NCBI GenBank assembly: GCA_047601445.1
Contig: JASGJH010000001.1
Location: 5,792,001-5,856,000 of the forward strand
From: Myxococcales bacterium
Lineage (GTDB): Bacteria; Myxococcota_A; Polyangia; Polyangiales; DASUME01
Length of the DNA: 64,000 nucleotides
Reading direction: 5' to 3'
Shown here: positions 1 through 64,000 of the stretch, in pieces
Position numbering within the stretch: the first letter of the stretch is position 1
Layout: each line of letters opens with the position of its first letter
Made by a program: the position numbers and the translations under genes
Notes under the pieces: model-generated
Databases searched by the model: none
The model's input: the letters and a program-made list of their open reading frames with translations, nothing else
What the model was told of the DNA's origin: nothing

Positions 1-1503
1 GCGCGCGAGATGGGCACCGCCCTCAGGCGCTTCTTGAGGTCGCGCGTCGACTCGCTCGGGATGGCCGAGGTGTCCGGCATCATGCAGCTCCTGTTCTCCA
101 GCAACCAGCAGCGCAAGCGCGCGCTGGTGCAACAGGCCGCGCGCAGCTTCGCTCCAGGGCGACCCGTGAGCTTGCCGCCGCCGAGCGCGAACTTTCGCGC
201 GGAGGAGCAGACACCGACCGATCCGGATCCTGGCGAGGAGCAAGAGCGCACGCTGGAGCGACTCGAGTCCACGCGAGCCGAGTTCGTGCCGCGTCCGAGC
301 GTGAGCGCGCACAGCAGCACCACGCGCGTGGCCCCGGACGAGGAGCAGGAGCGTACGCTGGAGCGGCTCGAGGCCACCAAGGTGGCGCCCGAGCTCGACA
401 ACGACGACACGCTCATGGAATGGGTCGATCACAGTCAGCTCGACCTGGCAGTGGGCGATTCGAAGGAGAAGGCGACGCAGAGCGAGCACAGCGTCGCGAC
501 GGTGGCCATGGCAGCCGCCCCGTCCAACACGAACGGAGAGCCCACGCGCGTCAGCCAGTCGCCCGAGCCCGCCCGCGCGGACGCTGCAACGCGGGCCGAG
601 AATCCGCGCGAGCCCACGCGAGAACAGGAGATCGAGACCCAGGACTACCCGCGTGATCGGCGCGAGCCCGAGCCTGCGTCCAAGCCGCCTGCGTCCCACA
701 ACGCGGGCGCCGCGACGCTCGGCGCCGAGACCACGGACGATGGTGAGACCGTCATGTCGATGACGCGTCCGCTGGAGCGCGCGCTGCTGCGGTCCGCCGT
801 CCTCGAGCCGAGCCCCGTGGCTACGGAGAAGGTGACGCGTGAGCCGACGGGCAAGCGGCTGAGCCTCGCCAAGCTCGCGCTCATCGGCGGACTCTCGGGC
901 TGCGCACTGTGGCTAGGGGCGAGCGCTGGGCCGTTCGCGGACGAACCCATCCCGCAAGCGAAGCGCGTCGAGGCGGCGCCAGAGAGCCCGACCGCGAACT
1001 CGCTGGCGATGCATGGCGAGCGGCCGAACTCGGCGCCGACGGAAGGCTCCGGGCGCCCCGAAGAGGAGCCCGAGGCCCGCGGCGTGGCGCAGGCGCAGGA
1101 GGTCGAAGCGCCAGTGCCCGCTGCAGCGGAAGTTGTGGAGGCGGCTGCTGCGCCTGCAGCCGACGCCACTGGGTCGCAGCTGGGCGCAGACCGCCCCATC
1201 GTCGACGACACGAGCACGGTGAGCATCGTGTCGCGCGAGGTTCTGCCCAAGCCTCTTCGCAAGCGAGCCTTGCGCCGCCCGGCACCTGCACCGTTGGCCC
1301 TGGGCACCGTCAACGTATCGAGCGACGACGGTTGGGCCGACGTGTACGAGGGCAGCCGCAAGCTCGGGTCCACGCCCGTGCGCCTTTTGCTGCTCGAGGG
1401 AACCCATACGCTGAGTTTCCGTAGCCAGGGCGCCGGGCCGAGCAAGAGCCTGCAAGTGGTCGTGCGCGGCGGCCAAGTCATCAAGGTCAAAGCACCGCTC
1501 TAA
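1..1503 (+). CDS. C-terminal part of a membrane Ser/Thr kinase-like protein with PEGA-like domain (5' truncated by window edge)
   Basis: Frame open from base 1 (AREMGTALRRFL, like the end of a Hanks kinase domain); Thr/acidic linker, TM segment LALIGGLSGCALWLG, C-terminal GTVNVSSDDGWADVYEGSRKLGSTPV. Catalytic domain is not in the window. Confidence 0.6.
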   Translation, partial: AREMGTALRRFLRSRVDSLGMAEVSGIMQLLFSSNQQRKRALVQQAARSFAPGRPVSLPPPSANFRAEEQTPTDPDPGEEQERTLERLESTRAEFVPRPSVSAHSSTTRVAPDEEQERTLERLEATKVAPELDNDDTLMEWVDHSQLDLAVGDSKEKATQSEHSVATVAMAAAPSNTNGEPTRVSQSPEPARADAATRAENPREPTREQEIETQDYPRDRREPEPASKPPASHNAGAATLGAETTDDGETVMSMTRPLERALLRSAVLEPSPVATEKVTREPTGKRLSLAKLALIGGLSGCALWLGASAGPFADEPIPQAKRVEAAPESPTANSLAMHGERPNSAPTEGSGRPEEEPEARGVAQAQEVEAPVPAAAEVVEAAAAPAADATGSQLGADRPIVDDTSTVSIVSREVLPKPLRKRALRRPAPAPLALGTVNVSSDDGWADVYEGSRKLGSTPVRLLLLEGTHTLSFRSQGAGPSKSLQVVVRGGQVIKVKAPL

Positions 1504-1917
1504 GCGCTTCGCTCAAGATCGCCCGCTCTCACACGTCATGCGCACACGCTTGCGCACGTCGCTACGAGTGGACACCCACGTTGCAGAGGCAGCGGTGTTG
1601 CAGAGGCTCGGTGCGGCGCCCCGTTAAGCGAGCTTCGCGCACGAAGCGGGGCTTTAAGCGGGAAGATGCGGGCGTAAGGTCGTCTGCTCGCAGGCTCAGA
1701 TCGTGCGCTGGAATGAGTGCTCACATGGCCCTCATTTTCGCCGTCGTAGTGCAAAGCTCGATAGGATCGGGGCTCCAGGGCAGCTCTCGCATCGCCCTGC
1801 AAAACCGAAGGAAGTCCGTCTCTGGTTCGTCTGTCTGAGAATGCGCGAGGCGTCTGCTCGCGGTGGCCGGCCTCGTGGGCAGCGGGTGGACGCTGCGCGC
1901 GCGCCTGGTGTGCCCGC

Positions 1918-3381
1918 GTGTGGCTCCTGTGCGCCGTGCTCTTGTCGAGCTCGCTCGCGTTCGTCGGACAGGTCGTGGCCCAACCGCAGCTGAGGACGCT
2001 CGATGCGGTGTGGCTGACGCCGCGCCTCACCACGAGTCCGGGCCTCATCGTCTCGGGGAGCAGCGGCTACGGCATCACGGAGCACGTCGCGGGCACCACG
2101 GGTGTGCATCATCGCGTGGCGGGCTCGTTGGGTGTGGCCTATGCGACGCGCTTTGGTCTCTCGGCGGAGCTGCGTGTGGACGGACGCTGGGATCTGCACG
2201 CGGTGTCGCCGCGCGACGACAGCATGGTGGGTGAGCCGCGCGCCTACTTGCGGTACGGAGCAGGCCTCGGGTCGCGCACCCGGCTGGGCATGGAGGCTGG
2301 CTGGCTGATCGGAGGAGCCAACGTGCCCGCCCTCGATGTGCGCTCGAGCACGCTGGATCTCCTTGCGATCGCCGACGTGAAGCTGGCGCGCGCTTGGTCG
2401 TTGGTTTCGGCCCTCGGTCCGCGGCTCGACTTCAGCGCGAATAGCGTCTCTCCGGACGTCCACCTGTCGCGCTCCGACTGGCTCTCGCTGGGCGTCTCGA
2501 GTTATCACGCCTTGCTGCTGCGCTTTGCCGCCGTGGGTCGCCTCGGCAAGTTCGGTGTGGCAGGGGAGTTCTCGGGCGATGCCCTGCTCGGCCAAGGCTC
2601 GCCCGCGCTGCGGCAGTCGCCCTGGAGGACATCGTTCAAGCTCAGCCGCGCCGTCGGCCCGAACGAACAGCTCGAGTTGGTTTGGGTGACGTCGCTGCTG
2701 GTGTCGCGTCGACCCGAGTGGACTTCGGCGCAGCAGTACGTGCCCTTCGAGCCACGCGTGACCTCGTTCGTGGGTCTGCGCTACCACTTCGCGTCGTCGC
2801 CGAAGAAGCCCGCGAGCGAAGCGGCTGCACCGCCGCCCGAGCCCAAACCGGTCGCACCGGAGCCGCCCACGCCGAGCACGGGCGAGCTGGTGGTCAGTGT
2901 GTTCGATGCGCGTGGCGAGGCGCTGCCCGATGTAGAGGTCGGTCTGGCGTCCGGTCGGAAGGAGCGCACGGGTGCGTCGGGGGCGGCACGCTTTGCGGAG
3001 CTCGCACCCGGAGACTATCCGGTGCAGGTCGAGTGCCCGGGCTTCGCGCCTGGCCAGGCGACGGCCACCGTGACGGTGGGCCAGAGCGCGGCACTCAGGG
3101 TGGACCTGCTGGAGCTCACTGACCGCGGGGTGCTCCGCGTCTTTGTGCGGGACGCCGACAGCGGAGAGGATGTGGCCTCCGCGCAGCTCAAGCTCACGCC
3201 GTTGCGCAAGAAGCGGGCGCGCAAAACGGACATCGCGAGCGGAAGTCACACCGAGCTCGAGCCTGGCAGTTATCGCGTCGAGATCACGGCGCAGGGCTAC
3301 GGCCGGCAGACGCGCACCATCGTGGTCGAGCGCGGCGAGGTCATGTTGTTGAACGTGGACTTGCCGAGGAAGCGGCCATGA
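1918..3381 (+). CDS. Secreted/outer-membrane protein with C-terminal carboxypeptidase-regulatory-like/PEGA domains
   Basis: Signal-like N-terminus, beta-rich body ending FVGLRYHF, Pro linker, then two GELVVSVFDARGEALPDVEV...LAPGDYPVQV-type domains; 4-bp overlap with next gene. Confidence 0.65.
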   Translation: MWLLCAVLLSSSLAFVGQVVAQPQLRTLDAVWLTPRLTTSPGLIVSGSSGYGITEHVAGTTGVHHRVAGSLGVAYATRFGLSAELRVDGRWDLHAVSPRDDSMVGEPRAYLRYGAGLGSRTRLGMEAGWLIGGANVPALDVRSSTLDLLAIADVKLARAWSLVSALGPRLDFSANSVSPDVHLSRSDWLSLGVSSYHALLLRFAAVGRLGKFGVAGEFSGDALLGQGSPALRQSPWRTSFKLSRAVGPNEQLELVWVTSLLVSRRPEWTSAQQYVPFEPRVTSFVGLRYHFASSPKKPASEAAAPPPEPKPVAPEPPTPSTGELVVSVFDARGEALPDVEVGLASGRKERTGASGAARFAELAPGDYPVQVECPGFAPGQATATVTVGQSAALRVDLLELTDRGVLRVFVRDADSGEDVASAQLKLTPLRKKRARKTDIASGSHTELEPGSYRVEITAQGYGRQTRTIVVERGEVMLLNVDLPRKRP

Positions 3382-4910
3382 GTCGGGGCGAGCTCACGGC
3401 ACGGGAGACGTTGGTCCGGCGCGCGCTGGCGGCGCTGCTCGGTGTGCTGTGCGCGGGTCTCACGTTGTGGTGGATCCTGCCGCGCGGGGTGGCGCGTCTG
3501 GAGGCGGCCGCGGGCGATGTGCGGCGCGACGAAGCCCGGGCAGAGGGCAAGTTTCGTGCGGCGCATGCCGGCGACGCTTTCATGCTGGGCGACGGATTGA
3601 AGACCGAGCGGGCGGCCACGGCCGAGGTGCAGATCGTGCAGGGGCCCCGGCTCAAGGTGAAGCCGTCCACGTTGTTGCGCTTTCGTGGGCGCCGAGCGGA
3701 GGGAGCCCAGGTGCTGTTGGCGCGCGGTTCGGTGAGCATTTTCACCGCCGAGGAGCCGGTGTTGTTCGAGACGGCGGCTGGCATCTTGCGCATCGCGGCC
3801 CACTCGCGTGCCACGCTCGACCGTGGCCCGCAGCAAACGCGCGTCGAGGTCCTATTCGGGCGTGCCGAGCTGGAGTGGTCGTCTGCGCCGGGGCACGCGC
3901 TGGAGGCGGGCGAGATGGCGCGCTTCGTTCACGCCGAGGGCGTGACGGAGTTCGCGGACGAAGCGTCGAAGGGCGCAAACACACCCCACGTTGCCGACGC
4001 GCGCGCCCAAACCCCTGGGGCCAGGGCGACCGACGCGGGAGCTGATGCGCCGGGCGACGCGGAGCCTATCCCCGGAGCGAGTCTCGGCGCGGGCGTGACC
4101 ACCAGTGGGCCGGCGGACATCGTGCTGCCAGCGTCGCCATTCCTCACGGTTTTGGACGGCGCGGCACCCACGGTCATCGGCCTTCGCTCGACGAAGTGCC
4201 AGGGCAAGCCCACGCTCAGCGTCGAGCGACAGGGCCGCTTCGTGGAAGTCGGTACCACCCATGCATTCGGCGTCGGTGTCACCCGCTATCGCTTGCTCTG
4301 CGGCTCGCAGCTCGCGGCCGCTGGCAAGGTGCGAGTGGTCCAGGACGCGGCGCGTCGCAACCTGGCAACACCTCCGCCCAGCAACGTGATCGACCTGGAC
4401 GGCCGCTCCTATCGGGTGCTCTACCAGACAGCGCTACCCGAGGTCAGCGTGCGCTGGTCGTCGGCCAAGGCAGACAGCGAGAGCACGCTGGTCGTGGAAG
4501 GTCCGCACAGTCGCCAAACTTTCGCGGTGCGCGGCGCCCATTTCGCTCTGCCGCCTGCCAGCTTGCACGAGGGGGACTACCGACTCTGGTTCGAACAGCC
4601 CCGGAGCAACCTGCGATCGCGCACCACGCGCCTCGGCATCCACTTCGACAACGCCACGCCGCTCGCGCGCCTCAACGAAGACGCGCTGCTCGAGGCCGCC
4701 GCCGACGGCAGCGCGCACGTCTCCGGCGCCGTGGTCGAGGGGGCACGTCTGTCCGTTCAGGGCAAGCGAGTGGAGCTCGACGATCGCGGTCGCTTCGATG
4801 TCGTGGTGTCGCCACAACCCGATCAGCGCGCGGTGGCCCTCGCCGTCGAGGTGCCGGCACGCGGCGTCTTCTACTACGTGCGTCGCTTCAAGGGAGAAGC
4901 TCAGCAGTGA
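3378..4910 (+). CDS. FecR-like domain membrane-anchored protein
   Basis: N-terminal TM, then GDAFMLGDGLKT...LKVKPSTLLRF...LARGSV...RVEVLFGRAEL FecR-type pattern; ATGA/GTGA overlaps at both ends. Confidence 0.6.
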   Translation: MSRGELTARETLVRRALAALLGVLCAGLTLWWILPRGVARLEAAAGDVRRDEARAEGKFRAAHAGDAFMLGDGLKTERAATAEVQIVQGPRLKVKPSTLLRFRGRRAEGAQVLLARGSVSIFTAEEPVLFETAAGILRIAAHSRATLDRGPQQTRVEVLFGRAELEWSSAPGHALEAGEMARFVHAEGVTEFADEASKGANTPHVADARAQTPGARATDAGADAPGDAEPIPGASLGAGVTTSGPADIVLPASPFLTVLDGAAPTVIGLRSTKCQGKPTLSVERQGRFVEVGTTHAFGVGVTRYRLLCGSQLAAAGKVRVVQDAARRNLATPPPSNVIDLDGRSYRVLYQTALPEVSVRWSSAKADSESTLVVEGPHSRQTFAVRGAHFALPPASLHEGDYRLWFEQPRSNLRSRTTRLGIHFDNATPLARLNEDALLEAAADGSAHVSGAVVEGARLSVQGKRVELDDRGRFDVVVSPQPDQRAVALAVEVPARGVFYYVRRFKGEAQQ

Positions 4911-6640
4911 GTTCCGAACAAGAGAATGTGGCCGATCCGTTCACCGGGAAGGTCGTCCTAGGTCGCTATCACGTGGTGTTGCAGCTGGCTCGGGGAGGCC
5001 AGGGCACGGTGCACTTGGCGCGCGCCGAGGGTGCGGCGGGGGTCGCGCGGCCCGTGGTCATCAAGCGCGTGCTCGAGCCTATCACCCACGACAAGCAAGC
5101 GCGCGCACGCTTCGTTTCCGAGGCACGCATCACGGCACGCCTCAGGCACCCGGACATCGTGTCCATCGTGGAGTTCGAGCGACAGCGCGACAAATCCTAC
5201 CTGATGGTGCTCGAGTACGTGCACGGCTACGACCTCTGGCGCTGGGCGCGCTATGTCCAGATGCGCAACGGCGAGATCCCCGCCAACTTGCTGGCCTACG
5301 TGTGCATGCGCGTGCTCGATGCGCTGCACTACTCGCACAGCTTGCGCGATCACAACGGTCAGCCCACGCCCATCATCCACCGCGACATCAGCGGCGGTAA
5401 CGTGCTCATCGACGTAGACGGCCACGTGAAGCTGACCGACTTCGGCATCGCGGCGGTGGTGGCCCCCAGCGCGGATCCCGACCGGGTTCGCAGGCACACG
5501 GTGCAGGGCAAGCTCGGCTACATCGCGCCCGAGCTGTTCGTCGGAGCGCCGCCCAGTCCGGCCAGTGACATCTACGCCTGCGGCGTGATGCTGCACGCGC
5601 TCCTGCTCGGCAGGAACGAGTTTCACGCCCCCGACCCGCGTGAGGCCGAGGAAAAGGCGAACTTCCACCTGGGCTCGCGCCTCGATCAGCTGCGGCGAGA
5701 CGTGAGCCCCGCCGGCGCAGACGTGATCGCGCGCGCGCTGGCCAAGGATCCCAAGGAGCGCTTCGAGAGCGCCGCCGTCTTCAGCGCGGAGCTGCGCCGG
5801 GCCTTCGAGGTCGACTTGGCCGAGGCTCGCGACGCGTTCGCCCTGTTGGTGGAGAGCGACTTCGAGGACCCCGAGTTCTCACGCCGTATGGGTGTGCTCC
5901 CCCTGCGCCAGATCGACGCGGCCTGGCGTCGCCACGAGAACGAGACCACCGACAGCAGCCTGCGCTTCCGACGTAGCTCCTTTCCTTCCCTGCGGCCGAC
6001 TCCCACTACCTCCGCCGTCAGCGAGGACGTCACCCGCCACGACGGAGGCCGCGCCGCGCCGTCACAGCCCGCACCTGCACCAGCCCCAGAAGTGCCCGTT
6101 TTCAAGCGCTCCGAGCGTTTGCCGCAGGTCACGCTGCGCACGCGCACGCGCTACGAGGAGCTCGGCTGGACGCTGGCCATCGTGGTCTCCGTGGCGCTCG
6201 TGGTCATCGTGGGGGCCTTCCTCTATCGCACCGCCGGGACCGACGAAGTGCTCTACGTGGAGGCACAGAACGCGGGGGCGCAGGCGGTCGATGTCGAGAC
6301 CGCGACCGCGCCAACGCCGACGGAGGCCCTCAAACCCGCCCAGCAAGAAGCCCCCTCCAAGGGTGACTCACTCACCGAGCGTTTCGCCCAACAGGGCGCG
6401 GAAGTGAGCCGCTGCTTTCACGAGGCAACGCCCGCCGCGACCGCACCCAAGCTCACCAAGCTCGCCATCATCTTCGAGATCGAGCCCGCGGGCAGCGTCG
6501 CGCGCGCCACGCTCGAGCCCAAGGAGCTCCGTGTCACGCCGCTAGGCAAGTGCCTGCTCGGTGTGGCCCGCCAGACGAACTTCGGTCGCCAGCCTGGCTT
6601 CATGCGCTTTCGCATCCCCATCAGTACGCAGGTGAACTGA
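4907..6640 (+). CDS. Membrane Hanks-type Ser/Thr protein kinase with extracytoplasmic TonB-C/AgmX-like C-terminal domain
   Basis: GTG at 4907 overlaps the upstream stop. Motifs LARGGQGTV, VVIK, HRDISGGN, DFG, GYIAPE, SDIYACG; TM LAIVVSVALVVIVGAFL; C-terminal C...C domain. Confidence 0.9.
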   Translation: MSSEQENVADPFTGKVVLGRYHVVLQLARGGQGTVHLARAEGAAGVARPVVIKRVLEPITHDKQARARFVSEARITARLRHPDIVSIVEFERQRDKSYLMVLEYVHGYDLWRWARYVQMRNGEIPANLLAYVCMRVLDALHYSHSLRDHNGQPTPIIHRDISGGNVLIDVDGHVKLTDFGIAAVVAPSADPDRVRRHTVQGKLGYIAPELFVGAPPSPASDIYACGVMLHALLLGRNEFHAPDPREAEEKANFHLGSRLDQLRRDVSPAGADVIARALAKDPKERFESAAVFSAELRRAFEVDLAEARDAFALLVESDFEDPEFSRRMGVLPLRQIDAAWRRHENETTDSSLRFRRSSFPSLRPTPTTSAVSEDVTRHDGGRAAPSQPAPAPAPEVPVFKRSERLPQVTLRTRTRYEELGWTLAIVVSVALVVIVGAFLYRTAGTDEVLYVEAQNAGAQAVDVETATAPTPTEALKPAQQEAPSKGDSLTERFAQQGAEVSRCFHEATPAATAPKLTKLAIIFEIEPAGSVARATLEPKELRVTPLGKCLLGVARQTNFGRQPGFMRFRIPISTQVN

Positions 6641-6646
6641 GGACAC

Positions 6647-8311
6647 ATGTTCGATCTCACTGCGCGACGCCTCCTCCTCTGTCTGCTCGCGGGCTCCTCG
6701 CTGGTGGGTTGCGGACGTCTGCGCTTCGAGGATCACTCGGTCGCTGCTCACGCGGACGCTGGTATGGGATCGCCCGATGCCGGGAGCACCCCCGGGATGG
6801 ATGGCGGCACGACCCATGGTGACGCCAGCGCCGAGGATGCGGGTAGCCACTTATTAGACGCCGGGTTCGATGGAGGGGAACTCCTGGGCGACGCGCAGAT
6901 GGGCGGACCGGACGCCATGGCCTGTCCTGCGGGAACCTCCGGACCGAGCTGCCAAACCTGTGTGCGCTACGTGAACGCGGCCTCCACGGCTGGGACTCCC
7001 GACGGCCTCAGCTGGGACACGGCTTTCACCGATATCTTGATGGCGGCGTCCTCCGCGGTGAACGCGGTGGAGGCGGCGGGTGGTCCAGCGCTGTGCCAGG
7101 TCTGGGTGGCCAAGGGCCGGTACCACACGTTCTACACGAACAACATCGACGGCATCCCGCTGCATCCTCTGCTCGAGCTTTACGGAGGCTTCGCTGGCAC
7201 GGAGACCAGCACCGATCAGCGCGATCGCAGCGCCAACGAGACCGTCATCGACGCTTCCAACGCCGCCGGTACGGGTCGTTCGTACTACCCGATCTACTCC
7301 TCGAACGGTGGCTTCATGGACGGCTTCACCATCACCGCGAGCGCGGGACCCTACGGCGGCGGCATCGAGGTCGAGGGCGGCACGCTGACCTTGCGCTACA
7401 TGGTCTTCGACAACCTGGACTCCGCCACGGGACTCGCGGAGGTCGGCGGCGCGCTCAAGCTCGTCAACGCCAGCGCCAACCTGGAGGTCTGCCTGTTCCG
7501 CTTCAATCACGCACGGCGTGGTGGAGCCATTTCGGTGCAGAACGGAAGTGTCACCATGAGCGTCGGCTCCTTCGTGGGAAACTCCTCCACCGAAGCCGGC
7601 GGTGCCATCTACGCGAACAACGCATCGGTCACGCTCCAAGGCGTGGCGCTCGATAGCCAGAGCGCCGACGGCAGCGGCGGTGCCATCGCGATGGAGTCCA
7701 CCTCTGTGCCGAACCTGGTGCTGGACGGCGTGCTCATCAACGCGGCGAGCTCGGGCGGCAGCGGCGGCTGCATCCACTCCACCGGTGGCGTGAACCTGGA
7801 CTTCCAGAACGTGGTGGCCTCCGATTGCCAGGCAGGCGGCGAAGGCGGAGCGTTCTTCTTCGACACCGCTCGCGGCAGCCTGCGCGCGGTCACCACGGCG
7901 GGCGGGGTCGCGGGCAGCACAGCGAGCGGCATGGTGTTGCGCTGTGCCGCAGCCTGCAGCGTAGTGAATTCCATCTTTTGGGACGCGTCGGCCCTCGCCG
8001 AGGTCTCGCGTTCGGGCCCGAGCACCGTGAGCTACAGCCTGGTCCGCGGAGGCACCACCGGAACCGGCATCGTCACCGGCGATCCCCTGTTCGTGTCTTC
8101 CCCCAACGACGTCACACTGCGCGCGGGCTCGCCGGCCATCGACGCCGCGAATGGCTGTCTCGGCCCCGAGTTCGACCTGGAGGGGAATCCTCGCTACGAC
8201 ACCACGGCCACGGCCAACACCGGCGTGGGTCCCGTGTTCAGCGACATGGGCGCCTACGAATACAGCGTGAGCGGCACCCCCTACGCCAACTTCGGTGCCC
8301 TCTGTCCGTGA
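6647..8311 (+). CDS. Lipoprotein with right-handed beta-helix (Pmp/choice-of-anchor-Q-like) repeats
   Basis: Lipobox LVGC; repeated GGAI/GGA and FxxN motifs; DGLSWDTAF and VWVAKGRY; C-terminal LRAGSPAIDAA...DMGAYEY. Confidence 0.8.
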   Translation: MFDLTARRLLLCLLAGSSLVGCGRLRFEDHSVAAHADAGMGSPDAGSTPGMDGGTTHGDASAEDAGSHLLDAGFDGGELLGDAQMGGPDAMACPAGTSGPSCQTCVRYVNAASTAGTPDGLSWDTAFTDILMAASSAVNAVEAAGGPALCQVWVAKGRYHTFYTNNIDGIPLHPLLELYGGFAGTETSTDQRDRSANETVIDASNAAGTGRSYYPIYSSNGGFMDGFTITASAGPYGGGIEVEGGTLTLRYMVFDNLDSATGLAEVGGALKLVNASANLEVCLFRFNHARRGGAISVQNGSVTMSVGSFVGNSSTEAGGAIYANNASVTLQGVALDSQSADGSGGAIAMESTSVPNLVLDGVLINAASSGGSGGCIHSTGGVNLDFQNVVASDCQAGGEGGAFFFDTARGSLRAVTTAGGVAGSTASGMVLRCAAACSVVNSIFWDASALAEVSRSGPSTVSYSLVRGGTTGTGIVTGDPLFVSSPNDVTLRAGSPAIDAANGCLGPEFDLEGNPRYDTTATANTGVGPVFSDMGAYEYSVSGTPYANFGALCP

Positions 8312-8323
8312 CAGACGGCGCGT

Positions 8324-9139
8324 TCAGAAGCGCGCTACGAGGGACAGCTGTCCGGGAAAGAAATGGAGCTTGAGCGAACGCTCGGGTCCTGGCGCACGGG
8401 CCGTCCGCAACATCGGGTCGCAGACCGACTCGCGCACCACCTTGAGGTCCCGCCGAGCGCGCCGCGGCACCGTCCAGAAGGTGAGCTCTGCGACGCCCAA
8501 TGACGTCACGAATTGCAGCACGAGGGCCAGCGTCAGCTCATCGGCATGGGGATTTCGGACCCACACATAGCCCGTGCTGACCGCGGCGTAGAGAAAGCCG
8601 ATCAGGTGGGCGACCCAGTTCGAGTTGGCGTTTTCCACGCGTGCCGCCTTGTCGAGCAAGCTGATGCCCTTCCTGAGCTTGAGCCTGCGTTGCGCGGGGG
8701 TATCTGCAGACAGCTTCGACAAGCGACGGTAGCCGTACATGCCTGGCAACGGCAGAAGGCTGACGTTCGCTACGAAGAGGCCCGCGCCGATGGCCGAGAC
8801 CAACCAGGAGTCCTTGGCCAGGCGGGTGTCGGTGGTGGCGTACTTATAGAAGCCGAAGGTCAAGTTGAACACGTTGAAGCCGTTCCAACCCGTCCACCAC
8901 AGAGTCGCGCCCACACGCTGCTTGGCCAAACTCTGCTCGACGAAGGCCAGCTGCTGATCGACCTGCTCGTCGTTCAGGTGCTCGACGCATGCATCGAGCG
9001 GGAGCTCATGGCCGATTTGCGCGAGAGCTCCGCTCGTCACCAACTGGCAGCTCAACCACAGCGCCACGCCGAGGAGCCCACCCACGCTCGCTGCACGAAG
9101 ACGCGTCCGCTTGCCTGTGGGTCCCCGGGCCACGCCCAC
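8324..9139 (-). CDS. Hypothetical membrane protein
   Basis: 271-aa ORF with signal-like and several hydrophobic segments; 18 bp downstream of uvrB on the same strand. Confidence 0.65.
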   Translation of the reverse strand: MGVARGPTGKRTRLRAASVGGLLGVALWLSCQLVTSGALAQIGHELPLDACVEHLNDEQVDQQLAFVEQSLAKQRVGATLWWTGWNGFNVFNLTFGFYKYATTDTRLAKDSWLVSAIGAGLFVANVSLLPLPGMYGYRRLSKLSADTPAQRRLKLRKGISLLDKAARVENANSNWVAHLIGFLYAAVSTGYVWVRNPHADELTLALVLQFVTSLGVAELTFWTVPRRARRDLKVVRESVCDPMLRTARAPGPERSLKLHFFPGQLSLVARF

Positions 9140-9157
9140 TATGATGCACGAATCCCT

Positions 9158-11281
9158 TCAGCGACGCCCGCGCGCTCTGCCACCCGGTGCAGTCTTACCT
9201 GCACTTGCGCGCCCCGCCGAGCTGCCCCGGGTACCAGCCTTGCTCCCCGCGCTCTTGCCCGCGGAGGCCTTTTTTACGGGACCATTGCTGGTCGGCGCAG
9301 CGCCTCCCTCCGCAGCTCGAATCTGATCGCGAATCCGCGCGGCCTTCTCGAAATCCAGGTTTTCCGCGGCCAACAGCATCTCGCTGCGCAGCATCTCCAC
9401 GTGCTCTCGCAGCTCCTCGGGCGACTTGGGGGCGTTCTTCCCCAGTACCGGAGGTAGGGCCACGTAGTCCCGCTCCCCGGCCCCCGCGTCCGTGAGGGTG
9501 AGCAAGGACTTCACGACCGTGCGCGGGGTGATGCCGTGGGTCTCGTTGTAGACCCGCTGCTTCTCGCGTCGCCGATCGGTCTCGTCGATGGCCTGCTCCA
9601 TGGCCTGAGTGATCTTGTCGGCGTACATGATGACTTCGCCGTTCACGTTGCGCGCGGCGCGGCCGATGGTCTGGATGAGCGAGCGCGGCGAGCGCAGGAA
9701 GCCTTCCTTGTCGGCGTCCAGAATGGCCACCAGGGAGACCTCGGGTAGGTCCAACCCCTCGCGCAGCAAGTTGATGCCGATCAGCACGTCGAACACGCCG
9801 CTGCGCAGGTCGCGAATGACATCGATGCGCTCGAGAGTGTCGATGTCGCTGTGCAGATAGCGGCACTTCACGTTGAGCTCGCCGTAGTACTCGGCCAAGT
9901 CCTCGGCCATGCGCTTGGTCAGCACCGTGACCAGCACGCGCTCGTTCTTGGCGACGCGATCCCGGATCTCCCCGAGTAGGTCGTCCACTTGGTTGCCGAC
10001 CGGCTTCACCTGGATCTTCGGATCCATCAGGCCCGTCGGTCGAATCACCTGCTCCACGAAGCTGCCCTGGGTTTGCTCGAGCTCCCAGTCGCCCGGCGTG
10101 GCGCTCACGTAGATGGCGTTCTTGATGTGCGTCTCGAACTCGTGAAACTGCAGTGGTCGGTTGTCGACCGCGCTCGGCAAGCGGAAGCCATGCTCCACCA
10201 GCGTGTCTTTGCGCGAGCGGTCCCCGCGGTACATCGCGCCGATCTGCGGCACCGTCTGGTGCGACTCATCGAGCACCAGCAGGAAGTTCTGGGGGAAGTA
10301 GTCGATGAGCGTGGGCGGCGGTTCGCCCGGTTTGCGGCTGGAGAAGTGTCGCGAGTAGTTCTCGATGCCATGGCAGAAGCCCATCTGCTCCAGCATCTCC
10401 AGGTCGTAGAGCGTGCGCTGCTCCAGGCGCTGTTTCTCGAGCAGCTTGTTCTCCGTGCCCAGCACCGCCAGGCGCTCCGTGAGGGCTTCTCGGATGGAGG
10501 CCATGGCGATGCGTCGTTGCTCGAGCGGCGTGACGAAGTGCGAGCCAGGGTAGATGCCGTATTGCTCGAGCTCGTTCTGCACCTTGCCGCGCAGAGGGTC
10601 GATCTCCGTGATGCGCTCGATCTCGTCGCCCCAAAACTCGATGCGCACCGCGCGGTCTTGTTCGTAGGCGGGAAAGACCTCAACCACGTCCCCGCGCACG
10701 CGGAACGTGCCACGGTGGAAGTCGGTGTCGTTGCGATCGTACTGGATGTCCACCAGCTGCTTGAGCAGCATGTCGCGCCGAATGGTCTGGCCCTTCTTCA
10801 GCTCGATCAACATGCCCTGGTACCACTCGGCCGAGCCGATGCCGTAGATGCAGGACACGCTGGCGACGATGATCACGTCGTGGCGCGAGAGCAGCGAGCG
10901 CGTGGCGCTGTGGCGCATGCGGTCGATCTGCTCGTTGACGATGGCGTCCTTCTCGATGAACGTGTCGCTGGTGGGGATGTAGGCTTCGGGCTGGTAGTAG
11001 TCGTAGTAGCTGACGAAGTACTCCACCGCGTTGTTGGGGAAGAGCTCCTTCATCTCGCCGTAGAGCTGGGCGCTCAAGGTCTTGTTGGGCGTGATGATCA
11101 GGGTGGGCCGCTGCACCTGCGCGATCACGTTCGCGATGGTGAAGGTCTTGCCGCTGCCCGTGATGCCCAGCAGCACCTGGTGCCTCTCGTCTTGGCTCAG
11201 GCCGCGCGTGAGCGCTTCGATGGCGGCCGGTTGGTCGCCTGACGGGGAGAACTTGCTCACCAGCTCGAAAGGACGGGCCAT
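9158..11281 (-). CDS. uvrB: Excinuclease ABC subunit B
   Basis: [43 protein letters not shown]-terminal UVR domain. Confidence 0.98.
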
Positions 11282-11309
11282 CGGCGGAGGTTGCCACGCA
11301 GACCTTGGC

Positions 11310-11325
11310 CTGCAAGGAGGTTCAG
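11310..11325. promoter_or_regulatory. Putative LexA (SOS) box upstream of uvrB
   Basis: CTGCAAGGAGGTTCAG matches the CTRHAM and GTTCAG ends of the M. xanthus consensus CTRHAMRYBYGTTCAGS; ~30 bp upstream of the uvrB start. Confidence 0.7.
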
Positions 11326-11579
11326 TGGGAATCGCGCGGCGCCTGCACCGCCCAGTGCTCTCTCATTAACGATGCAGGTCCAGTCGGGGCCCAGGCGACC
11401 AAGCCCGCTGATCCTCCGGTCGAGTCGTCATTGGTTTGCCCCGGGCAGCGCCGAGGTCCGCGCCGGCCAGACCCGATACGAGGTACAACTAGACAACGTC
11501 GAATGTCAGCTTCTGGGTTCGCCATCGTATTAGCGTTTTGCGGCTGAAACGCCCGACCGCCCAAGCCTGACAGCTTCGT

Positions 11580-12170
11580 ATGTCCTCGCCGTCACTGGAG
11601 AAGGTCGTCCTGCAGGGAGAAGGGGTTCGTCTCGAGCCCCTCTCGGAGTCGCACCTCGAGCCTCGCGCGCGCGCCATCGAAGACGGGGCGCTCTGGGAGA
11701 TCCCGGTGACCTTCGTCCCCCATCCTCGTGACTTGCCCGCGTTCTTGGCCGAGATCGAGCTCACGCGGAACTACGGCGTCCAGCTCGCCTTCGCCACCAT
11801 CGACACCCGGCGCGGACAGCTGGTCGGCAGCACGCGCTTCATGAATTTCGTGGCGGCCCATCGGAGCGTCGAGATTGGCTTCACCTTCCTGGCGGAGTCG
11901 GCCCAGCGCAGCCATGTGAACACGGAAGCCAAGTACCTCATGTTGAGGCACGCCTTCGAGAGCTGGGGCCTGAATCGGGTCGAGCTCATCACCGACGCGT
12001 TGAACACAAAGTCTCGTGCGGCCATCACGCGTCTGGGTGCCAAGCAGGAAGGCATCCTGCGAAGTCACATGGTCATGCGCGACGGGCGCATCCGGGACTC
12101 GGTACTCTTCGGTATCACCAAAGACGACTGGCCCGAGGTCAGGCGACGCCTGGAAGCGAGCTTGCTCTGA
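11580..12170 (+). CDS. GNAT (RimJ/RimL-like) N-acetyltransferase
   Basis: VGSTRF, VEIGFTF, NTEAKYLMLRHAFE, RLGAKQEGILRSH motifs. Confidence 0.9.
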   Translation: MSSPSLEKVVLQGEGVRLEPLSESHLEPRARAIEDGALWEIPVTFVPHPRDLPAFLAEIELTRNYGVQLAFATIDTRRGQLVGSTRFMNFVAAHRSVEIGFTFLAESAQRSHVNTEAKYLMLRHAFESWGLNRVELITDALNTKSRAAITRLGAKQEGILRSHMVMRDGRIRDSVLFGITKDDWPEVRRRLEASLL

Positions 12171-12173
12171 TGC

Positions 12174-13040
12174 CTAGAGCGGCAGAATGAAGCGCGCGTA
12201 GATCAAGGTCGCCGTCGACGTGAACATGAGCGCGTCGATGCGGTCGATGAGCCCGCCGTGACCCGGTACGATCTTCCCGCTGTCCTTGGTGCCCGTACTG
12301 CGCTTCACGAGTGATTCGACCAGATCCCCGCAGATGCCGAGGGGACAGCCGATGAGGGCGAGCGCGAGTCCACCCAGCAGAGGCAGCTTGGGCAGGTACC
12401 AAAAATGCGCCAGGAGCACGCCCACGAGTCCGCCGCCCACCGCGCCGAGCGCGCCCTCCCAGGTCTTGTTGGGAGAAATGTTCGGGGACATCTTGCTGGG
12501 TCCAAAGATCTTCCCGCCCAGGAAGCGACCTGCGAAGTAGCCGCCGGTATCGGCGAACCAGGCCAACATCATGGAGAGCACCACCCATTGGCCACCGAAG
12601 GGTTGGGCGTGCAACGCCGCCAAGGTGGAGATGGTGCCACCGATGTAGAAGGGGCCGGCCACCAGCCAGGCCATCCGCATGCCGGCCGTCTCGTTCGGCA
12701 TCGGTCGGGTCAGCGACATCAAGAGTGATGCGAGTACGAGCACCAAGATGCCTGGGACGAGCAGCGGCGAGGGCTGCTCGGAGGCCATCGACAGATAGAA
12801 GATGCCCCCCATCGCCAGCGTGGAGAGGACGCCCCAGGCCTGCAGCAGTTTGGCCTCGGGGAAGACCATCCGGAACAGCTCGTGGGCGGCGATCCCCATG
12901 GCGGGCCCGAGCACGAACGTGGCCCACACATAGTGAGGTGCGATCAGCAGAGCCCACAAAATGAACGGCACCGCCACGCCCGCGGTGGCGAAGCGGAGGG
13001 CCAGGTTCTTGTTTTTGGCGGCGGTGGTTTCGGCGGACAT
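12174..13040 (-). CDS. cdsA: Phosphatidate cytidylyltransferase
   Basis: DTGGYFAG, SPNKTWEG, GDLVESLVKR, KDSGKIVPGHGGLIDRID; start taken at MSAETT. Confidence 0.95.
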   Translation of the reverse strand: MSAETTAAKNKNLALRFATAGVAVPFILWALLIAPHYVWATFVLGPAMGIAAHELFRMVFPEAKLLQAWGVLSTLAMGGIFYLSMASEQPSPLLVPGILVLVLASLLMSLTRPMPNETAGMRMAWLVAGPFYIGGTISTLAALHAQPFGGQWVVLSMMLAWFADTGGYFAGRFLGGKIFGPSKMSPNISPNKTWEGALGAVGGGLVGVLLAHFWYLPKLPLLGGLALALIGCPLGICGDLVESLVKRSTGTKDSGKIVPGHGGLIDRIDALMFTSTATLIYARFILPL

Positions 13041-13145
13041 CGTCAGGTTCTGAACGGCGGTGCGCTTGTAGCACCGGCGGTCGACGCGTGGTCGTCCGCG
13101 CGCGAGCAGCGCCGTGCGCGTCGAAACGGGCACGCTCTCGGCAGT

Positions 13146-13928
13146 TTAGCCGGCGATTGCCTTGGCCAGAACTTCTTGGCTTGCCGTGACGTTCGGACCC
13201 TGAACGTTGTCGGCCAGACCGAAGCGGCGATTGCGCTGCTGGAACGCGTAGACGGCCTCGAACAACTGGGGCTGTCCAAACTCGGGCCAGAGATTGGGAC
13301 TGAAGTGCAACTCGGCATAGGCGCCGGCCCAGATCAGGAAGTTGCTGGTGCGGAACTCGCCGCCGGTGCGAACCAGGAGGTCCACCGGTCCGACCCCGAG
13401 GCTGCTCGGGAGGATCTTCGTGATGGCGTCCTCGTTGAGGTCCTCAATGGACATCTCGCCGGCTTGCACGCGCCGCGCGAGTTCCTGGGCGGCGTCCGCT
13501 ACCTCTTCGCGTCCACCGTAAGATAGACACAAGGTAAGGGTCATGCCCGTGCAGTGCGCCGTGGCCGAGGTGACCTCCTCCACCAGCTTGAGTACTTGCT
13601 GGGGTAGACGGGAGAGGCGTCCGATGGAGCGGAAGCGCACGCCGTCCTTAATGAGCTTCTCGCGCTCGCTGAGCAGGTACTCGGCGAGGAGGGCCATCAG
13701 GGCGTTGACCTCTTCCTCGGGTCGAGCCCAGTTTTGCTCGCTGAAGGCGTACAAGGTGAGCGCCTTGAGACCGAGGCGGCGGCTCGCCTCCACGATCTTG
13801 CGCACGGACTTGGCACCTTCTCGATGGCCTTCCCAGCGGGGGCGCCCGCGGTCTTTGGCCCAACGGCCATTGCCGTCCATGATGATCGCAACGTGGTGGG
13901 GGAGTCGGCTAAGCTCTACAAGCGACAC
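13146..13928 (-). CDS. uppS: Undecaprenyl diphosphate synthase
   Basis: HVAIIMDGNGRWA, LYAFSEQNWARP, YGGREE, RTGGEFRTSNFLIW; upstream of cdsA as usual. Confidence 0.95.
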   Translation of the reverse strand: MSLVELSRLPHHVAIIMDGNGRWAKDRGRPRWEGHREGAKSVRKIVEASRRLGLKALTLYAFSEQNWARPEEEVNALMALLAEYLLSEREKLIKDGVRFRSIGRLSRLPQQVLKLVEEVTSATAHCTGMTLTLCLSYGGREEVADAAQELARRVQAGEMSIEDLNEDAITKILPSSLGVGPVDLLVRTGGEFRTSNFLIWAGAYAELHFSPNLWPEFGQPQLFEAVYAFQQRNRRFGLADNVQGPNVTASQEVLAKAIAG

Positions 13929-14158
13929 AGCATCATGCGGTTATCACGCCGCACCGGTGATCAGCAAGCTGAGCGGATGTTGCGCGTGCTCGTGGGTTGA
14001 AAGTTGCGTCCAGGCTGATTACTCCTGGGGCAGATCAGGTAAGGATCGCTGCGCGCTTTTGCGGGCGATTTGTGTTGGTGACGCCACCTAATTGGGCGCC
14101 TGGGTAATTGCGCGCGAGCGCTTGCGTACACACGACGACGAAGGGCGGGACGGCCGAA

Positions 14159-15178
14159 ATGGCGGAGCGCGATTTGTATGCCGAGTTGGGCCTGAAGAAG
14201 GGTGCCAACAAGGACGAGATCAAGAAGGCCTACCGAAAGCTGGCTCGCGAGCTCCATCCTGACCGCAACCCCAACAACCCCAAGGCGGAAGAGCGCTTCA
14301 AGCGCGTCGCCTACGCCAACGACGTGCTGTCCGACGTTCGGAAGCGGGGCCTGTACGACGAGTTCGGCGAGCAGGGCTTGCGTGAGGGTTTCGATGTCGA
14401 GGCCGCCCGGGCCATCAACAACATGCGGTCGGGGGCGGGTCGTTCCGGGGCGTCGTTCGAGGAGATCTTTGGGAATGCTGGACCGGGGGCGGGCGCCAAG
14501 CGCGGCCGCTCGGGTTTCGGGGGCACCCTCGAGGACCTGTTCGGGGGCAACATCGACGAGCTCTTCGGGCGCGGAGGTATGGGTGGCTTCGGTAACCGCG
14601 CCGGCGGGGCGGCGAGTGGCGGAGCTGCGGGAAAGGTCCCAGACCAGGAGAGCGAGATCACCATTGGCTTCGATGAGGCCATGAGCGGCGTCGAAAAGGA
14701 GCTGACCATCCAGGAAGGTCAGCAGCAGCGCCGCCTCCGGGTCCGCATCCCGGCAGGCGTGAGTGATGGCGGAAAGGTCCGCCTGCGTGGCCAGGGCAGT
14801 CGGCGCGGCAATGCGGCGGGCGACCTGGTGCTCACCGTGAAGGTGTCTCCGCACGAACTCTTCCGGCGCGAAGGGGACGACCTGCACCTTGATCTACCGC
14901 TTACACTTTCCGAGGCCTGGCGCGGCGCCACCATCAAGGTTCCGACGCCGGCCGGCGAGGTGGCGCTCAAGATTCCGGCCCGGGCCCAGGGCGGAGCCAA
15001 GCTGCGGTTGCGGGGGAAGGGCGTGGCGAAGCGCGACGGAACCCATGGCGACCTGCTGGTGCATCTCCAGCTGCGGCTACCGGATGGGCGGGACCACGAG
15101 GCGATCGGGCGGGCGCTGGAGTCGCTCGATGGCCAGTACGCCAGCGATGTGCGGAGTGCGCTCAAGAGCCGTACCTGA
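14159..15178 (+). CDS. DnaJ class B (CbpA-like) co-chaperone
   Basis: J-domain with HPD, G/F-rich region, DnaJ C-terminal domain, no zinc finger. Confidence 0.9.
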   Translation: MAERDLYAELGLKKGANKDEIKKAYRKLARELHPDRNPNNPKAEERFKRVAYANDVLSDVRKRGLYDEFGEQGLREGFDVEAARAINNMRSGAGRSGASFEEIFGNAGPGAGAKRGRSGFGGTLEDLFGGNIDELFGRGGMGGFGNRAGGAASGGAAGKVPDQESEITIGFDEAMSGVEKELTIQEGQQQRRLRVRIPAGVSDGGKVRLRGQGSRRGNAAGDLVLTVKVSPHELFRREGDDLHLDLPLTLSEAWRGATIKVPTPAGEVALKIPARAQGGAKLRLRGKGVAKRDGTHGDLLVHLQLRLPDGRDHEAIGRALESLDGQYASDVRSALKSRT

Positions 15179-15411
15179 TCCTTGCCCAGGTGATCTGAAG
15201 TAGGACACGAGCTGGTGCGCTCGGGCGCCGGATCTTCGAGAACCGATGGCCCCTCGCTGAGGACCCGCGGGCCAAAGGAAGTCTCCGGGCCGGCGGTAGC
15301 GCGGCGGGCTCGTTCGTTCGACTTCGTGCGTCGTCGAGCAGGAGCAGGGGGCGCGGTCCGGACACCTCGGAGGGCAGTCCTCGAGGATGTCTGTATGGGC
15401 ACCGGCGGGCA

Positions 15412-15595
15412 CGTTTCACGTGAAACGTGGCTTCGACGAGAGGTGCCGCCGTCTCTCGTGAGACGGAGATGGACCCTGGCTGCCACCTGTTTCACGTGAA
15501 ACAGCCCGTCCGCGGCCGGATACCAAGCACCTCGCGCCGCGCCCATGTTCGATCGCCAGACGACGAGTGGCCCTTCAGTCGTTTCACGTGAAACA
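15412..15595. promoter_or_regulatory. parS cluster: three consensus sites plus one degenerate site
   Basis: CGTTTCACGTGAAACG (15412-15427), TGTTTCACGTGAAACA (15488-15503), CGTTTCACGTGAAACA (15580-15595); degenerate CGTCTCTCGTGAGACG (15450-15465). Confidence 0.93.
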
Positions 15596-15716
15596 CAATC
15601 ACCACCATGCGTGACATTACGTGTATCTCTCATCCGGTGGGGTTTCCCCTCCTCCCGAAGAGCCGCCGCTGAGACAACTCCTTTGCCCCCGGAAACTCGC
15701 TGCTAGTCTTCGCCGC

Positions 15717-16875
15717 GTGTCGTTTTTAGAGCTTGTCGAAGCCGCCCTGGCGGAAGTCGAGAACGCCGGCCTGCGGCGGCGCGCGCGAGAGATTGAGGGC
15801 CCCCAAGGGCCGCGCCTGATGGTGGATGGCCGCTCGGTTCTGAGTCTGTGCTCGAACAACTATCTCGGGCTCGCCAACCATCCGCTCCTGGTCGCCGCCC
15901 TGCGGCGAGGCCTCGAAGAGGACGGAACTCGGCTCGGGCGCGTCGCGCCTCATCTCCGGGAACATGCGGGCCCACCGTGACGCCGAGGCTGCGCTGGCTT
16001 CGTTCCTGGGTGCCCCGGCCAGCGCCCTCTTTTCGAGCGGCTACGCCTGCAACGTGGGCGTCATCCAGGGACTCGCCACACGGAACGACGTGGTGTTTAG
16101 CGACGCGCTCAACCACGCCAGCCTCATCGACGGCGCCCGCCTGAGTCGGGCCGAGGTCATCATCTACAAGCACTGCGACCTGGCCGACCTGCGGGACAAG
16201 CTCCAGCGCGAACGTGCCAGGGGTCGCAACGCCATGGTGGTCACCGAGTCCGTGTTCTCTATGGACGGCGACCAGGCCCCCTTGGCCGAGCTCGCGGAAC
16301 TTGCTCGGGAGCATGCGGCGGGCTTCGTGGTCGACGAGGCGCATGCGCTGGGGGTGTTCGGACCCGCCGGTCGTGGCCTTTGCGCGCACCTCGGCCTGAC
16401 CCCGGACGTGCTGATCGGCACTCTGGGGAAGGCCTTTGGGGCGCAGGGAGCTTTCGTGGCGGCGGCCGAGCCTGTGATCGATCTGGTCCGCAACCGCGCC
16501 CGCAGCTACGTCTTTTCGACCGCGCCCTCGCCGAGCTTGGCCCGCGCCGCCGTCGCTGCGGTGCGCCTGGTGCGCGAGGCCGACGGCCTCCGCGCCAAGC
16601 TGACCCGCCACTATCGACGGCTGCGCGAAGGCCTCGGAGCGCTCGGCTACCGCGTGCTCCCCGGCGAGAGTCCCATCATCCCGGTGATGATCGGCGAACC
16701 AGGCCCCACCATGCAGCTTTCGAGGGCACTGCTCGAGCACGGCGTGTTCGCTCACGGCATTCGGCCGCCCACGGTACCGCCCGGCAGCGGCCGGTTGCGC
16801 GTGGTGCCGATGGCGACCCATAGCGACGATGACATCGAGGAGGCCCTGGCTGCCTTCCGGGCGGTGCGGCCATGA
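15717..16875 (+). pseudogene. bioF: 8-amino-7-oxononanoate synthase interrupted by a +1 frameshift (pseudogene or sequencing error)
   Basis: CSNNYLGLA in one frame; GSGASRLISGN, DALNHASLIDG, VDEAHALG, GTLGKAFG in the next. Removing one A at 15926-15927 joins them. Confidence 0.85.
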
Positions 16876-17558
16876 GAGGACTCTTCATCAGCGCTACGGG
16901 CACCGGCGTGGGCAAGACCTTCGTGACCCGAGGTCTGGCCGCGGCGATGCACGCGAGCGGACGCCGTGTGGCTGCGCTCAAGCCCATGGAGACGGGAGTC
17001 TCGGACCTCGATCGCTCCGACGCTGCGCTGCTCGCGAGGGCCTGCGGTCGTCCCGAGCTCGCGGACTATCCAGGCTTCTACCGAGCCAAGCTGGGGGTCG
17101 CCCCGTACGCAGCTCAACTCGAGGGCGAGCCTGCGCCGCCACCCGTGCGGGCTCTGGTGGACGCCGTGCACCACGCGGCGCGCGGCTCCGAGTTCGCGCT
17201 GGTGGAGGGGGCAGGGGGACTGTTGGTGCCCATCGACCGCCGCCAGACCATGGCCGACCTGGTGGCCGCGCTTGGATTGCCGCTGGTGCTGGTGGCGCCC
17301 AATGCGCTCGGCGTGCTCTCCCATGTGCTCACCGCGGCTGAATCGGCCCGCAGTCGTGGCATCGAGCTGCGCGCCTTGGTGCTGGTCGATCCAGCGCAGC
17401 CCGGCGATGAGTTGAGCATGCGCACCAACGCCAAGATCCTCGACGAGCGTCTCGGAACTCCGGTGTTCGAGTTCCCCCACGTACAGGATGCCGACGAGGC
17501 GCTCGCCCAGGCCGCCAACACCAGCTCGCTCGTCGATCTGTTGCTCGACTCACGCTAG
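16872..17558 (+). CDS. bioD: Dethiobiotin synthase
   Basis: TGTGVGKT, KPMETG, VEGAGGLLVP; ATGA overlap with bioF. Confidence 0.95.
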   Translation: MRGLFISATGTGVGKTFVTRGLAAAMHASGRRVAALKPMETGVSDLDRSDAALLARACGRPELADYPGFYRAKLGVAPYAAQLEGEPAPPPVRALVDAVHHAARGSEFALVEGAGGLLVPIDRRQTMADLVAALGLPLVLVAPNALGVLSHVLTAAESARSRGIELRALVLVDPAQPGDELSMRTNAKILDERLGTPVFEFPHVQDADEALAQAANTSSLVDLLLDSR

Positions 17559-17691
17559 TAACGCCTGCGGCTCTCCCGGCCACCCACCTGTGAGCGCGCT
17601 ACCCCGCGCTCGCATGGGTCGCCGAAACGGCCGCCAGCTGGCGTCCCCAGTTGCACCCAGTGCCCACCCAGGTACCTTCCGCCCAGCTCCA

Positions 17692-18789
17692 ATGACCAAA
17701 CGCGTCGTCAATTTCAACGCCGGCCCCGCTGCGCTCCCCCTTCAAGCCCTCGAACGCGCTCAGCGCGAGTTCCTCGATTTCGAGGGCACGGGCATGTCCA
17801 TCATGGAGCACAGCCACCGCGGCAAGGACTACGAGCGCGTCCACAACGAGGCCATCGCGCTGCTCACCGAACTGCTGCAGATCCCGGACGACTACCAGGT
17901 ACTGCTCATGCAGGGCGGGGCCACGGCGCAGTTCGCGTACATCCCTATGAATCTCCTGCCCGCCGGCAAGAGCGCGGACTTCCTGCTCACTGGCATCTGG
18001 GCGCGCAAGGCCTACGCCGAGGCGCAGTTCGTGGGCAAGGCACGCATCGCGGCCAACGTGGAGGGCGAGGGTGGCCTGTGCACGCGCGTGCCCACGCAGG
18101 CCGAACTCAAGCTGGATCCCGAGGCGGCCTATCTCCACTTCTGCAGCAACAACACCATCATGGGCACCCAGTTCCATGACTTCCCCGAGCCGCCTGCGGG
18201 CGTGCCTCTGTTCTGTGACATGTCGAGCGACATCCTGTGGCGCTCCATCGACGTGTCGAAGTTTGGCCTGATCTACGCCGGTGCCCAGAAGAACATCGGC
18301 CCCTCAGGCGTCACCCTGGTGATCGCCAAGAAGTCCCTGATCGCCGCGGGGCGCGAGGACATCCCCAAGATCTTCCGCTTCAAGGAGCACGCGAAGGAGA
18401 ACTCGCTGCTCAACACCGCGCCCACGTTCGCCATCTACATGGTGCGCAACGTGCTGCAGGTCGTGAAGGAGCAGGGTGGCGTGGCCGCGATGGAGAAGCG
18501 CAATCGCGAGAAGGCGCGCCTGGTCTACGACCTCATCGATGAGAACCCGAGCTTCTTCCGTAGCTCCGTGGAAAAGGCGAGCCGCTCGGTGATGAACCCA
18601 GTGTTCCGCCTCCCGAGCGAGGAGCTGGACAAGAAGATGGTGGCCGAGGCTGCCGCGACGGGCTTCGTGGGCATCAAGGGCCACAAGCTGGTCGGTGGTA
18701 TCCGCGTCTCTCAGTACAACGCCACCACCCCGGAACAGGTCGCCCAGTTCGTCGAGTGGGCTCGCGGCTTCGCCAAGACCAACGGCTGA
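17692..18789 (+). CDS. serC: Phosphoserine aminotransferase
   Basis: NFNAGPAALP, MEHSHR, QGGATAQF, DMSSD, AGAQKNIGPSG. Confidence 0.97.
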   Translation: MTKRVVNFNAGPAALPLQALERAQREFLDFEGTGMSIMEHSHRGKDYERVHNEAIALLTELLQIPDDYQVLLMQGGATAQFAYIPMNLLPAGKSADFLLTGIWARKAYAEAQFVGKARIAANVEGEGGLCTRVPTQAELKLDPEAAYLHFCSNNTIMGTQFHDFPEPPAGVPLFCDMSSDILWRSIDVSKFGLIYAGAQKNIGPSGVTLVIAKKSLIAAGREDIPKIFRFKEHAKENSLLNTAPTFAIYMVRNVLQVVKEQGGVAAMEKRNREKARLVYDLIDENPSFFRSSVEKASRSVMNPVFRLPSEELDKKMVAEAAATGFVGIKGHKLVGGIRVSQYNATTPEQVAQFVEWARGFAKTNG

Positions 18790-18874
18790 GTGGGCTGCCG
18801 TTTGAGCGCGCTACCGCTTGAGCGCGCTACCGCTTGAGCGCGTTACCGCTTGAGCGCGTTACCGCTGAGCGCGA
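18786..18874. repeat. 16-bp tandem repeat TTGAGCGCG(C/T)TACCGC
   Basis: Four full copies at 18802, 18818, 18834, 18850, a partial copy at 18866 and a degenerate copy at 18786 containing the serC stop. Confidence 0.95.
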
Positions 18875-18932
18875 TGCCTTGAAGTTCTCCTGGCGAACTG
18901 TCGGTGCGCGTCGCGAGCCCTCGAGGGGCCAG

Positions 18933-19238
18933 CTATTTCTTGCCCGCCGCCAGTTCCTGCTCGCGCAGGGCGATGTCCTGGGTGAGCCGGCGCCGGGTCC
19001 AGCGGTTCTCGCTCTTGCGCATGCGGATCAAGTAAGCCTGCGTGCCGACCAGCGCAGCCGTGGTGAGGATGGTGGCCACGGCCCAACCGAAGCCCTTGAA
19101 GTACCCCACGAAGGGGGCCGCCACGGCAAACAGCCCGTAGCGAGGCACGCGCGTCCACAGGTGATCGAGGTGGGCGTCGAGCTCGTCGAGCCTCGCGATC
19201 TCGGCCTGGTAGAGTTTGATGCGCTCGTCTTCCGCCAT
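18933..19238 (-). CDS. Small hypothetical membrane protein
   Basis: 101 aa, two hydrophobic helices flanked by charged helices; follows the radical SAM gene. Confidence 0.7.
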   Translation of the reverse strand: MAEDERIKLYQAEIARLDELDAHLDHLWTRVPRYGLFAVAAPFVGYFKGFGWAVATILTTAALVGTQAYLIRMRKSENRWTRRRLTQDIALREQELAAGKK

Positions 19239-19277
19239 CGCCTGGGTTTGTAGGGCGGCCGAGGCCGAAGCACCAGT

Positions 19278-20309
19278 TTACTCTTCGAACAAACCCAGCT
19301 GTCTGGTGGGGCGCTTGAACGTCTGTGCGGGGCCGCGGTGGGTGCCCACTTCGCGCTGGTTGAGCCCGAGCCGGCGACACTGGGTCTCGAACAGTTGCTC
19401 GATGAGCTCCCAACGCTTGCCCCGTCCGCGCATGCGCACGCCGAAGCGAGTCTCCGAGAGATTGCCGTCGCGCGCCTCCTCCAGCGCGTGCACGATTTTC
19501 TCCACGCGCTCCGGGTGCAGTACCTGGCCGATGCGCTCCAGGAACACGGGCTTCACTTCTGTCGCTAGACGCACCAGCGTGAGGAAGGCCTGCTGTGCGC
19601 CAGCCTGCTTGGCCCGCTGTAACAGCGGCAGCACGTGGGCATCGTTGAGCCCGGGGATCACCGGCGCCAGGGCGATGCCCGTGGTGACGCCCGCCTCGGA
19701 CAGCCGCCGCATGGCCTCGAAGCGTTTCTCGATGGGGGCGGCGAAGGGCTCGATGAGCTTGCGCGTCTCGTCATCGGCGAAGGCCACGGAGAGATACACG
19801 GTGACCGCGCAATGCTTGGCCAACTCGGCCAGCAGCTCCACATCGCGCAGGACGACCCCGCCCTTGGTGATTACAGCGACCGGGTTCCGGTGCTCGAGGC
19901 AGACCTCGAGACATTGGCGCGTGAGGCGATAGTTGGCCTCGAGGGGCTGATAGCAATCCGTGTTGCCGGAGAACACCACGCACTCGCCGCGCCAGCTGCG
20001 CTTGGCGAAGGCCTCGCGCAGGAGCGCGGGCGCGTTGGTCTTCACCATGAGCTTGCGCTCGAAATCGGTGCCGGCCCCCATACCCAGGTACTGGTGGGTT
20101 GGCCGCGCGTAGCAGTAAGCACAGCCGTGGTAGCAGCCCTGGTAGGGATTCGCGCTGTAGGAGAAGGAGAGGTCGGGACTATCGTTCCGGCTCAGGATGG
20201 ATTTGCTCTCGACCTCCTGGATCTCGAGCTCCACCTCGGGCGGCTCCTCGAGCCACTCGAGATGGGCCTCCTGGAAGCGATTGCGAGGGTTGGACTCGGC
20301 ACGCCGCAT
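19278..20309 (-). CDS. Radical SAM protein, spore-photoproduct-lyase-like (PA0069/Rv2578c type)
   Basis: NPYQGCYHGCAYCYARP (CxxxCxxC), GTDFE, SGNTDCYQPLE, APVIPGLND. Confidence 0.9.
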   Translation of the reverse strand: MRRAESNPRNRFQEAHLEWLEEPPEVELEIQEVESKSILSRNDSPDLSFSYSANPYQGCYHGCAYCYARPTHQYLGMGAGTDFERKLMVKTNAPALLREAFAKRSWRGECVVFSGNTDCYQPLEANYRLTRQCLEVCLEHRNPVAVITKGGVVLRDVELLAELAKHCAVTVYLSVAFADDETRKLIEPFAAPIEKRFEAMRRLSEAGVTTGIALAPVIPGLNDAHVLPLLQRAKQAGAQQAFLTLVRLATEVKPVFLERIGQVLHPERVEKIVHALEEARDGNLSETRFGVRMRGRGKRWELIEQLFETQCRRLGLNQREVGTHRGPAQTFKRPTRQLGLFEE

Positions 20310-20324
20310 CCATCCTAGATATTA

Positions 20325-20340
20325 CTGAACACCAGAGCAG
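20325..20340. promoter_or_regulatory. Putative LexA (SOS) box upstream of the radical SAM gene
   Basis: CTGAACACCAGAGCAG (reverse complement CTGCTCTGGTGTTCAG), overlapping a minus-strand TTGACT -35-like hexamer at 20339-20344. Confidence 0.7.
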
Positions 20341-20399
20341 TCAATGTCCGACCGAGGCCGCGTCGTGTTTCGACAGGCCCTTGCCCTCGAAACCGGGTC

Positions 20400-21827
20400 T
20401 CAGGAGGCCCGGGCGACGCTGGGCTCGAGGCCGCCCGCGCCAGCCCCGCTCTTCTGAGGCTTCCGGAAGCGCGCCTTCTCCTGCTCCGCGAGTACGCCGG
20501 CCGAGATGCTGCACAGGGCCCCGGCCAGGAACTCCGCGATGGTGAAGTCGGGCGCGTTGGGTAGGGTGTCGAACCACATCACGGCGCACATCAAGAGCAC
20601 ACCGGCCATCAGGTTGCGATCTTGAGCGTTGCTCACGCGGGCGATGCGGCTGGCCGCGATCAGCATGGCTCCGACCGAGAACAGGTAGTTGAAGCCGAAG
20701 CCGACGAAGCCCAGCGAGCCCAGGGTCATGACCCATGCGCCGTCGGTGACGCAGCGATCGATGCCGTACTCGTCGTAGATGCGGTTGCGCCCGTAGCTAC
20801 CCCAGCCGAACCAGGGGCGCTCCATGGCTTTGACGATGAGCTTGTCCTCGTTGGTGAAGCGCACCTCGAGGGACTGCGCGCGATCGGGGCTGAACTCGGT
20901 GACCTTGGCGATGATGTCCTTGGTGGGGATGACCTGGTTGGCCCGCAGCCAGGGATAGGCACAGGTGAGCAGGCACAGCACCACCGCCATGCGCAGCACC
21001 GCGCGGCTCGACACGAGCCGCAGCATGGGCAGCACGATGACCGCGTAGAACCACACCCCCGTGCTCTTGCAGACGATGATGATGAAGGTGAGGTACCAGG
21101 ACGCCGCGTTGGCGCTCACCTTCCACACGCGGCCGCCGGTGCGTGCCAGGGCGGTGGCCATCATGGTGGGGCCGAGCATGAACAGCGACAGCACCAGGCC
21201 GTGTCCGAACATGACCAGCGGACGATAGCCGCCGTAGCGCATCAGCTGCGCCCACTCGTGGGGACCCGCATAGCCGTAGACCCAGCGATGCATCTGCGGG
21301 CTCAGGCGGATCTCCAGCAAGATGGGGATCGAATAGATTAACCCGCACACCACCATCACGCGCGCGATCAGACGCAGGTCCTCCGTGCGACGGAACAAGC
21401 GCATGCCGAGATAGCTGGCGGGCGCCACGGAGAGCAGGTTGCCGATCACCACCGCGCCGGTGTCCTTGAAGCCGAGACCCGGGATGAAAGTCGGTGAGGC
21501 TGCGAAGTAGATGGGATCCTGGTTCGTGTAACCAGTCAGCACGGTGGAGAAGAGCGTGCCCAGGGCCGCCACGTACCACCAGGCCTCGGGCTTGCGCAGT
21601 CCGGGTAGGCTCTTGAAAGCCAGCACCAGCAGCATGGCGAGGTTAACGACGTTGGCCTTCTCGATCAGCGGAAACAGCGGCAGCTTGATGCCTACCCAGT
21701 TGGGCAGCACCAACATCCCGCCGAAGTAGCAATACAGCGCGGCGCGCTGCGCGGGATAGCGCCCGAACATGAAGAAGGTGAACGGAATCCAAAGTCCGAT
21801 CACCACCGCTGCGAGTGTCTCTCCCAC
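20400..21827 (-). CDS. O-antigen ligase/Wzy-like polytopic membrane protein
   Basis: About 11-12 TM segments; DRAQSLEVRF...ERPWFGWG loop typical of Wzy_C-like proteins. Confidence 0.7.
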   Translation of the reverse strand: MGETLAAVVIGLWIPFTFFMFGRYPAQRAALYCYFGGMLVLPNWVGIKLPLFPLIEKANVVNLAMLLVLAFKSLPGLRKPEAWWYVAALGTLFSTVLTGYTNQDPIYFAASPTFIPGLGFKDTGAVVIGNLLSVAPASYLGMRLFRRTEDLRLIARVMVVCGLIYSIPILLEIRLSPQMHRWVYGYAGPHEWAQLMRYGGYRPLVMFGHGLVLSLFMLGPTMMATALARTGGRVWKVSANAASWYLTFIIIVCKSTGVWFYAVIVLPMLRLVSSRAVLRMAVVLCLLTCAYPWLRANQVIPTKDIIAKVTEFSPDRAQSLEVRFTNEDKLIVKAMERPWFGWGSYGRNRIYDEYGIDRCVTDGAWVMTLGSLGFVGFGFNYLFSVGAMLIAASRIARVSNAQDRNLMAGVLLMCAVMWFDTLPNAPDFTIAEFLAGALCSISAGVLAEQEKARFRKPQKSGAGAGGLEPSVARAS

Positions 21828-21975
21828 GCCCCTCTGCCAACTCTAGCAGGGTCGTTTCGGCGTCGTGCGCGCGATCGCGGGCGCAACTTTGCTTGGCACC
21901 TGCGCCGCCCGAACCGTGGGGAGACGGTTCGAGCGACGCTCATTGCTCAAGGGGCCATGAGGCCGACGGACGAGC

Positions 21976-23493
21976 TCAGGCCTTCAAGAATGGGACGATC
22001 TTGCTGGCATCGGTGCGCAGTCGATCGGGCCACATCGTCTTGGGATCGCCGTAGGAGTTGTCCGTGAACTGGGAGCCGTAACCCTTGAGGCCGCCCGACT
22101 CGAATTCGCTCGCAGGCACGCCCATGGCTTGGAGCACGGTGGCGAGCCACTGGTTGTAGAGCAGGCCCGCGAACTGGTCGCGCCACTTGCGGTTGGAGTT
22201 CACCGCGCGGTAGTCGACGTAGTTGCCCGTCTTGAGGAAGCCGGCGGCGCCACCCGCGGTGACGAGGGGCAGACCCACCGGATCGTGGGTGCTCTCGCCG
22301 GACTCCTGGGTCCACATCATGAGGGTATTGTCGAGGTAGGTCTTGCCGTCGGCTTCTTCCACGTTGAGCTTGTTGGCCAGATCCAGGAACACGTTCTCGA
22401 AGATGTGCTGGTACGAGGCCACGAGCAGCGCTTGCTTGTCGGGGTTGGTGGCCTGGTGGGCCACGTCCTGATGCCAGTCGCCGTTGAAGGCGGTCCAGAG
22501 CTCCATCGTGTACATGGTGCAGATGCGCGAGGTGCCACACATGAAGGCCGCGGCGATCACGTCGTTGAACACGTCGTAGAACTGCGTGCTGCCCGCGACG
22601 TTGGTGGAGTTGTTGCCGAAGCCCGAGGAGTTCTTGTCCACGCTGGTGCCGGGCGCCTGCACGTTGCTGCAGGAGGCCACGACGTTCACGCGGCGCTCGA
22701 GCTCGGAGAGGCGCGCCATGTGGTCGTCCAGGCGCTGCTTGTCCGCGGCCGACAGCCGCTTGGCGTCACCGAAGGCGCCGTTGCGTAGCTGCTTGTAGTT
22801 GTCGAGCACGCGATCCACGACCGGCACGCGGGCGCTCGTGGTGGTGGTGGGCGGCACGAAGATGCTGTCGAACAGCTCCTTGGAGCTGAAGCTGGTGGGC
22901 ATCGACTGCACGCTGCCCGACTTGGTCTGCGGGTTGGAGTAGTTCCACGAGATGCCATCGGTGGCGATGTGCATCGAGCGCTGCTTGATGCTGCTCAGGT
23001 TGCTGTAGAAGGAGGGCGACCAGGCCATCACCTGGTCGATGGTGGGGACGTAGTTGATCGGCGGGTTCTGGTCGGAGCGCCCGAAGTTGCCCAGATGGCC
23101 GCCCGTGTGGTGCGCGATGTAGAAGGGCAGGTCGAAGCCGCGGATCACGTTGATGCGCGACAGCACGCTAGACGAGAGGTTGGCGGACGCCGCGTTCAGG
23201 ATGTTCGAGAGCGAAGCCTTGCCGCCGCTGCTGCTGGTGGCGAGGTTGCCGCGCCGCACGGTGTGGTCCGAGTAGAGCGCCTGGCTCTCGGTGAGCAGCG
23301 AATCACTCGGAAAGAAGTTGGCTCCGGTAACAGCGCCGTGGGGACTCGTGATGGCCACGAACCTGGGTAGGGCCACGAAGCTCTGGGCCTTCGCGCTGGA
23401 AGGCAGGAGCGATGGCAACCACGGTAGTGCGAGGGCGAAACCGCCCGCGCCGCGCAGGAACTGACGTCGGCTGTGATTGGTGATGACGCTCAT
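21976..23493 (-). CDS. Tat-exported DUF1552-type protein
   Basis: SRRQFLRGAGGFALALPWLPS Tat signal; TIDQVMA, DKQRLDDHM, AFMCGTSR, TYLDNTL motifs. Confidence 0.85.
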   Translation of the reverse strand: MSVITNHSRRQFLRGAGGFALALPWLPSLLPSSAKAQSFVALPRFVAITSPHGAVTGANFFPSDSLLTESQALYSDHTVRRGNLATSSSGGKASLSNILNAASANLSSSVLSRINVIRGFDLPFYIAHHTGGHLGNFGRSDQNPPINYVPTIDQVMAWSPSFYSNLSSIKQRSMHIATDGISWNYSNPQTKSGSVQSMPTSFSSKELFDSIFVPPTTTTSARVPVVDRVLDNYKQLRNGAFGDAKRLSAADKQRLDDHMARLSELERRVNVVASCSNVQAPGTSVDKNSSGFGNNSTNVAGSTQFYDVFNDVIAAAFMCGTSRICTMYTMELWTAFNGDWHQDVAHQATNPDKQALLVASYQHIFENVFLDLANKLNVEEADGKTYLDNTLMMWTQESGESTHDPVGLPLVTAGGAAGFLKTGNYVDYRAVNSNRKWRDQFAGLLYNQWLATVLQAMGVPASEFESGGLKGYGSQFTDNSYGDPKTMWPDRLRTDASKIVPFLKA

Positions 23494-23676
23494 AGGGGGA
23501 ACGACCCTATCAGCCGAGCCTGGTGGTCGATACCCAGCCCACCAAAAACAACCCTTCTGGGTACCTAAACGAGCGCCTGTGCCCCGCTTCGCACGCTTTC
23601 GAACAAACCCAACGAGTCTAGGGCGGTGACCTACGCCGGCGCCAACGTGCTTGAAGCAGCGCTCGCATGGTGGGCT

Positions 23677-25527
23677 TCACTCCGCTTCCGCGCTGCGGCT
23701 ACGGAAGCTCGGCAACAGCGCCAGGCTGCGCAGCGCGTCGCGCACGCTGTGGCCGCCGGCGAGCTGGGCGCGCACTGCCTCGAGTGAGCAGCCGTCACGC
23801 GACTCGTCCTCCGCGCGCGATCCCGCAAAGCGGACCACTTGGCGCGCAAAGCAGGCCCCGACCTTGCCGCTCTCCGCCAGCATGTGCGCCAGATCCGTGG
23901 CGCCTTTGGACGAGCGCGTGTCGTCGGCCCAGACACGTGGCGTGCTGGCGGTGTCGAGCGTCAGTTGGGAAAGCAAGGCGCCGTCGGCCGCGTACACCGT
24001 CTGTGTCGAGCGCAGTCGCCCGAGTGCGTCGTAGTTCTCCGTGGCGAAGCCGAGTGCGTTCAGCTGGGTGCCGTGACAGCCATTGCAGGTGGTGCCCGGC
24101 TTCTGCGTGAGCGCCTCCACGACCTGGCGTGTGGTTCCGTTCGCCGTGGGCTCGGGCGCGACCAGGGCTGCGTTCGGGTCGGGCGTTCCCAGCTTGTCGC
24201 ACAACAAACGCTCGCGCAGGAACACGCCCTTCATGATGGGCCGCGTGTTTCCGCTGGCCGAGGACAACAGAGCCGCGCGCGTGATCAAGCCGGCGCGCTG
24301 CCCGTCGGGAAATCGCGGTGGCTCGTCGAGGCCGTTCCAGGTGGGGACGCCATAGATGGACGCCAGCTCTGCGCCACGGGCGAAGGAGTAGGGACTGAGC
24401 AGCCAGCCCTCGAGCGTGTCGGACGCGGCGAGCCCGTGGTACGCGAATGAATCGGCCACCTCCGCCAGCATGTCTTCGCGCAGGGTGCCGCTCGGCAGGT
24501 TGGTGCCGGCGAACGCCTTGTAGCGCGGATCGTCGTGCAACACGTCGAGGGGCGTCAGGTAGTCCACGTTCAGCCACTCCCGGGCGAAGCTGCGCAGTCC
24601 CTGCTCGGCACGGGGGTCCCCGAGCATGCGATCGACGGTGGCCACGAAGCCGGTCTCGTCGTCGAGCTCGCCGCGCTCGGCCGCCAGCAGCAAGTCCTCG
24701 TCCGGGGTGCTCCGCCAAAGCTGAAACGAGAGGCGAGTCGCCAGCTCGTAGCGTGAGAGCGGCACGCTGGTTCCGGCGGGCGCTGGCGGGCCCACCTGCT
24801 GGACCTCGTAGAGGAACTGGGGCGAGTTCAGGAACACCACGATCAAGTCCGACAGCCCGTCTCGGTCCAGCACATCCGGCGACGCATAGACCTCGTGGAA
24901 GAACGCGGTCTCCTCGGCGCCGAGCGGATGGCGCAGCACCAGCCGGCCAAAGCGCGCGATGAAGCGGTCGATGCATGCATGGGGATCGCTGCAATCGCCG
25001 AGCAGCTGGTCCATGCGGGCGTCGTCGGCGCTGACCGCGGCGCCGATCTCGAGGCTCGCGTTGTAGTAGCCCTGCACGTGGGCATCGGACATCGCCTGAT
25101 CCATGCGCGCAAAAGGGGCGAACTTGGAGACCGAGTCCGTCGGTAGTGCACCGAGCGCGCTGCGTACCGCGGGGATCGCGAGGACCTCGTCCGCCAGGGC
25201 GCCGCCCGAGGTGCCCTCGAGGGCGAGATGCAGCGAGCTCACGTACTCGGCGCGCGAGAGTCGTCGCAAGGGTAGGTTGGCGCTCGGGCTGTCGGCATCG
25301 CAGCGAAACTCGAGTGCCGTCGCATGAGCCTGGAGATCGCCGGGTGTCTCGCCGGGTTCCACCTCGCCCTCATTCCAGGGACGATCATCGGTCTCGGAGA
25401 TGGGGCCTGCCGGTGCGAGCCGAGAATCGGCGCACGACGCACTGAGCAGGAGCGCCGCCGCGGCGCTGAGTGGCGAGAGCAAACATGGAAGGGAGCAGGA
25501 CAACCGTACGGGAGAGCGTGCGGGCAT
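23677..25527 (-). CDS. DUF1587/1595/1592/1588/1585-type lipoprotein
   Basis: PLRRLSRAEY, SPQFLY, YELATRLSFQLWRSTPD, RAGLIT, CNGCH, LGFATENYDALGR; lipobox-like LSASC; start uncertain. Confidence 0.85.
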   Translation of the reverse strand: MPARSPVRLSCSLPCLLSPLSAAAALLLSASCADSRLAPAGPISETDDRPWNEGEVEPGETPGDLQAHATALEFRCDADSPSANLPLRRLSRAEYVSSLHLALEGTSGGALADEVLAIPAVRSALGALPTDSVSKFAPFARMDQAMSDAHVQGYYNASLEIGAAVSADDARMDQLLGDCSDPHACIDRFIARFGRLVLRHPLGAEETAFFHEVYASPDVLDRDGLSDLIVVFLNSPQFLYEVQQVGPPAPAGTSVPLSRYELATRLSFQLWRSTPDEDLLLAAERGELDDETGFVATVDRMLGDPRAEQGLRSFAREWLNVDYLTPLDVLHDDPRYKAFAGTNLPSGTLREDMLAEVADSFAYHGLAASDTLEGWLLSPYSFARGAELASIYGVPTWNGLDEPPRFPDGQRAGLITRAALLSSASGNTRPIMKGVFLRERLLCDKLGTPDPNAALVAPEPTANGTTRQVVEALTQKPGTTCNGCHGTQLNALGFATENYDALGRLRSTQTVYAADGALLSQLTLDTASTPRVWADDTRSSKGATDLAHMLAESGKVGACFARQVVRFAGSRAEDESRDGCSLEAVRAQLAGGHSVRDALRSLALLPSFRSRSAEAE

Positions 25528-25886
25528 CGGTGCTAAGGGTCGGCGCGCCGGTGCCCCGCGCGCCAACAAATTGATGACGCCCAGCAAACTTGCGGGTTTC
25601 ATGCGCGGTGGCGTGAGCGACGGGCTCACGTTCGAAGACTGGGGCCTCGCGCCGGTCGGAAGGGCACAAGGACTTGTCCTCTCGGAGGCGAGCGAGCCAG
25701 ATGGTGGGGCACCGGCACCTCGCGGAGTGCACCGCGATCGTGGTGCCCACACCTACATTCACCTCAAGGTCCTCCGCGTTCTCTGCGGGAAGCGAGTCGA
25801 CCCCAGAATCAGTTCACTCCTTAGGCGTCAGTGGCCTGGTTGTGTAACGCTACGGCCCGCGACCCCACACCACGCGAGGATCGACA

Positions 25887-26885
25887 ATGAGTTCAAGGCA
25901 GCTTGGCTGGCTCTTAGGTAGTTCTCTGTTGTTTTCATTGGCGGCGTGCGACGTCAGCGTCGGCAAGTGCGATGAGGACGCGGGCTGTTTCGACGGCTTC
26001 GGTGACGGAGACGGTGATGGCGACGGCGACGGAGACGGCGGCCAGATGGACGGCGGCCACACGGGCGACGGCGGCCATAACCCGGGTGATGGCGGAAGTA
26101 AGGATGGGGGCCCGAGTGGCGGGGACGCGGGCACGGACGCCGGCGACATGTTTACTGGCGACCCGCTCACGCTGAGCCAGTTCTGTGAGGCGTATCAAGG
26201 ACGTCGCGTGCAGTGGGCCACGGCACTCGAGGACTGCTGCATGGGCGACCCCGAAGCGAACGGCGCGAACGCCACGACGATTCTCAACTTGTTTGGCCCG
26301 GATGACGGCGCCAACGTCTGTATCAACAAGCATCAGCCTTTCATCACGGACGGCAGCGTGGTCTTCCACGCGGACAAAGCCGGTGCCTGTGCCGACGCCT
26401 TCCTAGCTCAATACGCCACCCCGCCCGCGACCTGTCCGCCCGGTGGTTTCGATTCGGAGCTGCTGCGTGCGACCGTGGCCCATGGCTCGCAGTTGATTCA
26501 GCAGATCCCAGCCTGCCGCGCGGCACTCGAAGGCAAGGTGGCCGAGGGCAGCCCGTGCAGTGACTCCATCCAGTGCGCTGGCGGGAACCGCTGCTACCTG
26601 GGCAACGGCGCCCAGAACACCTGCCAAAAGCCCAAGGTCGCCAACGGCACCACGGGTGCGTGCGCCGATTCCTCGGCCATGTGCGCGGACGGCACCATCT
26701 GCGTCGGCAACAACGACAGCACTCGTTTCTGCGCCAAGGTCGCGGAGCTCAACCAGACCATCAGTTGCTCGAACTCCCGTGAGTGCGGCGCCAACTCGCT
26801 GTGCTCGGTGGAGAACGTCAAGATCGGCGGCACGTGCACCGCGTACAGCGCGGCCAACCACGCCGACGACGTCTGCGCTCCCTGA
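25887..26885 (+). CDS. Cys-rich lipoprotein with (GD)n linker
   Basis: Lipobox LAAC, GDGDGDGDGDG tract, many C-terminal cysteines. Confidence 0.85.
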   Translation: MSSRQLGWLLGSSLLFSLAACDVSVGKCDEDAGCFDGFGDGDGDGDGDGDGGQMDGGHTGDGGHNPGDGGSKDGGPSGGDAGTDAGDMFTGDPLTLSQFCEAYQGRRVQWATALEDCCMGDPEANGANATTILNLFGPDDGANVCINKHQPFITDGSVVFHADKAGACADAFLAQYATPPATCPPGGFDSELLRATVAHGSQLIQQIPACRAALEGKVAEGSPCSDSIQCAGGNRCYLGNGAQNTCQKPKVANGTTGACADSSAMCADGTICVGNNDSTRFCAKVAELNQTISCSNSRECGANSLCSVENVKIGGTCTAYSAANHADDVCAP

Positions 26886-26924
26886 GCTCGACAGCCCTCG
26901 GGAAACGCCAGCTGAATCACGAGT

Positions 26925-26956
26925 GAGCCCGCCTGAGCGATCAGGTGGGCTCTTTC
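26925..26956 (+). terminator. Intrinsic terminator-like hairpin
   Basis: GAGCCCGCCTGA-GCGA-TCAGGTGGGCTC (12-bp stem, one G-U, GNRA loop) followed by TTTC. Confidence 0.7.
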
Positions 26957-26974
26957 ACATTGCCAGATTGACGG

Positions 26975-27066
26975 AATAAAAAAGGCAGCCAGGCGGGGGG
27001 GGGGATGCCAAGCTGCCTTGCGTACCGTCGAGCGGGGGGGTGCTCTTTATTGACGGGCACGCACGT
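26975..27066 (-). ncRNA. Candidate sRNA with two C-rich stem-loops
   Basis: Sigma54-type promoter, hairpin with ACCCCCCC loop, hairpin with ATC10 loop, then T6 tract; no credible ORF. Confidence 0.75.
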
Positions 27067-27076
27067 CCTGAAACAA

Positions 27077-27092
27077 TGCGAGGAGCGTGCCA
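27077..27092 (-). promoter_or_regulatory. Sigma54 (-24/-12) promoter
   Basis: Minus strand TGGCACG-CTCC-TCGCA versus consensus TGGCACG-N4-TTGCW; GG and GC correctly spaced. Confidence 0.75.
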
Positions 27093-27200
27093 GACACACA
27101 GCGCACGTGATCATGAAGCTTTTTCAAAATTGAATCGCCGAAGGTCCTTCGGGATTGCAATGCCTTGCAGGTCGGCGTTTCAAGTTTGCACGACTGCGCA

Positions 27201-29438
27201 TCACTCCGTACGTAAACTCACATGCTCGCCAAGGGGCAAATCCCAGGGTGCATCCGGATTCTCGAGGGCGTGATAGCGGCTGTAGGCCCCCAGCACCCGG
27301 CGCACGTAGTTTCGAGTTTGCTCCACCGAGATCCGCTCCACCCAGCTATCGAGCTCCACCTTGCCCGTGCCGACCGGCGGGGTGCGCTCTTCGTCTTCGG
27401 GCTCCTCGCCCGAAGCGGGTCGCTCGGTGGACTTGGACTTCTTGCCGGGCACGGCTCCCAGGGAGCTGTCGATACGCTGGGTACCGGCGTTGTAGGCGGC
27501 GATGGCCAGCGGGTACTGGCCGCGGTAGCGGGTGACGAGGCCCGAGAGGTAGCGGGCGCCGAGCGCGACGTTCACATAGGGGCGCATCAGCGAAGCCCGG
27601 TCGGCGGGAATCTTGAGGCCGGAGGCGACGGCCGCGGCAGTGCTGGGCAGGAGCTGCATGAGTCCGAGCGCGTCGGCACCCGAGACCGCGCGGGGCTTGT
27701 AGCGGCTCTCGACCTGCATGTGTCCATAGAAGAGGGCGCTCGGCAGGTCTTGTTGGGCCGTGCTCTCGGAAACGCTCGTGGCGTAGGGCCGGGGCAGCAA
27801 GGCCTCCCAGAGCCAACGTTCCGCGGGAGTCGGCGCGCGCGCGAGGATGTCCCCCATCAGAGGCTCGGCTGCCGAGTAGGTCTGGGCTGCATCTCCGGTC
27901 GCGCTCAGGGCTGCGATGCGGGCGTAGCGGTCGGGTTGTGTCTCGAGCCAGGCCTTGCCCGCTTCGGAAGCTTCCGCGTTGAGGCCGAGCGCGCGGTAGA
28001 ACATCACCTCCGGCGGCGGCGCGAGGGTGGGCATCGAGGGCAGCGGCGTGGTGGCGTCGAAGGCCTGCGGCGGCGGTTCGCCGAGTGCCACCAGTCGGCG
28101 GGCGGCTAGCTGGGCGTAGTAGCCGAGGCGATCTTTGCTCAAGGTCTCGGTGAAGGCCTGCTTGGCGCGCTTGGGATCGCGCCCGAGCAGCGCGGTGCGA
28201 CCTTGCCAGTAGCTCACGCGGGCGGCCCACAGGGGCTTGTCGGCCAGACGCGCGCATTCGTCGAGCCAGCGGGCGGCGTCGAGTGCATCGCCGCGCTCGA
28301 AGGCGAGCCAGGCCAGGTCCCAGGTGGCGTCGCGACGCAGACCGGGAGCGCGCTTGGCCTCATCGGAACTCACGAAGGTCTTGAGCGCGTCACGCGCCGA
28401 GGCCCGCTTCTCGCGCGCGCTGAGCCAGGCCGAGAGGTAGAGTGCGTCGGGCGTGAGCGAGCTCTTGGGGTACTTCTTGGCGTAGGCCCGGTAGCGCTTG
28501 ATGGCCTGGGCGTCCTTGCCGGCGCGCGAGGCGGAGCGGATCGCGTGGAACGCGTCGTAGGCTTCGGTGTCGCCCTCGAGCTTGGCCGCTTGCGCGAAGG
28601 CTCGCTCGGCCTCGGGGTAGCGCTTGCGCGTGCGGAAGAGCGCATCTCCGCGCAGGTGCCACAGGCGCGCGCGCAGCTTGGCTGGGGTCTGCTTATCGAG
28701 GGAGGCGAGCTCCTGGTGAGCAAGCTCGGGCTGGCGCGCTGCGAGCAGCTCCTCCGCGCGCCGCAGGTGTTCGTCCACGCTGAGGCGCAGCGGGCCGGCG
28801 CCTTCGAGCACGCTCAAGCAGTACTTGGCTTCGGCGTGGGCGGGGTGCTCGATGTAGAGCGCGTGCGCCAGCGGCAGGGCTTCGGCTTGGTTGCCGAGGG
28901 ACACCAGCGCGCGCACGCGCATGCCGCGCGACGAGGGATCCGTGGCGTCCGCCAGAAGCGTGGCAGCGCGCGCGAGGTCTCCTGCCGCATAGAGGCAGCG
29001 CCCCAGCAGGCGGGTGGCTTGTGTGCTCGCGCTGCTCTTGGGGGCGGCACTCTTGACCTCTTCCTCCAGGGCTGCGCAGCGCCCCGCGCCGGCGGCCCAC
29101 TGCACGCGCAGAGCGCGGACGTCGGCCTGGACCCGGGCGGGCCAGCTGTCGGGCGTACGCGGAAAGGTGTCGAGCGCTTGATCGGGCTTTCCGAGCTCGG
29201 CCAACGCGCGTGCGCGCAGGTAGCTGGCCTCGGGGGTGAGCGCAGAGGTCTCACTCGAGAGCAACGCCAGCACCTCCTCGTAGCGGCCGTCCGAGAGGGC
29301 TGCCACGGCCTCTGGCGGAACGAGCGGAGCGGCCGCGACGCGCGCGGGCCCTTCCGGGGCTCCGCGGCGCGAAACCGAAGGCCACCATGAAATGGCTGCA
29401 ATCAGGGCAAAACCAACGATTCGGGCGCGTGCTGGCAC
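27201..29438 (-). CDS. Soluble lytic transglycosylase (Slt-like) with TPR region
   Basis: C-terminal VESRY, ALGLMQLLPSTA, AAYNAG, EQTRNYV; helical N-terminal repeats; start uncertain. Confidence 0.9.
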   Translation of the reverse strand: MPARARIVGFALIAAISWWPSVSRRGAPEGPARVAAAPLVPPEAVAALSDGRYEEVLALLSSETSALTPEASYLRARALAELGKPDQALDTFPRTPDSWPARVQADVRALRVQWAAGAGRCAALEEEVKSAAPKSSASTQATRLLGRCLYAAGDLARAATLLADATDPSSRGMRVRALVSLGNQAEALPLAHALYIEHPAHAEAKYCLSVLEGAGPLRLSVDEHLRRAEELLAARQPELAHQELASLDKQTPAKLRARLWHLRGDALFRTRKRYPEAERAFAQAAKLEGDTEAYDAFHAIRSASRAGKDAQAIKRYRAYAKKYPKSSLTPDALYLSAWLSAREKRASARDALKTFVSSDEAKRAPGLRRDATWDLAWLAFERGDALDAARWLDECARLADKPLWAARVSYWQGRTALLGRDPKRAKQAFTETLSKDRLGYYAQLAARRLVALGEPPPQAFDATTPLPSMPTLAPPPEVMFYRALGLNAEASEAGKAWLETQPDRYARIAALSATGDAAQTYSAAEPLMGDILARAPTPAERWLWEALLPRPYATSVSESTAQQDLPSALFYGHMQVESRYKPRAVSGADALGLMQLLPSTAAAVASGLKIPADRASLMRPYVNVALGARYLSGLVTRYRGQYPLAIAAYNAGTQRIDSSLGAVPGKKSKSTERPASGEEPEDEERTPPVGTGKVELDSWVERISVEQTRNYVRRVLGAYSRYHALENPDAPWDLPLGEHVSLRTE

Positions 29439-29471
29439 GGCTTTCTTCGATTGTCTATGCTGCGGCCCACC

Positions 29472-29933
29472 ATGCGCCACGAGCTGTCGTTGAGACTGGC
29501 ATCTTCCGCGAAACTTCGCACCGGTTTGCGCGCGCTCGCAGTGTCGATGGCGGTTCTCGCCGCGGCCGGCTGCGCGCCCAAGCTGGGCGACGGCTGCAAG
29601 CGCACCCAGGAGTGCTCGGTCAACGGGGATCGCACGTGCGACCAATCCCAACCCGGCGGCTACTGCACCATTCCCAATTGCTCTGGCGGTAGCTGTCCCG
29701 ACGACGGCGTGTGCGTCCGCTTCCAGCCCGACGAGCCACGCCTGTCACAGTCGTGGTGCATGGCTTCCTGCGACAACACCCGTGACTGCGATCGCGATCG
29801 CTACGTGTGCCGCACCGCCGCGCAGCTGAACCAACAGAGCACGGAGGACGTCACCGGCCAGACCCCCAAGGTGGCCGACGTCCTCGACGACAACGAGAGC
29901 CGCAAGTTCTGCGTCGTGGACAGCAAGGACTAG
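29472..29933 (+). CDS. Small Cys-rich lipoprotein
   Basis: Lipobox AAGC; PGGYCT..C...C pattern common in myxobacteria. Confidence 0.8.
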   Translation: MRHELSLRLASSAKLRTGLRALAVSMAVLAAAGCAPKLGDGCKRTQECSVNGDRTCDQSQPGGYCTIPNCSGGSCPDDGVCVRFQPDEPRLSQSWCMASCDNTRDCDRDRYVCRTAAQLNQQSTEDVTGQTPKVADVLDDNESRKFCVVDSKD

Positions 29934-29937
29934 TGGT

Positions 29938-30879
29938 TTGGGAGCGGGGCTCGCGCGCTATCTCGCGTTCCGGGGAGTTCGCGCTCTACTCACAGCTCTC
30001 GCAGTCGTGAGCCTGGCCTTCCTCTTGATCCGCGCGGTACCGGGCGATCCCGTGGACGCCATCCTGGGGGATCAGGCATCGCCAGAAGATCGCGCCGAAG
30101 TGAGGCGTCAGCTGGCCCTCGATCGCCCGCTGTTCGCGCAATACGCGGGCTTTCTGGGTGACGTGGTGAACGGCAGCCTCGGTCGCTCCTTCCGGGCGCC
30201 CGATCGCTCGGTGCGCGAGTTGATCGCGGAGAGCTTTCCGCCCACCCTCGAGCTGGCCGTCAGCGCGCTCGCGGTAGCCTGGTTGATCGCGATTCCATTG
30301 GGGGTGGTGGCGGCCGCGCGCCGTGACACCCAGGTCGACCGGGCAGCCTCCGTGTTCGCGCTGACCGGGCTCGCGCTGCCCACGATCTGGCTCGGGCCTC
30401 TGCTAGTGCTGTTTTTCTCGGTGAAACTGCGCTGGCTACCTTTGCCAGGAGATGACCGCGAGGGCCTGCTCGCGCTGGTGCTTCCGTCGCTCACCGTGGG
30501 CACGGCGCTGGCGGCGGCACTCACCCGCCAGACCCGGGCCGCCATGATCGAAGTGCTCTCCCAGCCCTACGTGGCCGCGGCGCGTGCACGTGGCGTGGCC
30601 GACTGGCAGGTGTTCTTCAAGCACGCCCTGCGCAACGCGTTGATGCCGGTGCTGACGGTGGCGGCGAGCCAGCTCGGTGCCCTCCTGTCGGGGGCGGTGA
30701 TCGCCGAGAAGGTGTTCGAACGGCCCGGCCTGGGTAGCCTGTTCCTGGAGGCGTTCTTCGCGCGCGACATTCCTGTGGTGCAGGGCGTGGTGCTGGTGGT
30801 GGGCCTGATCTACGTGCTCGTGAACGTGCTGCTCGACGTGACCTATGCCTGGATCGATCCGCGCGTGAGGCTCTCATGA
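29938..30879 (+). CDS. Peptide/nickel ABC permease (DppB/OppB-like)
   Basis: PGDPVDAILG, SLGRSF, YVAAARARG...KHALRNAL, RDIPVVQG. Confidence 0.92.
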   Translation: MGAGLARYLAFRGVRALLTALAVVSLAFLLIRAVPGDPVDAILGDQASPEDRAEVRRQLALDRPLFAQYAGFLGDVVNGSLGRSFRAPDRSVRELIAESFPPTLELAVSALAVAWLIAIPLGVVAAARRDTQVDRAASVFALTGLALPTIWLGPLLVLFFSVKLRWLPLPGDDREGLLALVLPSLTVGTALAAALTRQTRAAMIEVLSQPYVAAARARGVADWQVFFKHALRNALMPVLTVAASQLGALLSGAVIAEKVFERPGLGSLFLEAFFARDIPVVQGVVLVVGLIYVLVNVLLDVTYAWIDPRVRLS

Positions 30880-31688
30880 AGCGCCTGCTGGCGGCGCCTT
30901 CGGTCTGGCTGTGTGGGGCGTTCTTGTTGGTCGCGGTGTTCGGCCCCTGGGTGGTCTCCACCTCGCCTTTTCAGATCGATCTCGCCCATGCCTACGAGTC
31001 GCCTAGCGCCGCGCACTGGCTCGGCACTGCCGACAACGGGGTGGATTTATTGAGCGCCCTGGTCCACGGCGCGCGCCTCGCCGGCATCATCTCCGCCAGC
31101 GTGGTCGGGGTGTGCCTGCTGGTGGGGGGCCTGTTGGGCGCTCTCTCGGGCTTGGTGGGAGGCTGGTTCGAGCACGCACTGATGGCGCTCTCGGACCTGC
31201 TGCAAGCTTTCCCGGCCGTGCTCCTCAACATTGCCCTGCTGGCATTGGTGTCTCGGCCGGGCGTCGAGCACGTGGTGCTCTCCCTGTGCATGAACGGTTG
31301 GGTGCTCTATGCGCGCCTGGCTCGGGCGGAGGTGCTTGCGCTGCGGGATCGGGAGTTCGTGCATGCCGCGCGCGCCCTGGGGGTGCCGGAGTCGCAGGTC
31401 CTCCTTCGTCATCTCGTGCCGAACTTGATAGGGCCCTTGGTGGTCCAGGCCACAGCTGGCTTCGGAAGCGCCATTCTCATGGAGTCGACGCTGTCCTTTT
31501 TGGGGCTCGGACCGGCCCGTTCGGTGTCCTGGGGGGCCCTGCTGGATCAAGGAAGCGCCGTGCTCCTGCGCTTTCCCCACGTGGCGCTGGTCTCGGGCGG
31601 CGCGATGGCGGCGGTGGTCCTGTGCTTCAACCTGGCCGGGGATGCCCTCCGAGACGCGCTCGATCCACGTCTGAGGGGGCGCGCGTGA
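30876..31688 (+). CDS. Peptide/nickel ABC permease (DppC/OppC-like)
   Basis: HWLGTADNGVD, EFVHAARALG, ESTLSFLGLG, GDALRDALDP. Confidence 0.92.
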   Translation: MKRLLAAPSVWLCGAFLLVAVFGPWVVSTSPFQIDLAHAYESPSAAHWLGTADNGVDLLSALVHGARLAGIISASVVGVCLLVGGLLGALSGLVGGWFEHALMALSDLLQAFPAVLLNIALLALVSRPGVEHVVLSLCMNGWVLYARLARAEVLALRDREFVHAARALGVPESQVLLRHLVPNLIGPLVVQATAGFGSAILMESTLSFLGLGPARSVSWGALLDQGSAVLLRFPHVALVSGGAMAAVVLCFNLAGDALRDALDPRLRGRA

Positions 31689-31750
31689 AGGCGCGAACTT
31701 GCAGTACACTCTGGGTCTTGCGACAACCTTCGCAGATGGGGCGAGAGGCG

Positions 31751-32941
31751 ATGTTCCGCTGGCTAGTGGCCGGCGGCTTGGGGTTGTTGGCGGCTTGCGT
31801 AGAGCCCGCGCGTTCGGCGGACGTCGCCCCGGCGAGCAAGGGCGGTCCCAGCGCGGCCGAGAGCGCCACGCTCACCAATACCGCGAGCCAAGAAGAGCAA
31901 GCGGGTCCAGCTGAGCCCACGGCAACGCCTGCAGAGGCAGCGGCTGCGAGTCCGTCGGGGCAGGATGCCCCAGCCCCCAACAGCGCGGCGGGAGATCATT
32001 TCTTCGGCGAGCCCGATGCACCGATCCGCGACGCGCTCGCGCACAAGAACATCGTCAGCGTGGAAAAGGGCCGCGGCGGGCGCAGCCTGGGCTTCAAGAT
32101 CGTCCTCGAGGGCGGGCACAAGGGCTACTTCAAGGGCGAGCAAGTCTTCTCGGCGGCCAACTGGTTCGGCGAACTCGCCGCCTATCACCTGGATCGCATG
32201 CTCGGGCTAAACCGCGTGCCCGCCATGGTGAGCCGACAGTTCGCCTGGTCCCAGCTGGAGCCCGCGGCCGGCGCCGATTGGCGCAAGCCCGAGATGATCA
32301 TCCGCAACGGTCAGGTGCGTGGCGCCTTCGTCTCGTGGGTCACCGGCGGGGTGCGGCCGCTGGTGCAGCAAGAGGGCTGGGAACGCTGGATGCGGGTCAA
32401 ATACTGGCCCACCTCCCTGGTGAGTCCGTTTCAGCGGCCCGCCGTGTGGGCGGCCGAGCTCGCCCAGGTGCGGCGCCTGGGCGAGGAGTGGCGCAGCAAG
32501 GAAGAGCGCGCGCGCATGCGCGGCCTGCGGCCCGAGCCGGATCGTCCCGATCGTCCCTCCGAGCTCAGCGACCTCATCGTGTTCGACTACTTGATCCGCA
32601 ACCTCGATCGCTGGGGTGGCGGCAACGCCAACGTGTTGATCCGCGGCGAGCACGGTCCGCTGATCTTCCTCGACAACGCTGCGGGCTTCGAGCCTGGTGA
32701 GCCGCGCCCGAGCTTGATGGAGGCGCGCCTGCACGCCCTACAGCGCTTCCGTCGCAGCACCATCGCCGCGGTGAAGGCCTTCGATCTCAAGAAGTACGAG
32801 GCGCGCCTGGCCACCGAGCCGCTGCAGCCGGTGCTCACTGCGGCACAGCTCGAGGCGCTCGAGATCCGCCGCAAGGCCTTGCTGAGCTGGGTCGCCGAGC
32901 AAGAGCGCACTTACGGCGAAGCCATTTGGGCCTGGGAGTAG
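31751..32941 (+). CDS. Lipoprotein with Fam20C/Four-jointed-like atypical kinase domain
   Basis: Lipobox LAAC; GYFKG, ELAAYHLDRMLGLNRVP, SDLIVFDYLIRNLDRW, LIFLDNAAGF. Confidence 0.75.
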   Translation: MFRWLVAGGLGLLAACVEPARSADVAPASKGGPSAAESATLTNTASQEEQAGPAEPTATPAEAAAASPSGQDAPAPNSAAGDHFFGEPDAPIRDALAHKNIVSVEKGRGGRSLGFKIVLEGGHKGYFKGEQVFSAANWFGELAAYHLDRMLGLNRVPAMVSRQFAWSQLEPAAGADWRKPEMIIRNGQVRGAFVSWVTGGVRPLVQQEGWERWMRVKYWPTSLVSPFQRPAVWAAELAQVRRLGEEWRSKEERARMRGLRPEPDRPDRPSELSDLIVFDYLIRNLDRWGGGNANVLIRGEHGPLIFLDNAAGFEPGEPRPSLMEARLHALQRFRRSTIAAVKAFDLKKYEARLATEPLQPVLTAAQLEALEIRRKALLSWVAEQERTYGEAIWAWE

Positions 32942-32942
32942 C

Positions 32943-32962
32943 GGGAGGTCGCGTGACCTCCC
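32943..32962. terminator. Hairpin between convergent genes
   Basis: GGGAGGTC-GCGT-GACCTCCC perfect 8-bp stem; no U-tract. Confidence 0.45.
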
Positions 32963-32981
32963 CGTGCCCCGTGGAAACCGC

Positions 32982-33989
32982 TCACTCCGAGGCCAAGGAA
33001 TAGGCCATCGGCAGGACCACGAACTTGGCCATGACTGGTCGATGGTCCGAGAGCTGAGCGCCGTTCGGGTCCACGAAGGTCGCGCCCTCGACCAGGTAGT
33101 CCACCAGCATGAGCTCCACGCTGGAGCTGCTGCGGAACAACACCTTGTCGATGCGCTCGCAGCCGTCGTCGTTCGGGTCGCCCGAATCGCAGGCCGAGGC
33201 GAGCGCATTCGCCGCGGGCAGGACCCCGTTGTGCACGAAGTCCACCCAGCTGTCGGTCAGACCCGTCTCCGCCAGTAACTTCTCCATCTCGTCGCCGGGG
33301 TCGCGGTAGCGCTCGTTGAAATCGCCCGCCACCAGCACCGCCACGTCGGCCGAGTACTTGCGGATGGTCTGAGAAAGCTGGGCGAAGTTCTTGGCGCGGG
33401 CCTGCTCGTCGCCGCTCGCGTGACCTGCATCCATGTGTACGTCGTACACGTCGAGCACCAGACCTTGCCCAAGCTCCATGCGCGCACGCGTGAAGCCCTT
33501 GGGCGTGAGGCAGTCGCTGCCGCTATCGAAGGTGCCGTTGCAGGCGGTCCAGCTCAGGCGGTCGAAGGTGTGGAACGGAATGCGCGACAGCGTGTTGAGT
33601 CCGTCGCCCAGGGAGTGGGCCTTCTCGTTCGGACTCGACTGATAGGGATGATCCACCAGGCTCACGAGGTCCGCGTGATAGGAGAAATCCTCCTGCACCG
33701 TCACCACGTCGTATGGATTGAGCAACGGGCTGATCAGCGACGTGTTGCGCTTGGGGTTGCTGCCCGAGATGCCCTCCGGCAGGCCCGCCACGTTGTAGGT
33801 CAAGATCGAGAGATAGGCCGGGTCAGCGGCCAAGGACCACTCGAGGTCCGACTCCGAGCCCGCATCCATCGGGCGTTCGTGCGACGCACTGGTGTTCGTC
33901 GACTTCTGATCGTCGAAAAGACCGAGACCACAAGCAGGCAAGAGACTCAGCCCACAAAGCAACGTACCCGTGCTCCTGACGCGCGCCAT
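32982..33989 (-). CDS. Endonuclease/exonuclease/phosphatase (sphingomyelinase-like) lipoprotein
   Basis: LTYNVAGL, VQEDF, HMDAG, AGDFN, IDKVLF, SDH; lipobox LPAC. Confidence 0.85.
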   Translation of the reverse strand: MARVRSTGTLLCGLSLLPACGLGLFDDQKSTNTSASHERPMDAGSESDLEWSLAADPAYLSILTYNVAGLPEGISGSNPKRNTSLISPLLNPYDVVTVQEDFSYHADLVSLVDHPYQSSPNEKAHSLGDGLNTLSRIPFHTFDRLSWTACNGTFDSGSDCLTPKGFTRARMELGQGLVLDVYDVHMDAGHASGDEQARAKNFAQLSQTIRKYSADVAVLVAGDFNERYRDPGDEMEKLLAETGLTDSWVDFVHNGVLPAANALASACDSGDPNDDGCERIDKVLFRSSSSVELMLVDYLVEGATFVDPNGAQLSDHRPVMAKFVVLPMAYSLASE

Positions 33990-34147
33990 GTTTCCCCACC
34001 TCGCGAGCACCGAGGAGATGTCGCCGTGCGCATGCACGGGCGAACCTGGCGCTCTTTTGTGGCTACCACGCGCTGGAATGGGCCGTCGAACGTGCGTATC
34101 TCGGGCGATCTAAGCGGTTTCGTGCGCTTCCGCGAGCGCACGTCGCG

Positions 34148-36001
34148 TCAAAGGGACATGCCCTCGACGTCTACCCTTCCGGTCATGGAGCCGGTGGCGG
34201 ACTCACGCTTGGCGCGGAAGTCGTCGAGCTGGCCTGCCAGCGCCGAGGCCGCCGCCGCCAGCACGCCATTGGCGGTTTCCGCTGCAGGCAAGAACACATG
34301 GTTCGCGCCCGCCGCGAGCAGAACGTCCACCTGCTTGGCCCGCGAGGCGCAGGCGAACACAAGCGCATCCTTCGACACGCTGCGCACCGCCCGCACGATG
34401 GCTTCGTTCGAGGTGCCCCTCAAGAGCTCGTCGGAGACCGTGGAAATAATTAACGCGGCCGTCTCCACATGGGCATGACGCAAGGTCTCCGGATTGCCCG
34501 CGTCGCCGTAGACCACCCGCGCGCCGAGTTCCCGAATGGCGGCATGGGTCTGCACGTTGGTATCCACCACCAAGACCTCGCTGAGCCACTCCGGATGCTG
34601 GCGATTGATGTCCTGGAGCAGCGCGAACGCCACCCGATGGAAGCCGAGGATGACGATGCGCGGATGGGCATCGTGGGGCGTCTTGCTGGGGCGATCCGCC
34701 GGGGCCTTGAAGCCGATACGCTCGAGCAAGGGGCCGAGCTTGAACGGCAGCACCGTGGACGCCTTGAATAGTGCGGGCGTGAGCAGCGCGGTGATGACGA
34801 AGGCGAAGATCACCACGCTCGCCAGGCGCCCGTCGACGTGGCCTTCCTTCACGCCGAGGTACACGATGACCAGACAGAACTCCGAGATCTGGCCCAGCTT
34901 GAGGGACGCATCCACGGAGGTGTTGCGGTCGAGCCCGGTGAAGTAGAGCAGCGGAAAGAACACCAACAGACGCAGCACCACGGCCACCACTGCGAGCAGC
35001 AACGCGAGCGCCAGCACGTGGGTGCCCTCGGGGACGGGGATGCTCATCCCGAGCGCCACAAAGAACAGCGTCACGAAGAAGTCGCGCAAGTTGGTGACCT
35101 TGGCGGCGACGTCATGGTGATACGGGAACGAAGCGATGGTCATGCCGGCGATCAATGCGCCCATCTCGAGCGAGACCGAGAGCGGGATGTGGATGCCGAG
35201 CAGCTTGAGCAGGTTGCCGAGGTTGCCGCCGATCAAGCCCACGAAGAAGCACCAGGCGAGCGCCACCGAGACCATCAGGTCGGGCAGCTTGGCCACGGCG
35301 CTGAACAAGAACGGCAGCGCATAGCGCGCGCCCAGGGTGGCGATGCCCACCAGCAGCACGATGCCGCCGAAGGTGAGCAGGATGGGCGCCACTTCGGGCG
35401 CTTCGAAGCTGGGCTGGAGCGCCAGCACGACGATGGCCCAGATGTCCTGGAAGATGAGCAGGCCCACAGCGATGCGACCCGACAATGAGTCGAGCCAGCG
35501 CCGCTCCTGCAGGAAGCGCACGACGAGCAGCGTGGAGGAGAAGGCGCTGGCGAGCGCGAAGTACACCACCGTGTAGCGGCCGCCGAAGCCGGCCGGGATC
35601 AGCGGCGTCAGTAGATAGAAGGTGCCGAGTGCGGCCACGATGGTGAGCGGCACCTGCAGCGCGCCGCCCAGCAGCAACGTGCGACCGCTGGCCAGGAGCG
35701 AGCGTGGGTTAACCTCGAGGCCGATCACGAACAGGAGCAGCGTGAGGCCCAGGTTCGCGATGGTCTCCACGTCCGATGCCGAGTGCACGAGACCGAAGCC
35801 CGCCGCCGGACCCACCATCACACCGGCCACCAGCAGGGCCGCGATGGTGGGGATGCGCAAACGCTCGAAGATGGCCGAGAGAAAGCCGGCTGCCAAGAGG
35901 CACATGCCGAGCTCCGACACCAGCGTGCTCGTCCCGGCACTGGCTTCGATGAGTTGTGGCAAACGTGCGGCGTTGTCCGCCACCAGATGTCGCACGTGCA
36001 T
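34148..36001 (-). CDS. CPA2/Kef-type cation:proton antiporter with TrkA-N domain
   Basis: LLLFVIGLE, FSST, LIFQD, GQISEF, C-terminal VYGDA; start uncertain. Confidence 0.9.
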   Translation of the reverse strand: MHVRHLVADNAARLPQLIEASAGTSTLVSELGMCLLAAGFLSAIFERLRIPTIAALLVAGVMVGPAAGFGLVHSASDVETIANLGLTLLLFVIGLEVNPRSLLASGRTLLLGGALQVPLTIVAALGTFYLLTPLIPAGFGGRYTVVYFALASAFSSTLLVVRFLQERRWLDSLSGRIAVGLLIFQDIWAIVVLALQPSFEAPEVAPILLTFGGIVLLVGIATLGARYALPFLFSAVAKLPDLMVSVALAWCFFVGLIGGNLGNLLKLLGIHIPLSVSLEMGALIAGMTIASFPYHHDVAAKVTNLRDFFVTLFFVALGMSIPVPEGTHVLALALLLAVVAVVLRLLVFFPLLYFTGLDRNTSVDASLKLGQISEFCLVIVYLGVKEGHVDGRLASVVIFAFVITALLTPALFKASTVLPFKLGPLLERIGFKAPADRPSKTPHDAHPRIVILGFHRVAFALLQDINRQHPEWLSEVLVVDTNVQTHAAIRELGARVVYGDAGNPETLRHAHVETAALIISTVSDELLRGTSNEAIVRAVRSVSKDALVFACASRAKQVDVLLAAGANHVFLPAAETANGVLAAAASALAGQLDDFRAKRESATGSMTGRVDVEGMSL

Positions 36002-36146
36002 GGCAGGCGAGCATACGGGCGACCTCCGTTAATCGCACCCATGAACGCCGGCTTGGCCTCAAGTTCCCCATGGGGCACAAATCCCCCGCCTGCGCGCCCG
36101 TGTTTTGCTGGCGATGGTGGGTGGAGCGCGCTACCTCGCAGACGTC

Positions 36147-37208
36147 ATGAACTCGCCGTCGCGCACGCCCAAACAGAGCGGTTTCCGCCAGCCCGGAGAA
36201 TGGACCCCCCACCGTGCGTGTTGGGTCGCGTTTCCCTCGGACCCCGAGCTATGGCCGGATCTCGCGGGTGTGCAGGCTTCCTTTGCCACCATGTGCCGCG
36301 GCATCGCGCGCCCGTCGGCCAAGCCCGATGTCAGCGGCCCCCAGAGCGAGGCGCTCGAGCTCCTGGTGCGCGATGCCGCCGCCGAGGCCCGCGCGCGAGA
36401 GCTGCTCTCGGATCTCGAGGTGCGCTACCACCGCATGTCCTACGGAGACATCTGGATGCGCGACATCGCCCCCGTCTTCCTCACCGATGCGAGCGGTGAG
36501 GTGGCCAGCGTGCGCTTTCGCTTCAATGGGTGGGGCGAGAAGTACGACTACCCCGGCGATACCGAGGTCGCCGCGCGCGTGCAGGATCAGCTGCAATACG
36601 CGGCTTTCCAGAGCTCCCTGGTGCTCGAGGGCGGCGGTGTCGAGAGCGATGGCGCAGGTCTGTGCATGACCACGCGCGACGTGGCGCTCAACCCGAATCG
36701 CAACCCCGGCCGCAGCGAAGCCGAAGTGGAGGCAGAGCTCAAGGAGGCGCTGGGCGCCGAGCGCGTGATCTGGCTCGATCAGGGCCTCTTGAACGATCAC
36801 ACCGATGGCCACATCGACAACATCGCGCGCTTCATCGCGCCTGGCCGCGTGGTGTGCATGCGTGCGCAAACGGCCGATGATCCCAATGTGGACGTGCTCG
36901 CGAGCATCGAGGGCGATCTGCGCAAGCAGGGCCTGGAGGTGGTCACACTACCCTCCCCCGGGCTGGTGCTCGGCCGCGAACAACGGCCGCTGCCCGCCAG
37001 CTACCTCAACTTCTACATCGCCAATCACAGCGTCGTGGTGCCCGTGTTTGGTTCGCCCCACGACGAAGCCGCGCTCACCGCGCTCGCAGCGCTATTTCCC
37101 AACCGCACGGTGGTGCCGGTGCCCGCCAAGGTCTTCCTCGAGGAAGGCGGCACGGTACACTGTATTACGCAGCAAGAGCCGCAGCGCTCCAGCGAGAGAA
37201 CCATCTGA
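36147..37208 (+). CDS. aguA: Agmatine deiminase
   Basis: DIWMRD, FNGWG, LEGGG, DHTDGHIDN, ASYLNF, GGTVHCITQQ. Confidence 0.92.
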   Translation: MNSPSRTPKQSGFRQPGEWTPHRACWVAFPSDPELWPDLAGVQASFATMCRGIARPSAKPDVSGPQSEALELLVRDAAAEARARELLSDLEVRYHRMSYGDIWMRDIAPVFLTDASGEVASVRFRFNGWGEKYDYPGDTEVAARVQDQLQYAAFQSSLVLEGGGVESDGAGLCMTTRDVALNPNRNPGRSEAEVEAELKEALGAERVIWLDQGLLNDHTDGHIDNIARFIAPGRVVCMRAQTADDPNVDVLASIEGDLRKQGLEVVTLPSPGLVLGREQRPLPASYLNFYIANHSVVVPVFGSPHDEAALTALAALFPNRTVVPVPAKVFLEEGGTVHCITQQEPQRSSERTI

Positions 37209-37217
37209 GGTACAGTC

Positions 37218-38072
37218 ATGGCCCGTTCCACTCTGCGCGTCGCCGCTCTCCAGTGCGCCCTACCCGGACCCTACGAGCAGAATCTCGCCGCCATCGAACG
37301 CTTGGTGCGCGAAGCCAAGAAGCGTGGTGCCCAGGTGGTGCTGCCGCCCGAGTTGTTCGCGGGTGAGTACTTCTGTCGCACCGAGGAGCCGCGTTTCTTC
37401 GAGTGGGCCGAGCCCTTCGAGACGAGCCGCACGGTGGCGCGCTTTCGCGAGATCGCGCGGGAGCTCGGCGTGTCCCTGCCCATCTCCTTCTTCGAGCGCG
37501 ACGGTCAGCAGTACTACAACTCGATCGCGGTGCTCGATCCCGAGGGCAACGTGCTCGGGCGCTATCGCAAGAGCCACATCCCGGATGGCCCGGGATACGA
37601 GGAGAAGTTCTACTTCCGTCCCGGTGCCGATGGCTTCAAGGTCTGGTCCACGCCCCACGCGCGACTCGGCGTGGGCATCTGTTGGGACCAGTGGTTCCCC
37701 GAGTGTGCACGCGCCATGGCGCTGCTCGATGCCGAGGTCTTGCTCTATCCCACGGCCATCGGTAGCGAACCCGAGGAACCCGACTTCGACAGCAAGGACG
37801 CCTGGCAGCGCGCCATGATCGGCCACGCCGTGTGCAACGTGATGCCGGTGATCGCGGCCAACCGCATCGGCAACGAGAACGGCCAGACGTTCTACGGCAG
37901 CTCCTTCATCTGTGACCACCGAGGCAACAAGCTCGCCGAGCTCGGGCGCAGCGAGGAAGGCGTGATCACCGCCGACCTGGACCTCGACAAGATCCGCGAG
38001 GACCGCGCCTCCATGGGCTTCTTCCGCGATCGCCGCCCCGAGCTCTACGGCTCCCTCAGCGAACGGCGCTGA
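37218..38072 (+). CDS. aguB: N-carbamoylputrescine amidase
   Basis: PELF, YRKSHIPDGPGYEEKFYF, ICWDQWFPE, YPTAIGSEP. Confidence 0.95.
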   Translation: MARSTLRVAALQCALPGPYEQNLAAIERLVREAKKRGAQVVLPPELFAGEYFCRTEEPRFFEWAEPFETSRTVARFREIARELGVSLPISFFERDGQQYYNSIAVLDPEGNVLGRYRKSHIPDGPGYEEKFYFRPGADGFKVWSTPHARLGVGICWDQWFPECARAMALLDAEVLLYPTAIGSEPEEPDFDSKDAWQRAMIGHAVCNVMPVIAANRIGNENGQTFYGSSFICDHRGNKLAELGRSEEGVITADLDLDKIREDRASMGFFRDRRPELYGSLSERR

Positions 38073-38075
38073 GCC

Positions 38076-38693
38076 TCAGTCTCGCTTGGGTTCGGTGTAC
38101 GACAGGCCGCGGTAGAGGGAGTCGCAGGCGGCCTTGAGCGCGGCGTCGTCGATGCGCACGTAGCCGAGCCGCTCGTTCTTGATGAGGCTCACCAGAGCGC
38201 CCCAGATGATGGCGAGGATGACGTCGGGCCGCATGTCGTCGCGGATCACCTTGAGCTCCTGCAGGCGCAAGAAGCCCAGGTAGAGCGGCGAGAGCGAGGT
38301 CACGTCCAGCTGCCGGCTGGCCCCGTCCAAGTACGCCAGGTGATCCTGCAGCTCCAGGAAGCGGAAGGCCAAGGCGTCCTCGCGCGCGAAGCCAACCAGG
38401 CGCCACCACAGGGTCTCGAAGATCTCGCGCGGCGGCGCCTTGGGCGTGCCCGGGGCAAACAGGCGGTCCAAGAGACGTCGCTTGGCCTCGCGGAAGACCT
38501 CGTTGGCCAGGGCCTCTTTGCTCGGGAACAGGCGATACAACGAGCCCGCCCCCACGGCCGCCTTCGCCATCACGTCTGGAATGGTCGTTCCCGCGTAGCC
38601 CCGCTCGGCGAACAGTGATAGGGCCGCATCGAGCACGGCGCGGCGCGTGCGTTGAGCCCGCCCGATCGCCTTATCTGTGCTCGAATCCGTCAT
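38076..38693 (-). CDS. TetR family regulator
   Basis: VLDAALSLFAERGY...GSLYRLFPSKEAL HTH. Confidence 0.92.
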   Translation of the reverse strand: MTDSSTDKAIGRAQRTRRAVLDAALSLFAERGYAGTTIPDVMAKAAVGAGSLYRLFPSKEALANEVFREAKRRLLDRLFAPGTPKAPPREIFETLWWRLVGFAREDALAFRFLELQDHLAYLDGASRQLDVTSLSPLYLGFLRLQELKVIRDDMRPDVILAIIWGALVSLIKNERLGYVRIDDAALKAACDSLYRGLSYTEPKRD

Positions 38694-38774
38694 GATTATC
38701 CGAAGATGATGCTTTCGAGCCGGAAGGTCAATGGGCCTCTTTGTGACCCCGATGACACAGCTATTGAACTCGAT

Positions 38775-38809
38775 TTGACAGCCCAGACATTGTTGGAATA
38801 CTCATTCCA
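38775..38809 (+). promoter_or_regulatory. Sigma70-type promoter overlapped by a palindromic operator
   Basis: TTGACA (38775-38780), AATACT (38797-38802), palindrome TGGAAT-ACTC-ATTCCA (38794-38809). Confidence 0.65.
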
Positions 38810-38826
38810 CTCAAGCAGGAGTGCCC

Positions 38827-40800
38827 ATGTCATACGTGATCACTGGCGGTACCGGGTTTATCGGCAAGCACCTGATCGACCGCCTCGTGCGCCGCGGCAA
38901 GCCCATCCACGTGATCGTCCGCGCCGGATCCCGGGCCAACCTCGAGGGCCTCATCGCCAGTCGCTGGGCCGCCCACGCCGGCCTCGTGCTGCCCCTCACC
39001 GGCGACATCACCGAGCCCCTCTGCGGCGTGAGCCCCAGCGAGCGCGCCGCGCTGATGGGCAAGGTCGAGGGCCTCTTCCACCTGGCCGCCATCTACGACA
39101 TGGACGTCGACGCCGACGCCGCCTGGCGCGCCAACGTGGAGGGCACGCGCCACGCCGTGGAGCTCGCCAACGAGCTCGGCTGCACCCTGCACCACGTGAG
39201 CTCCATCGCGGTCACCGGCGGCGTGTACCCCGGCGTATTCCGCGAGGACCAGTTCGACGAGGGCCAGAAGCTCGAGCACCCCTACTACCTCACCAAGTTC
39301 GAGTCGGAGGCGCTGGTGCGCCGCGAGTCGCGCGTGCCCTTCCGGGTCTATCGCCCGGGTGCTGTGGTGGGAGACTCCAAGACGGGCGAGGCCGACAAGG
39401 TCGACGGGCCCTACTACTCGTTCCCGCTGCTACGCCTGGCCAAGAAGAGCTTGCCGCCCTGGTTGCCGTTGATCGGCGTCGACAGCGGTGTGCTCAACAT
39501 CGTGCCCGTGGACTACGTGGCCGACGGCCTCGACGCGCTGGCCCACATTCCGGGTCTCGACGGCCGCGCGTTCCACCTGGTCGATCCGCAGGCCCCTTCG
39601 CTCTATGAGGCGATGTCCTTGTTCGCCAAGGCGGCTGGGGCACCGCGCTTTGCCTTCAAGGTGCCGGGCAAGTTCACGAGCGCGCTACTGAAGCACAATC
39701 CGCTCGCGAATCTGCCGCTCGCGGAGGCGGTGAAGCAAGGCTTCTTGGACAAGGTGGGAGTGCCCGAGTCCATCCTGGAGGCCACCGAGTGGGTGACGCG
39801 TTTCGACACCCGCGAGACCGTGGCGTTGCTTGCGCCGCTCGGGATTCAGTGCCCTCCCCTCGCGGCCTACGCCCAGGTGATCTGGGACTACTGGGAGCAG
39901 CACCTGCGCGCGGGTGCGGGCAAGCGGCGCACCCGGCAGCCTCGCGTGCGGCGCTCGCGCGACGTGACCGGCAAGCGCGTGTTGATCACGGGTGCCAGCA
40001 GCGGCATCGGGCGCGCGGTGGCGCTACGGGTGGCGGCCGAAGGTGGTGTGCCCCTGATGGTGGCGCGCTCCCTCGACAAGCTGGAGGCGCTGCGGGATCA
40101 CATCGTGTCGCGCGGCGGCCAGGCCGAGGTGTTTGCCTGCGATCTCAACGTGGCGAGCGACATCGACGCGCTCTTGGCCAGGCTCGAGAACGAAGCGCCC
40201 GTAGACGTGTTGGTGAACAACGCGGGCCGCAGCATCCGCCGCTCCCTGTCTCACTCCTACGATCGCTTGCACGACTTCGAGCGCACCATGCAGCTCAACT
40301 ACTTCGGCGCCCTACGCCTCACCATGGGTCTGCTCCCGCGCATGCGCAAGGAACGCAACGGCCACGTGATCAACATCTCGAGCGCCGGCGTGCGCGTGAA
40401 CACCCCGCGCTTTGCAGCCTATGTGGCTAGCAAGGCGGCGTTCGACGCGTTTAGCCGTGTGGCTGCAGGGGAGGTGCTCGGCGACGGCGTGTTCTTCACC
40501 ACCGTCTACATGCCCCTCGTGCGCACCGAGATGATCGCGCCCACCAAGGGCTACGCCAGTGCCCCCGCGCTCACGCCCGAGCAGGCGGCGTCCTGGGTGG
40601 TGCACGCCATGCGCGAACGTCCGAGCCAGCTAGGCGGCCCGGTGGCGCTCGCGGTGCACACCGTGAGCGAACTCGCGCCACGCTTGATGGAGCGCGCACG
40701 CAACATGGCCTACCGCTACACGCCGGGCAGCACCAAGGCCAAGCCCAAGGCCGATGCCACTCCAAAGGCTCAGTCCTTTGCCCGCAGAGAAATTAACTAA
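38827..40800 (+). CDS. Two-domain SDR, fatty acyl-CoA reductase-like
   Basis: N-domain TGGTGFIG, HLAAIYD, YYLTK; C-domain TGASSGIG, NNAGRSIRR, FERTMQLNYFG, YVASK. Confidence 0.85.
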   Translation: MSYVITGGTGFIGKHLIDRLVRRGKPIHVIVRAGSRANLEGLIASRWAAHAGLVLPLTGDITEPLCGVSPSERAALMGKVEGLFHLAAIYDMDVDADAAWRANVEGTRHAVELANELGCTLHHVSSIAVTGGVYPGVFREDQFDEGQKLEHPYYLTKFESEALVRRESRVPFRVYRPGAVVGDSKTGEADKVDGPYYSFPLLRLAKKSLPPWLPLIGVDSGVLNIVPVDYVADGLDALAHIPGLDGRAFHLVDPQAPSLYEAMSLFAKAAGAPRFAFKVPGKFTSALLKHNPLANLPLAEAVKQGFLDKVGVPESILEATEWVTRFDTRETVALLAPLGIQCPPLAAYAQVIWDYWEQHLRAGAGKRRTRQPRVRRSRDVTGKRVLITGASSGIGRAVALRVAAEGGVPLMVARSLDKLEALRDHIVSRGGQAEVFACDLNVASDIDALLARLENEAPVDVLVNNAGRSIRRSLSHSYDRLHDFERTMQLNYFGALRLTMGLLPRMRKERNGHVINISSAGVRVNTPRFAAYVASKAAFDAFSRVAAGEVLGDGVFFTTVYMPLVRTEMIAPTKGYASAPALTPEQAASWVVHAMRERPSQLGGPVALAVHTVSELAPRLMERARNMAYRYTPGSTKAKPKADATPKAQSFARREIN

Positions 40801-40984
40801 GAACGGGCGCCAAACCTGTCGATAGGTTTGGCTTGGATCCGGCGGTCGTGATCTGTACGGGCCGTGCAGACCTCGTGTGGCCCTGGCCGTTGGCGCTCCC
40901 GTGATGGTGGCCGCGCTCGCGAACGGGTCCACGGCCCCGGCAATGACCGCGGCGCCTCACATCACGGGTTTTGATCGCCCGTTC
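40801..40984. mobile_element. 184-bp MITE-like element
   Basis: Termini GAACGGGCG/CGCCCGTTC, TAA on both flanks, internal inverted repeats, no transposase. Confidence 0.65.
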
Positions 40985-41027
40985 TAAGCTGTCGTCGACG
41001 CCAAGGGCATGCGCCCTCGCTTGTGTC

Positions 41028-41906
41028 TTACTCCGCGGCTCGCGCGCTCAAGGTGGCGTGCCTCGCCTGCAGCTGCTTGCTGGTGAGCGTGCTGCCATCG
41101 TGGCTGAAGCCGGGTGGCGCGAACACGTAGCCTAGCTTGGCGCGCAGGGAGGGCGCCCGCTTGAGGTCGCGCCAGATGGCGCGCCACTCGTGGAAGGCGA
41201 TCACGCGCAGGTCGAAGCTCTCGAGGTTCTTGGTGATGCCGTACACGGGCGGGTCCGCGGGATCCTCGGCCGCGAAGCTGCCGAACAGGCGGTCCCACAC
41301 GATGAAGATGCCGCCGTGATTCTTGTCGAGGTAGCGCACGTTGGTGGCGTGGTGCACGCGGTGGTGGCTCGGCGTGTTGAGCACCCACTCGAGCGGACCC
41401 ATGGTGCGGACTTCCTGGGTGTGGATGAAGAACTGGTAGATCAGACTGATGGCCTGCTGCATCAAGATGAGCTCCGGCGAGAAGCCGAGCAGCGGCAAGG
41501 GCAGCCAGAAGATCCACATCAAGTAGGGCTGCGTCCACGACTGCCGTAGCGCCGTGGCCAGGTGATAGTGCTCACTCGAGTGGTGATTCACGTGGCCGGC
41601 CCAGAACAAGCGGACCTCGTGGTTGGTGCGGTGCGACCAGTAGTAACAAAAGTCCTCCGCCAACAGCAGCGCGAGGTATCCAAGCACGCCCATCGGCACG
41701 GTGAACAGCCGGTGCTCGTAGAGCTTGGTCAGGACCCACAGGAAGCCCAAGCGGAACGGCACGCCCGCCACCACGGCGCCCGTGCCCATCAGCAGGCTCG
41801 CCCAGGTGTCGCGCTTCTCGTACACGCCGCGGTCCCGCGTGACGTGCAGCTCGAGCAAGATCGAGAGCAGAAAGACCGGGACGGCCCAGGCGATCAAGGT
41901 GTCCAT
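41028..41906 (-). CDS. Fatty acid hydroxylase/sterol desaturase family, alkylglycerol monooxygenase-like
   Basis: His boxes HRTNHEV, HVNHHSS, YQFFIHT, PSHHRVHH; WDRLFGSF. Confidence 0.88.
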   Translation of the reverse strand: MDTLIAWAVPVFLLSILLELHVTRDRGVYEKRDTWASLLMGTGAVVAGVPFRLGFLWVLTKLYEHRLFTVPMGVLGYLALLLAEDFCYYWSHRTNHEVRLFWAGHVNHHSSEHYHLATALRQSWTQPYLMWIFWLPLPLLGFSPELILMQQAISLIYQFFIHTQEVRTMGPLEWVLNTPSHHRVHHATNVRYLDKNHGGIFIVWDRLFGSFAAEDPADPPVYGITKNLESFDLRVIAFHEWRAIWRDLKRAPSLRAKLGYVFAPPGFSHDGSTLTSKQLQARHATLSARAAE

Positions 41907-42562
41907 GGCGTGCCTCCGTCGCGCAAATCGCGCGGTGAAGTGCTGCTGCCCCGCGTGAGGGCGCCCAACATCAATTGCTTGAGCACCGCGAGGGCGGGCC
42001 CGGCCACGTTGCCGGCGCCGTAGCTCTCCACCACCAGGCCCTCCATCGAGCACATCAGGAGGTCCACCCAGGCATCGAACTCCGGGATCTCGCGCGCTGC
42101 TTGAGGGAAGAGCCTACGCGCGAGGTCCACCAGCACGCGGCGATGCTGCTGAACCACGGGCATCAGGGCGGCCTGGAGATCCGGGTCGGTGCGCGCGGCG
42201 GTATAGAGCTCGAAGGCGACGGCCAGGCGCGGCCCCGTGAACAGACGCCAGAGCAACTCGAAGGAGACCTCGGCGGTGGCAGCTCCCTGGGGAAGATCCG
42301 CAAAGCTCGTTTGATACCCATGCACGAGGGACGCGAAGAGGTGCTCGACAGCGGCCGATAACAGCTCGGCTTTACTGGGATAATGCTTGAAGAGTGCTCC
42401 CTGTGATACGCCGGCAAGTTTGACGATTTCGGGGGTCGTGGTGCGGGCGTAGCCGAGCTCCGTGAGGCAGGCGAGGGTCGCCTCGAGCAATCGGCGCTGG
42501 GTGTCGTCGCGACGCTCCTGCTGAGTGCGGCGAGGTCGGGGCGGCGTGGAGCGAGCGGACAT
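41894..42562 (-). CDS. TetR family regulator
   Basis: RRTQQERR...LLEATLACL...GVSQGALFKHYPSK; overlaps the start of the hydroxylase gene. Confidence 0.92.
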   Translation of the reverse strand: MSARSTPPRPRRTQQERRDDTQRRLLEATLACLTELGYARTTTPEIVKLAGVSQGALFKHYPSKAELLSAAVEHLFASLVHGYQTSFADLPQGAATAEVSFELLWRLFTGPRLAVAFELYTAARTDPDLQAALMPVVQQHRRVLVDLARRLFPQAAREIPEFDAWVDLLMCSMEGLVVESYGAGNVAGPALAVLKQLMLGALTRGSSTSPRDLRDGGTPWTP

Positions 42563-42589
42563 CCCGCAAACTCTATCCTTCTAATTTAG

Positions 42590-42607
42590 AAAGTGACAAG
42601 TCACTTT
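42590..42607. promoter_or_regulatory. Palindromic operator, likely TetR autoregulatory site
   Basis: AAAGTGAC-AA-GTCACTTT perfect inverted repeat ~28 bp upstream of the tetR start, in an AT-rich patch. Confidence 0.75.
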
Positions 42608-42907
42608 TTATTATGAACGACGGTGTTCCCGGCTAGGCCTACAGAAACACTTGCGAAAAACTGGATGCTTCAATGGAGTCGTCGATTACATTCCACGGAA
42701 GGTAGGCAAGCTTCCAAGCAAGGGGTGGGTGCGGTGATGCTTGGACGCGCCAAGCGCGTCTCGAGCGGCCTTCGGCGGGCATGTGGCTCGTCGGGAGGAT
42801 CGTCCGAGTGGGGCAGAGAACCCGCCTGGACATCGTACACGCGGACCACAACCCGCTTGGACATCTAGCTCGCGGGCAACGCTCGCATCGACCGGGAGAA
42901 CGCAGAC

Positions 42908-43639
42908 ATGAGGAACGGGATCATCCGCTCGCTATTCGCCCTCGGGCTCACCCTGACTGGCGCATCCGCGCAAGCGCAGGATCCAGAGGCTGGTGAGGTC
43001 TCCACGAGCGAGACCACGACCACCACCGTGACCACCACCAGCGCCGACACGGGCGGCGGCTCCGTGAGCTCGGGCTCCACGGGCGCCCAGGGTCCGCTGC
43101 GTCTCTACGGCGGTCTCCACTTCGGCGGCGGCGGCAACGTCAAGGTGATGCCCGAGGAGGGCGACTCGGACAAGGCGGATCTCGCTGGCCTGATCGGCTT
43201 CCAGCTGGGCGCCGACTACGTGATGCACCAGTACTTCGCCATCGGCGGCGAATTCCGGCTCACCTCCACCGCGGGTGGCGATCGCCCCGACGGCGTGGAT
43301 CGCAGCGACGTGGCGATTCTGCTGGTCGACTTCGACGTGAAGCCGCGTGGTCGCTACCAGTTCGGCAACATTCCCCTCGAGGTCTACGGCACCCTGCCGC
43401 TCGGCTTGAGCATCATCGCTCCCAAGGTCGAAGGCGCTGACACCAAGGTCAATATGAACTTCGGTATCGGTGGCGGCGCGACCTACTTCTTCACCGACAA
43501 GATCGGTGTGAACGCCGAAATGGCCGGCATCTTCCACTGGTACCGTGAGTCGATCGACACGGGGTTCGGCAACGACTTCACCGTGCGCAATCGCCTCGGC
43601 CAGTTCTACATGTTCCTGAACTTCGTGTACGCGCTCTGA
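42908..43639 (+). CDS. Outer-membrane beta-barrel protein
   Basis: Signal peptide ending AQA, Thr-rich linker, about 8 amphipathic strands, C-terminal FLNFVYAL. Confidence 0.8.
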   Translation: MRNGIIRSLFALGLTLTGASAQAQDPEAGEVSTSETTTTTVTTTSADTGGGSVSSGSTGAQGPLRLYGGLHFGGGGNVKVMPEEGDSDKADLAGLIGFQLGADYVMHQYFAIGGEFRLTSTAGGDRPDGVDRSDVAILLVDFDVKPRGRYQFGNIPLEVYGTLPLGLSIIAPKVEGADTKVNMNFGIGGGATYFFTDKIGVNAEMAGIFHWYRESIDTGFGNDFTVRNRLGQFYMFLNFVYAL

Positions 43640-43650
43640 GCGCGCTGCGA

Positions 43651-45225
43651 CTAGGCGCTCTGAGTATTGCTCGCGGGCGGATCCGCCCGCTTCGACGCGC
43701 GCTTGTTGCGCGCGCGTGAGCGCCAGAGGGCGACACCGAGGAACGGCACGGCCAGAAAGGCCGGGAAATCCCCGAGCACCTGGTACGGGTAGTTCTGCTC
43801 CAGCAGCGGCAGCGTGGCGCTCAAGTTGCCGCGCTCGTAGACGCCAGTGACCCCGACCACGCGGCCCATGGGGTCGATCATGGCGCTCACGCCGCTGTTG
43901 GTGGAGCGCACCATGGCTCGGTGGTGCTCCACGGAGCGGAACTTGGCGAGCGCGAGGTGCTCCCAGGGCTCGTGGGTGTCGCCGAACCAGGCGTCGTTCG
44001 ACATGTTGACGAAGAGCTGCGGGTTGGCCTCGGCGACCACGCCGCGCACGAAATTGGGCAGGATGTCCTCGTAGCAAATCAGCGCGCTGATGCGGTGGCC
44101 GTCGAGGAGGAGCGGGTGCTTGTGCTGGCCCTGGGCGAAGTTGCCCGAGTTGGGGGACCACTCGTAGAGCACCGGGAAGGTCTCGCCGAAGGGCAGGTAC
44201 TCACCGAAGGCCAACAGGAAGATCTTGTCGTAGCTGCCGACCAGATTGCCCTGCGCATCGGCCAAGAACGCCGTGTTGAACGGGCGCTTCTTGCCCTTGA
44301 ACTCTCGGCGTGTGAGTCCGCCGAATAGCGTGGGCACGCGCACCACGTTGCCGAGCACCTCGCGGCGCACGTTGAGCATGTCCTCGGGGATGTACCAGTT
44401 GAAGGCCGACTCCGGCCACACCAGCAGGTCGAGGTTCACCTCGCGCTGTAGCTGCTTGCTCTGCTCGAGGTGGCGGCGCCAACCTTCCTCGGGATCCTCG
44501 CGCTTCTCGAAGAAACCCATGTTGGTCTGCACCAAGCCCACGGTGATCTTGGGCGCGCTCGCGGCGCGCGCGTCGACCTCGTGGATGCGGTAGGCGCCGT
44601 AGGCCAGCGTGAGAGCCCACAGTCCACCCGCGATGGCGGGCTCACGCAGCGCCAAGTGGTGCTTGCCGGGCTCGCGTCGGGACTCGACCCAGGAGCGGAC
44701 GAACGCGTAGATGCCCGCGTTGGCAAGCGTAAGAAGCGCGCTAACAAGCAGCGGACCGCCGAGGTCGGCCACCTGGATGGCGACCGGCAGGTTGTGCAGG
44801 CTGGCCCCGAAGTAGTGCTCGAAGAGCAGCGGGATGGCCCACTCGGCGAACACCATGGAGGCGACCGCGCTGGAGAGCGCGCCGAAGCCGGCGTGGCGGG
44901 AGCGACGGTAGAGCAACGAAAAGCAGAGTAGGGCGCTCGATTGATAGAGCCAGACGATGGCCGCAAAGAGCACGCACACGGCGAACGGGAAGCCCGAGAA
45001 GTCCTCGAGGGTGTTGACGATCCAGTAGTAGCCACCCACGTTCGTCACGAAGCCGAAGCAAAGGCCGAGCCCGACCAAGTGGCGGTACGGCAGCTCCTCG
45101 CGTGGATCCAGCGCCCACAGCATCGGGACCAGCGCGATGAAGGCGAGCGGCCACAGATCGAAGCCGGCAAAACCCAGGAAGTACAGCGCCCCCGCGAGCG
45201 CGGCCAACACGTAACGAACCGCCAT
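43651..45225 (-). CDS. lnt: Apolipoprotein N-acyltransferase
   Basis: N-terminal TMs; VWPES, YDKIFLLAFGEYLP, ICYED, SNDAWFG, RSTNSGVSA. Confidence 0.95.
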   Translation of the reverse strand: MAVRYVLAALAGALYFLGFAGFDLWPLAFIALVPMLWALDPREELPYRHLVGLGLCFGFVTNVGGYYWIVNTLEDFSGFPFAVCVLFAAIVWLYQSSALLCFSLLYRRSRHAGFGALSSAVASMVFAEWAIPLLFEHYFGASLHNLPVAIQVADLGGPLLVSALLTLANAGIYAFVRSWVESRREPGKHHLALREPAIAGGLWALTLAYGAYRIHEVDARAASAPKITVGLVQTNMGFFEKREDPEEGWRRHLEQSKQLQREVNLDLLVWPESAFNWYIPEDMLNVRREVLGNVVRVPTLFGGLTRREFKGKKRPFNTAFLADAQGNLVGSYDKIFLLAFGEYLPFGETFPVLYEWSPNSGNFAQGQHKHPLLLDGHRISALICYEDILPNFVRGVVAEANPQLFVNMSNDAWFGDTHEPWEHLALAKFRSVEHHRAMVRSTNSGVSAMIDPMGRVVGVTGVYERGNLSATLPLLEQNYPYQVLGDFPAFLAVPFLGVALWRSRARNKRASKRADPPASNTQSA

Positions 45226-45293
45226 CGGCGCCCAGCGTAGCAGGGGACGTCCGGCGAATTTGGGAGAACCGCCTGCGGTGGGGTGGGACCCGT

Positions 45294-45363
45294 CCTGCGT
45301 GCTCGTGCTCGTGCTCGAATGCCCTCTCGCTGGCCCGCCAACGGCCGAGCACGAGCACGCAGG
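45294..45363. repeat. 18-bp inverted repeat built from GTGCTC units (REP-like)
   Basis: CCTGCGTGCTCGTGCTCG (45294-45311) and CGAGCACGAGCACGCAGG (45346-45363). Confidence 0.85.
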
Positions 45364-45423
45364 TGGGCCTTCAGGGGATCGCGTGACCCTCCCCGATCTC
45401 CAAAAAACGCCTAAGCTCGGGGC

Positions 45424-45747
45424 GTGGCTACCACCATCTTTCGCATCCTCGCGCGCGCTGACTGGGAGGCATTTCAGGCGAGCGGCAGCTTTCGGGGCAC
45501 GGCCCACGACCTGCGCGACGGATTCATTCACTTCTCCGCCGAGCACCAGGTCGCGGGCACGGCCGCCAAGCACTACGCAGGTCAGGTGGACCTGGTGCTC
45601 CTGCACGTGGACACCCAGCGGCTCGCCAGCTCGACGCGGGCCGAGCTCAAGTGGGAGGTCTCACGCGGGGGCGACTTGTTTCCCCACCTGTACGGCGAGC
45701 TTCCGCTGGCTGCCGTGGAACGCGCTGAGCCTTTCTCTGTGGCCTGA
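45424..45747 (+). CDS. DUF952-type protein
   Basis: DLRDGFIHFS, LKWEVSRGGDLFPHLYGEL. Confidence 0.9.
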   Translation: MATTIFRILARADWEAFQASGSFRGTAHDLRDGFIHFSAEHQVAGTAAKHYAGQVDLVLLHVDTQRLASSTRAELKWEVSRGGDLFPHLYGELPLAAVERAEPFSVA

Positions 45748-45771
45748 GGCGGCGTCCTCGCGACGGCGGAA

Positions 45772-46317
45772 TCAACGCTGGTCCTCGTCGCGCATCATTC
45801 GAAAGAAGTCGGTCGGGCCGGGGTCGATGCCGGACTGCATCATGAGCGTGGTCACTTGGCCCCGATGGTGGGTCTCGTGGTTGAGGAGCTGGGTCAGTGC
45901 CCACCAGCGCGGGCACGAGCCCGTCATGCCGCCGCTCATGAGCCTATAGGTGATCACGTCCGATAGGGAGCGCTCCTCGAGTTGGTTCACGTAGGTGAGC
46001 AGGTCCGCGTCGGTGACGGCGCGCTCCCGGGTGAGATCGCGAAAGTCCGCGTAGAGCTCCTGTCCGAGTGAGGTCACCGCGATGGCTTCACCTTGGGCGT
46101 CTCGAGATTGGAAGCGCTCGGGATCACCGGTGAGGCGCCCCAGCCAGGCTCGGTCGCCCAGCAGAATGTGATTGAGCGTGCCGTGGATGGAGCCGAAGAA
46201 GGCTCCGCGGTCGCGCTTGCGCTCCTCGTCTTCGAGCTTGGCGAGCAAGCCGTAGACTCGGTCATTCATCCACAGGTTGTAGCGGGCGAGCGCGCGGTAT
46301 TGCTCGAGCCAGGACAT
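45772..46317 (-). CDS. DinB/YfiT superfamily protein (not DNA polymerase IV)
   Basis: YNLWMN, FFGSIHGTLNHILLGD, NHETHHRGQVTTL. Confidence 0.9.
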   Translation of the reverse strand: MSWLEQYRALARYNLWMNDRVYGLLAKLEDEERKRDRGAFFGSIHGTLNHILLGDRAWLGRLTGDPERFQSRDAQGEAIAVTSLGQELYADFRDLTRERAVTDADLLTYVNQLEERSLSDVITYRLMSGGMTGSCPRWWALTQLLNHETHHRGQVTTLMMQSGIDPGPTDFFRMMRDEDQR

Positions 46318-46528
46318 GGTGGGATCTCCTTCGGGCGTTGCCAACGGACGCGGCGAGCTTAGGTCGGGTTCCCCCTGCGGGGCATTACGGGTCACCCGTG
46401 ATGGGCGCGGGCGCCCTGGGCCCCAGCCGGGCCAGCCGTGAGAGCAAACCTGAGACATGCGAGTGGCCTGTCAGCGCCTTTCCAAGTAAGGATGCCCGGC
46501 TAGACTCGTCCGGTTTTTTGAGGAGTTC

Positions 46529-49048
46529 ATGCTGGATCGCTTTCTCGCTGGCGTGATTCGCTTGGTGCGCGAACGCCGCCTGCTGCTCGTCGGGCTGGTC
46601 GTGCTGCTGACCGTGGTGTCGGCGGTGTCGCTGCGCTGGCTGGAGGCAGATCCGTCGCCGCGTGCTCTGTTGGCCTCGGCCGACACGGATCAGGAACAGA
46701 TCTCGAACGAGTTCCGTACGCGCTTCGGCAGCACGGACAACATGCTCGCGATCCTGATTGAAGCGCCCAAGGACGTGATCACGCCGTCGCCGCTCGGGTA
46801 CATGTACGCGCTCGGGGAGGCGGTCTCCAAGATGCCGCACATCGAGCGGGTGGAGAGCTTGGCGCGCACGCCCTTCCCACAGACGGGACCGAATCCCAAG
46901 GACGACGAGCTCAGCCTGGAGGCGCTCGAGGAGTCGCCGGATCCGCTCAAGGATGATCCTAACCTCACCCTGGCGCTGTCGGACGTGGTGGCTTCGGCTC
47001 CCGAGCTGTTCCCGTTGGGGCTCGCCTCGCTGAGCGAGCGCGCGGCGGGCATGCGCAACCTGGCGCCGCTCATCACCAGCGACAAGCCCGACCAGGCTCA
47101 GGCCGACGCGCTCAAGGCGGCGGTCGAGAAGATGCCCATCTTGCGGGGGCGTTTGATCAGCAAGGATGGCCGTTTGGCGTTGGTGGCGGTGGCCATCGAC
47201 GATGCGCTCACCAGCCACAACGACTTGAGCAAGGCGCTCAAGAACGTGACCGATTGGATCGCCGCGCATCCGGCGCCGTCCGAGCTCAAGGTCCAGGTCA
47301 CGGGCTTGCCCGTGGTGCGCACGAGCATCGTGGAGAGCATGCGCCGCGATCAGCGGTTGCTCACGCCGGCCACCCTGGTCGTGAGCCTGATCATGTTGCT
47401 GTTCGCGTTCCGCTGGTGGCCGGGCGTGCTCTTTCCGCTGCTCAAGGTGGGTCTGACGTCGCTCTGGGTGCTGGGTGGGATGGCGCTGTGCAGCATCAAG
47501 CTCAACGTCATCAACAATATCCTGCCCGCGTTGTTGATCATCATGGGCCTCAGCGACGCCATTCACCTGGTGGCGCGCTATCTGCACGAGACCGGCCGCT
47601 CGCGCGACTCCAAGCGCGCCATGAGCACCACCATCGCGGCCATCGGCCACGCCTGCTTCGGCACGGCGAGCACCACGGCAGCCGGCTTGTTCGCGCTGTG
47701 GGTCTCGAAGACGCGCATGCTGGCGGAGTTCGGCATCGTGGGCGGCATCGGCGTGATGGTCTCCTACCTGGATACGGTGGTCTTTCTGCCGGCCATGCTG
47801 CAGAGCTTCACGCCGCCCGCGCACCTCCTGCAGGAGCAGGAAAAGAAGGAGCAGCGCCCGAGCCCGCTCGACGCGATCCTCTCGCAGGTGACGCTCAAGA
47901 TCCTGCGTCAGCCCAAGGTCGTGTTGGCGATCTCCATCCTCCTCACGCTGGGCTCCGCCATTACGGCGCGCGAGTTGCGAGTAGACAGCGCGCTCCTGGA
48001 TCAGTTCGAGAAGGACGATCCGATGTACAAGAGCACGCGGTTGCTCGAGCAGAACTTCGAGGGTGTGCGTCCTTTGGAGGTCAGCCTCTCGAGTACGGAG
48101 CCGGGCCGCTTCCTGGATCCGGACACGCTCAAGCAGCTGGCCACGGTGACGACCTGGTTGAACGAGCGCCCCGAGGTGTTGAGCGCCACCGACCCGTCCA
48201 TGCCCTTCGTGCAGGTCTGGTCTGCCTTCACCGGCACCCAGGCCAGCGTGGGCGATGCCTTGCGCACCAAGCCCGAGCTCGCGGGTCTCACCTACGTGCT
48301 CGGCAAGCGCACGCCCAACCCGCTGGCCGCGCTGCTCTCGAGCGATGGCAGCCACGCGCGCCTGCGCATCCGTCTGCGCGACGACGGCTCGCGGGCCACG
48401 CTCAAGCTGATCGACCAGCTCGATTCGCAGCTCAAAAAGGCCTTCGCCAAGCAGCCCGACGTGACCTACGCGTTCACCGGCGACGCCTACTTGAGCTCGC
48501 ACGGTCTCGACGCGGTGGTGACGGATTTGACGGGCAGCCTGGGTGTGGCGGTGGCCACCATCTTGGTGCTCGTGTTCTTCTCCTTCCGGAGTTGGCGCTA
48601 CGCGCTGCTGTTGATCCCGCCGAACGTGATCCCGATGGTGTTGGTCATGGCCTGGATGGTGTGGCGCAACATCCCCTTGAACGCGGCCACGGCCATCATC
48701 TTCTCGGTGAGCATCGGCATCACGGTGGACGCAGGCATTCATCTGCTCGCGCGGCTTCGGGAGGAGCTCGGCGAGCGCATCCTGTTGACGACAGCCATCA
48801 TGCGCAGCGTGCGCGGTACTGGCAGTGCCATCGTGCTCGCGTGCACCACGCTGGTGCTGGGGTTCGCGGCGCTCTTGCTGAGTAACTTCGTGCCCGTGCA
48901 GCGCTTCGCGGAGTTGATCGCCGTCAGCATCGCGAGCTGCATCCTCTCCACGCTGCTGGTGTTGCCGGCGGTGTTGCAGGTGGCGGGTCGTCGCTTCGTG
49001 AGCCCCGAAGGCACGGCGGTGAGTCCCCTCGTGAGCAAGGGGCACTGA
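46529..49048 (+). CDS. MMPL/RND family lipid exporter
   Basis: Two repeats of TM + periplasmic domain + 5 TM; GLSDAIHL and GITVDAGIHL motifs. Confidence 0.9.
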   Translation: MLDRFLAGVIRLVRERRLLLVGLVVLLTVVSAVSLRWLEADPSPRALLASADTDQEQISNEFRTRFGSTDNMLAILIEAPKDVITPSPLGYMYALGEAVSKMPHIERVESLARTPFPQTGPNPKDDELSLEALEESPDPLKDDPNLTLALSDVVASAPELFPLGLASLSERAAGMRNLAPLITSDKPDQAQADALKAAVEKMPILRGRLISKDGRLALVAVAIDDALTSHNDLSKALKNVTDWIAAHPAPSELKVQVTGLPVVRTSIVESMRRDQRLLTPATLVVSLIMLLFAFRWWPGVLFPLLKVGLTSLWVLGGMALCSIKLNVINNILPALLIIMGLSDAIHLVARYLHETGRSRDSKRAMSTTIAAIGHACFGTASTTAAGLFALWVSKTRMLAEFGIVGGIGVMVSYLDTVVFLPAMLQSFTPPAHLLQEQEKKEQRPSPLDAILSQVTLKILRQPKVVLAISILLTLGSAITARELRVDSALLDQFEKDDPMYKSTRLLEQNFEGVRPLEVSLSSTEPGRFLDPDTLKQLATVTTWLNERPEVLSATDPSMPFVQVWSAFTGTQASVGDALRTKPELAGLTYVLGKRTPNPLAALLSSDGSHARLRIRLRDDGSRATLKLIDQLDSQLKKAFAKQPDVTYAFTGDAYLSSHGLDAVVTDLTGSLGVAVATILVLVFFSFRSWRYALLLIPPNVIPMVLVMAWMVWRNIPLNAATAIIFSVSIGITVDAGIHLLARLREELGERILLTTAIMRSVRGTGSAIVLACTTLVLGFAALLLSNFVPVQRFAELIAVSIASCILSTLLVLPAVLQVAGRRFVSPEGTAVSPLVSKGH

Positions 49049-50241
49049 TGAGGTTGCCCGGGCGCAGTTGGCGTGGACTCGGGCTCGTTTGTTGGGTGCT
49101 CTCGATCACGCAGGTCGCCTGCTCGCGCGAGGCCAAGCCGGCGCCGGCGATCAGCGCGCAAGACGGGGCTGCTGCGGCGCCCAAGTCGAGCTCGGGCGCA
49201 TCGTTCGTGGATGCTTCAGTTTCGGTGCGAGATGCTGGAGCGGCGGAGGTGGCCGGACAGCCGCCGGCGCAGGTGCCGCTGGTGCGCGAGCGCCGGGAGC
49301 TGATGAGCACCATCTACGAAATCAGCGTGGTGAGCTCCGACGATTCGCGCGCGCGCGAAACCATCGAGCGCGCCCTGACCGACATTGCACGCCTGGAGCG
49401 TGAGCTTTCCGAGTGGATCCCAGAAAGCGACATCTCGCGCATCAACGCGGCGGCCGGGAAGACCAAGGTGCAGGTAGGGCCGGACACATTGGCCAACGTG
49501 CAGGCGGCGCTCGACGCGGCCAAGCGCACGGGAGGAGCTTTCGATCCCACCTGGGCTGCCCTGCGACCGTTCTATCTCTTTCAGCCCGGCGAGAAGAAGG
49601 TCCCCGATGTGGCCGCGGTGCGCAAACAGAAGCACCTGGTGAACTACCGCGACGTGGTGGTCGACGCAGCGGGCAGTACGGTCTTTTTGAAGCGCAAGGG
49701 CATGGCGCTGGGGCTCGGTGGTATCGCCAAGGGATGGGCCGTGGATCGCGCGTCTGCCATCCTAATCGAGGCGGGCTTCCCGAATCACATGGTGTTCGCG
49801 GGCGGTCAGGTGCTCGTGCGAGGGCTCAAGGGCGACCGCAAGTGGCGCGTGGGCATCCAGCATCCACGTATGGCGGGCTATATCGGGTTCATCGAGCTCA
49901 CGGACGCCTCCATTGCCACCGCAGGCGACTACGAGCACAGCTTCATCGCCGATGACGGCACCCACTGGCACCACATCATCGACCCGGAGACCGCGTTGCC
50001 GGCACGCCGGTCCACCTCCGTGACCCTGGTGGCACCGAACGGCCTCATCGCGGATGCGCTCGACACGGGCTGCTTCGTGATGGGACCGGAGAAGTGCCTG
50101 AAGATGCTCGCCGAGTACCCCGAGCCCATCGAGGCGGTTATCATCGATGATCAACTCAAGCTGTTCGCCACGCCGGGCACGCGCGAGAAGATCGTGATGC
50201 GGATGGCGATCGATTCCGAGGGCAGGATCCCCATCCCCTGA
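49048..50241 (+). CDS. apbE: FAD:protein FMN transferase
   Basis: GGAFDPT, LGGIAKGWAVD, ATAGDYE, HHIIDP, ADALDT; lipobox-like VAC; TGATG coupling to the MMPL gene. Confidence 0.92.
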   Translation: MRLPGRSWRGLGLVCWVLSITQVACSREAKPAPAISAQDGAAAAPKSSSGASFVDASVSVRDAGAAEVAGQPPAQVPLVRERRELMSTIYEISVVSSDDSRARETIERALTDIARLERELSEWIPESDISRINAAAGKTKVQVGPDTLANVQAALDAAKRTGGAFDPTWAALRPFYLFQPGEKKVPDVAAVRKQKHLVNYRDVVVDAAGSTVFLKRKGMALGLGGIAKGWAVDRASAILIEAGFPNHMVFAGGQVLVRGLKGDRKWRVGIQHPRMAGYIGFIELTDASIATAGDYEHSFIADDGTHWHHIIDPETALPARRSTSVTLVAPNGLIADALDTGCFVMGPEKCLKMLAEYPEPIEAVIIDDQLKLFATPGTREKIVMRMAIDSEGRIPIP

Positions 50242-50383
50242 GAGGACGTTCCCACCACGCCGATCGTCGACTTGGCTTAGTCGTCGGCGTAGCCCTTGCG
50301 TGGACCTTGACGGCGACGGCGGCGTGAACCTGTACGACCCGCGTTGAGACCTGCTGGCAGTGCCGTGGCTGTTTCAACCGCGA

Positions 50384-51724
50384 TCACTGTGCCTTGATAC
50401 TCGGATCCCCGATTCGTCCCGCGAACAAGACCAGGCCGCTCGAGACCTGACGGATCAAGAATGCAAACGGGCGGTTGATGGTGAGCACCGGGACCGGCGC
50501 GGGAAGCGCGCGGGTGCGGATGCCGACGGCGGTGGCCCCAGAGGCTTCGGTGCCCTTTTCGTTTACATCCACGAAGGCGCCGTGCAGCACGTGGCTCACG
50601 TAGAGGTCGCCGGGCTTGCCCGCGATCCCACTTAGGTCCGCCTGGCTGGAGAACAGGGCCTTGATCCCGAGCTCCTTGAGCATGGGGATCAACTCGACCG
50701 AATCGAGCTTGGCAGTGAAGCGGGGCAGCTGCAGCTTGGCCTTGGCCGGCTCGAGCCGCTCGAGGGTTCGGCCGAGCACGTCGGCGTCGAAGGCCTCCTT
50801 GGGCATGCTCTCTCCCCCGGGTAACACGATCACCATGGAGAGCTCGCCGCCCGCGTAGGGCAGCTCAAGCACGGTGGTGTCCTCACCGAGCATGCCGAGC
50901 GCGTAGTCCGCTTGGCGCTCCATGAAGGGCACGGAAACCGCGGGCTTGCCGCTCGGCGTGAAGGGGCCGTCGTGGGTATTCTGAGGATTGAAAGCGTCCT
51001 TCCACACAGCCTGCATGGCCACTGCGCTCACCAGCACGGCGCGCGTGAGCGAGTCGATGCTGCCTGGGCCGAGCAGCCGCTCGAGGCGGCCACCCGTGTG
51101 GGTCGCAATGTCCTGGTTGATGCGCTCGCGGGCCGACTCGGGGCTCTTGGAGAAGGGAACGCTGAAGCTGCTGGCGTGGTAGCCCTCGCGCAGTTCGCGC
51201 GCGAAGGCGGGTGCCACGGACATGGCCTCGTCGGCATAGAAGCCACTCGCCACGTGGAGCGCGTTGCCGGCGCCGGGCGCCGTCGCGAGACGAGCGAGCT
51301 CCTTCGCGAGCAGCAAGCCCTGACCCGGTTTGATCGCCAGGGCCTTCTCCAGCTCGCGCGCCGTTTGTTCGCGCGCCCCCGGCAAGGTCATCTGCAGCGC
51401 CAAGGTGGCGGTGATGGGGGCCAGGACCAGGTTGACGCGGCCGGGCTCCAGATCCCGGAGCATGCGCAGAGCGAGCTGGTTGGCGGCGAGCACCAGACTA
51501 GGAGGTAGGTTCGAGGTGTGCGGCCGCGCGCTGTCTTCCTGCTCGGGTACAGGCGGCTCGGCGACCTCCTCGATGCCTTCCCCCGGAGTCGGCTCGGCGG
51601 GAGGCGCTTCGGGCTCCTCGAGCGCAGGTTTGGGTGCGCTCTTGGGCACATCCCCCGCCGGCTGCTTCGCCGAATTGCACGCCATCGTCAGCACGAGCCA
51701 TGCGGCCCAACGGGAGCTCCCCAC
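50384..51724 (-). CDS. Serpin, probable lipoprotein
   Basis: Hinge VNEKGTEASGATA, INRPFAFLIR, LVLFAGRI; signal ending LTMAC; start taken at GTG 51724. Confidence 0.92.
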   Translation of the reverse strand: MGSSRWAAWLVLTMACNSAKQPAGDVPKSAPKPALEEPEAPPAEPTPGEGIEEVAEPPVPEQEDSARPHTSNLPPSLVLAANQLALRMLRDLEPGRVNLVLAPITATLALQMTLPGAREQTARELEKALAIKPGQGLLLAKELARLATAPGAGNALHVASGFYADEAMSVAPAFARELREGYHASSFSVPFSKSPESARERINQDIATHTGGRLERLLGPGSIDSLTRAVLVSAVAMQAVWKDAFNPQNTHDGPFTPSGKPAVSVPFMERQADYALGMLGEDTTVLELPYAGGELSMVIVLPGGESMPKEAFDADVLGRTLERLEPAKAKLQLPRFTAKLDSVELIPMLKELGIKALFSSQADLSGIAGKPGDLYVSHVLHGAFVDVNEKGTEASGATAVGIRTRALPAPVPVLTINRPFAFLIRQVSSGLVLFAGRIGDPSIKAQ

Positions 51725-51792
51725 GTACGACCCTCCGGCAGCGCAGTGTGCCACGAGGACGCGCGCTCCGGGGATGCTTCTCGCAACGTGGC

Positions 51793-53451
51793 TCAGAGCT
51801 CTGGAAGGACACTCGAAAGAGCGATGGTGAGCCCGCCGACCTCGAGTGTGGCCCAGTTGGCCTGGGGCTCGGGAATGTAGAGGAAGCTCTCGCTGCTGTG
51901 ATCCAGATGCACGCGTGAGGCCTCGAGCTCGGCGACGAGGTTGCCCTGGGCGTCGCGCACCCGCAGGGGTTCGAATTCCCCGCCGGGCGTCTCCGAGGTC
52001 ACGAAGCCGGCCCAGCGCGCCGATCCGTTGCCGTAGAGGATGAGGCTGTGCCAGGGGCCGCCGGCGATGAGCGCGCTCGTGCGGCTCTTGGTGGTGGCGC
52101 TGGTGGCGTTGTTCACGATCAGCGAGCGAGCTGCCAGGGCGGAGTACGTGTAGTCGCTGATCCAGGTGGGCTCGCAATAGCCCATCATGTCCTTGAGCGT
52201 GGGCTGCATGAGGGTCTTGCTGCGCGCGTCCCAACCCCAACTGCCGATGTCGCCCCCGGTGTACGGGTACTTGGCGTCCACGCCGTCGATCTTGCCGCCC
52301 GAGGGTACGCACGGCGAGTGGCCTCGCCCGTGGGCATGGCCGAGCTCGTGCACCGCGGTGGAGGGCGTATTGTCGTCGATGTAGCCCACCCCGAGCCCGA
52401 TTTGATCGACGCTGCTCACGTTGACCGTCTGCGGCGCCAGGCCGAGCACGCAGCTCCCGCTGCAATAGGTTCGCAGCGTGCTCTTGGGTGTGATCAGCCC
52501 GAAGTAATAGGTATTGCGGGGCGCGCCATCGCGCTGGCGCTGCTTGCGGATCTCGTTCAGGAGCTCGCTCCAGCCGTCGCCGTTGGCGTCGACCGAGTAG
52601 GCCCAGGTCAGGGCCGCCGCCACGTTGACCTCCACCTTGGCCACCGGATAGTACGCGGCCAGCGCTGAGCGGATGCTCTCGATCTGCGCGGCGCTCGTGT
52701 CCGGCAACAATGTGCCGAGGCGCACGGGCACCAGCGTGACGCGCAAGGTGCCCAGGTCCTCCGCAGAGAGCGCTTGCGCTCCGCTCTTGGGGAAGCGCGC
52801 GCCCGGGTTGTCCTTGCGCTTGGGATTGCACTTCTCCTCCACCAAGGCCGCGCTCAGGGTGGTGTCGGGGCCGAGCGCCGCGGCGGGCACGTTGAAGTTG
52901 AAGGTGCTGCCGAAGTCGGCGTCGGTGGAGGCCTTGCTCGGCGTGAGGCGTGCCTCGAGGCGCGTAACCTGCGAGCCATTCTGCAGCGTGAGTGTGCCCA
53001 GCACGGCATGGGCGCTGTAGCCGGTGAGCGGCTCCGCGAAGACACGCACCAGGGCTTCCTTGCCCTGTGTCACGGGGGCCGCTTGCTCGCTGACCCAGGC
53101 ACCGCCCGAGACCAAGGTGACCTTCACGGTCTGATAGAGCGCGACGTCCTTGATGCGCAAAGTCTCCACCAGGGACTCACTGTCAGGCCCGCACGGATCC
53201 GGCGTCTTGCCGGGCGTGCCCGCGTCCGCGTTGGTGTGCTGCTGGGCGCTGCCTGCATCTCGCACCGCGTCATCATCCGGATTGCTCGAACGATCGCCGT
53301 CACCCTCGTCTGCGCTCGCGTCCGCTTGGTCGACCGACGCCGTACTCGGATCGAGATCCGAATGCGTGGTGTCAGGGTCTTCGACCGTGCCGACACACGC
53401 GGCGACGCCGGCTGTCGTTAACAGCATTGCGAGTGGGAGAACACCGCGCAT
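51793..53451 (-). CDS. M66-like zinc metallopeptidase lipoprotein
   Basis: HELGHAHGRGH, WGWD, DMMGYC...WISDYTY; lipobox VAAC. Confidence 0.85.
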   Translation of the reverse strand: MRGVLPLAMLLTTAGVAACVGTVEDPDTTHSDLDPSTASVDQADASADEGDGDRSSNPDDDAVRDAGSAQQHTNADAGTPGKTPDPCGPDSESLVETLRIKDVALYQTVKVTLVSGGAWVSEQAAPVTQGKEALVRVFAEPLTGYSAHAVLGTLTLQNGSQVTRLEARLTPSKASTDADFGSTFNFNVPAAALGPDTTLSAALVEEKCNPKRKDNPGARFPKSGAQALSAEDLGTLRVTLVPVRLGTLLPDTSAAQIESIRSALAAYYPVAKVEVNVAAALTWAYSVDANGDGWSELLNEIRKQRQRDGAPRNTYYFGLITPKSTLRTYCSGSCVLGLAPQTVNVSSVDQIGLGVGYIDDNTPSTAVHELGHAHGRGHSPCVPSGGKIDGVDAKYPYTGGDIGSWGWDARSKTLMQPTLKDMMGYCEPTWISDYTYSALAARSLIVNNATSATTKSRTSALIAGGPWHSLILYGNGSARWAGFVTSETPGGEFEPLRVRDAQGNLVAELEASRVHLDHSSESFLYIPEPQANWATLEVGGLTIALSSVLPEL

Positions 53452-53562
53452 GGGAAGGGCAAACCTAGTCACGAATCGGTCGTCGCGGAACGCCAAAATT
53501 TGCTCCAATCAGCGCAAAGTGCCGAACGTCTGCACTTTTGCGTCTGACTTGAAACTGCGGTG

Positions 53563-54432
53563 CTAGGGCCCGATTCGCAAGCGTTGCATTCTGTAGTTCA
53601 GGCCACCCCGATCATCGCGCAAGATCACCCAAACCAGAACGTCGCCGCCCCCGGCGGGCGCACGGAAACGCGTCTGTGCGGACCCATCGGCGGCCACAGC
53701 GCCCTGACTTTCCAGCACTTCTCCGCGGCTCACGTGCCACGCGACCTCGAGCGATTCAGTTCGAGTCTGCAGACGGTTCGTGCCGTGCTCGTAGACCATG
53801 TAGCGCTCGAAGGAGGAGATCTGTGCGCGCACACGCAGGTCGATCTCCGCACCAGGTTGAACGCTCGAGACGACCGCTTCCGCGGCCTCATCGAACGCGG
53901 GGTTGCGATTGGCCACGTAGCTTGCGGCATAGTCCTGAGCGATCGCGAGCGGCGCGTCGCGCAAGGGACACAGCAGGCGCAAGCGCTCCAAGCTGACTTG
54001 AGTTTCAGGCAAGGCCACGCGCAGTGGCTGGTAGTAGCCTCCCGAGGGGTCGGCATCTCGCGGCCTCAAATCGGCCGCATCGGCGCCGCCGAAGCGGGCG
54101 CATGCGTCGGCTGGCACACGCACGTTCGCCACGACGCCCCGCTCGGGCAACGCGGGGTCTTCGCCGGCCACGCAGGAGCGCGAAGCGAAGCCCGACTCGC
54201 TGAGGGCCTTGGGCGTGCGGCACAGACTCCAGCGCACGGCGACATCGCTGCGCAGACCGTCCTCGCCAGCTACCAGCAGGGTCACGCTGATCGGGGTACC
54301 CGGCGCGGCTTCGGCTGGCTCCGCGAGGATCCCGAGCACCTGCTCGTCGCCAGCTGGGGCCAGCTCGACTTCTTCGCCAGCGAGGCAGCCGCTGATGACG
54401 AGCGCAAGCCCGCAGTTTGTCAGCTTCGTCAT
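53563..54432 (-). CDS. Lipoprotein following TonB-dependent receptor
   Basis: Lipobox ISGC; VLGILAEPAEAAPG, ANRNP, C-terminal WVILRDDRGG. Confidence 0.75.
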   Translation of the reverse strand: MTKLTNCGLALVISGCLAGEEVELAPAGDEQVLGILAEPAEAAPGTPISVTLLVAGEDGLRSDVAVRWSLCRTPKALSESGFASRSCVAGEDPALPERGVVANVRVPADACARFGGADAADLRPRDADPSGGYYQPLRVALPETQVSLERLRLLCPLRDAPLAIAQDYAASYVANRNPAFDEAAEAVVSSVQPGAEIDLRVRAQISSFERYMVYEHGTNRLQTRTESLEVAWHVSRGEVLESQGAVAADGSAQTRFRAPAGGGDVLVWVILRDDRGGLNYRMQRLRIGP

Positions 54433-54434
54433 GC

Positions 54435-56459
54435 TCAGAGCTCCATCTGAATGCCCAGCAAGGCGAGCCAAGGCAGACCGCGCACGTCGCGCCGCCGCGT
54501 GAAGTCGTCGTTGTAGGCCACCTCTTCCACGTTGGCGCGGGCGGTGACGTTCAGCAGGTCTGCGTACAGCATCAGGCGCGAGGTCTCTCCAACGTGGAAG
54601 CTTTGCTCTGCGTGCAGATCGAGCTGGGCGAAGGCCGGGACGCGGGCGCGATTTTGTGCGGCGAAGCTGGGTTGATAGCTGTCGCTCTTGCTGTCGTAGT
54701 AGCTGCCGAGCACGCTGGTGCGTGGGTTGCCGGTGGCATAGCGAAAGCGCGTGCTCACCAGGAAGCTCTCGCGGCGGTAGCTCAACAAGGCGCTGAGCAC
54801 GTGGGTCTGGTCGAGATCGAACAGGCGCTCCATCCCAAAGGTGCCCGTGCGCGTGCTGCGGCTCAGCGTGTAGCTCGCCAGAAAGCCCACGCCGCTCTCC
54901 ACCTGCCGTTGCAACAGGAGTGCCCCGCCATAACTCCATCCGCTGCCGCTCTGTACGAGCGCATGGGAGACACGCGGTGTGGGATCGTCGCTGCGCCGCG
55001 CGAGTCGATCGAGCTGCTTGGCGAAGCCCTCGGCGCGCAGCACGATCCCCGCCGGTAGCTCGGCCTGGGGCCCCATGCTGCCCACCATGGCGCGTGAAGC
55101 ACCGAGGCTCGGAGTGCCGAAGACCGCGCTCAGATCGCTCGCCGCGGGTGGTTGATGGTGCAGCCCCGCCCGCGCCTGCAGACGGAGGGCAGGATGGAGC
55201 GCCAGCGATATGGCCACGCGCGGCTCGGGGTAGGCGGCCAGCTCATCGTGTCCCACGGCGGGCACGCCGCCCAGCTTGGGCGTGCTGCGGTTCACGGAGA
55301 GGGCATAGAGCTCGAGCCGCAGACCGAGTTGCGCGGAGAAGGGACCGCGCTGCACAGCGACACTGGCATAGGGCGCGACGTTGCTGCTGTTGGTGCGCCA
55401 GCGATCCCGATTCACCTCATCGCCGGGGCCTTGCCCGAATACGTGCAAGTCGCCCTCGCGCGCCGGCAAGGTCAAGCTCCCTGCGCGCTCGAGCCGGCTC
55501 GCCAGCGAGAGCACGTCCAGGCCCAGCTGGAGCTGCGCCGTCGGCCAGCTCCGTGCGTAACTCGCGCGTGCCCCGATCCGTGTGGCCGCGCTGCGCGCCG
55601 AGAATGGCACCAGATCGAAGCGATCGAACTCGCGTCGGTCGCCCCATCCCACGAAGCCCAGGAGCCGCACCCGGGCACCGTCGGCGTAGCGTCGCACCAG
55701 GCTCAAGGCGCCCACTTGATCGCTGCGCTCCAGGGTCTGCTGGTCCGGCACGCTAGCCACGTCCGACGCCACGCTGCGCTGCAGCCGATCGCGCGTGCCC
55801 AACCACAGCAAGCTCAGGCGCGTGCGACGGTCGACGTCCCAGCTCACCTTGCCCCCCGCGTCTGCGTGCGCCGGGACGCTCGTGCGCTCGGCGAGCTCTG
55901 GCATGAGCCCATGTACCACGCGATCGAGATAGCCGTAGCGGCCCGCGAGGCTCACGCCCCAGGCCCCTTGCTTGGCGCGCAGTTCGAGACCGCTATCGAT
56001 GCCGTCCGCGCGCAGCGAGCCGTGCAGTCCTGTTTGCCGCAGCGCGGGCGTCTCCAGCTCCACCAAGCCGCCCAGGGCGCGCCCGTGGGACGCATCGAAG
56101 GCGCCCGCTGTGAGCGCCACGTTCGCGATCAAGGCCGGAGGCACGGTGCTGCGCAGACCTCCTGGATGAAACAACGCGGGAATTTCCACGCCGTCCACGT
56201 AGACGCGTGTCTCCTGACCGGGCGATCCCCAGATGGATAGCTCCCCGGAGTCGAAGCCCGCACGCGCCACGCCGGGCAAATTCGAGAGGGCCCGCGCGGA
56301 TTCTCCCAGGGCTCCCGCCATCTCTCGCGCCTCCTGGGCTGGCAGCACTTCTGCGCCTGGTGACTCGAGGGTGCTGACGCGCGCGCTAGCGGCGTACTCC
56401 TGCGCCTGCGCCTGTGACGCCCACAAGCAGCCGCACAACGCGAGCCAGCGCGCCTTCAC
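54435..56459 (-). CDS. TonB-dependent outer-membrane receptor
   Basis: Signal peptide; plug motifs LPGV and VYVDGVEIP; barrel motifs EPRV, DQTH, LLNVT. Confidence 0.88.
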   Translation of the reverse strand: MKARWLALCGCLWASQAQAQEYAASARVSTLESPGAEVLPAQEAREMAGALGESARALSNLPGVARAGFDSGELSIWGSPGQETRVYVDGVEIPALFHPGGLRSTVPPALIANVALTAGAFDASHGRALGGLVELETPALRQTGLHGSLRADGIDSGLELRAKQGAWGVSLAGRYGYLDRVVHGLMPELAERTSVPAHADAGGKVSWDVDRRTRLSLLWLGTRDRLQRSVASDVASVPDQQTLERSDQVGALSLVRRYADGARVRLLGFVGWGDRREFDRFDLVPFSARSAATRIGARASYARSWPTAQLQLGLDVLSLASRLERAGSLTLPAREGDLHVFGQGPGDEVNRDRWRTNSSNVAPYASVAVQRGPFSAQLGLRLELYALSVNRSTPKLGGVPAVGHDELAAYPEPRVAISLALHPALRLQARAGLHHQPPAASDLSAVFGTPSLGASRAMVGSMGPQAELPAGIVLRAEGFAKQLDRLARRSDDPTPRVSHALVQSGSGWSYGGALLLQRQVESGVGFLASYTLSRSTRTGTFGMERLFDLDQTHVLSALLSYRRESFLVSTRFRYATGNPRTSVLGSYYDSKSDSYQPSFAAQNRARVPAFAQLDLHAEQSFHVGETSRLMLYADLLNVTARANVEEVAYNDDFTRRRDVRGLPWLALLGIQMEL

Positions 56460-57346
56460 GGCACACGGAAGCGAAAGGCCAAGCTCCCTGCACCACGACC
56501 TGCGCCCTCACGTGTGTCGCTCGGCAGGGCGATGCCGCTCGCTCGCTCGAGCGAACGGCCATTCAACCAGGCCTGCACTTCGTAATGAGAACTCGCCTCC
56601 TCGCACAGCGAGGCACTCGCCACCCGCACCGTGTACTCGCCCGCCACTGGCGCACTCGTCCACGACACGTTCTCCTCGCGTCGCCCATCGATCACACAGC
56701 CTGCGTTCGAGTCGAAGTCGAGGACGCCACCGCTCTGCCAGGCACTCGGATCCTGCGCGGGCATGCCAGGACCCGGCGCCTTGTAGGAGTTGATGTCGCC
56801 CGCCCAGATCTCGCGGTTCTCCGGCGTGATGACGTGCAGGTCGAGGTCCACGTCGCTGTCCCAGCGCAGACGCACCACTAGCTGCACCTCGTCTTCGGCG
56901 GCCACGGCCTGCAAGGTCACGCGCTCGAGCGGGCCCACGCGACCCTGCGTATCCACGGCCGCCAGCTCCAGCTCGAGTGTCTCGCCGACCTCCACGTCTC
57001 GTGAGAAGGACAGGTTCGCCTCGTAGCTGGGCAAGTCGGGTTCCTCCAGCGTGGGCACCCCCGCCACCACCACCCAGTGACCCGTCTCGCCGCGCAGTCC
57101 CACCAGCAGCGCATTGCCATTCGCCGCCAGCGCCCCCGTGACGCGCTCGCTTCGCACCCCTGGCAGGATGTGATTGTGGGGGACGTGCACCGAAGCCACG
57201 CGCGGACCGTCGCCGCTCCGAGGCATCTTCTCAGGCACGAACTGGGCCCCCTCCACGCGCAGGCGCGCGCCAAGACCTGGGTCGTTCGAAGCCCCCACGC
57301 AGCTCGCGAGCCACCACAGCATCAACAGCATGCTCGCGCGGTGCAT
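56456..57346 (-). CDS. Lipoprotein with YfaP/DUF2135-like domain
   Basis: Lipobox LASC; LRWDSDVDLDLHVITP, GGVLDFDSN, ENVSW, GEYTVRV. Confidence 0.75.
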   Translation of the reverse strand: MHRASMLLMLWWLASCVGASNDPGLGARLRVEGAQFVPEKMPRSGDGPRVASVHVPHNHILPGVRSERVTGALAANGNALLVGLRGETGHWVVVAGVPTLEEPDLPSYEANLSFSRDVEVGETLELELAAVDTQGRVGPLERVTLQAVAAEDEVQLVVRLRWDSDVDLDLHVITPENREIWAGDINSYKAPGPGMPAQDPSAWQSGGVLDFDSNAGCVIDGRREENVSWTSAPVAGEYTVRVASASLCEEASSHYEVQAWLNGRSLERASGIALPSDTREGAGRGAGSLAFRFRVP

Positions 57347-58710
57347 CAAAACTCCACCTGTCCGCGCAGCGTGAGGGAGTCCATGGCCAGTGTGGTGGGC
57401 TTCCCGCTCTGGCTGCGTCCGAGCGGATTCTTCTGGTGGTCGTACTCGAGCGTGACGCGCGCGAAGGGCAGCGTGCACCACGCGAGTGCGACGGCCAAGG
57501 TGCCGTAGCTGGCATCCTTGACCACCAGGCGCGCCCCCTGGCGATCGTTGGCGTCGCGATCCGGATCGTAGCTGTCGTAGCGCGCCCCGAGTTCCAGGTG
57601 TCGCGTGATCTCCTGGCGCACGCCGAGCATCACGCCCAGCTCGCGCAGATTGCGCCCGAGCGCCACCGGATCCGCAGGATAGAGCGCGCGATCCAGATTG
57701 TTCGCCCAGACCAGCTCGCCATACAGCCTGCCTCGACCGAGCACGGGCCACTCGAAACTGAGCGCTGCGTCGCCCCCTAGCCCGAAGCGCTCGAAGTTCT
57801 GCGAGGCATCGCCGGGATTGCCCGGCATGCGCTGCAGCTCGGTGGGCTGCACGAGACCATCCTCGTTGGCGTCGCGAAAGACCACCGTGTCCTTGGTGGG
57901 CGCAGCGCCTGGATGAAAACCCTTCCCCCACAGGCCCGAGACGCCGATCTCCAAGGCCACCTTCTGGAACAGCTCTCCGCCCGCGCCGACGCGTCCCACG
58001 AAGTCCTTGGCGCGATTCGGATCGCGCTCCGGTAGGCTCGCGCTCTCGCTGGGGTTGCCGTTCATCACCGCCAGCGCGTAGCGCAAGAAGGACCACTCAC
58101 CTGCGATGCGTGCGCCCAGATCGCGACGGCCTGGAAACAGCGCCCGCACCCAGTTGCTCGGCTCCAGAAACAAGCGCCGATTGGCCTGCTCCGTGGTCTC
58201 GAAACCGAACGGGATCAGGAATAGTCCGAGCGTGGCCTGCACGTGGGGCCGCACGCTCTTGGGGTAACCCACTGACGCTTCGGCGCTGAACAGGCGCACT
58301 TGCGGGCCGTTGATGGTGTTGGCGTCGAGCACGACGCTTCCGCTCACGAGCCCATGGCGGGCATCGGCGCGCAAGCGGGCGCGGCGGATCACGAAGCGGT
58401 CTTCGTTGAGCGGCTGACGCGAGCCGGGGTCGAGCTCATCGATCGAGGACTGCTGATAGGTCACCGCGTCGACCTGCAGAAACCCGGACATGCGCACGCC
58501 ATCCGGCACGGGATCCGCGGTCGCGGTCGAACTCGTCGTCGTCGTCGAGCTGCTGGAGCTCTCAGCCGCAGGGGCACTGGGGGCCGGCGGACCCGGCTCG
58601 CCCGGGCTCACTTGCGCGCCTGCGGGCTTCGCGAGCGAAGCGCAGGTCAGCAGCGCCGCGAGCAGGCCGGCAAGCATCACGAAAGAGGTGCGTACGGCGC
58701 GGCGACTCAC
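57346..58710 (-). CDS. Porin (OprO/OprP-like)
   Basis: Signal peptide; FVIRRARLR, GLFLIPFGFE, RDLGAR, KDFVGRV; C-terminal F. Confidence 0.75.
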   Translation of the reverse strand: MSRRAVRTSFVMLAGLLAALLTCASLAKPAGAQVSPGEPGPPAPSAPAAESSSSSTTTTSSTATADPVPDGVRMSGFLQVDAVTYQQSSIDELDPGSRQPLNEDRFVIRRARLRADARHGLVSGSVVLDANTINGPQVRLFSAEASVGYPKSVRPHVQATLGLFLIPFGFETTEQANRRLFLEPSNWVRALFPGRRDLGARIAGEWSFLRYALAVMNGNPSESASLPERDPNRAKDFVGRVGAGGELFQKVALEIGVSGLWGKGFHPGAAPTKDTVVFRDANEDGLVQPTELQRMPGNPGDASQNFERFGLGGDAALSFEWPVLGRGRLYGELVWANNLDRALYPADPVALGRNLRELGVMLGVRQEITRHLELGARYDSYDPDRDANDRQGARLVVKDASYGTLAVALAWCTLPFARVTLEYDHQKNPLGRSQSGKPTTLAMDSLTLRGQVEF

Positions 58711-58973
58711 GGCAGGGGCGGCAGACCACCATCGGCGCCCAGCAACGGAAGCACCGGGTTCGCCTCCACGCGCTCGGCGTCGCTACAGGCGTTGATGATC
58801 TCGAGGTGCGTCTTCGGGTTGGCGAAGCAGTCCGGTGGGACCCCGGCATCGCTGCCCGCGTCGACGTGCTCGCCCGCGTCGGGCTCGAGGCTCGGGCCCG
58901 CGTTGTCCTTCTCGTCCCCACCGCAAGCCAGCAGGACCAGGCCGCACAGCGCGGCAAAATGAAGCTTCTTCAT
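58707..58973 (-). CDS. Small lipoprotein
   Basis: MKKLHFAALCGLVLLACGG with upstream GAGG RBS; CFANPKTHLEIINAC. Confidence 0.8.
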   Translation of the reverse strand: MKKLHFAALCGLVLLACGGDEKDNAGPSLEPDAGEHVDAGSDAGVPPDCFANPKTHLEIINACSDAERVEANPVLPLLGADGGLPPLP

Positions 58974-58978
58974 GGTGC

Positions 58979-60205
58979 TTACCTCGCCTCGCAGAAGTCG
59001 TGTCGGCAGACCCCGCTCGCACAGGGCGTCTGAGCGTCGCACGGGACGCAGCCCGCGGGCGTTGCCTTGGTGACGCGGCTCTCGTAGTGACAGCCGCAGG
59101 GTTCAGCCGGCTCGTAGAGGGAGAGCTCACCGCCCTCCACGCTGCGCGTCACGCGCATGGCGCAGTCGGGCACCAGACCCACGTCGGTCACGATGTCGAG
59201 CGCTTCGAAGTCCGCAGCGGGCTCGGTGTGGAGCCCCAGGATCGAGTCGATGAGGTACTTGGCGCGCGGATCGACCGGCGCGCCGGCGGTGTCCACCTTG
59301 GTGAGCCACACGGTGGGAGACCAGGGCACGTAATGGCCATCGCGCACGTTGCGCTTGTCGAAGGAGGTCGCGCTCGAGTCGGGATAGTACGCATAGCGCT
59401 GACCGTAGGCGCGGTAGGCGAGCACGTTCACCTGGTCGCGGTGCTGGTCGTAGAGCTCGACCCCGAGGATGCCGATGGACTTTTCGGGGTTGGTGGAAGC
59501 CGTCAGCGCGCTCAACACTTCGCTCGACTTGTCGAAGCGCTGGCCACGCCACTTGTCGGCCGGCACGCTGATGGCCGCCGCCATGCTGAGCAGCGTGCTC
59601 TTGGTCACCGTGCGGATGTACATGAAGGCTTCGTCGGTCCACGGCTCGGCCATGCCGCCGTTGCCGAACCCGAATACGAAGTAACCCTGCTCGGCCGTGA
59701 TGGACTTCTGCAGACTCGCCTCGGGCACCACGAACGAGTAGCCCTGCACCGGTCCCTGGAACAGCTTGATGCCCGCGGGCGGGATGGCCGGGTTGCAGGC
59801 CGACACGAACAGCGCGGAGTTGGCCACGTCGATGGCGTGGCCGCCGTCGGGGATGGTGCAGGTAGGCGAAGGATCCTTCGGCGTCCAGCCGGCGTTGGCC
59901 GTGCTCGACGGCACGTAGAAGGGGTTCTTGGTGATCTTGGTGTCGGCGTAGATCGCCTCGATGTTGGTGCAGGACCCTGACGTCACGTAGACGAGGGTCA
60001 TCGGCTGCACGGCCGAGTTCGCCAGGGCGCGCCCCAGGTTCTTCAACAGCGGTTCCTGCGTATCGCCCACCTGCAAGTAGATGGGATTCGGTAGGTCACC
60101 GCACGCCACGTCCTGGGCGTGCGCCACGCCGGTTAGCCCGGTCAAGGCACACAGCAGCCCGCACGCGGCAGCCAGAGCCCATCGGGCTCGCTTGGTCGCT
60201 CGCAT
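58979..60205 (-). CDS. Secreted Cys-rich putative substrate-binding protein (PstS/PBP-like)
   Basis: Signal ending AHA; YVTSGSCT, RTVTKST, SIGILG, NVRDGHY.PW; Cys-rich tail. Fold call is tentative. Confidence 0.6.
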   Translation of the reverse strand: MRATKRARWALAAACGLLCALTGLTGVAHAQDVACGDLPNPIYLQVGDTQEPLLKNLGRALANSAVQPMTLVYVTSGSCTNIEAIYADTKITKNPFYVPSSTANAGWTPKDPSPTCTIPDGGHAIDVANSALFVSACNPAIPPAGIKLFQGPVQGYSFVVPEASLQKSITAEQGYFVFGFGNGGMAEPWTDEAFMYIRTVTKSTLLSMAAAISVPADKWRGQRFDKSSEVLSALTASTNPEKSIGILGVELYDQHRDQVNVLAYRAYGQRYAYYPDSSATSFDKRNVRDGHYVPWSPTVWLTKVDTAGAPVDPRAKYLIDSILGLHTEPAADFEALDIVTDVGLVPDCAMRVTRSVEGGELSLYEPAEPCGCHYESRVTKATPAGCVPCDAQTPCASGVCRHDFCEAR

Positions 60206-60250
60206 CGTCACTCCTCTCAAGTCGCGAGGGGCTATCACGCTGCTGCACAT

Positions 60251-60413
60251 GGGTAAAGCAAAGCTGACTCGAAGACGCGTTTAATTTACTCCGGCAAAGA
60301 AGTCGAAATATGCGGGGGGCGAGCGTCTAGCCAGCAGCGTCACCGGGAGTCCCCGGCCGCCCGCGTCTAAATCCCGTGCGCCGGGGAGGGCATTCGGGTA
60401 AAGCAAACCTGAC
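60251..60413. promoter_or_regulatory. Pair of 18-bp operator-like boxes
   Basis: GGGTAAAGCAAAGCTGAC (60251-60268) and GGGTAAAGCAAACCTGAC (60396-60413), 17/18 identical. Confidence 0.8.
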
Positions 60414-61550
60414 ATGGCCTCTCAACTCGAGAATCGCGTGCGCACGCTGCGCGAGGCGCGCGGGCTCACCCAGGCTGCGCTGTGCGAGGCAGTGCAGATC
60501 AGCCGTCAGACCCTGAGCGCCATCGAGGCGGGTCGCAGTGAGCCCTCGGTCGCCATCGCCCTGGGCCTGGCCCGCGTGCTGGGCGCGCCGGTGGAAGAGG
60601 TGTTCTCGCTCGAAGGCAGCCGGGTGGTGGAAGCAGAGCTCGAGGGCGAGGCTCCACAGGCGAGCGGCGGCAGTGAGCGCGTCTTGCTGGCGAGCATCCA
60701 GGGCCGATGGGTGGCCCATCGCTTGAGCAAAGAGGAGAGCGCGCAGCGCGCCGCCGATGGCCTCCTGCTGCCCGCGAGCAAACCACTCACGAAGCAGCGT
60801 GCCCGCGTGGAGCTCCTGCGGCCGGAGTCGGAGGTTCGCGACACGCTGCTCCTGGCAGGTTGTGCGCCCGCGCTTGGGCTGCTGGCGGAGCGCACCAACC
60901 AACAGATGCGCGACCTGCGGGTGGTCTGGCTGCCGCGGGCCAGCGGCGCGGCCCTGGCGGCGCTCAAGGCGCGGCGCGCCCACGTGGCCGGTGTGCATTT
61001 CGTGGACGAGCGCAGCGGGCAGTTCAACGTGCCCGAGGTGAAAGAAGCGCTGCCCGGCAAGAAGCTCAGCTTGGTCACGCTGGCGCGCTGGCAGCAGGGG
61101 CTGCTGGTGGCGCGGGGCAATCCGCTCGGCATTCGCGGCGTGGAGGACCTGGCCCGCCCCGAGCTGCGCCTGCTGGCGCGCGAGGAGGGCTCGGGCGCGC
61201 GGCGTCTGCTCGAGGACAAGCTCAAGCGCGCGCGGCTGCCGGCCAAGCGTATCTTGAGTGCGGCGCGCGTGGTGGGTGGTCACATGGACGTGGCTCAGGG
61301 CATCGCGCTCGGCGCCGCCGACGTGGGCGTGGCCATGGAGGGTGCGGCGCTGGCATTCCAGCTCGACTTCGTGCCGCTGCACGAGGAGCGCTTCGACCTG
61401 GTGGTACCGCGCGAGATCCTCGACGATGCCCGCGTGGTGCGCTTGCTCGAGACGCTCTCGAGCGCGAGCTTTCGCCGCGAGCTCCAGGGGCTCGGCGGTT
61501 ACGATGTCGAGGGCGCAGGGGCGCTCGCGGCCGAGATAGGTGGCACATGA
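60414..61550 (+). CDS. XRE-HTH regulator fused to a molybdate-binding PBP-like domain
   Basis: NRVRTLREARGLTQ...ISRQTLSAIEAG HTH; C-terminal HVAGVH, REEGSGARRLL, H..VA, LDFVPL.EERFDLV. Confidence 0.88.
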   Translation: MASQLENRVRTLREARGLTQAALCEAVQISRQTLSAIEAGRSEPSVAIALGLARVLGAPVEEVFSLEGSRVVEAELEGEAPQASGGSERVLLASIQGRWVAHRLSKEESAQRAADGLLLPASKPLTKQRARVELLRPESEVRDTLLLAGCAPALGLLAERTNQQMRDLRVVWLPRASGAALAALKARRAHVAGVHFVDERSGQFNVPEVKEALPGKKLSLVTLARWQQGLLVARGNPLGIRGVEDLARPELRLLAREEGSGARRLLEDKLKRARLPAKRILSAARVVGGHMDVAQGIALGAADVGVAMEGAALAFQLDFVPLHEERFDLVVPREILDDARVVRLLETLSSASFRRELQGLGGYDVEGAGALAAEIGGT

Positions 61551-62407
61551 AGTCGTTGGCTGGTCTGGGATGGAGTCTCTTGTTGTTGGCCTGTGCGTGC
61601 GGACCCAAGGCCGCTGAGCCAGGTGCGCCCGCGCCGGACGCGTCGATACCGAAGGTGGCGGCACCCGCAGAGGTCCCCGTCATCCAGGTGGCGGCCGCCT
61701 CCGATCTCACGCCCGCCCTGCAGGCGATGGCGCCCGAGTTCGAGCGCGCCACGGGCAAGAAGGTTTCCCTGACCTTTGCCGCCACCGGCATCTTGGCCAA
61801 GCAGATCGCCGAAGGCGCGCCCTTCGACGTGTTCGCGGCGGCCAACGAGTCCTTCGTGGACCAGGTGATCGAAAAGGGCGCCTGCGACGCGAGCACCAAA
61901 GCGCCCTACTCGGAGGGACGCCTCGTGCTGTGGCAGCGCAAGGACGTCCAGGACCCCCTGCCCGACTGGCCCGCGCTCAAGAACGCCAAGTACAAACACA
62001 TCGCCATCGCCAACCCCGAGCACGCCCCTTACGGCAAGGCCGCCAAGCAGACCCTCGAGAAGCTCGACCTGTGGCAAGCAGTCGAGTCGCGCATCGTCTA
62101 CGGAGAGAACGTCAAGCAGACCATGCAATTCGCGGAGAGCGGCAACGCCGAGCTGGCCTTCGTCGGACTCTCGCTGGCGCTGGCGAGTGACGGCAACTAC
62201 CGCGAGGTGAGCCCCGAGCTCCACCAGCCCATCAAGCAGACCATCGTGGTCTGCAAAAACGGCAAGGCCCAGGCCGCAGGCAAGCTGTTCGCGGAGTACC
62301 TCAACAGCCCCGAAGGGCGGCGCGTGTTGAACGCGCACGGTATCCTGTTTCCCCACGAGTCACTGGCCGGCTCGGACAAGAAGCCAGACGCCGCAGCACC
62401 CAAGTGA
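61547..62407 (+). CDS. modA: Molybdate ABC substrate-binding lipoprotein
   Basis: AAASDL, ATGILAKQIAEGAPFDVF, NPEHAPYGKAA, GENVKQ. Confidence 0.95.
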   Translation: MKSLAGLGWSLLLLACACGPKAAEPGAPAPDASIPKVAAPAEVPVIQVAAASDLTPALQAMAPEFERATGKKVSLTFAATGILAKQIAEGAPFDVFAAANESFVDQVIEKGACDASTKAPYSEGRLVLWQRKDVQDPLPDWPALKNAKYKHIAIANPEHAPYGKAAKQTLEKLDLWQAVESRIVYGENVKQTMQFAESGNAELAFVGLSLALASDGNYREVSPELHQPIKQTIVVCKNGKAQAAGKLFAEYLNSPEGRRVLNAHGILFPHESLAGSDKKPDAAAPK

Positions 62408-63069
62408 GCTTCCAACCCCTCGCGCTCTCCTTTCAGATCGCCGTGATCGCGACCGTATTGGCGCTCCTGGTGGGCGTGTCGGTGGCGGCCATCGCGGCGC
62501 TCTGGCGCTCGCGGCTCGGGGACCTGCTCGACGCGCTGATCACGGCGCCCATGGTGCTGCCACCCACGGTGCTCGGATACTACTTGCTGGTGGCGCTCGG
62601 ACGTCAGAGCGTGATCGGCCGCGCCTTCGAGTCGCTCACCGGCTCCTCCATCGTGTTCACGCGCAGTGGTGCCGTGGTGGCCGCCACGTTCGGAGCGCTA
62701 CCCTTGATCACCAAGGCTGCCCGCGCCGCCATGGAAGACGTGGACCCGACGTTGGTCGCCGCCGCCCGCTCGCTCGGCGCCACCTCGCTGCGCGCCTTCA
62801 CCAGCGTGACCTTGCCCCTGGCCCGTGGTGGCATCGTGGCCGGGGCCACGCTCGGCTTCGCCCGGGCGCTGGGCGACTTCGGCGTCACGTTGATGCTGGC
62901 GGGCAACATCCCGGGCCTCACGCGCACGGCCTCGCTCGCCATCTACGACGCCGTGCAGGCCAATCGCGAGCAGGAGGCGCTCGGCATGGTGCTCGTGCTC
63001 AGCGCGCTCGCGCTGGCAACCCTCTACACAGTGAATCGCCTCCAGCGCCGGAGCTACCGTGGCCTCTGA
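62404..63069 (+). CDS. modB: Molybdate ABC permease
   Basis: PMVLPPTVLGYYLL, FARALGDFGVTLMLAGNIPG. Confidence 0.95.
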   Translation: MSFQPLALSFQIAVIATVLALLVGVSVAAIAALWRSRLGDLLDALITAPMVLPPTVLGYYLLVALGRQSVIGRAFESLTGSSIVFTRSGAVVAATFGALPLITKAARAAMEDVDPTLVAAARSLGATSLRAFTSVTLPLARGGIVAGATLGFARALGDFGVTLMLAGNIPGLTRTASLAIYDAVQANREQEALGMVLVLSALALATLYTVNRLQRRSYRGL

Positions 63070-63706
63070 GCTCGAGGTCGAGCTGCGCGTGCAGGCCGGG
63101 CGGCGTGCCAATCACGAGATCGCGCTCGAGCTACGCGTGCCCGCGGGAGTCAGCGCCTTGTGCGGGCCTTCGGGGATCGGCAAGACCACGGTGCTCAACG
63201 CCATCGCGGGTTTGTTTCGACCTGACATGGCCGAGATTCGCCTCGCCGAACGCACGCTGTTTTCGAGCCGGAGCGGGGTGGACTTGCCACCGGAGCGCCG
63301 CCGTGTGGGCTTCGTGTTCCAGAGCTTGGCCCTATTCCCTCATTTGAGTGCCATCGACAACGTCGCCTATGGCTTGCCCAAGACTACAACCGATCGCAGA
63401 CGCGAGGCCCAGCGCTGGCTCGAGCGCACGCAGGTTCCCCATCTGGCCCAGCGCAAGCCCAACACCTTCTCCGGCGGCGAAGCCCAGCGCGTGGCTCTCG
63501 CGCGCGCCCTCGCCAGCAGCCCGCAACTGCTCCTGCTGGACGAGCCGTTCACGGCCCTGGAAGAAGATCTGCGCGTGCGGCTGGGCGGCGAGGTCGTTCA
63601 GATCGTGTCCGAGCTCGGCATTCCATGTCTGCTCGTAACGCACGACCGGGCCGAGGCTGGACGTCTGGCACAAAGGATCTTCGAGCTACGCGCCGGCGGA
63701 CGTTGA
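63059..63706 (+). CDS. modC: Molybdate ABC ATPase (short form, no TOBE domain)
   Basis: GPSGIGKT, LPPERRRVG, FSGGEAQR, LLLLDEP, VTHD. Confidence 0.92.
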   Translation: MASELEVELRVQAGRRANHEIALELRVPAGVSALCGPSGIGKTTVLNAIAGLFRPDMAEIRLAERTLFSSRSGVDLPPERRRVGFVFQSLALFPHLSAIDNVAYGLPKTTTDRRREAQRWLERTQVPHLAQRKPNTFSGGEAQRVALARALASSPQLLLLDEPFTALEEDLRVRLGGEVVQIVSELGIPCLLVTHDRAEAGRLAQRIFELRAGGR

Positions 63707-63716
63707 AGGGCAACTA

Positions 63717-63992
63717 TTAGTTGCGGTTGCTCTCGAGTTCGCTGTGGACGTGCTCCTGCTCGCGGCGCGCATGCAGCACCAGCAGCGCCTGACCCAGTGT
63801 GTTCCATACGCTCTCCACGCTCTCGGCATCGAAGCGCAGCGTGAGCGGGCCGAAGTGCAACGACAGTGTGTTGCAATGGGCACAGCGTTGGACGTGTAGC
63901 GAGTGGCTGCGCGCCAACGTCTCCAGTCGGCAGCCTTCGGCACGTTGGCCGTTTGGTCGTGGGCTCAGATGGCCGAGGACTCCGGATTTCAT
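63717..63992 (-). CDS. Small hypothetical protein with CxxC
   Basis: CAHCNTLSLHFGPLTLRF; start uncertain near the window edge. Confidence 0.5.
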   Translation of the reverse strand: MKSGVLGHLSPRPNGQRAEGCRLETLARSHSLHVQRCAHCNTLSLHFGPLTLRFDAESVESVWNTLGQALLVLHARREQEHVHSELESNRN

Positions 63993-64000
63993 GCGGCTCA

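Follow-up and report, generated by a model that had tools for sequence, protein, structure and literature searches.

A window of 64,000 nucleotides from the genome of a Myxococcales bacterium, by which the whole stretch of analysed DNA is meant, very probably contains a stand-alone gene for a small regulatory RNA. Judged from sequence comparison, the most likely reading of this RNA is that of a remote Pxr relative which has been relocated and belongs to the regulon of the activator PxrR, because the sites upstream of it rank highest in the genome for pxr-type enhancers, a PxrR orthologue is encoded in the same genome and C-loop elements occur at the pxr position in related genomes. The whole explanation, a stand-alone PxrR-driven C-loop small RNA (sRNA) with remote kinship to Pxr that pairs with mRNAs, is regarded as probable.

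The sigma-54 (−24/−12) promoter TGGCACGCTCCTCGCA lies at 27092-27077 of the minus strand and is followed by the predicted 92-nt RNA (27066-26975, subtype A), in agreement with the sequence, coordinates and strand given by an earlier sequence-only reading. The start site at 27066 is that expected from sigma-54 geometry, and transcription from it is very likely. Hairpin 1 (27019..27063, minus strand), supported by folding and covariation, consists of a variable stem and the loop ACCCCCCC with seven cytosines at 27040-27034. Hairpin 2 (26983..27018, minus strand), supported by folding, is at the same time the terminator stem AGGCAGCU/GGCUGCCU and carries the loop AUCCCCCCCCCC with ten cytosines at 27004-26995; it runs into the U-tract of an intrinsic terminator (U6-A-U2, 26975..26983, minus strand), which is conserved in an alignment of 17 copies (A1). 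Two abutting C-loop hairpins with a U-tract had been claimed for the minus strand and were borne out: the 97 nt from 27066 fold with −39.0 kcal/mol and z = −5.82, none of 200 shuffled sequences being equally good, versus z = −2.94 on the plus strand. The pattern TGGCAY-N7-GC with C5 18-60 nt downstream occurs at 33 places in the 9.5-Mb genome and, by eye, just the window copy and its paralogue show a compact pair of C-loop hairpins with a closing U-tract. C10 runs exist twice in the genome, counting both strands.

The upstream neighbour is slt (27201..29651, minus strand), coding for a TPR-repeat soluble lytic transglycosylase (Pfam SLT, 4.6e-23) whose true start probably lies later than that of the longest open reading frame; its stop codon is 108 nt before the promoter of the RNA. 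Downstream follows a convergent gene (25887..26885, plus strand) for a Cys-rich, lipoprotein-like protein of 332 aa without Pfam match, which has its own hairpin at 26921-26956. Elsewhere in the window a gene pair DUF1552 and DUF1592/1588/1595/1585 (21976-25752, minus strand) and a protein (31112-32941, plus strand) that weakly matches Fam20C/HipA-like kinases were observed.

Matches to the element were found by blastn at E<1e-3 in 9/9 same-genus genomes; matches outside the genus were short chance matches and were rejected. From the RNA part alone of the 17 aligned promoter-bearing copies a covariance model (R1) was made, to which the window RNA scores 78 bits, a self-derived value as this RNA was among those used for building. 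R1 gave 28 matches at E<1e-5 in 10/10 genomes of the genus, two to four per genome, and all 28 possess TGGCA-N8-GC 5-26 nt before the model start. Seventeen of these copies had been chosen with the promoter and 11 without; the promoter-free model thus found a promoter in 11/11 of the latter (chance 0.001 per placement) and in none of the six weak matches examined out of 10 listed. Subtype A is located behind slt in 9/9 loci, with the convergent 332-aa neighbour in 7/9; subtype B is found near ruvB, a cNMP-binding or a flavin oxidoreductase gene and sometimes in tandem, and subtype C between SspB-like and Crp-like genes. The genome under study has subtype A and one B sibling (G000:C1:6132628-6132724, minus strand, z = −4.34), and a search by nhmmer revealed no third copy in it.

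In the 17-copy alignment 94% of the cells pair. The covariation score of 0.243, a kind of score which kinship inflates, was reached by none of 500 shuffles, and slid controls remained at or below 0.044. This covariation sits in hairpin 1, where four of the six outer pairs are changed on both sides among the 17 copies; the 8-pair base of hairpin 2 is 99% paired and shows little covariation because it is nearly invariant. The loops of the genus consist of about 79% C and about 15% U and contain no G. A three-hairpin C-loop RNA of the same genus (L264, G008:C554:4979-5189, minus strand) was missed by R1.

The element might be merely the 3' untranslated region and terminator of slt, accompanied by a promoter-like sequence that arose by chance. 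It does lie close behind slt on the same strand, in all nine subtype A loci, and no strong terminator was seen between slt and the element, so that the slt mRNA may end here too. However, the 28 copies keep their promoter behind differing upstream genes, which argues against a mere slt terminator; the spacing of promoter and enhancer is retained in copies behind unrelated genes, each tandem copy (G002:C903, G006:C44) has its own promoter, and neither the first hairpin nor the C loops are needed for termination. This explanation is therefore highly improbable. The independent sigma-54 sRNA gene which the sequence-only reading had proposed is well supported by the promoter, loops and stems conserved in relatives, the promoter being kept in every one of the 28 genus copies.

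Two enhancer-type sites, both absent from that earlier reading, precede the promoter on the minus strand. The distal one, GTGCAAACTTGAAA (27178..27191, 13.9 bits), is a TTKCA-N4-TGMAA palindrome and a putative binding site of the PxrR orthologue; it lies 99 nt before the −24 element and outscores every other single site at the 334 sigma-54-like promoters of the genome. The weaker proximal site TTGCAATCCCGAAG (27147..27160) is found 68 nt before the −24 element, with similar positions in relatives, and forms one half of the best-scoring pair. Tandem TTKCA-N4-TGMAA sites also stand before 11/11 pxr-type metagenome loci, 90-170 nt ahead of the promoter. An enhancer matrix counted from 31 sites of pxr promoters was scored on the 334 TGGCAY-N7-GCW sites of the genome and ranks the window copy and its sibling 1st and 2nd, whether single sites or pairs are compared (20.9 and 20.2 bits for the pairs, the third of the 334 reaching 9.4); the matrix is not blind, since the motif was first spotted in Polyangiales loci, and kin are also not independent. 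Scores above the 95th percentile of the control were obtained for 25/27 entries of the genus, 32/38 other myxobacterial entries and 2/18 from other phyla, counts from which four weak candidates (L125, L149, L156, L255) were left out. An initial version of the enhancer motif, in which the half-sites stood in opposite order, fitted only part of subtype A and was dropped.

In Myxococcus, PxrR (Nla19, MXAN_1078) is essential for Pxr synthesis (accessible part of PMC10217877). One clear orthologue, an NtrC-type activator, is encoded in the genome at G000:C1:2163703-2165220 on the minus strand. It shows 54% identity and 484 bits versus 353 for the next candidate, has the identical helix SSTTLWRKMKR and is sister to five PxrR rows with an SH-aLRT of 99 in a quick tree. 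A distinct high-scoring orthologue is present in 39/61 genomes of the order. The gene is 3.6 Mb away from the window RNA, and the closest activator gene carrying a GAFTGA-like motif lies at a distance of 75 kb from this RNA. The activator genes that adjoin the RNA in three other records (L108, L112, L113) are not PxrR orthologues. On the strength of the sites and the helix, control of the window RNA by the PxrR orthologue appears likely. Directly behind this orthologue (L374, G000:C1:2163300-2163700, minus strand) lies a gene for a single-domain receiver without C-loop hairpin; it is preceded by a sigma-54 promoter of the CGGCA type with two strong enhancer sites. In many genomes of the order pxrR is followed by such a receiver gene, which may be regulated by PxrR as a protein-coding target or be co-transcribed with a one-hairpin RNA.

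The window RNA had been proposed to be either a remote Pxr relative or a new family. Formal membership in Pxr did not hold: in 26000-28000 of the window an Rfam search gave four chance-level matches and no match to Pxr (RF01812, with a cut-off of 80 bits) at E<=10. In a control with the Pxr model, 10 of 12 metagenome loci scored 111-129 bits, one 49.9 and one not at all. True pxr loci (n = 11) were obtained from metagenomes alone, L281 of that scan not being pxr; all 11 pxr-type loci adjoin an activator gene and lie downstream of it. The Rfam family search for Pxr yielded two chance matches in the genome under study and none in 151 genomes of the phylum, where few candidates were scored; probe patterns for Pxr matched in 0/251 genomes, and with two mismatches in 8/48, level with the reversed control. 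In the other direction R1 gives pxr genes 6-14 bits only. The remote-relative part of the proposal is supported by the enhancers, the PxrR orthologue, the positional counterparts and a partly shared terminal stem.

Both RNAs have a sigma-54 promoter, identified by sequence in the window, tandem TTKCA-N4-TGMAA sites upstream and an orthologous activator with identical helix, and both belong to hosts without Hfq. In each, a long first stem carries a C-run loop (ACCCCCCC in the window versus UCCCCCCC in pxr loci) and a terminal G+C stem is followed by a U-tail. The bases of the terminal stems are related (GCAGCUYG versus GCGGCCCG): the invariant 8-bp terminal stem of Pxr, GCGGCCCG/CGGGCCGC, a segment deduced from the primers GV611 and GV683, differs from the genus consensus GCAGCUCG/CGAGCUGC by two compensated pairs; the window copy reads GCAGCUUG/CUGGCUGC. 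According to the accessible part of PMC5684412 this stem was found essential in Pxr. In contrast to Pxr, which has three hairpins with a short middle one and the C loop in the first only, the window RNA has two hairpins, both C-looped. Furthermore, it has no Rfam Pxr score, does not adjoin pxrR (pxr itself is found directly downstream of pxrK-pxrR) and belongs to a family of two to four dispersed or tandem siblings per genome in Polyangiales. Two Cystobacter paralogues of Pxr also fold into two hairpins, as stated in the accessible text of PMC5568312.

Of 30 pxrR loci of the order that were fetched, the gene end was readable in 28. Five of these (G011, G013, G033, G051, G055) show an enhancer and one C-loop hairpin directly behind pxrR; G005 has a degenerate hairpin and G575 a clear one, and altogether C-loop elements occupy the exact pxr position in six genomes from at least four families. 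In 23/28 loci no clear C-loop hairpin was found behind pxrR, and behind the orthologue of the genome under study enhancer and promoter are kept without one. The element of G575 (L170) combines a first stem close to that of Pxr with the terminal stem GCGGCCCG, has a C loop on both and scores 27 bits with the Pxr model. Just downstream of this Pxr-like element lies a second copy with its own promoter (L170:934-1065, minus strand).

As an alternative to common descent, the window RNA may be a real sigma-54 sRNA that was recruited independently by the PxrR orthologue and has no ancestry in common with Pxr. There is no significant match at the RNA level in either direction, and the same design is found with other activators and enhancers in Desulfovibrionaceae and Coriobacteriia, so repeated origins or transfers of it are possible; a renewed origin under one regulator is also conceivable because C-loop hairpins are simple. 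Against this stand the C-loop elements at the pxr position in six genomes, the intermediate L170 and the GCRGCYCG-like terminal stem, a loosely defined pattern based on the genus and Pxr, which is present in 26/26 genus, 17/27 other myxobacterial and 0/17 other entries. Independent recruitment is thus rather unlikely, and common descent of the window RNA and Pxr is the probable reading.

The design is not limited to the genus. Among 150 genomes, 15 outside of it gave weak R1 matches, some representing the same design behind a sigma-54 promoter and several others chance. Among these relatives the number of hairpins varies from one (G020, G328 twice, G366) and two (G369) to three (G016, G046, G211, G379) and at least four (G383); near-identical RNAs exist in the Polyangiales records L198, L207 and L208. 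A pattern of promoter and two C5 runs, which has a background, matched 230/301 genomes of the order, a tally including the unpublished G359; in genus g8 it was found in 49/55 versus 10/55 in the reversed control, and in family f16 the control was equally high. The stricter pattern of enhancer, promoter and C5 matched 7/301 genomes of the phylum (6/49 in the order) but misses the window RNA itself and is too strict to speak on absence; its one match outside the order was rejected, as the fold is unlike that of a member. Several arrangements were observed on the way: at least four consecutive hairpins with the loop AUCCCCCCUCC on each (L095, G383:C22), a two-hairpin RNA directly before tmRNA (L099, G369:C205) and three tandem copies of promoter plus one hairpin within 800 bases (L189).

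A scan of species genomes revealed at least 120 loci, at least 29 of which pass a fold filter. The matches listed come from myxobacteria, Coriobacteriia and related Actinomycetota, Desulfovibrionaceae, Candidatus Kuenenia, an Oligoflexia and a Gemmataceae bin. No sRNA family exceeded its cut-off when 20 related loci were searched against Rfam; below it, ar7 reached at most 35.6 of 60 bits and ar14 26.4 of 58.8. The Coriobacteriia/Actinomycetota family (L143, L148, L155, L164, L168, L187, L195, L211, L231, L251, L368) has a sigma-54 promoter without pxr-type enhancer, and its first loop CUCCUCCCCCCUCA is a near-perfect anti-Shine-Dalgarno sequence. In the anammox organism Candidatus Kuenenia (L159) a sigma-54 promoter precedes four C-loop hairpins and a U8 tail.

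One related locus (L173) lies behind a GAYTGS activator and has the site published for DVU0679 of Desulfovibrio vulgaris, an organism with four sigma-54 ncRNAs (accessible part of PMC4641369). The published promoter of the DVU0679-linked ncRNA matched one locus in 121 genomes, at the published coordinate (G624:C1), with the published binding site, three C-loop hairpins, a U-tail and z = −6.38. Expression of this RNA, Dv_sRNA2, was confirmed by tiling arrays, its function being given as unknown in the accessible part of PMC3333781. Since Dv_sRNA2 shows three C-loop hairpins, at least one organism expresses an RNA of this design, with another activator in control. Dv_sRNA2 resembles the window RNA in its sigma-54 promoter, C-loop hairpins and U-tail, and shares with pxr an activator gene directly upstream. 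It differs by the GAYTGS activator with another helix, the site CGTGCG-N4-CGCACG, the three hairpins and the lack of stem similarity; at the window the sites are of the pxr kind and no GAYTGS activator gene adjoins.

The Cuckoo family (CcsR, ar14) of Alphaproteobacteria is an analogous sRNA family (accessible part of PMC4615179). Its modular adjacent hairpins of varying number recall the one to at least four hairpins among the window relatives, whereas its loop is CCUCCUCCC instead of C7 and C10, and ar14 and ar7 have alphaproteobacterial hosts with Hfq; neither ar14 (RF02344) nor ar7 (RF02342) matched the window in the Rfam search. In LhrC, RsaE/RoxS, RNAIII and RepG, mRNA leaders rich in G are bound by C-rich loops that are left unpaired, among them loops of terminators. 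These RNAs differ from the window RNA by their phyla and promoters, and none matched the window in Rfam.

The proposed mechanism would start with the PxrR orthologue binding the tandem TTKCA-N4-TGMAA sites and activating sigma-54 transcription of the window RNA and its sibling. In the 92-nt product two stable stems would display C7 and C10 as unpaired loops, and the second stem would also serve as terminator. The C loops would then most likely initiate pairing with numerous mRNAs at G-rich ribosome-binding regions and lower their translation in an Hfq-independent manner; searches of this genome, which is 98.7% complete, revealed neither Hfq nor CsrA. In this way the window RNA would act in trans as a translational repressor, the role that the sequence-only reading had proposed. 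The loops appear to be the functional part because the stems vary freely and the loops keep C5-C12, and because a single C-to-A change in the Pxr loop abolishes function (accessible part of PMC5568312). In proximity-ligation data Pxr was found at several mRNAs close to their Shine-Dalgarno sequence, according to a figure legend of the preprint 10.1101/2025.09.11.675593, and its direct targets are called uncharacterised in the accessible part of PMC11928866. With the window RNA, Pxr would have in common its ancestry or at least its regulon: an ancestral C-loop RNA behind pxrR may have been copied elsewhere, with the number of hairpins being varied.

A genome-wide search for targets had little specificity: −8 kcal/mol, a cut-off applied before the costs of mRNA opening, was passed by 2770 and 2520 of the 7302 gene starts from a crude gene caller. 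G5 runs at the Shine-Dalgarno position occur at 157/7302 gene starts from the crude caller, about twice the flanking rate, and G6 runs at 30. It is plausible that such starts form a pool of targets, which is not a target list. Two individual candidates were rejected, the gene for the pyruvate dehydrogenase beta subunit, with the preceding G run kept in 3/29 orthologues, and typA, where the G run (9/27) lies in an apparent promoter spacer and others have a C run. A homopolymer G or C run in the apparent promoter spacer upstream of typA was observed in several genomes (L405-L434).

Alternatively, the product of a real PxrR-controlled gene may act as a sponge that titrates a poly(C)-binding protein, comparable to the GGA loops of CsrB/RsmZ and CsrA. 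One to at least four interchangeable hairpins, free stems, C5-C12 loops, siblings and two-component control are the design of sponge RNAs. In addition, pure C runs pair badly with GGAGG, and in its accessible part PMC5684412 allows target pairing or chaperone binding for the Pxr loop. CCUCC or CUCCU occurs in only 7/53 genus loops, which are thus not perfect anti-Shine-Dalgarno copies, but in 36/147 loops over all groups; this frequency, the mRNA contacts of Pxr and the excess of G5 runs at Shine-Dalgarno positions speak against a sponge, as do the lack of a candidate protein and of CsrA in the genome. A sponge is accordingly considered unlikely, and for the loops pairing with mRNA is the function to be expected on balance.

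The RNA family is not in Rfam 15. In the literature accessible outside subscription papers, no description was found of C-loop sRNAs or pxr relatives in Polyangiales, of a PxrR binding site or of the structure of Dv_sRNA2. The present work supplies a predicted PxrR binding site and ties the orphan Desulfovibrio ncRNA Dv_sRNA2 to the same C-loop design. A broader joint reading can be offered tentatively, as it is rather doubtful: Pxr may have arisen late, as a specialised form within an ancient class of sigma-54-dependent modular poly-C-loop RNAs, and the circuit of PxrR and RNA may predate the split of Myxococcaceae and Polyangiales. The design would also serve unrelated activators in Desulfovibrionaceae, Coriobacteriia and anammox bacteria, as a general Hfq-free two-component output for broad translational damping or for titration of a poly(C)-binding protein.

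For M. xanthus, the expectation is that these RNA genes would be transcribed there from their own promoters, and for a pxr deletion in this organism a complementation assay is established. Pxr, which is processed to a short form and blocks the development of fruiting bodies, is a textbook sRNA and the gatekeeper of multicellular development, said to be recent and to belong to one suborder, its origin being placed in the Cystobacterineae (accessible parts of PMC5568312 and PMC5684412). The present data suggest that myxobacteria have had the Pxr-type control circuit for longer, and in more lineages, than the literature states. If Polyangiales share the activator, the enhancer and the position for C-loop RNAs, the circuit would be much older than claimed and would have existed before its role in Myxococcus.

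Follow-up and report, generated by a model that had tools for sequence, protein, structure and literature searches.

A predicted Fam20-like lipoprotein kinase in a myxobacterial genome

One gene in the window, the whole 64,000-nucleotide stretch of myxobacterial DNA that was analysed, raises the question of whether a bacterium can carry an extracytoplasmic kinase of a type known from the animal Golgi, and where such an enzyme would find its ATP and its substrate. The first-pass annotation had seen in it a lipobox, a flexible linker and the motifs GRGGRS, YFKG, ELAAYHLDRMLGLNRVP, FDYLIRNLDRW and FLDNAAGF, all of which are present in the 396-aa open reading frame, and had proposed an intact kinase parallel to Fam20C and Four-jointed. 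In excerpts of a review and a structure paper, the Fam20 family is traced through animals only (PMC7948968, PMC5865150; these two and PMC3222651, PMC3416761, PMC5038940, PMC5381601, PMC7432876 and PMC12189002 are cited from excerpts), and the word 'bacteria' is absent from the excerpts of PMC5865150. A kinome survey comparing Legionella, human and amoeba places FAM20 among eukaryote- or metazoan-specific clusters (PMC9758233), Fam20 appears in PMC12599244 just in a reference, and the literature searched, which leaves out most subscription papers, yielded none that treats a Fam20 family of bacteria. In databases, these bacterial proteins already carry a Fam20C label through automatic Pfam annotation. 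The host genome is a single 9.5-Mb contig of 66% GC, and the gene and its parts lie in the window as follows.

31751..32941, + strand: Fam20-like kinase gene, 396 aa, predicted lipoprotein (open reading frame, Pfam and structure match)
31751..31798, + strand: signal peptide and lipobox LAAC, residues 13-16 (pattern-based call)
31796..31822, + strand: motif C-V-E-P-A-R-S-A-D at the start of the mature protein, conserved among homologs
31823..31996, + strand: low-complexity Ala/Pro/Ser/Glu tether, which varies among homologs
31997..32938, + strand: kinase domain of Fam20 fold (AF2 model, Foldseek, fold Z score)

The frame is free of internal stops across 31751-32941 (+), and GAGAGG sits 2 nt upstream of the start codon; translation might equally well begin 15 nt further upstream, at an in-frame ATG (31736) that would prepend MGREA. 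A 609-aa version with a GTG start at 31112 overlaps dppC in another frame and was rejected as the gene. A promoter scan gave no signal above chance. Cys16 of LAAC is the sole cysteine of the protein and its predicted lipidation site, the Ala/Pro/Ser/Glu-rich linker spans residues 17-82 (66 residues), ELAAYHLDRMLGLNRVP spans residues 141-157, and FDYLIRNLDRW and FLDNAAGF occupy residues 278-288 and 306-313, respectively.

Sequence and fold comparisons indicate that the window kinase is almost certainly a genuine homolog of the Fam20 clade. Pfam Fam20C (PF06702) scored 31.6 bits against a curated cut-off of 26.8; HipA_2 reached 21.9 bits against a cut-off of 27, FAM198 likewise fell under its own, Pfam CotH gave no match at E<=1, and no NCBIfam family reached its cut-off. 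A phmmer search of the PDB with E<=10 returned nothing but Fam20 proteins, six sequences with the best at 2.3e-7 (Fam20B/hydra Fam20). Against human Fam20C, a 70-sequence profile gave an E of 7.6e-22, and a profile of a divergent set (34 members at 20-50% identity) gave 2.7e-30 in a single stretch across the domain, with PI4KII the next kinase class at only E 0.011. Pfam Fam20C matched 22 of these 34 members at E<=0.01, and Pfam FAM198 matched 10 of them weakly. The Fam20C motifs that the first-pass annotation had named are visible in Fam20 alignments, and the parallel it drew from them is borne out by the Pfam score, the divergent profile and the top fold match.

The AlphaFold model of the kinase domain (pLDDT 94.8) had Fam20C as its first Foldseek match (E 2.3e-13), with PI4KII at 2.3e-5, and was compared with 48,161 chains by VIA-align. 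Structural comparison had been set as a check on the kinase assignment, and it placed the predicted model first with hydra Fam20 (Z 25.2, rmsd 2.7, 268 residues aligned), then with zebrafish Fam20C (Z 24.8, rmsd 2.7 over 270) and worm Fam20 (Z 23.9), a kinase-like result with PI4KII (Z 15.7), CtkA (15.4), HipA (11.7) and CotH (10.9) below the Fam20s. For a distant bacterial subfamily, the modelled fold likewise matched Fam20 best, yet with Z 18.6 (rmsd 3.7, 265 aligned), which makes the subfamily of the window kinase the more Fam20-like of the two. In the ESM Atlas, three clusters of 258, 152 and 60 members were all bacterial, with Myxococcota commonest, and the only eukaryotic cluster shown was FJX1, a weak embedding match (score 0.90, rank 18, 157 shared features); viral folds gave weak PI3/4K-like matches only, the best at 4.8e-5. 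By domain and fold, the bacterial protein is a member of the Fam20/Four-jointed clade and not of Fam20A/B/C, because it is without the disulfides, the sugar-pocket or dimer loops and the second acidic ATP-site residue.

The kinase domain is very probably extracytoplasmic, judging from N-terminal sequences, and the strongest argument is that three export devices (lipobox, signal peptide and membrane helix) occur in one family. The export signal claimed from the lipobox of this protein has counterparts family-wide. Among 77 loci outside the window with a called kinase gene, 65 were evaluable (4 ran off a contig end and 8 were unparsed), and all 65 had a lipobox (26) or a hydrophobic segment (39) ahead of the kinase domain; the test is crude and pattern-based, scoring a lipobox or hydrophobic segment before the domain, and control sets scored 2/55, 6/43 and 33/52. 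The 121 close database proteins (the best 120 of 543 matches, plus the query) comprised 82 with a lipobox, 16 with a hydrophobic segment, 5 starting at Cys and 18 with no signal, and among 28 distant rows an export signal was found in 19 by script and in 3 more by eye, leaving 6 unresolved. Several long distant forms have one membrane helix preceded by basic residues, which would place the kinase domain on the outer side, in the manner of Golgi type II proteins.

In Myxococcus xanthus, Lys at +2 directs a lipoprotein to the inner membrane and Ala at +7 to the matrix (PMC3222651). The window kinase carries Val at +2 and Ser at +7 and, with neither signal present, would probably be anchored in the outer membrane by default, by rules extrapolated from another class. 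The pattern C-x-E-x-A-R-S-A-D occurs in 72 of the 121 close homologs, and conservation drops past +10. After the lipid Cys and its C-[VI]-E-x-A-R-S-A-D motif, the remaining tether is unalignable among homologs. The motif is possibly a sorting signal or an autophosphorylation site, for which its Ser22 would be the candidate residue. Some family members that are not lipoproteins retain S-x-D.

The elements of the active site were located as follows, with conservation counted in the 121 close homologs.

32069..32086, + strand: Gly-rich loop GRGGRS, residues 107-112, aligned with GGTQ of Fam20C
32132..32134, + strand: Lys128 (in YFKG), predicted ATP-binding lysine, opposite the FKP lysine of Fam20C; 119/121
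32171..32173, + strand: Glu141, canonical alpha-C glutamate; 119/121
32606..32632, + strand: catalytic loop D286-R-W-G-G-G-N-A-N294; D286, R287, W288 and N294 in 121/121
32672..32689, + strand: metal-binding D308-N309-A-A-G-F, DFG equivalent; D308, N309, A311 and F313 in 121/121

D286 aligns with the catalytic Asp of hydra Fam20 (PMC5865150). In the divergent set (n=34), every member has E141 and R287, and at least 90% have each of K128, D286, D308 and N309. This pattern of residues makes it likely that the kinase is an active phosphotransferase.

The reading that we prefer, at a probability of roughly 0.42, is that of an envelope-anchored, metal-ATP-dependent kinase phosphorylating Ser/Thr of exported envelope proteins. 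Following export, the protein would be lipidated at Cys16, as the lipobox and the family-wide export signals suggest, and the 66-residue tether would give the kinase domain reach to its substrates from an anchor probably in the outer membrane. By alignment to Fam20 structures, K128-E141 and D308/N294 would bind metal-ATP and D286 would act as the base, and the ATP might come from the small amount present in the periplasm or from prey or kin that have lysed, with no dedicated transporter. Because both loops that form the Fam20B sugar pocket are absent, the substrate may be protein rather than sugar, and given activity we hold a protein substrate to be slightly better than an even bet. Against this reading, the acidic residue that pairs with the lysine in Fam20 appears to have no acidic counterpart in the family, the phosphate-contacting lysine that follows GGTQL in Fam20 is replaced by Gly114, and no neighbouring gene that might encode a substrate is conserved. 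Two further observations count against it, namely that basal animal Fam20s (sponge, hydra) are sugar kinases (PMC5865150) and that the next relatives beyond Fam20 are lipid kinases, the PI4-kinases.

These last two observations speak for an exported glycan or small-molecule kinase resembling Fam20B, whose target would be a hydroxyl group of a sugar in an envelope glycan, a glycoprotein or a lipid head group. The hydra xylosylkinase is the top fold match, tied with Fam20C, and the aromatic residue two places past the catalytic Asp (W288; W, F or Y in divergent members) could stack on a sugar. Since the sugar contacts of Fam20B are replaced or deleted and no conserved polysaccharide cluster lies beside the kinase, we regard this alternative, the best placed of the rivals, as unlikely.

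A more improbable alternative is a nucleotide binder that is not a kinase, such as an ATPase, an AMP-transferase or a pseudokinase, whose role would be to sense or scavenge ATP outside the cell. The ATP-binding lysine of Fam20 pairs with an acidic residue, Glu213 in worm and Asp152 in hydra (PMC5865150); the pseudokinase Fam20A has Gln at this position, a change that contributes to its pseudokinase state (PMC5865150, PMC7948968). In our alignments A136/N137 occupy this place, with no conserved acid across the bacterial family. The intact kinase of the first-pass annotation is a prediction: its core catalytic residues are kept, and the acid needed by Fam20 kinases appears to be without a counterpart. 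Presumably the family relies on the canonical alpha-C Glu141 instead, and this residue could stand in for the missing acid; D286, N294, D308-N309, K128 and E141 are essentially invariant, which argues for a kinase. Degenerate family members do exist: L113:2289-5906 and L121:3542-6793 encode long single-helix membrane forms with the motifs NWER/RHNG and NWNR/ENG, respectively, and are likely pseudokinase paralogs. Each adjoins a GATase1-like gene.

ATP supply is the weak step of the envelope-kinase reading. Bacteria are thought to keep little ATP outside the cytoplasm, a scarcity that also favours a non-kinase. Periplasmic ATP in E. coli is reported at ~24 uM, its export route being called unknown (PMC7432876), and ATP has been described as not naturally periplasmic, an exported kinase working there once ATP was supplied (PMC5038940). 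A gene for an ATP/ADP translocase-like protein (NTT), a class uncharacterised in free-living bacteria (PMC5381601), was considered as a dedicated ATP supply and rejected as not required at the genome level. NTT genes occur in 50 of 86 kinase-positive and 85 of 215 kinase-negative genomes, and one family has the kinase in 26/26 genomes and NTT in just 5/26. Of 81 loci, 6 that are scattered over the tree have an NTT-like gene near the kinase, and the 36 metagenome loci counted (L176-L211; L132-L175 are outside the count) have none; in the host genome the NTT gene is unlinked to the kinase. The host genome also encodes two CotH and two lamin-tail/PPDK_N (ATP-grasp) proteins with N-termini that look lipobox-like by eye (C1:5196568, 1904153, 3688013 and 3182338; L212-L215), the two true CotH proteins scoring 139 and 85 bits with Pfam CotH, and exported ATP-site enzymes are a candidate pattern in this genome.

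Relatives of the window kinase come from Polyangiales, Sandaracinaceae and other Myxococcota bins, a few being labelled just uncultured or Proteobacteria, in keeping with the myxobacterial origin first proposed; the homolog searches behind the family listed bacterial matches only. Within the order, 93 of 201 genomes (92/200 without one unpublished genome, G362), from 14 of its 19 families, have a close ortholog, and 86 of these 93 carriers have a single copy. At the level of the phylum, 86 of 301 genomes contain wider relatives, with 6-7 copies in some, and most of the other families searched gave none. Pfam Fam20C was positive in 0 of 14 control genomes, and plasmid and phage searches gave no match to the kinase. 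Comparison with two relatives by gap-free codon counting gave dN/dS of 0.135 and 0.16. The kinase follows a housekeeping pattern, being mostly single-copy, in a conserved chromosomal block and without a mobile-element match. A weak search for longer, fused proteins found none; beside the kinase domain, long family forms from the genomes contain disordered stretches and a single membrane helix, with TPRs as the only further domain in any of them. A second, divergent Fam20-like gene with a signal peptide lies in the same genome (C1:3405694-3406755; L001:7692-8693, - strand). It has a VGTSS Gly loop and a DHN metal motif and adjoins a cytochrome c assembly gene and a HATPase-domain gene, a neighbourhood fixed in its subfamily.

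This distribution bears on a third alternative, a HipA/CtkA-like toxin or an effector in predation that reaches the cytoplasm of another cell through vesicles or membrane exchange and finds plentiful ATP there, which would solve the supply problem. Myxococcus is known to have lipoprotein toxins, the fold is related to those of CtkA and HipA (Z 15.4 and 11.7), and the 6-7 copies in some genomes would fit. A mostly single-copy, strongly conserved gene at a fixed chromosomal position, with no conserved small antitoxin or immunity gene beside it, does not look like such a toxin; a membrane helix anchors many of the relatives, and PADLOC gave no credible match (best E 0.017-0.044). We consider this reading highly improbable.

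Two groups of neighbouring genes in the window give the local context of the kinase.

29451..31688, + strand: Cys-rich lipoprotein gene and dppB-like and dppC-like ABC permease genes, directly upstream with a 63-nt gap
36105..38072, + strand: agmatine-deiminase-family and CN-hydrolase genes, here 3.2 kb past the kinase gene, at other loci mostly immediately behind it

The upstream genes are possibly co-transcribed with the kinase, and 11-12 of 81 loci have permease genes beside it. The dppB/dppC-like pair has neither a binding-protein gene nor an ATPase gene next to it, and the Cys-rich lipoprotein has no Pfam match and is single in the genome. Downstream of the kinase, agmatine deiminase is found in 58 of 81 loci and CN-hydrolase in 55, often with gaps of a few nucleotides, and thiE and Fic genes are also part of the block, each at 44 loci. 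This linkage looks like inherited gene order, because thiE and Fic share the block, half of the loci belong to one clade (41 of 78 orthologs in a quick tree of bacterial sequences only) and distant family members are unlinked, the deiminase lying on a different contig in 3/3 tested genomes that have a deiminase match and distant kinases only. The least probable alternative, a partner of agmatine-to-putrescine metabolism such as an enzyme phosphorylating an amino-alcohol or polyamine conjugate, draws on the close gaps and on several deep branches with the deiminase, and is opposed by the unrelated genes travelling in the block, the single-clade bias, the unlinked distant members and a deiminase without an export signal.

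Across the neighbourhoods of close and distant loci, the kinase has no conserved neighbour that could encode a candidate substrate. A general partner phosphatase was rejected, candidates occurring at few loci: 2 of 20 distant loci have purple-acid-phosphatase genes nearby (family members upstream of distant kinases at L114:3-1685 and L131:456-2369), and 4 of 81 loci a NAGPA-family gene. A PPDK_N lipoprotein gene lies near the kinase in 6 of 81 loci, all of one Sandaracinaceae clade, near or directly adjoining it (L057:3600-5672 and five related loci). In the window, a lipoprotein-like endonuclease/exonuclease/phosphatase gene (32982-34037, - strand) is convergent with the kinase and is not conserved beside orthologs. 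A myxobacterial-type gene pair encoding a Tat-like RRQFL protein and a lipoprotein-like protein lies at 21976-25752 (- strand), and this type is also near the kinase in 10-12 other loci.

A conserved, selected bacterial branch with predicted export changes the Fam20 origin story, and makes it directly testable whether Gram-negative bacteria phosphorylate in the envelope with ATP, and by what route that ATP arrives. The small enzyme, cysteine-free in its kinase domain, is also offered for work on structure and mechanism. Its importance is tempered by the CotH precedent, the existing automatic Pfam labels and the substrate question. A broader and doubtful conjecture is that myxobacteria run extracytoplasmic ATP-dependent phosphorylation through lipoproteins of the Fam20, CotH and ATP-grasp types that draw on exported or scavenged ATP, and that the Polyangiales subfamily, whose modelled fold is nearer to animal Fam20 (Z 25) than that of its bacterial cousins (Z 18.6), is a living sister of the stock that gave rise to the animal Fam20 and Four-jointed kinases.

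Compared with known kinases, the window kinase shares with Fam20C (PDB 5yh3, 5yh0, 4kqa/4kqb), the Golgi casein kinase characterised by Mn-preferring phosphorylation of S-x-E/pS motifs, the whole-domain fold, the Gly loop, the FKP lysine, the E-x-A-A-x-x-L-D-R helix, the D-R catalytic loop and D-N-x-x-x-F, and both would be exported with an N-terminal anchor, predicted here from a lipobox in place of the Golgi signal. It differs in its identity of 19-23%, in a kinase domain without cysteines, in having Asn and not Glu in the loop past the catalytic Asp, and in lacking the D-F-F-Y-F-S-D and C-x-Y-Y-C loops (dimer, specificity), which are insertions relative to the bacterial profile. The four disulfides conserved in Fam20B/C (PMC5865150) are all absent, Cys16 being the lone cysteine. 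Fam20B and hydra Fam20 xylosylkinase (PDB 5xom, 5xoo) provide the best single-sequence and fold match, with the catalytic Asp aligned. Of the Gal-Xyl pocket of Fam20B (Thr114, Gln115, Tyr148, Tyr214, His301 and Lys321; PMC5865150), His301 is replaced by W288, Lys321 by A311 and Thr114/Gln115 by R111/S112 (mapped via the GGTQ motif of human and worm Fam20), and the loops bearing Tyr148 and Tyr214 are missing. No solved Four-jointed structure was among the structure-search matches; the likeness to Four-jointed motifs is a suggestion of the first-pass annotation, beside which stands the weak FJX1 embedding match. Four-jointed/FJX1 kinases are marked by sequence motifs of their own and by cadherin substrates. 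Four-jointed/FJX1 and FAM198 are secretory kinases of the same group (PMC3416761, PMC7948968). CotH (PF08757; PDB 5jda), which is bacterial, acts outside the cytoplasm proper and is Fam20C-related (PMC12189002), is an existing bacterial precedent that is far more distant from the window kinase, with a modelled fold match of Z 10.9, rmsd 4.0 over 211 and 9% identity. The PI4KII, CtkA, HipA and actin-fragmin kinase group belongs to the same atypical-kinase branch (Z 11.7-15.7) and shares the D-R...N catalytic loop, but lies ~10 Z units under Fam20 and consists of kinases that are cytoplasmic or injected.
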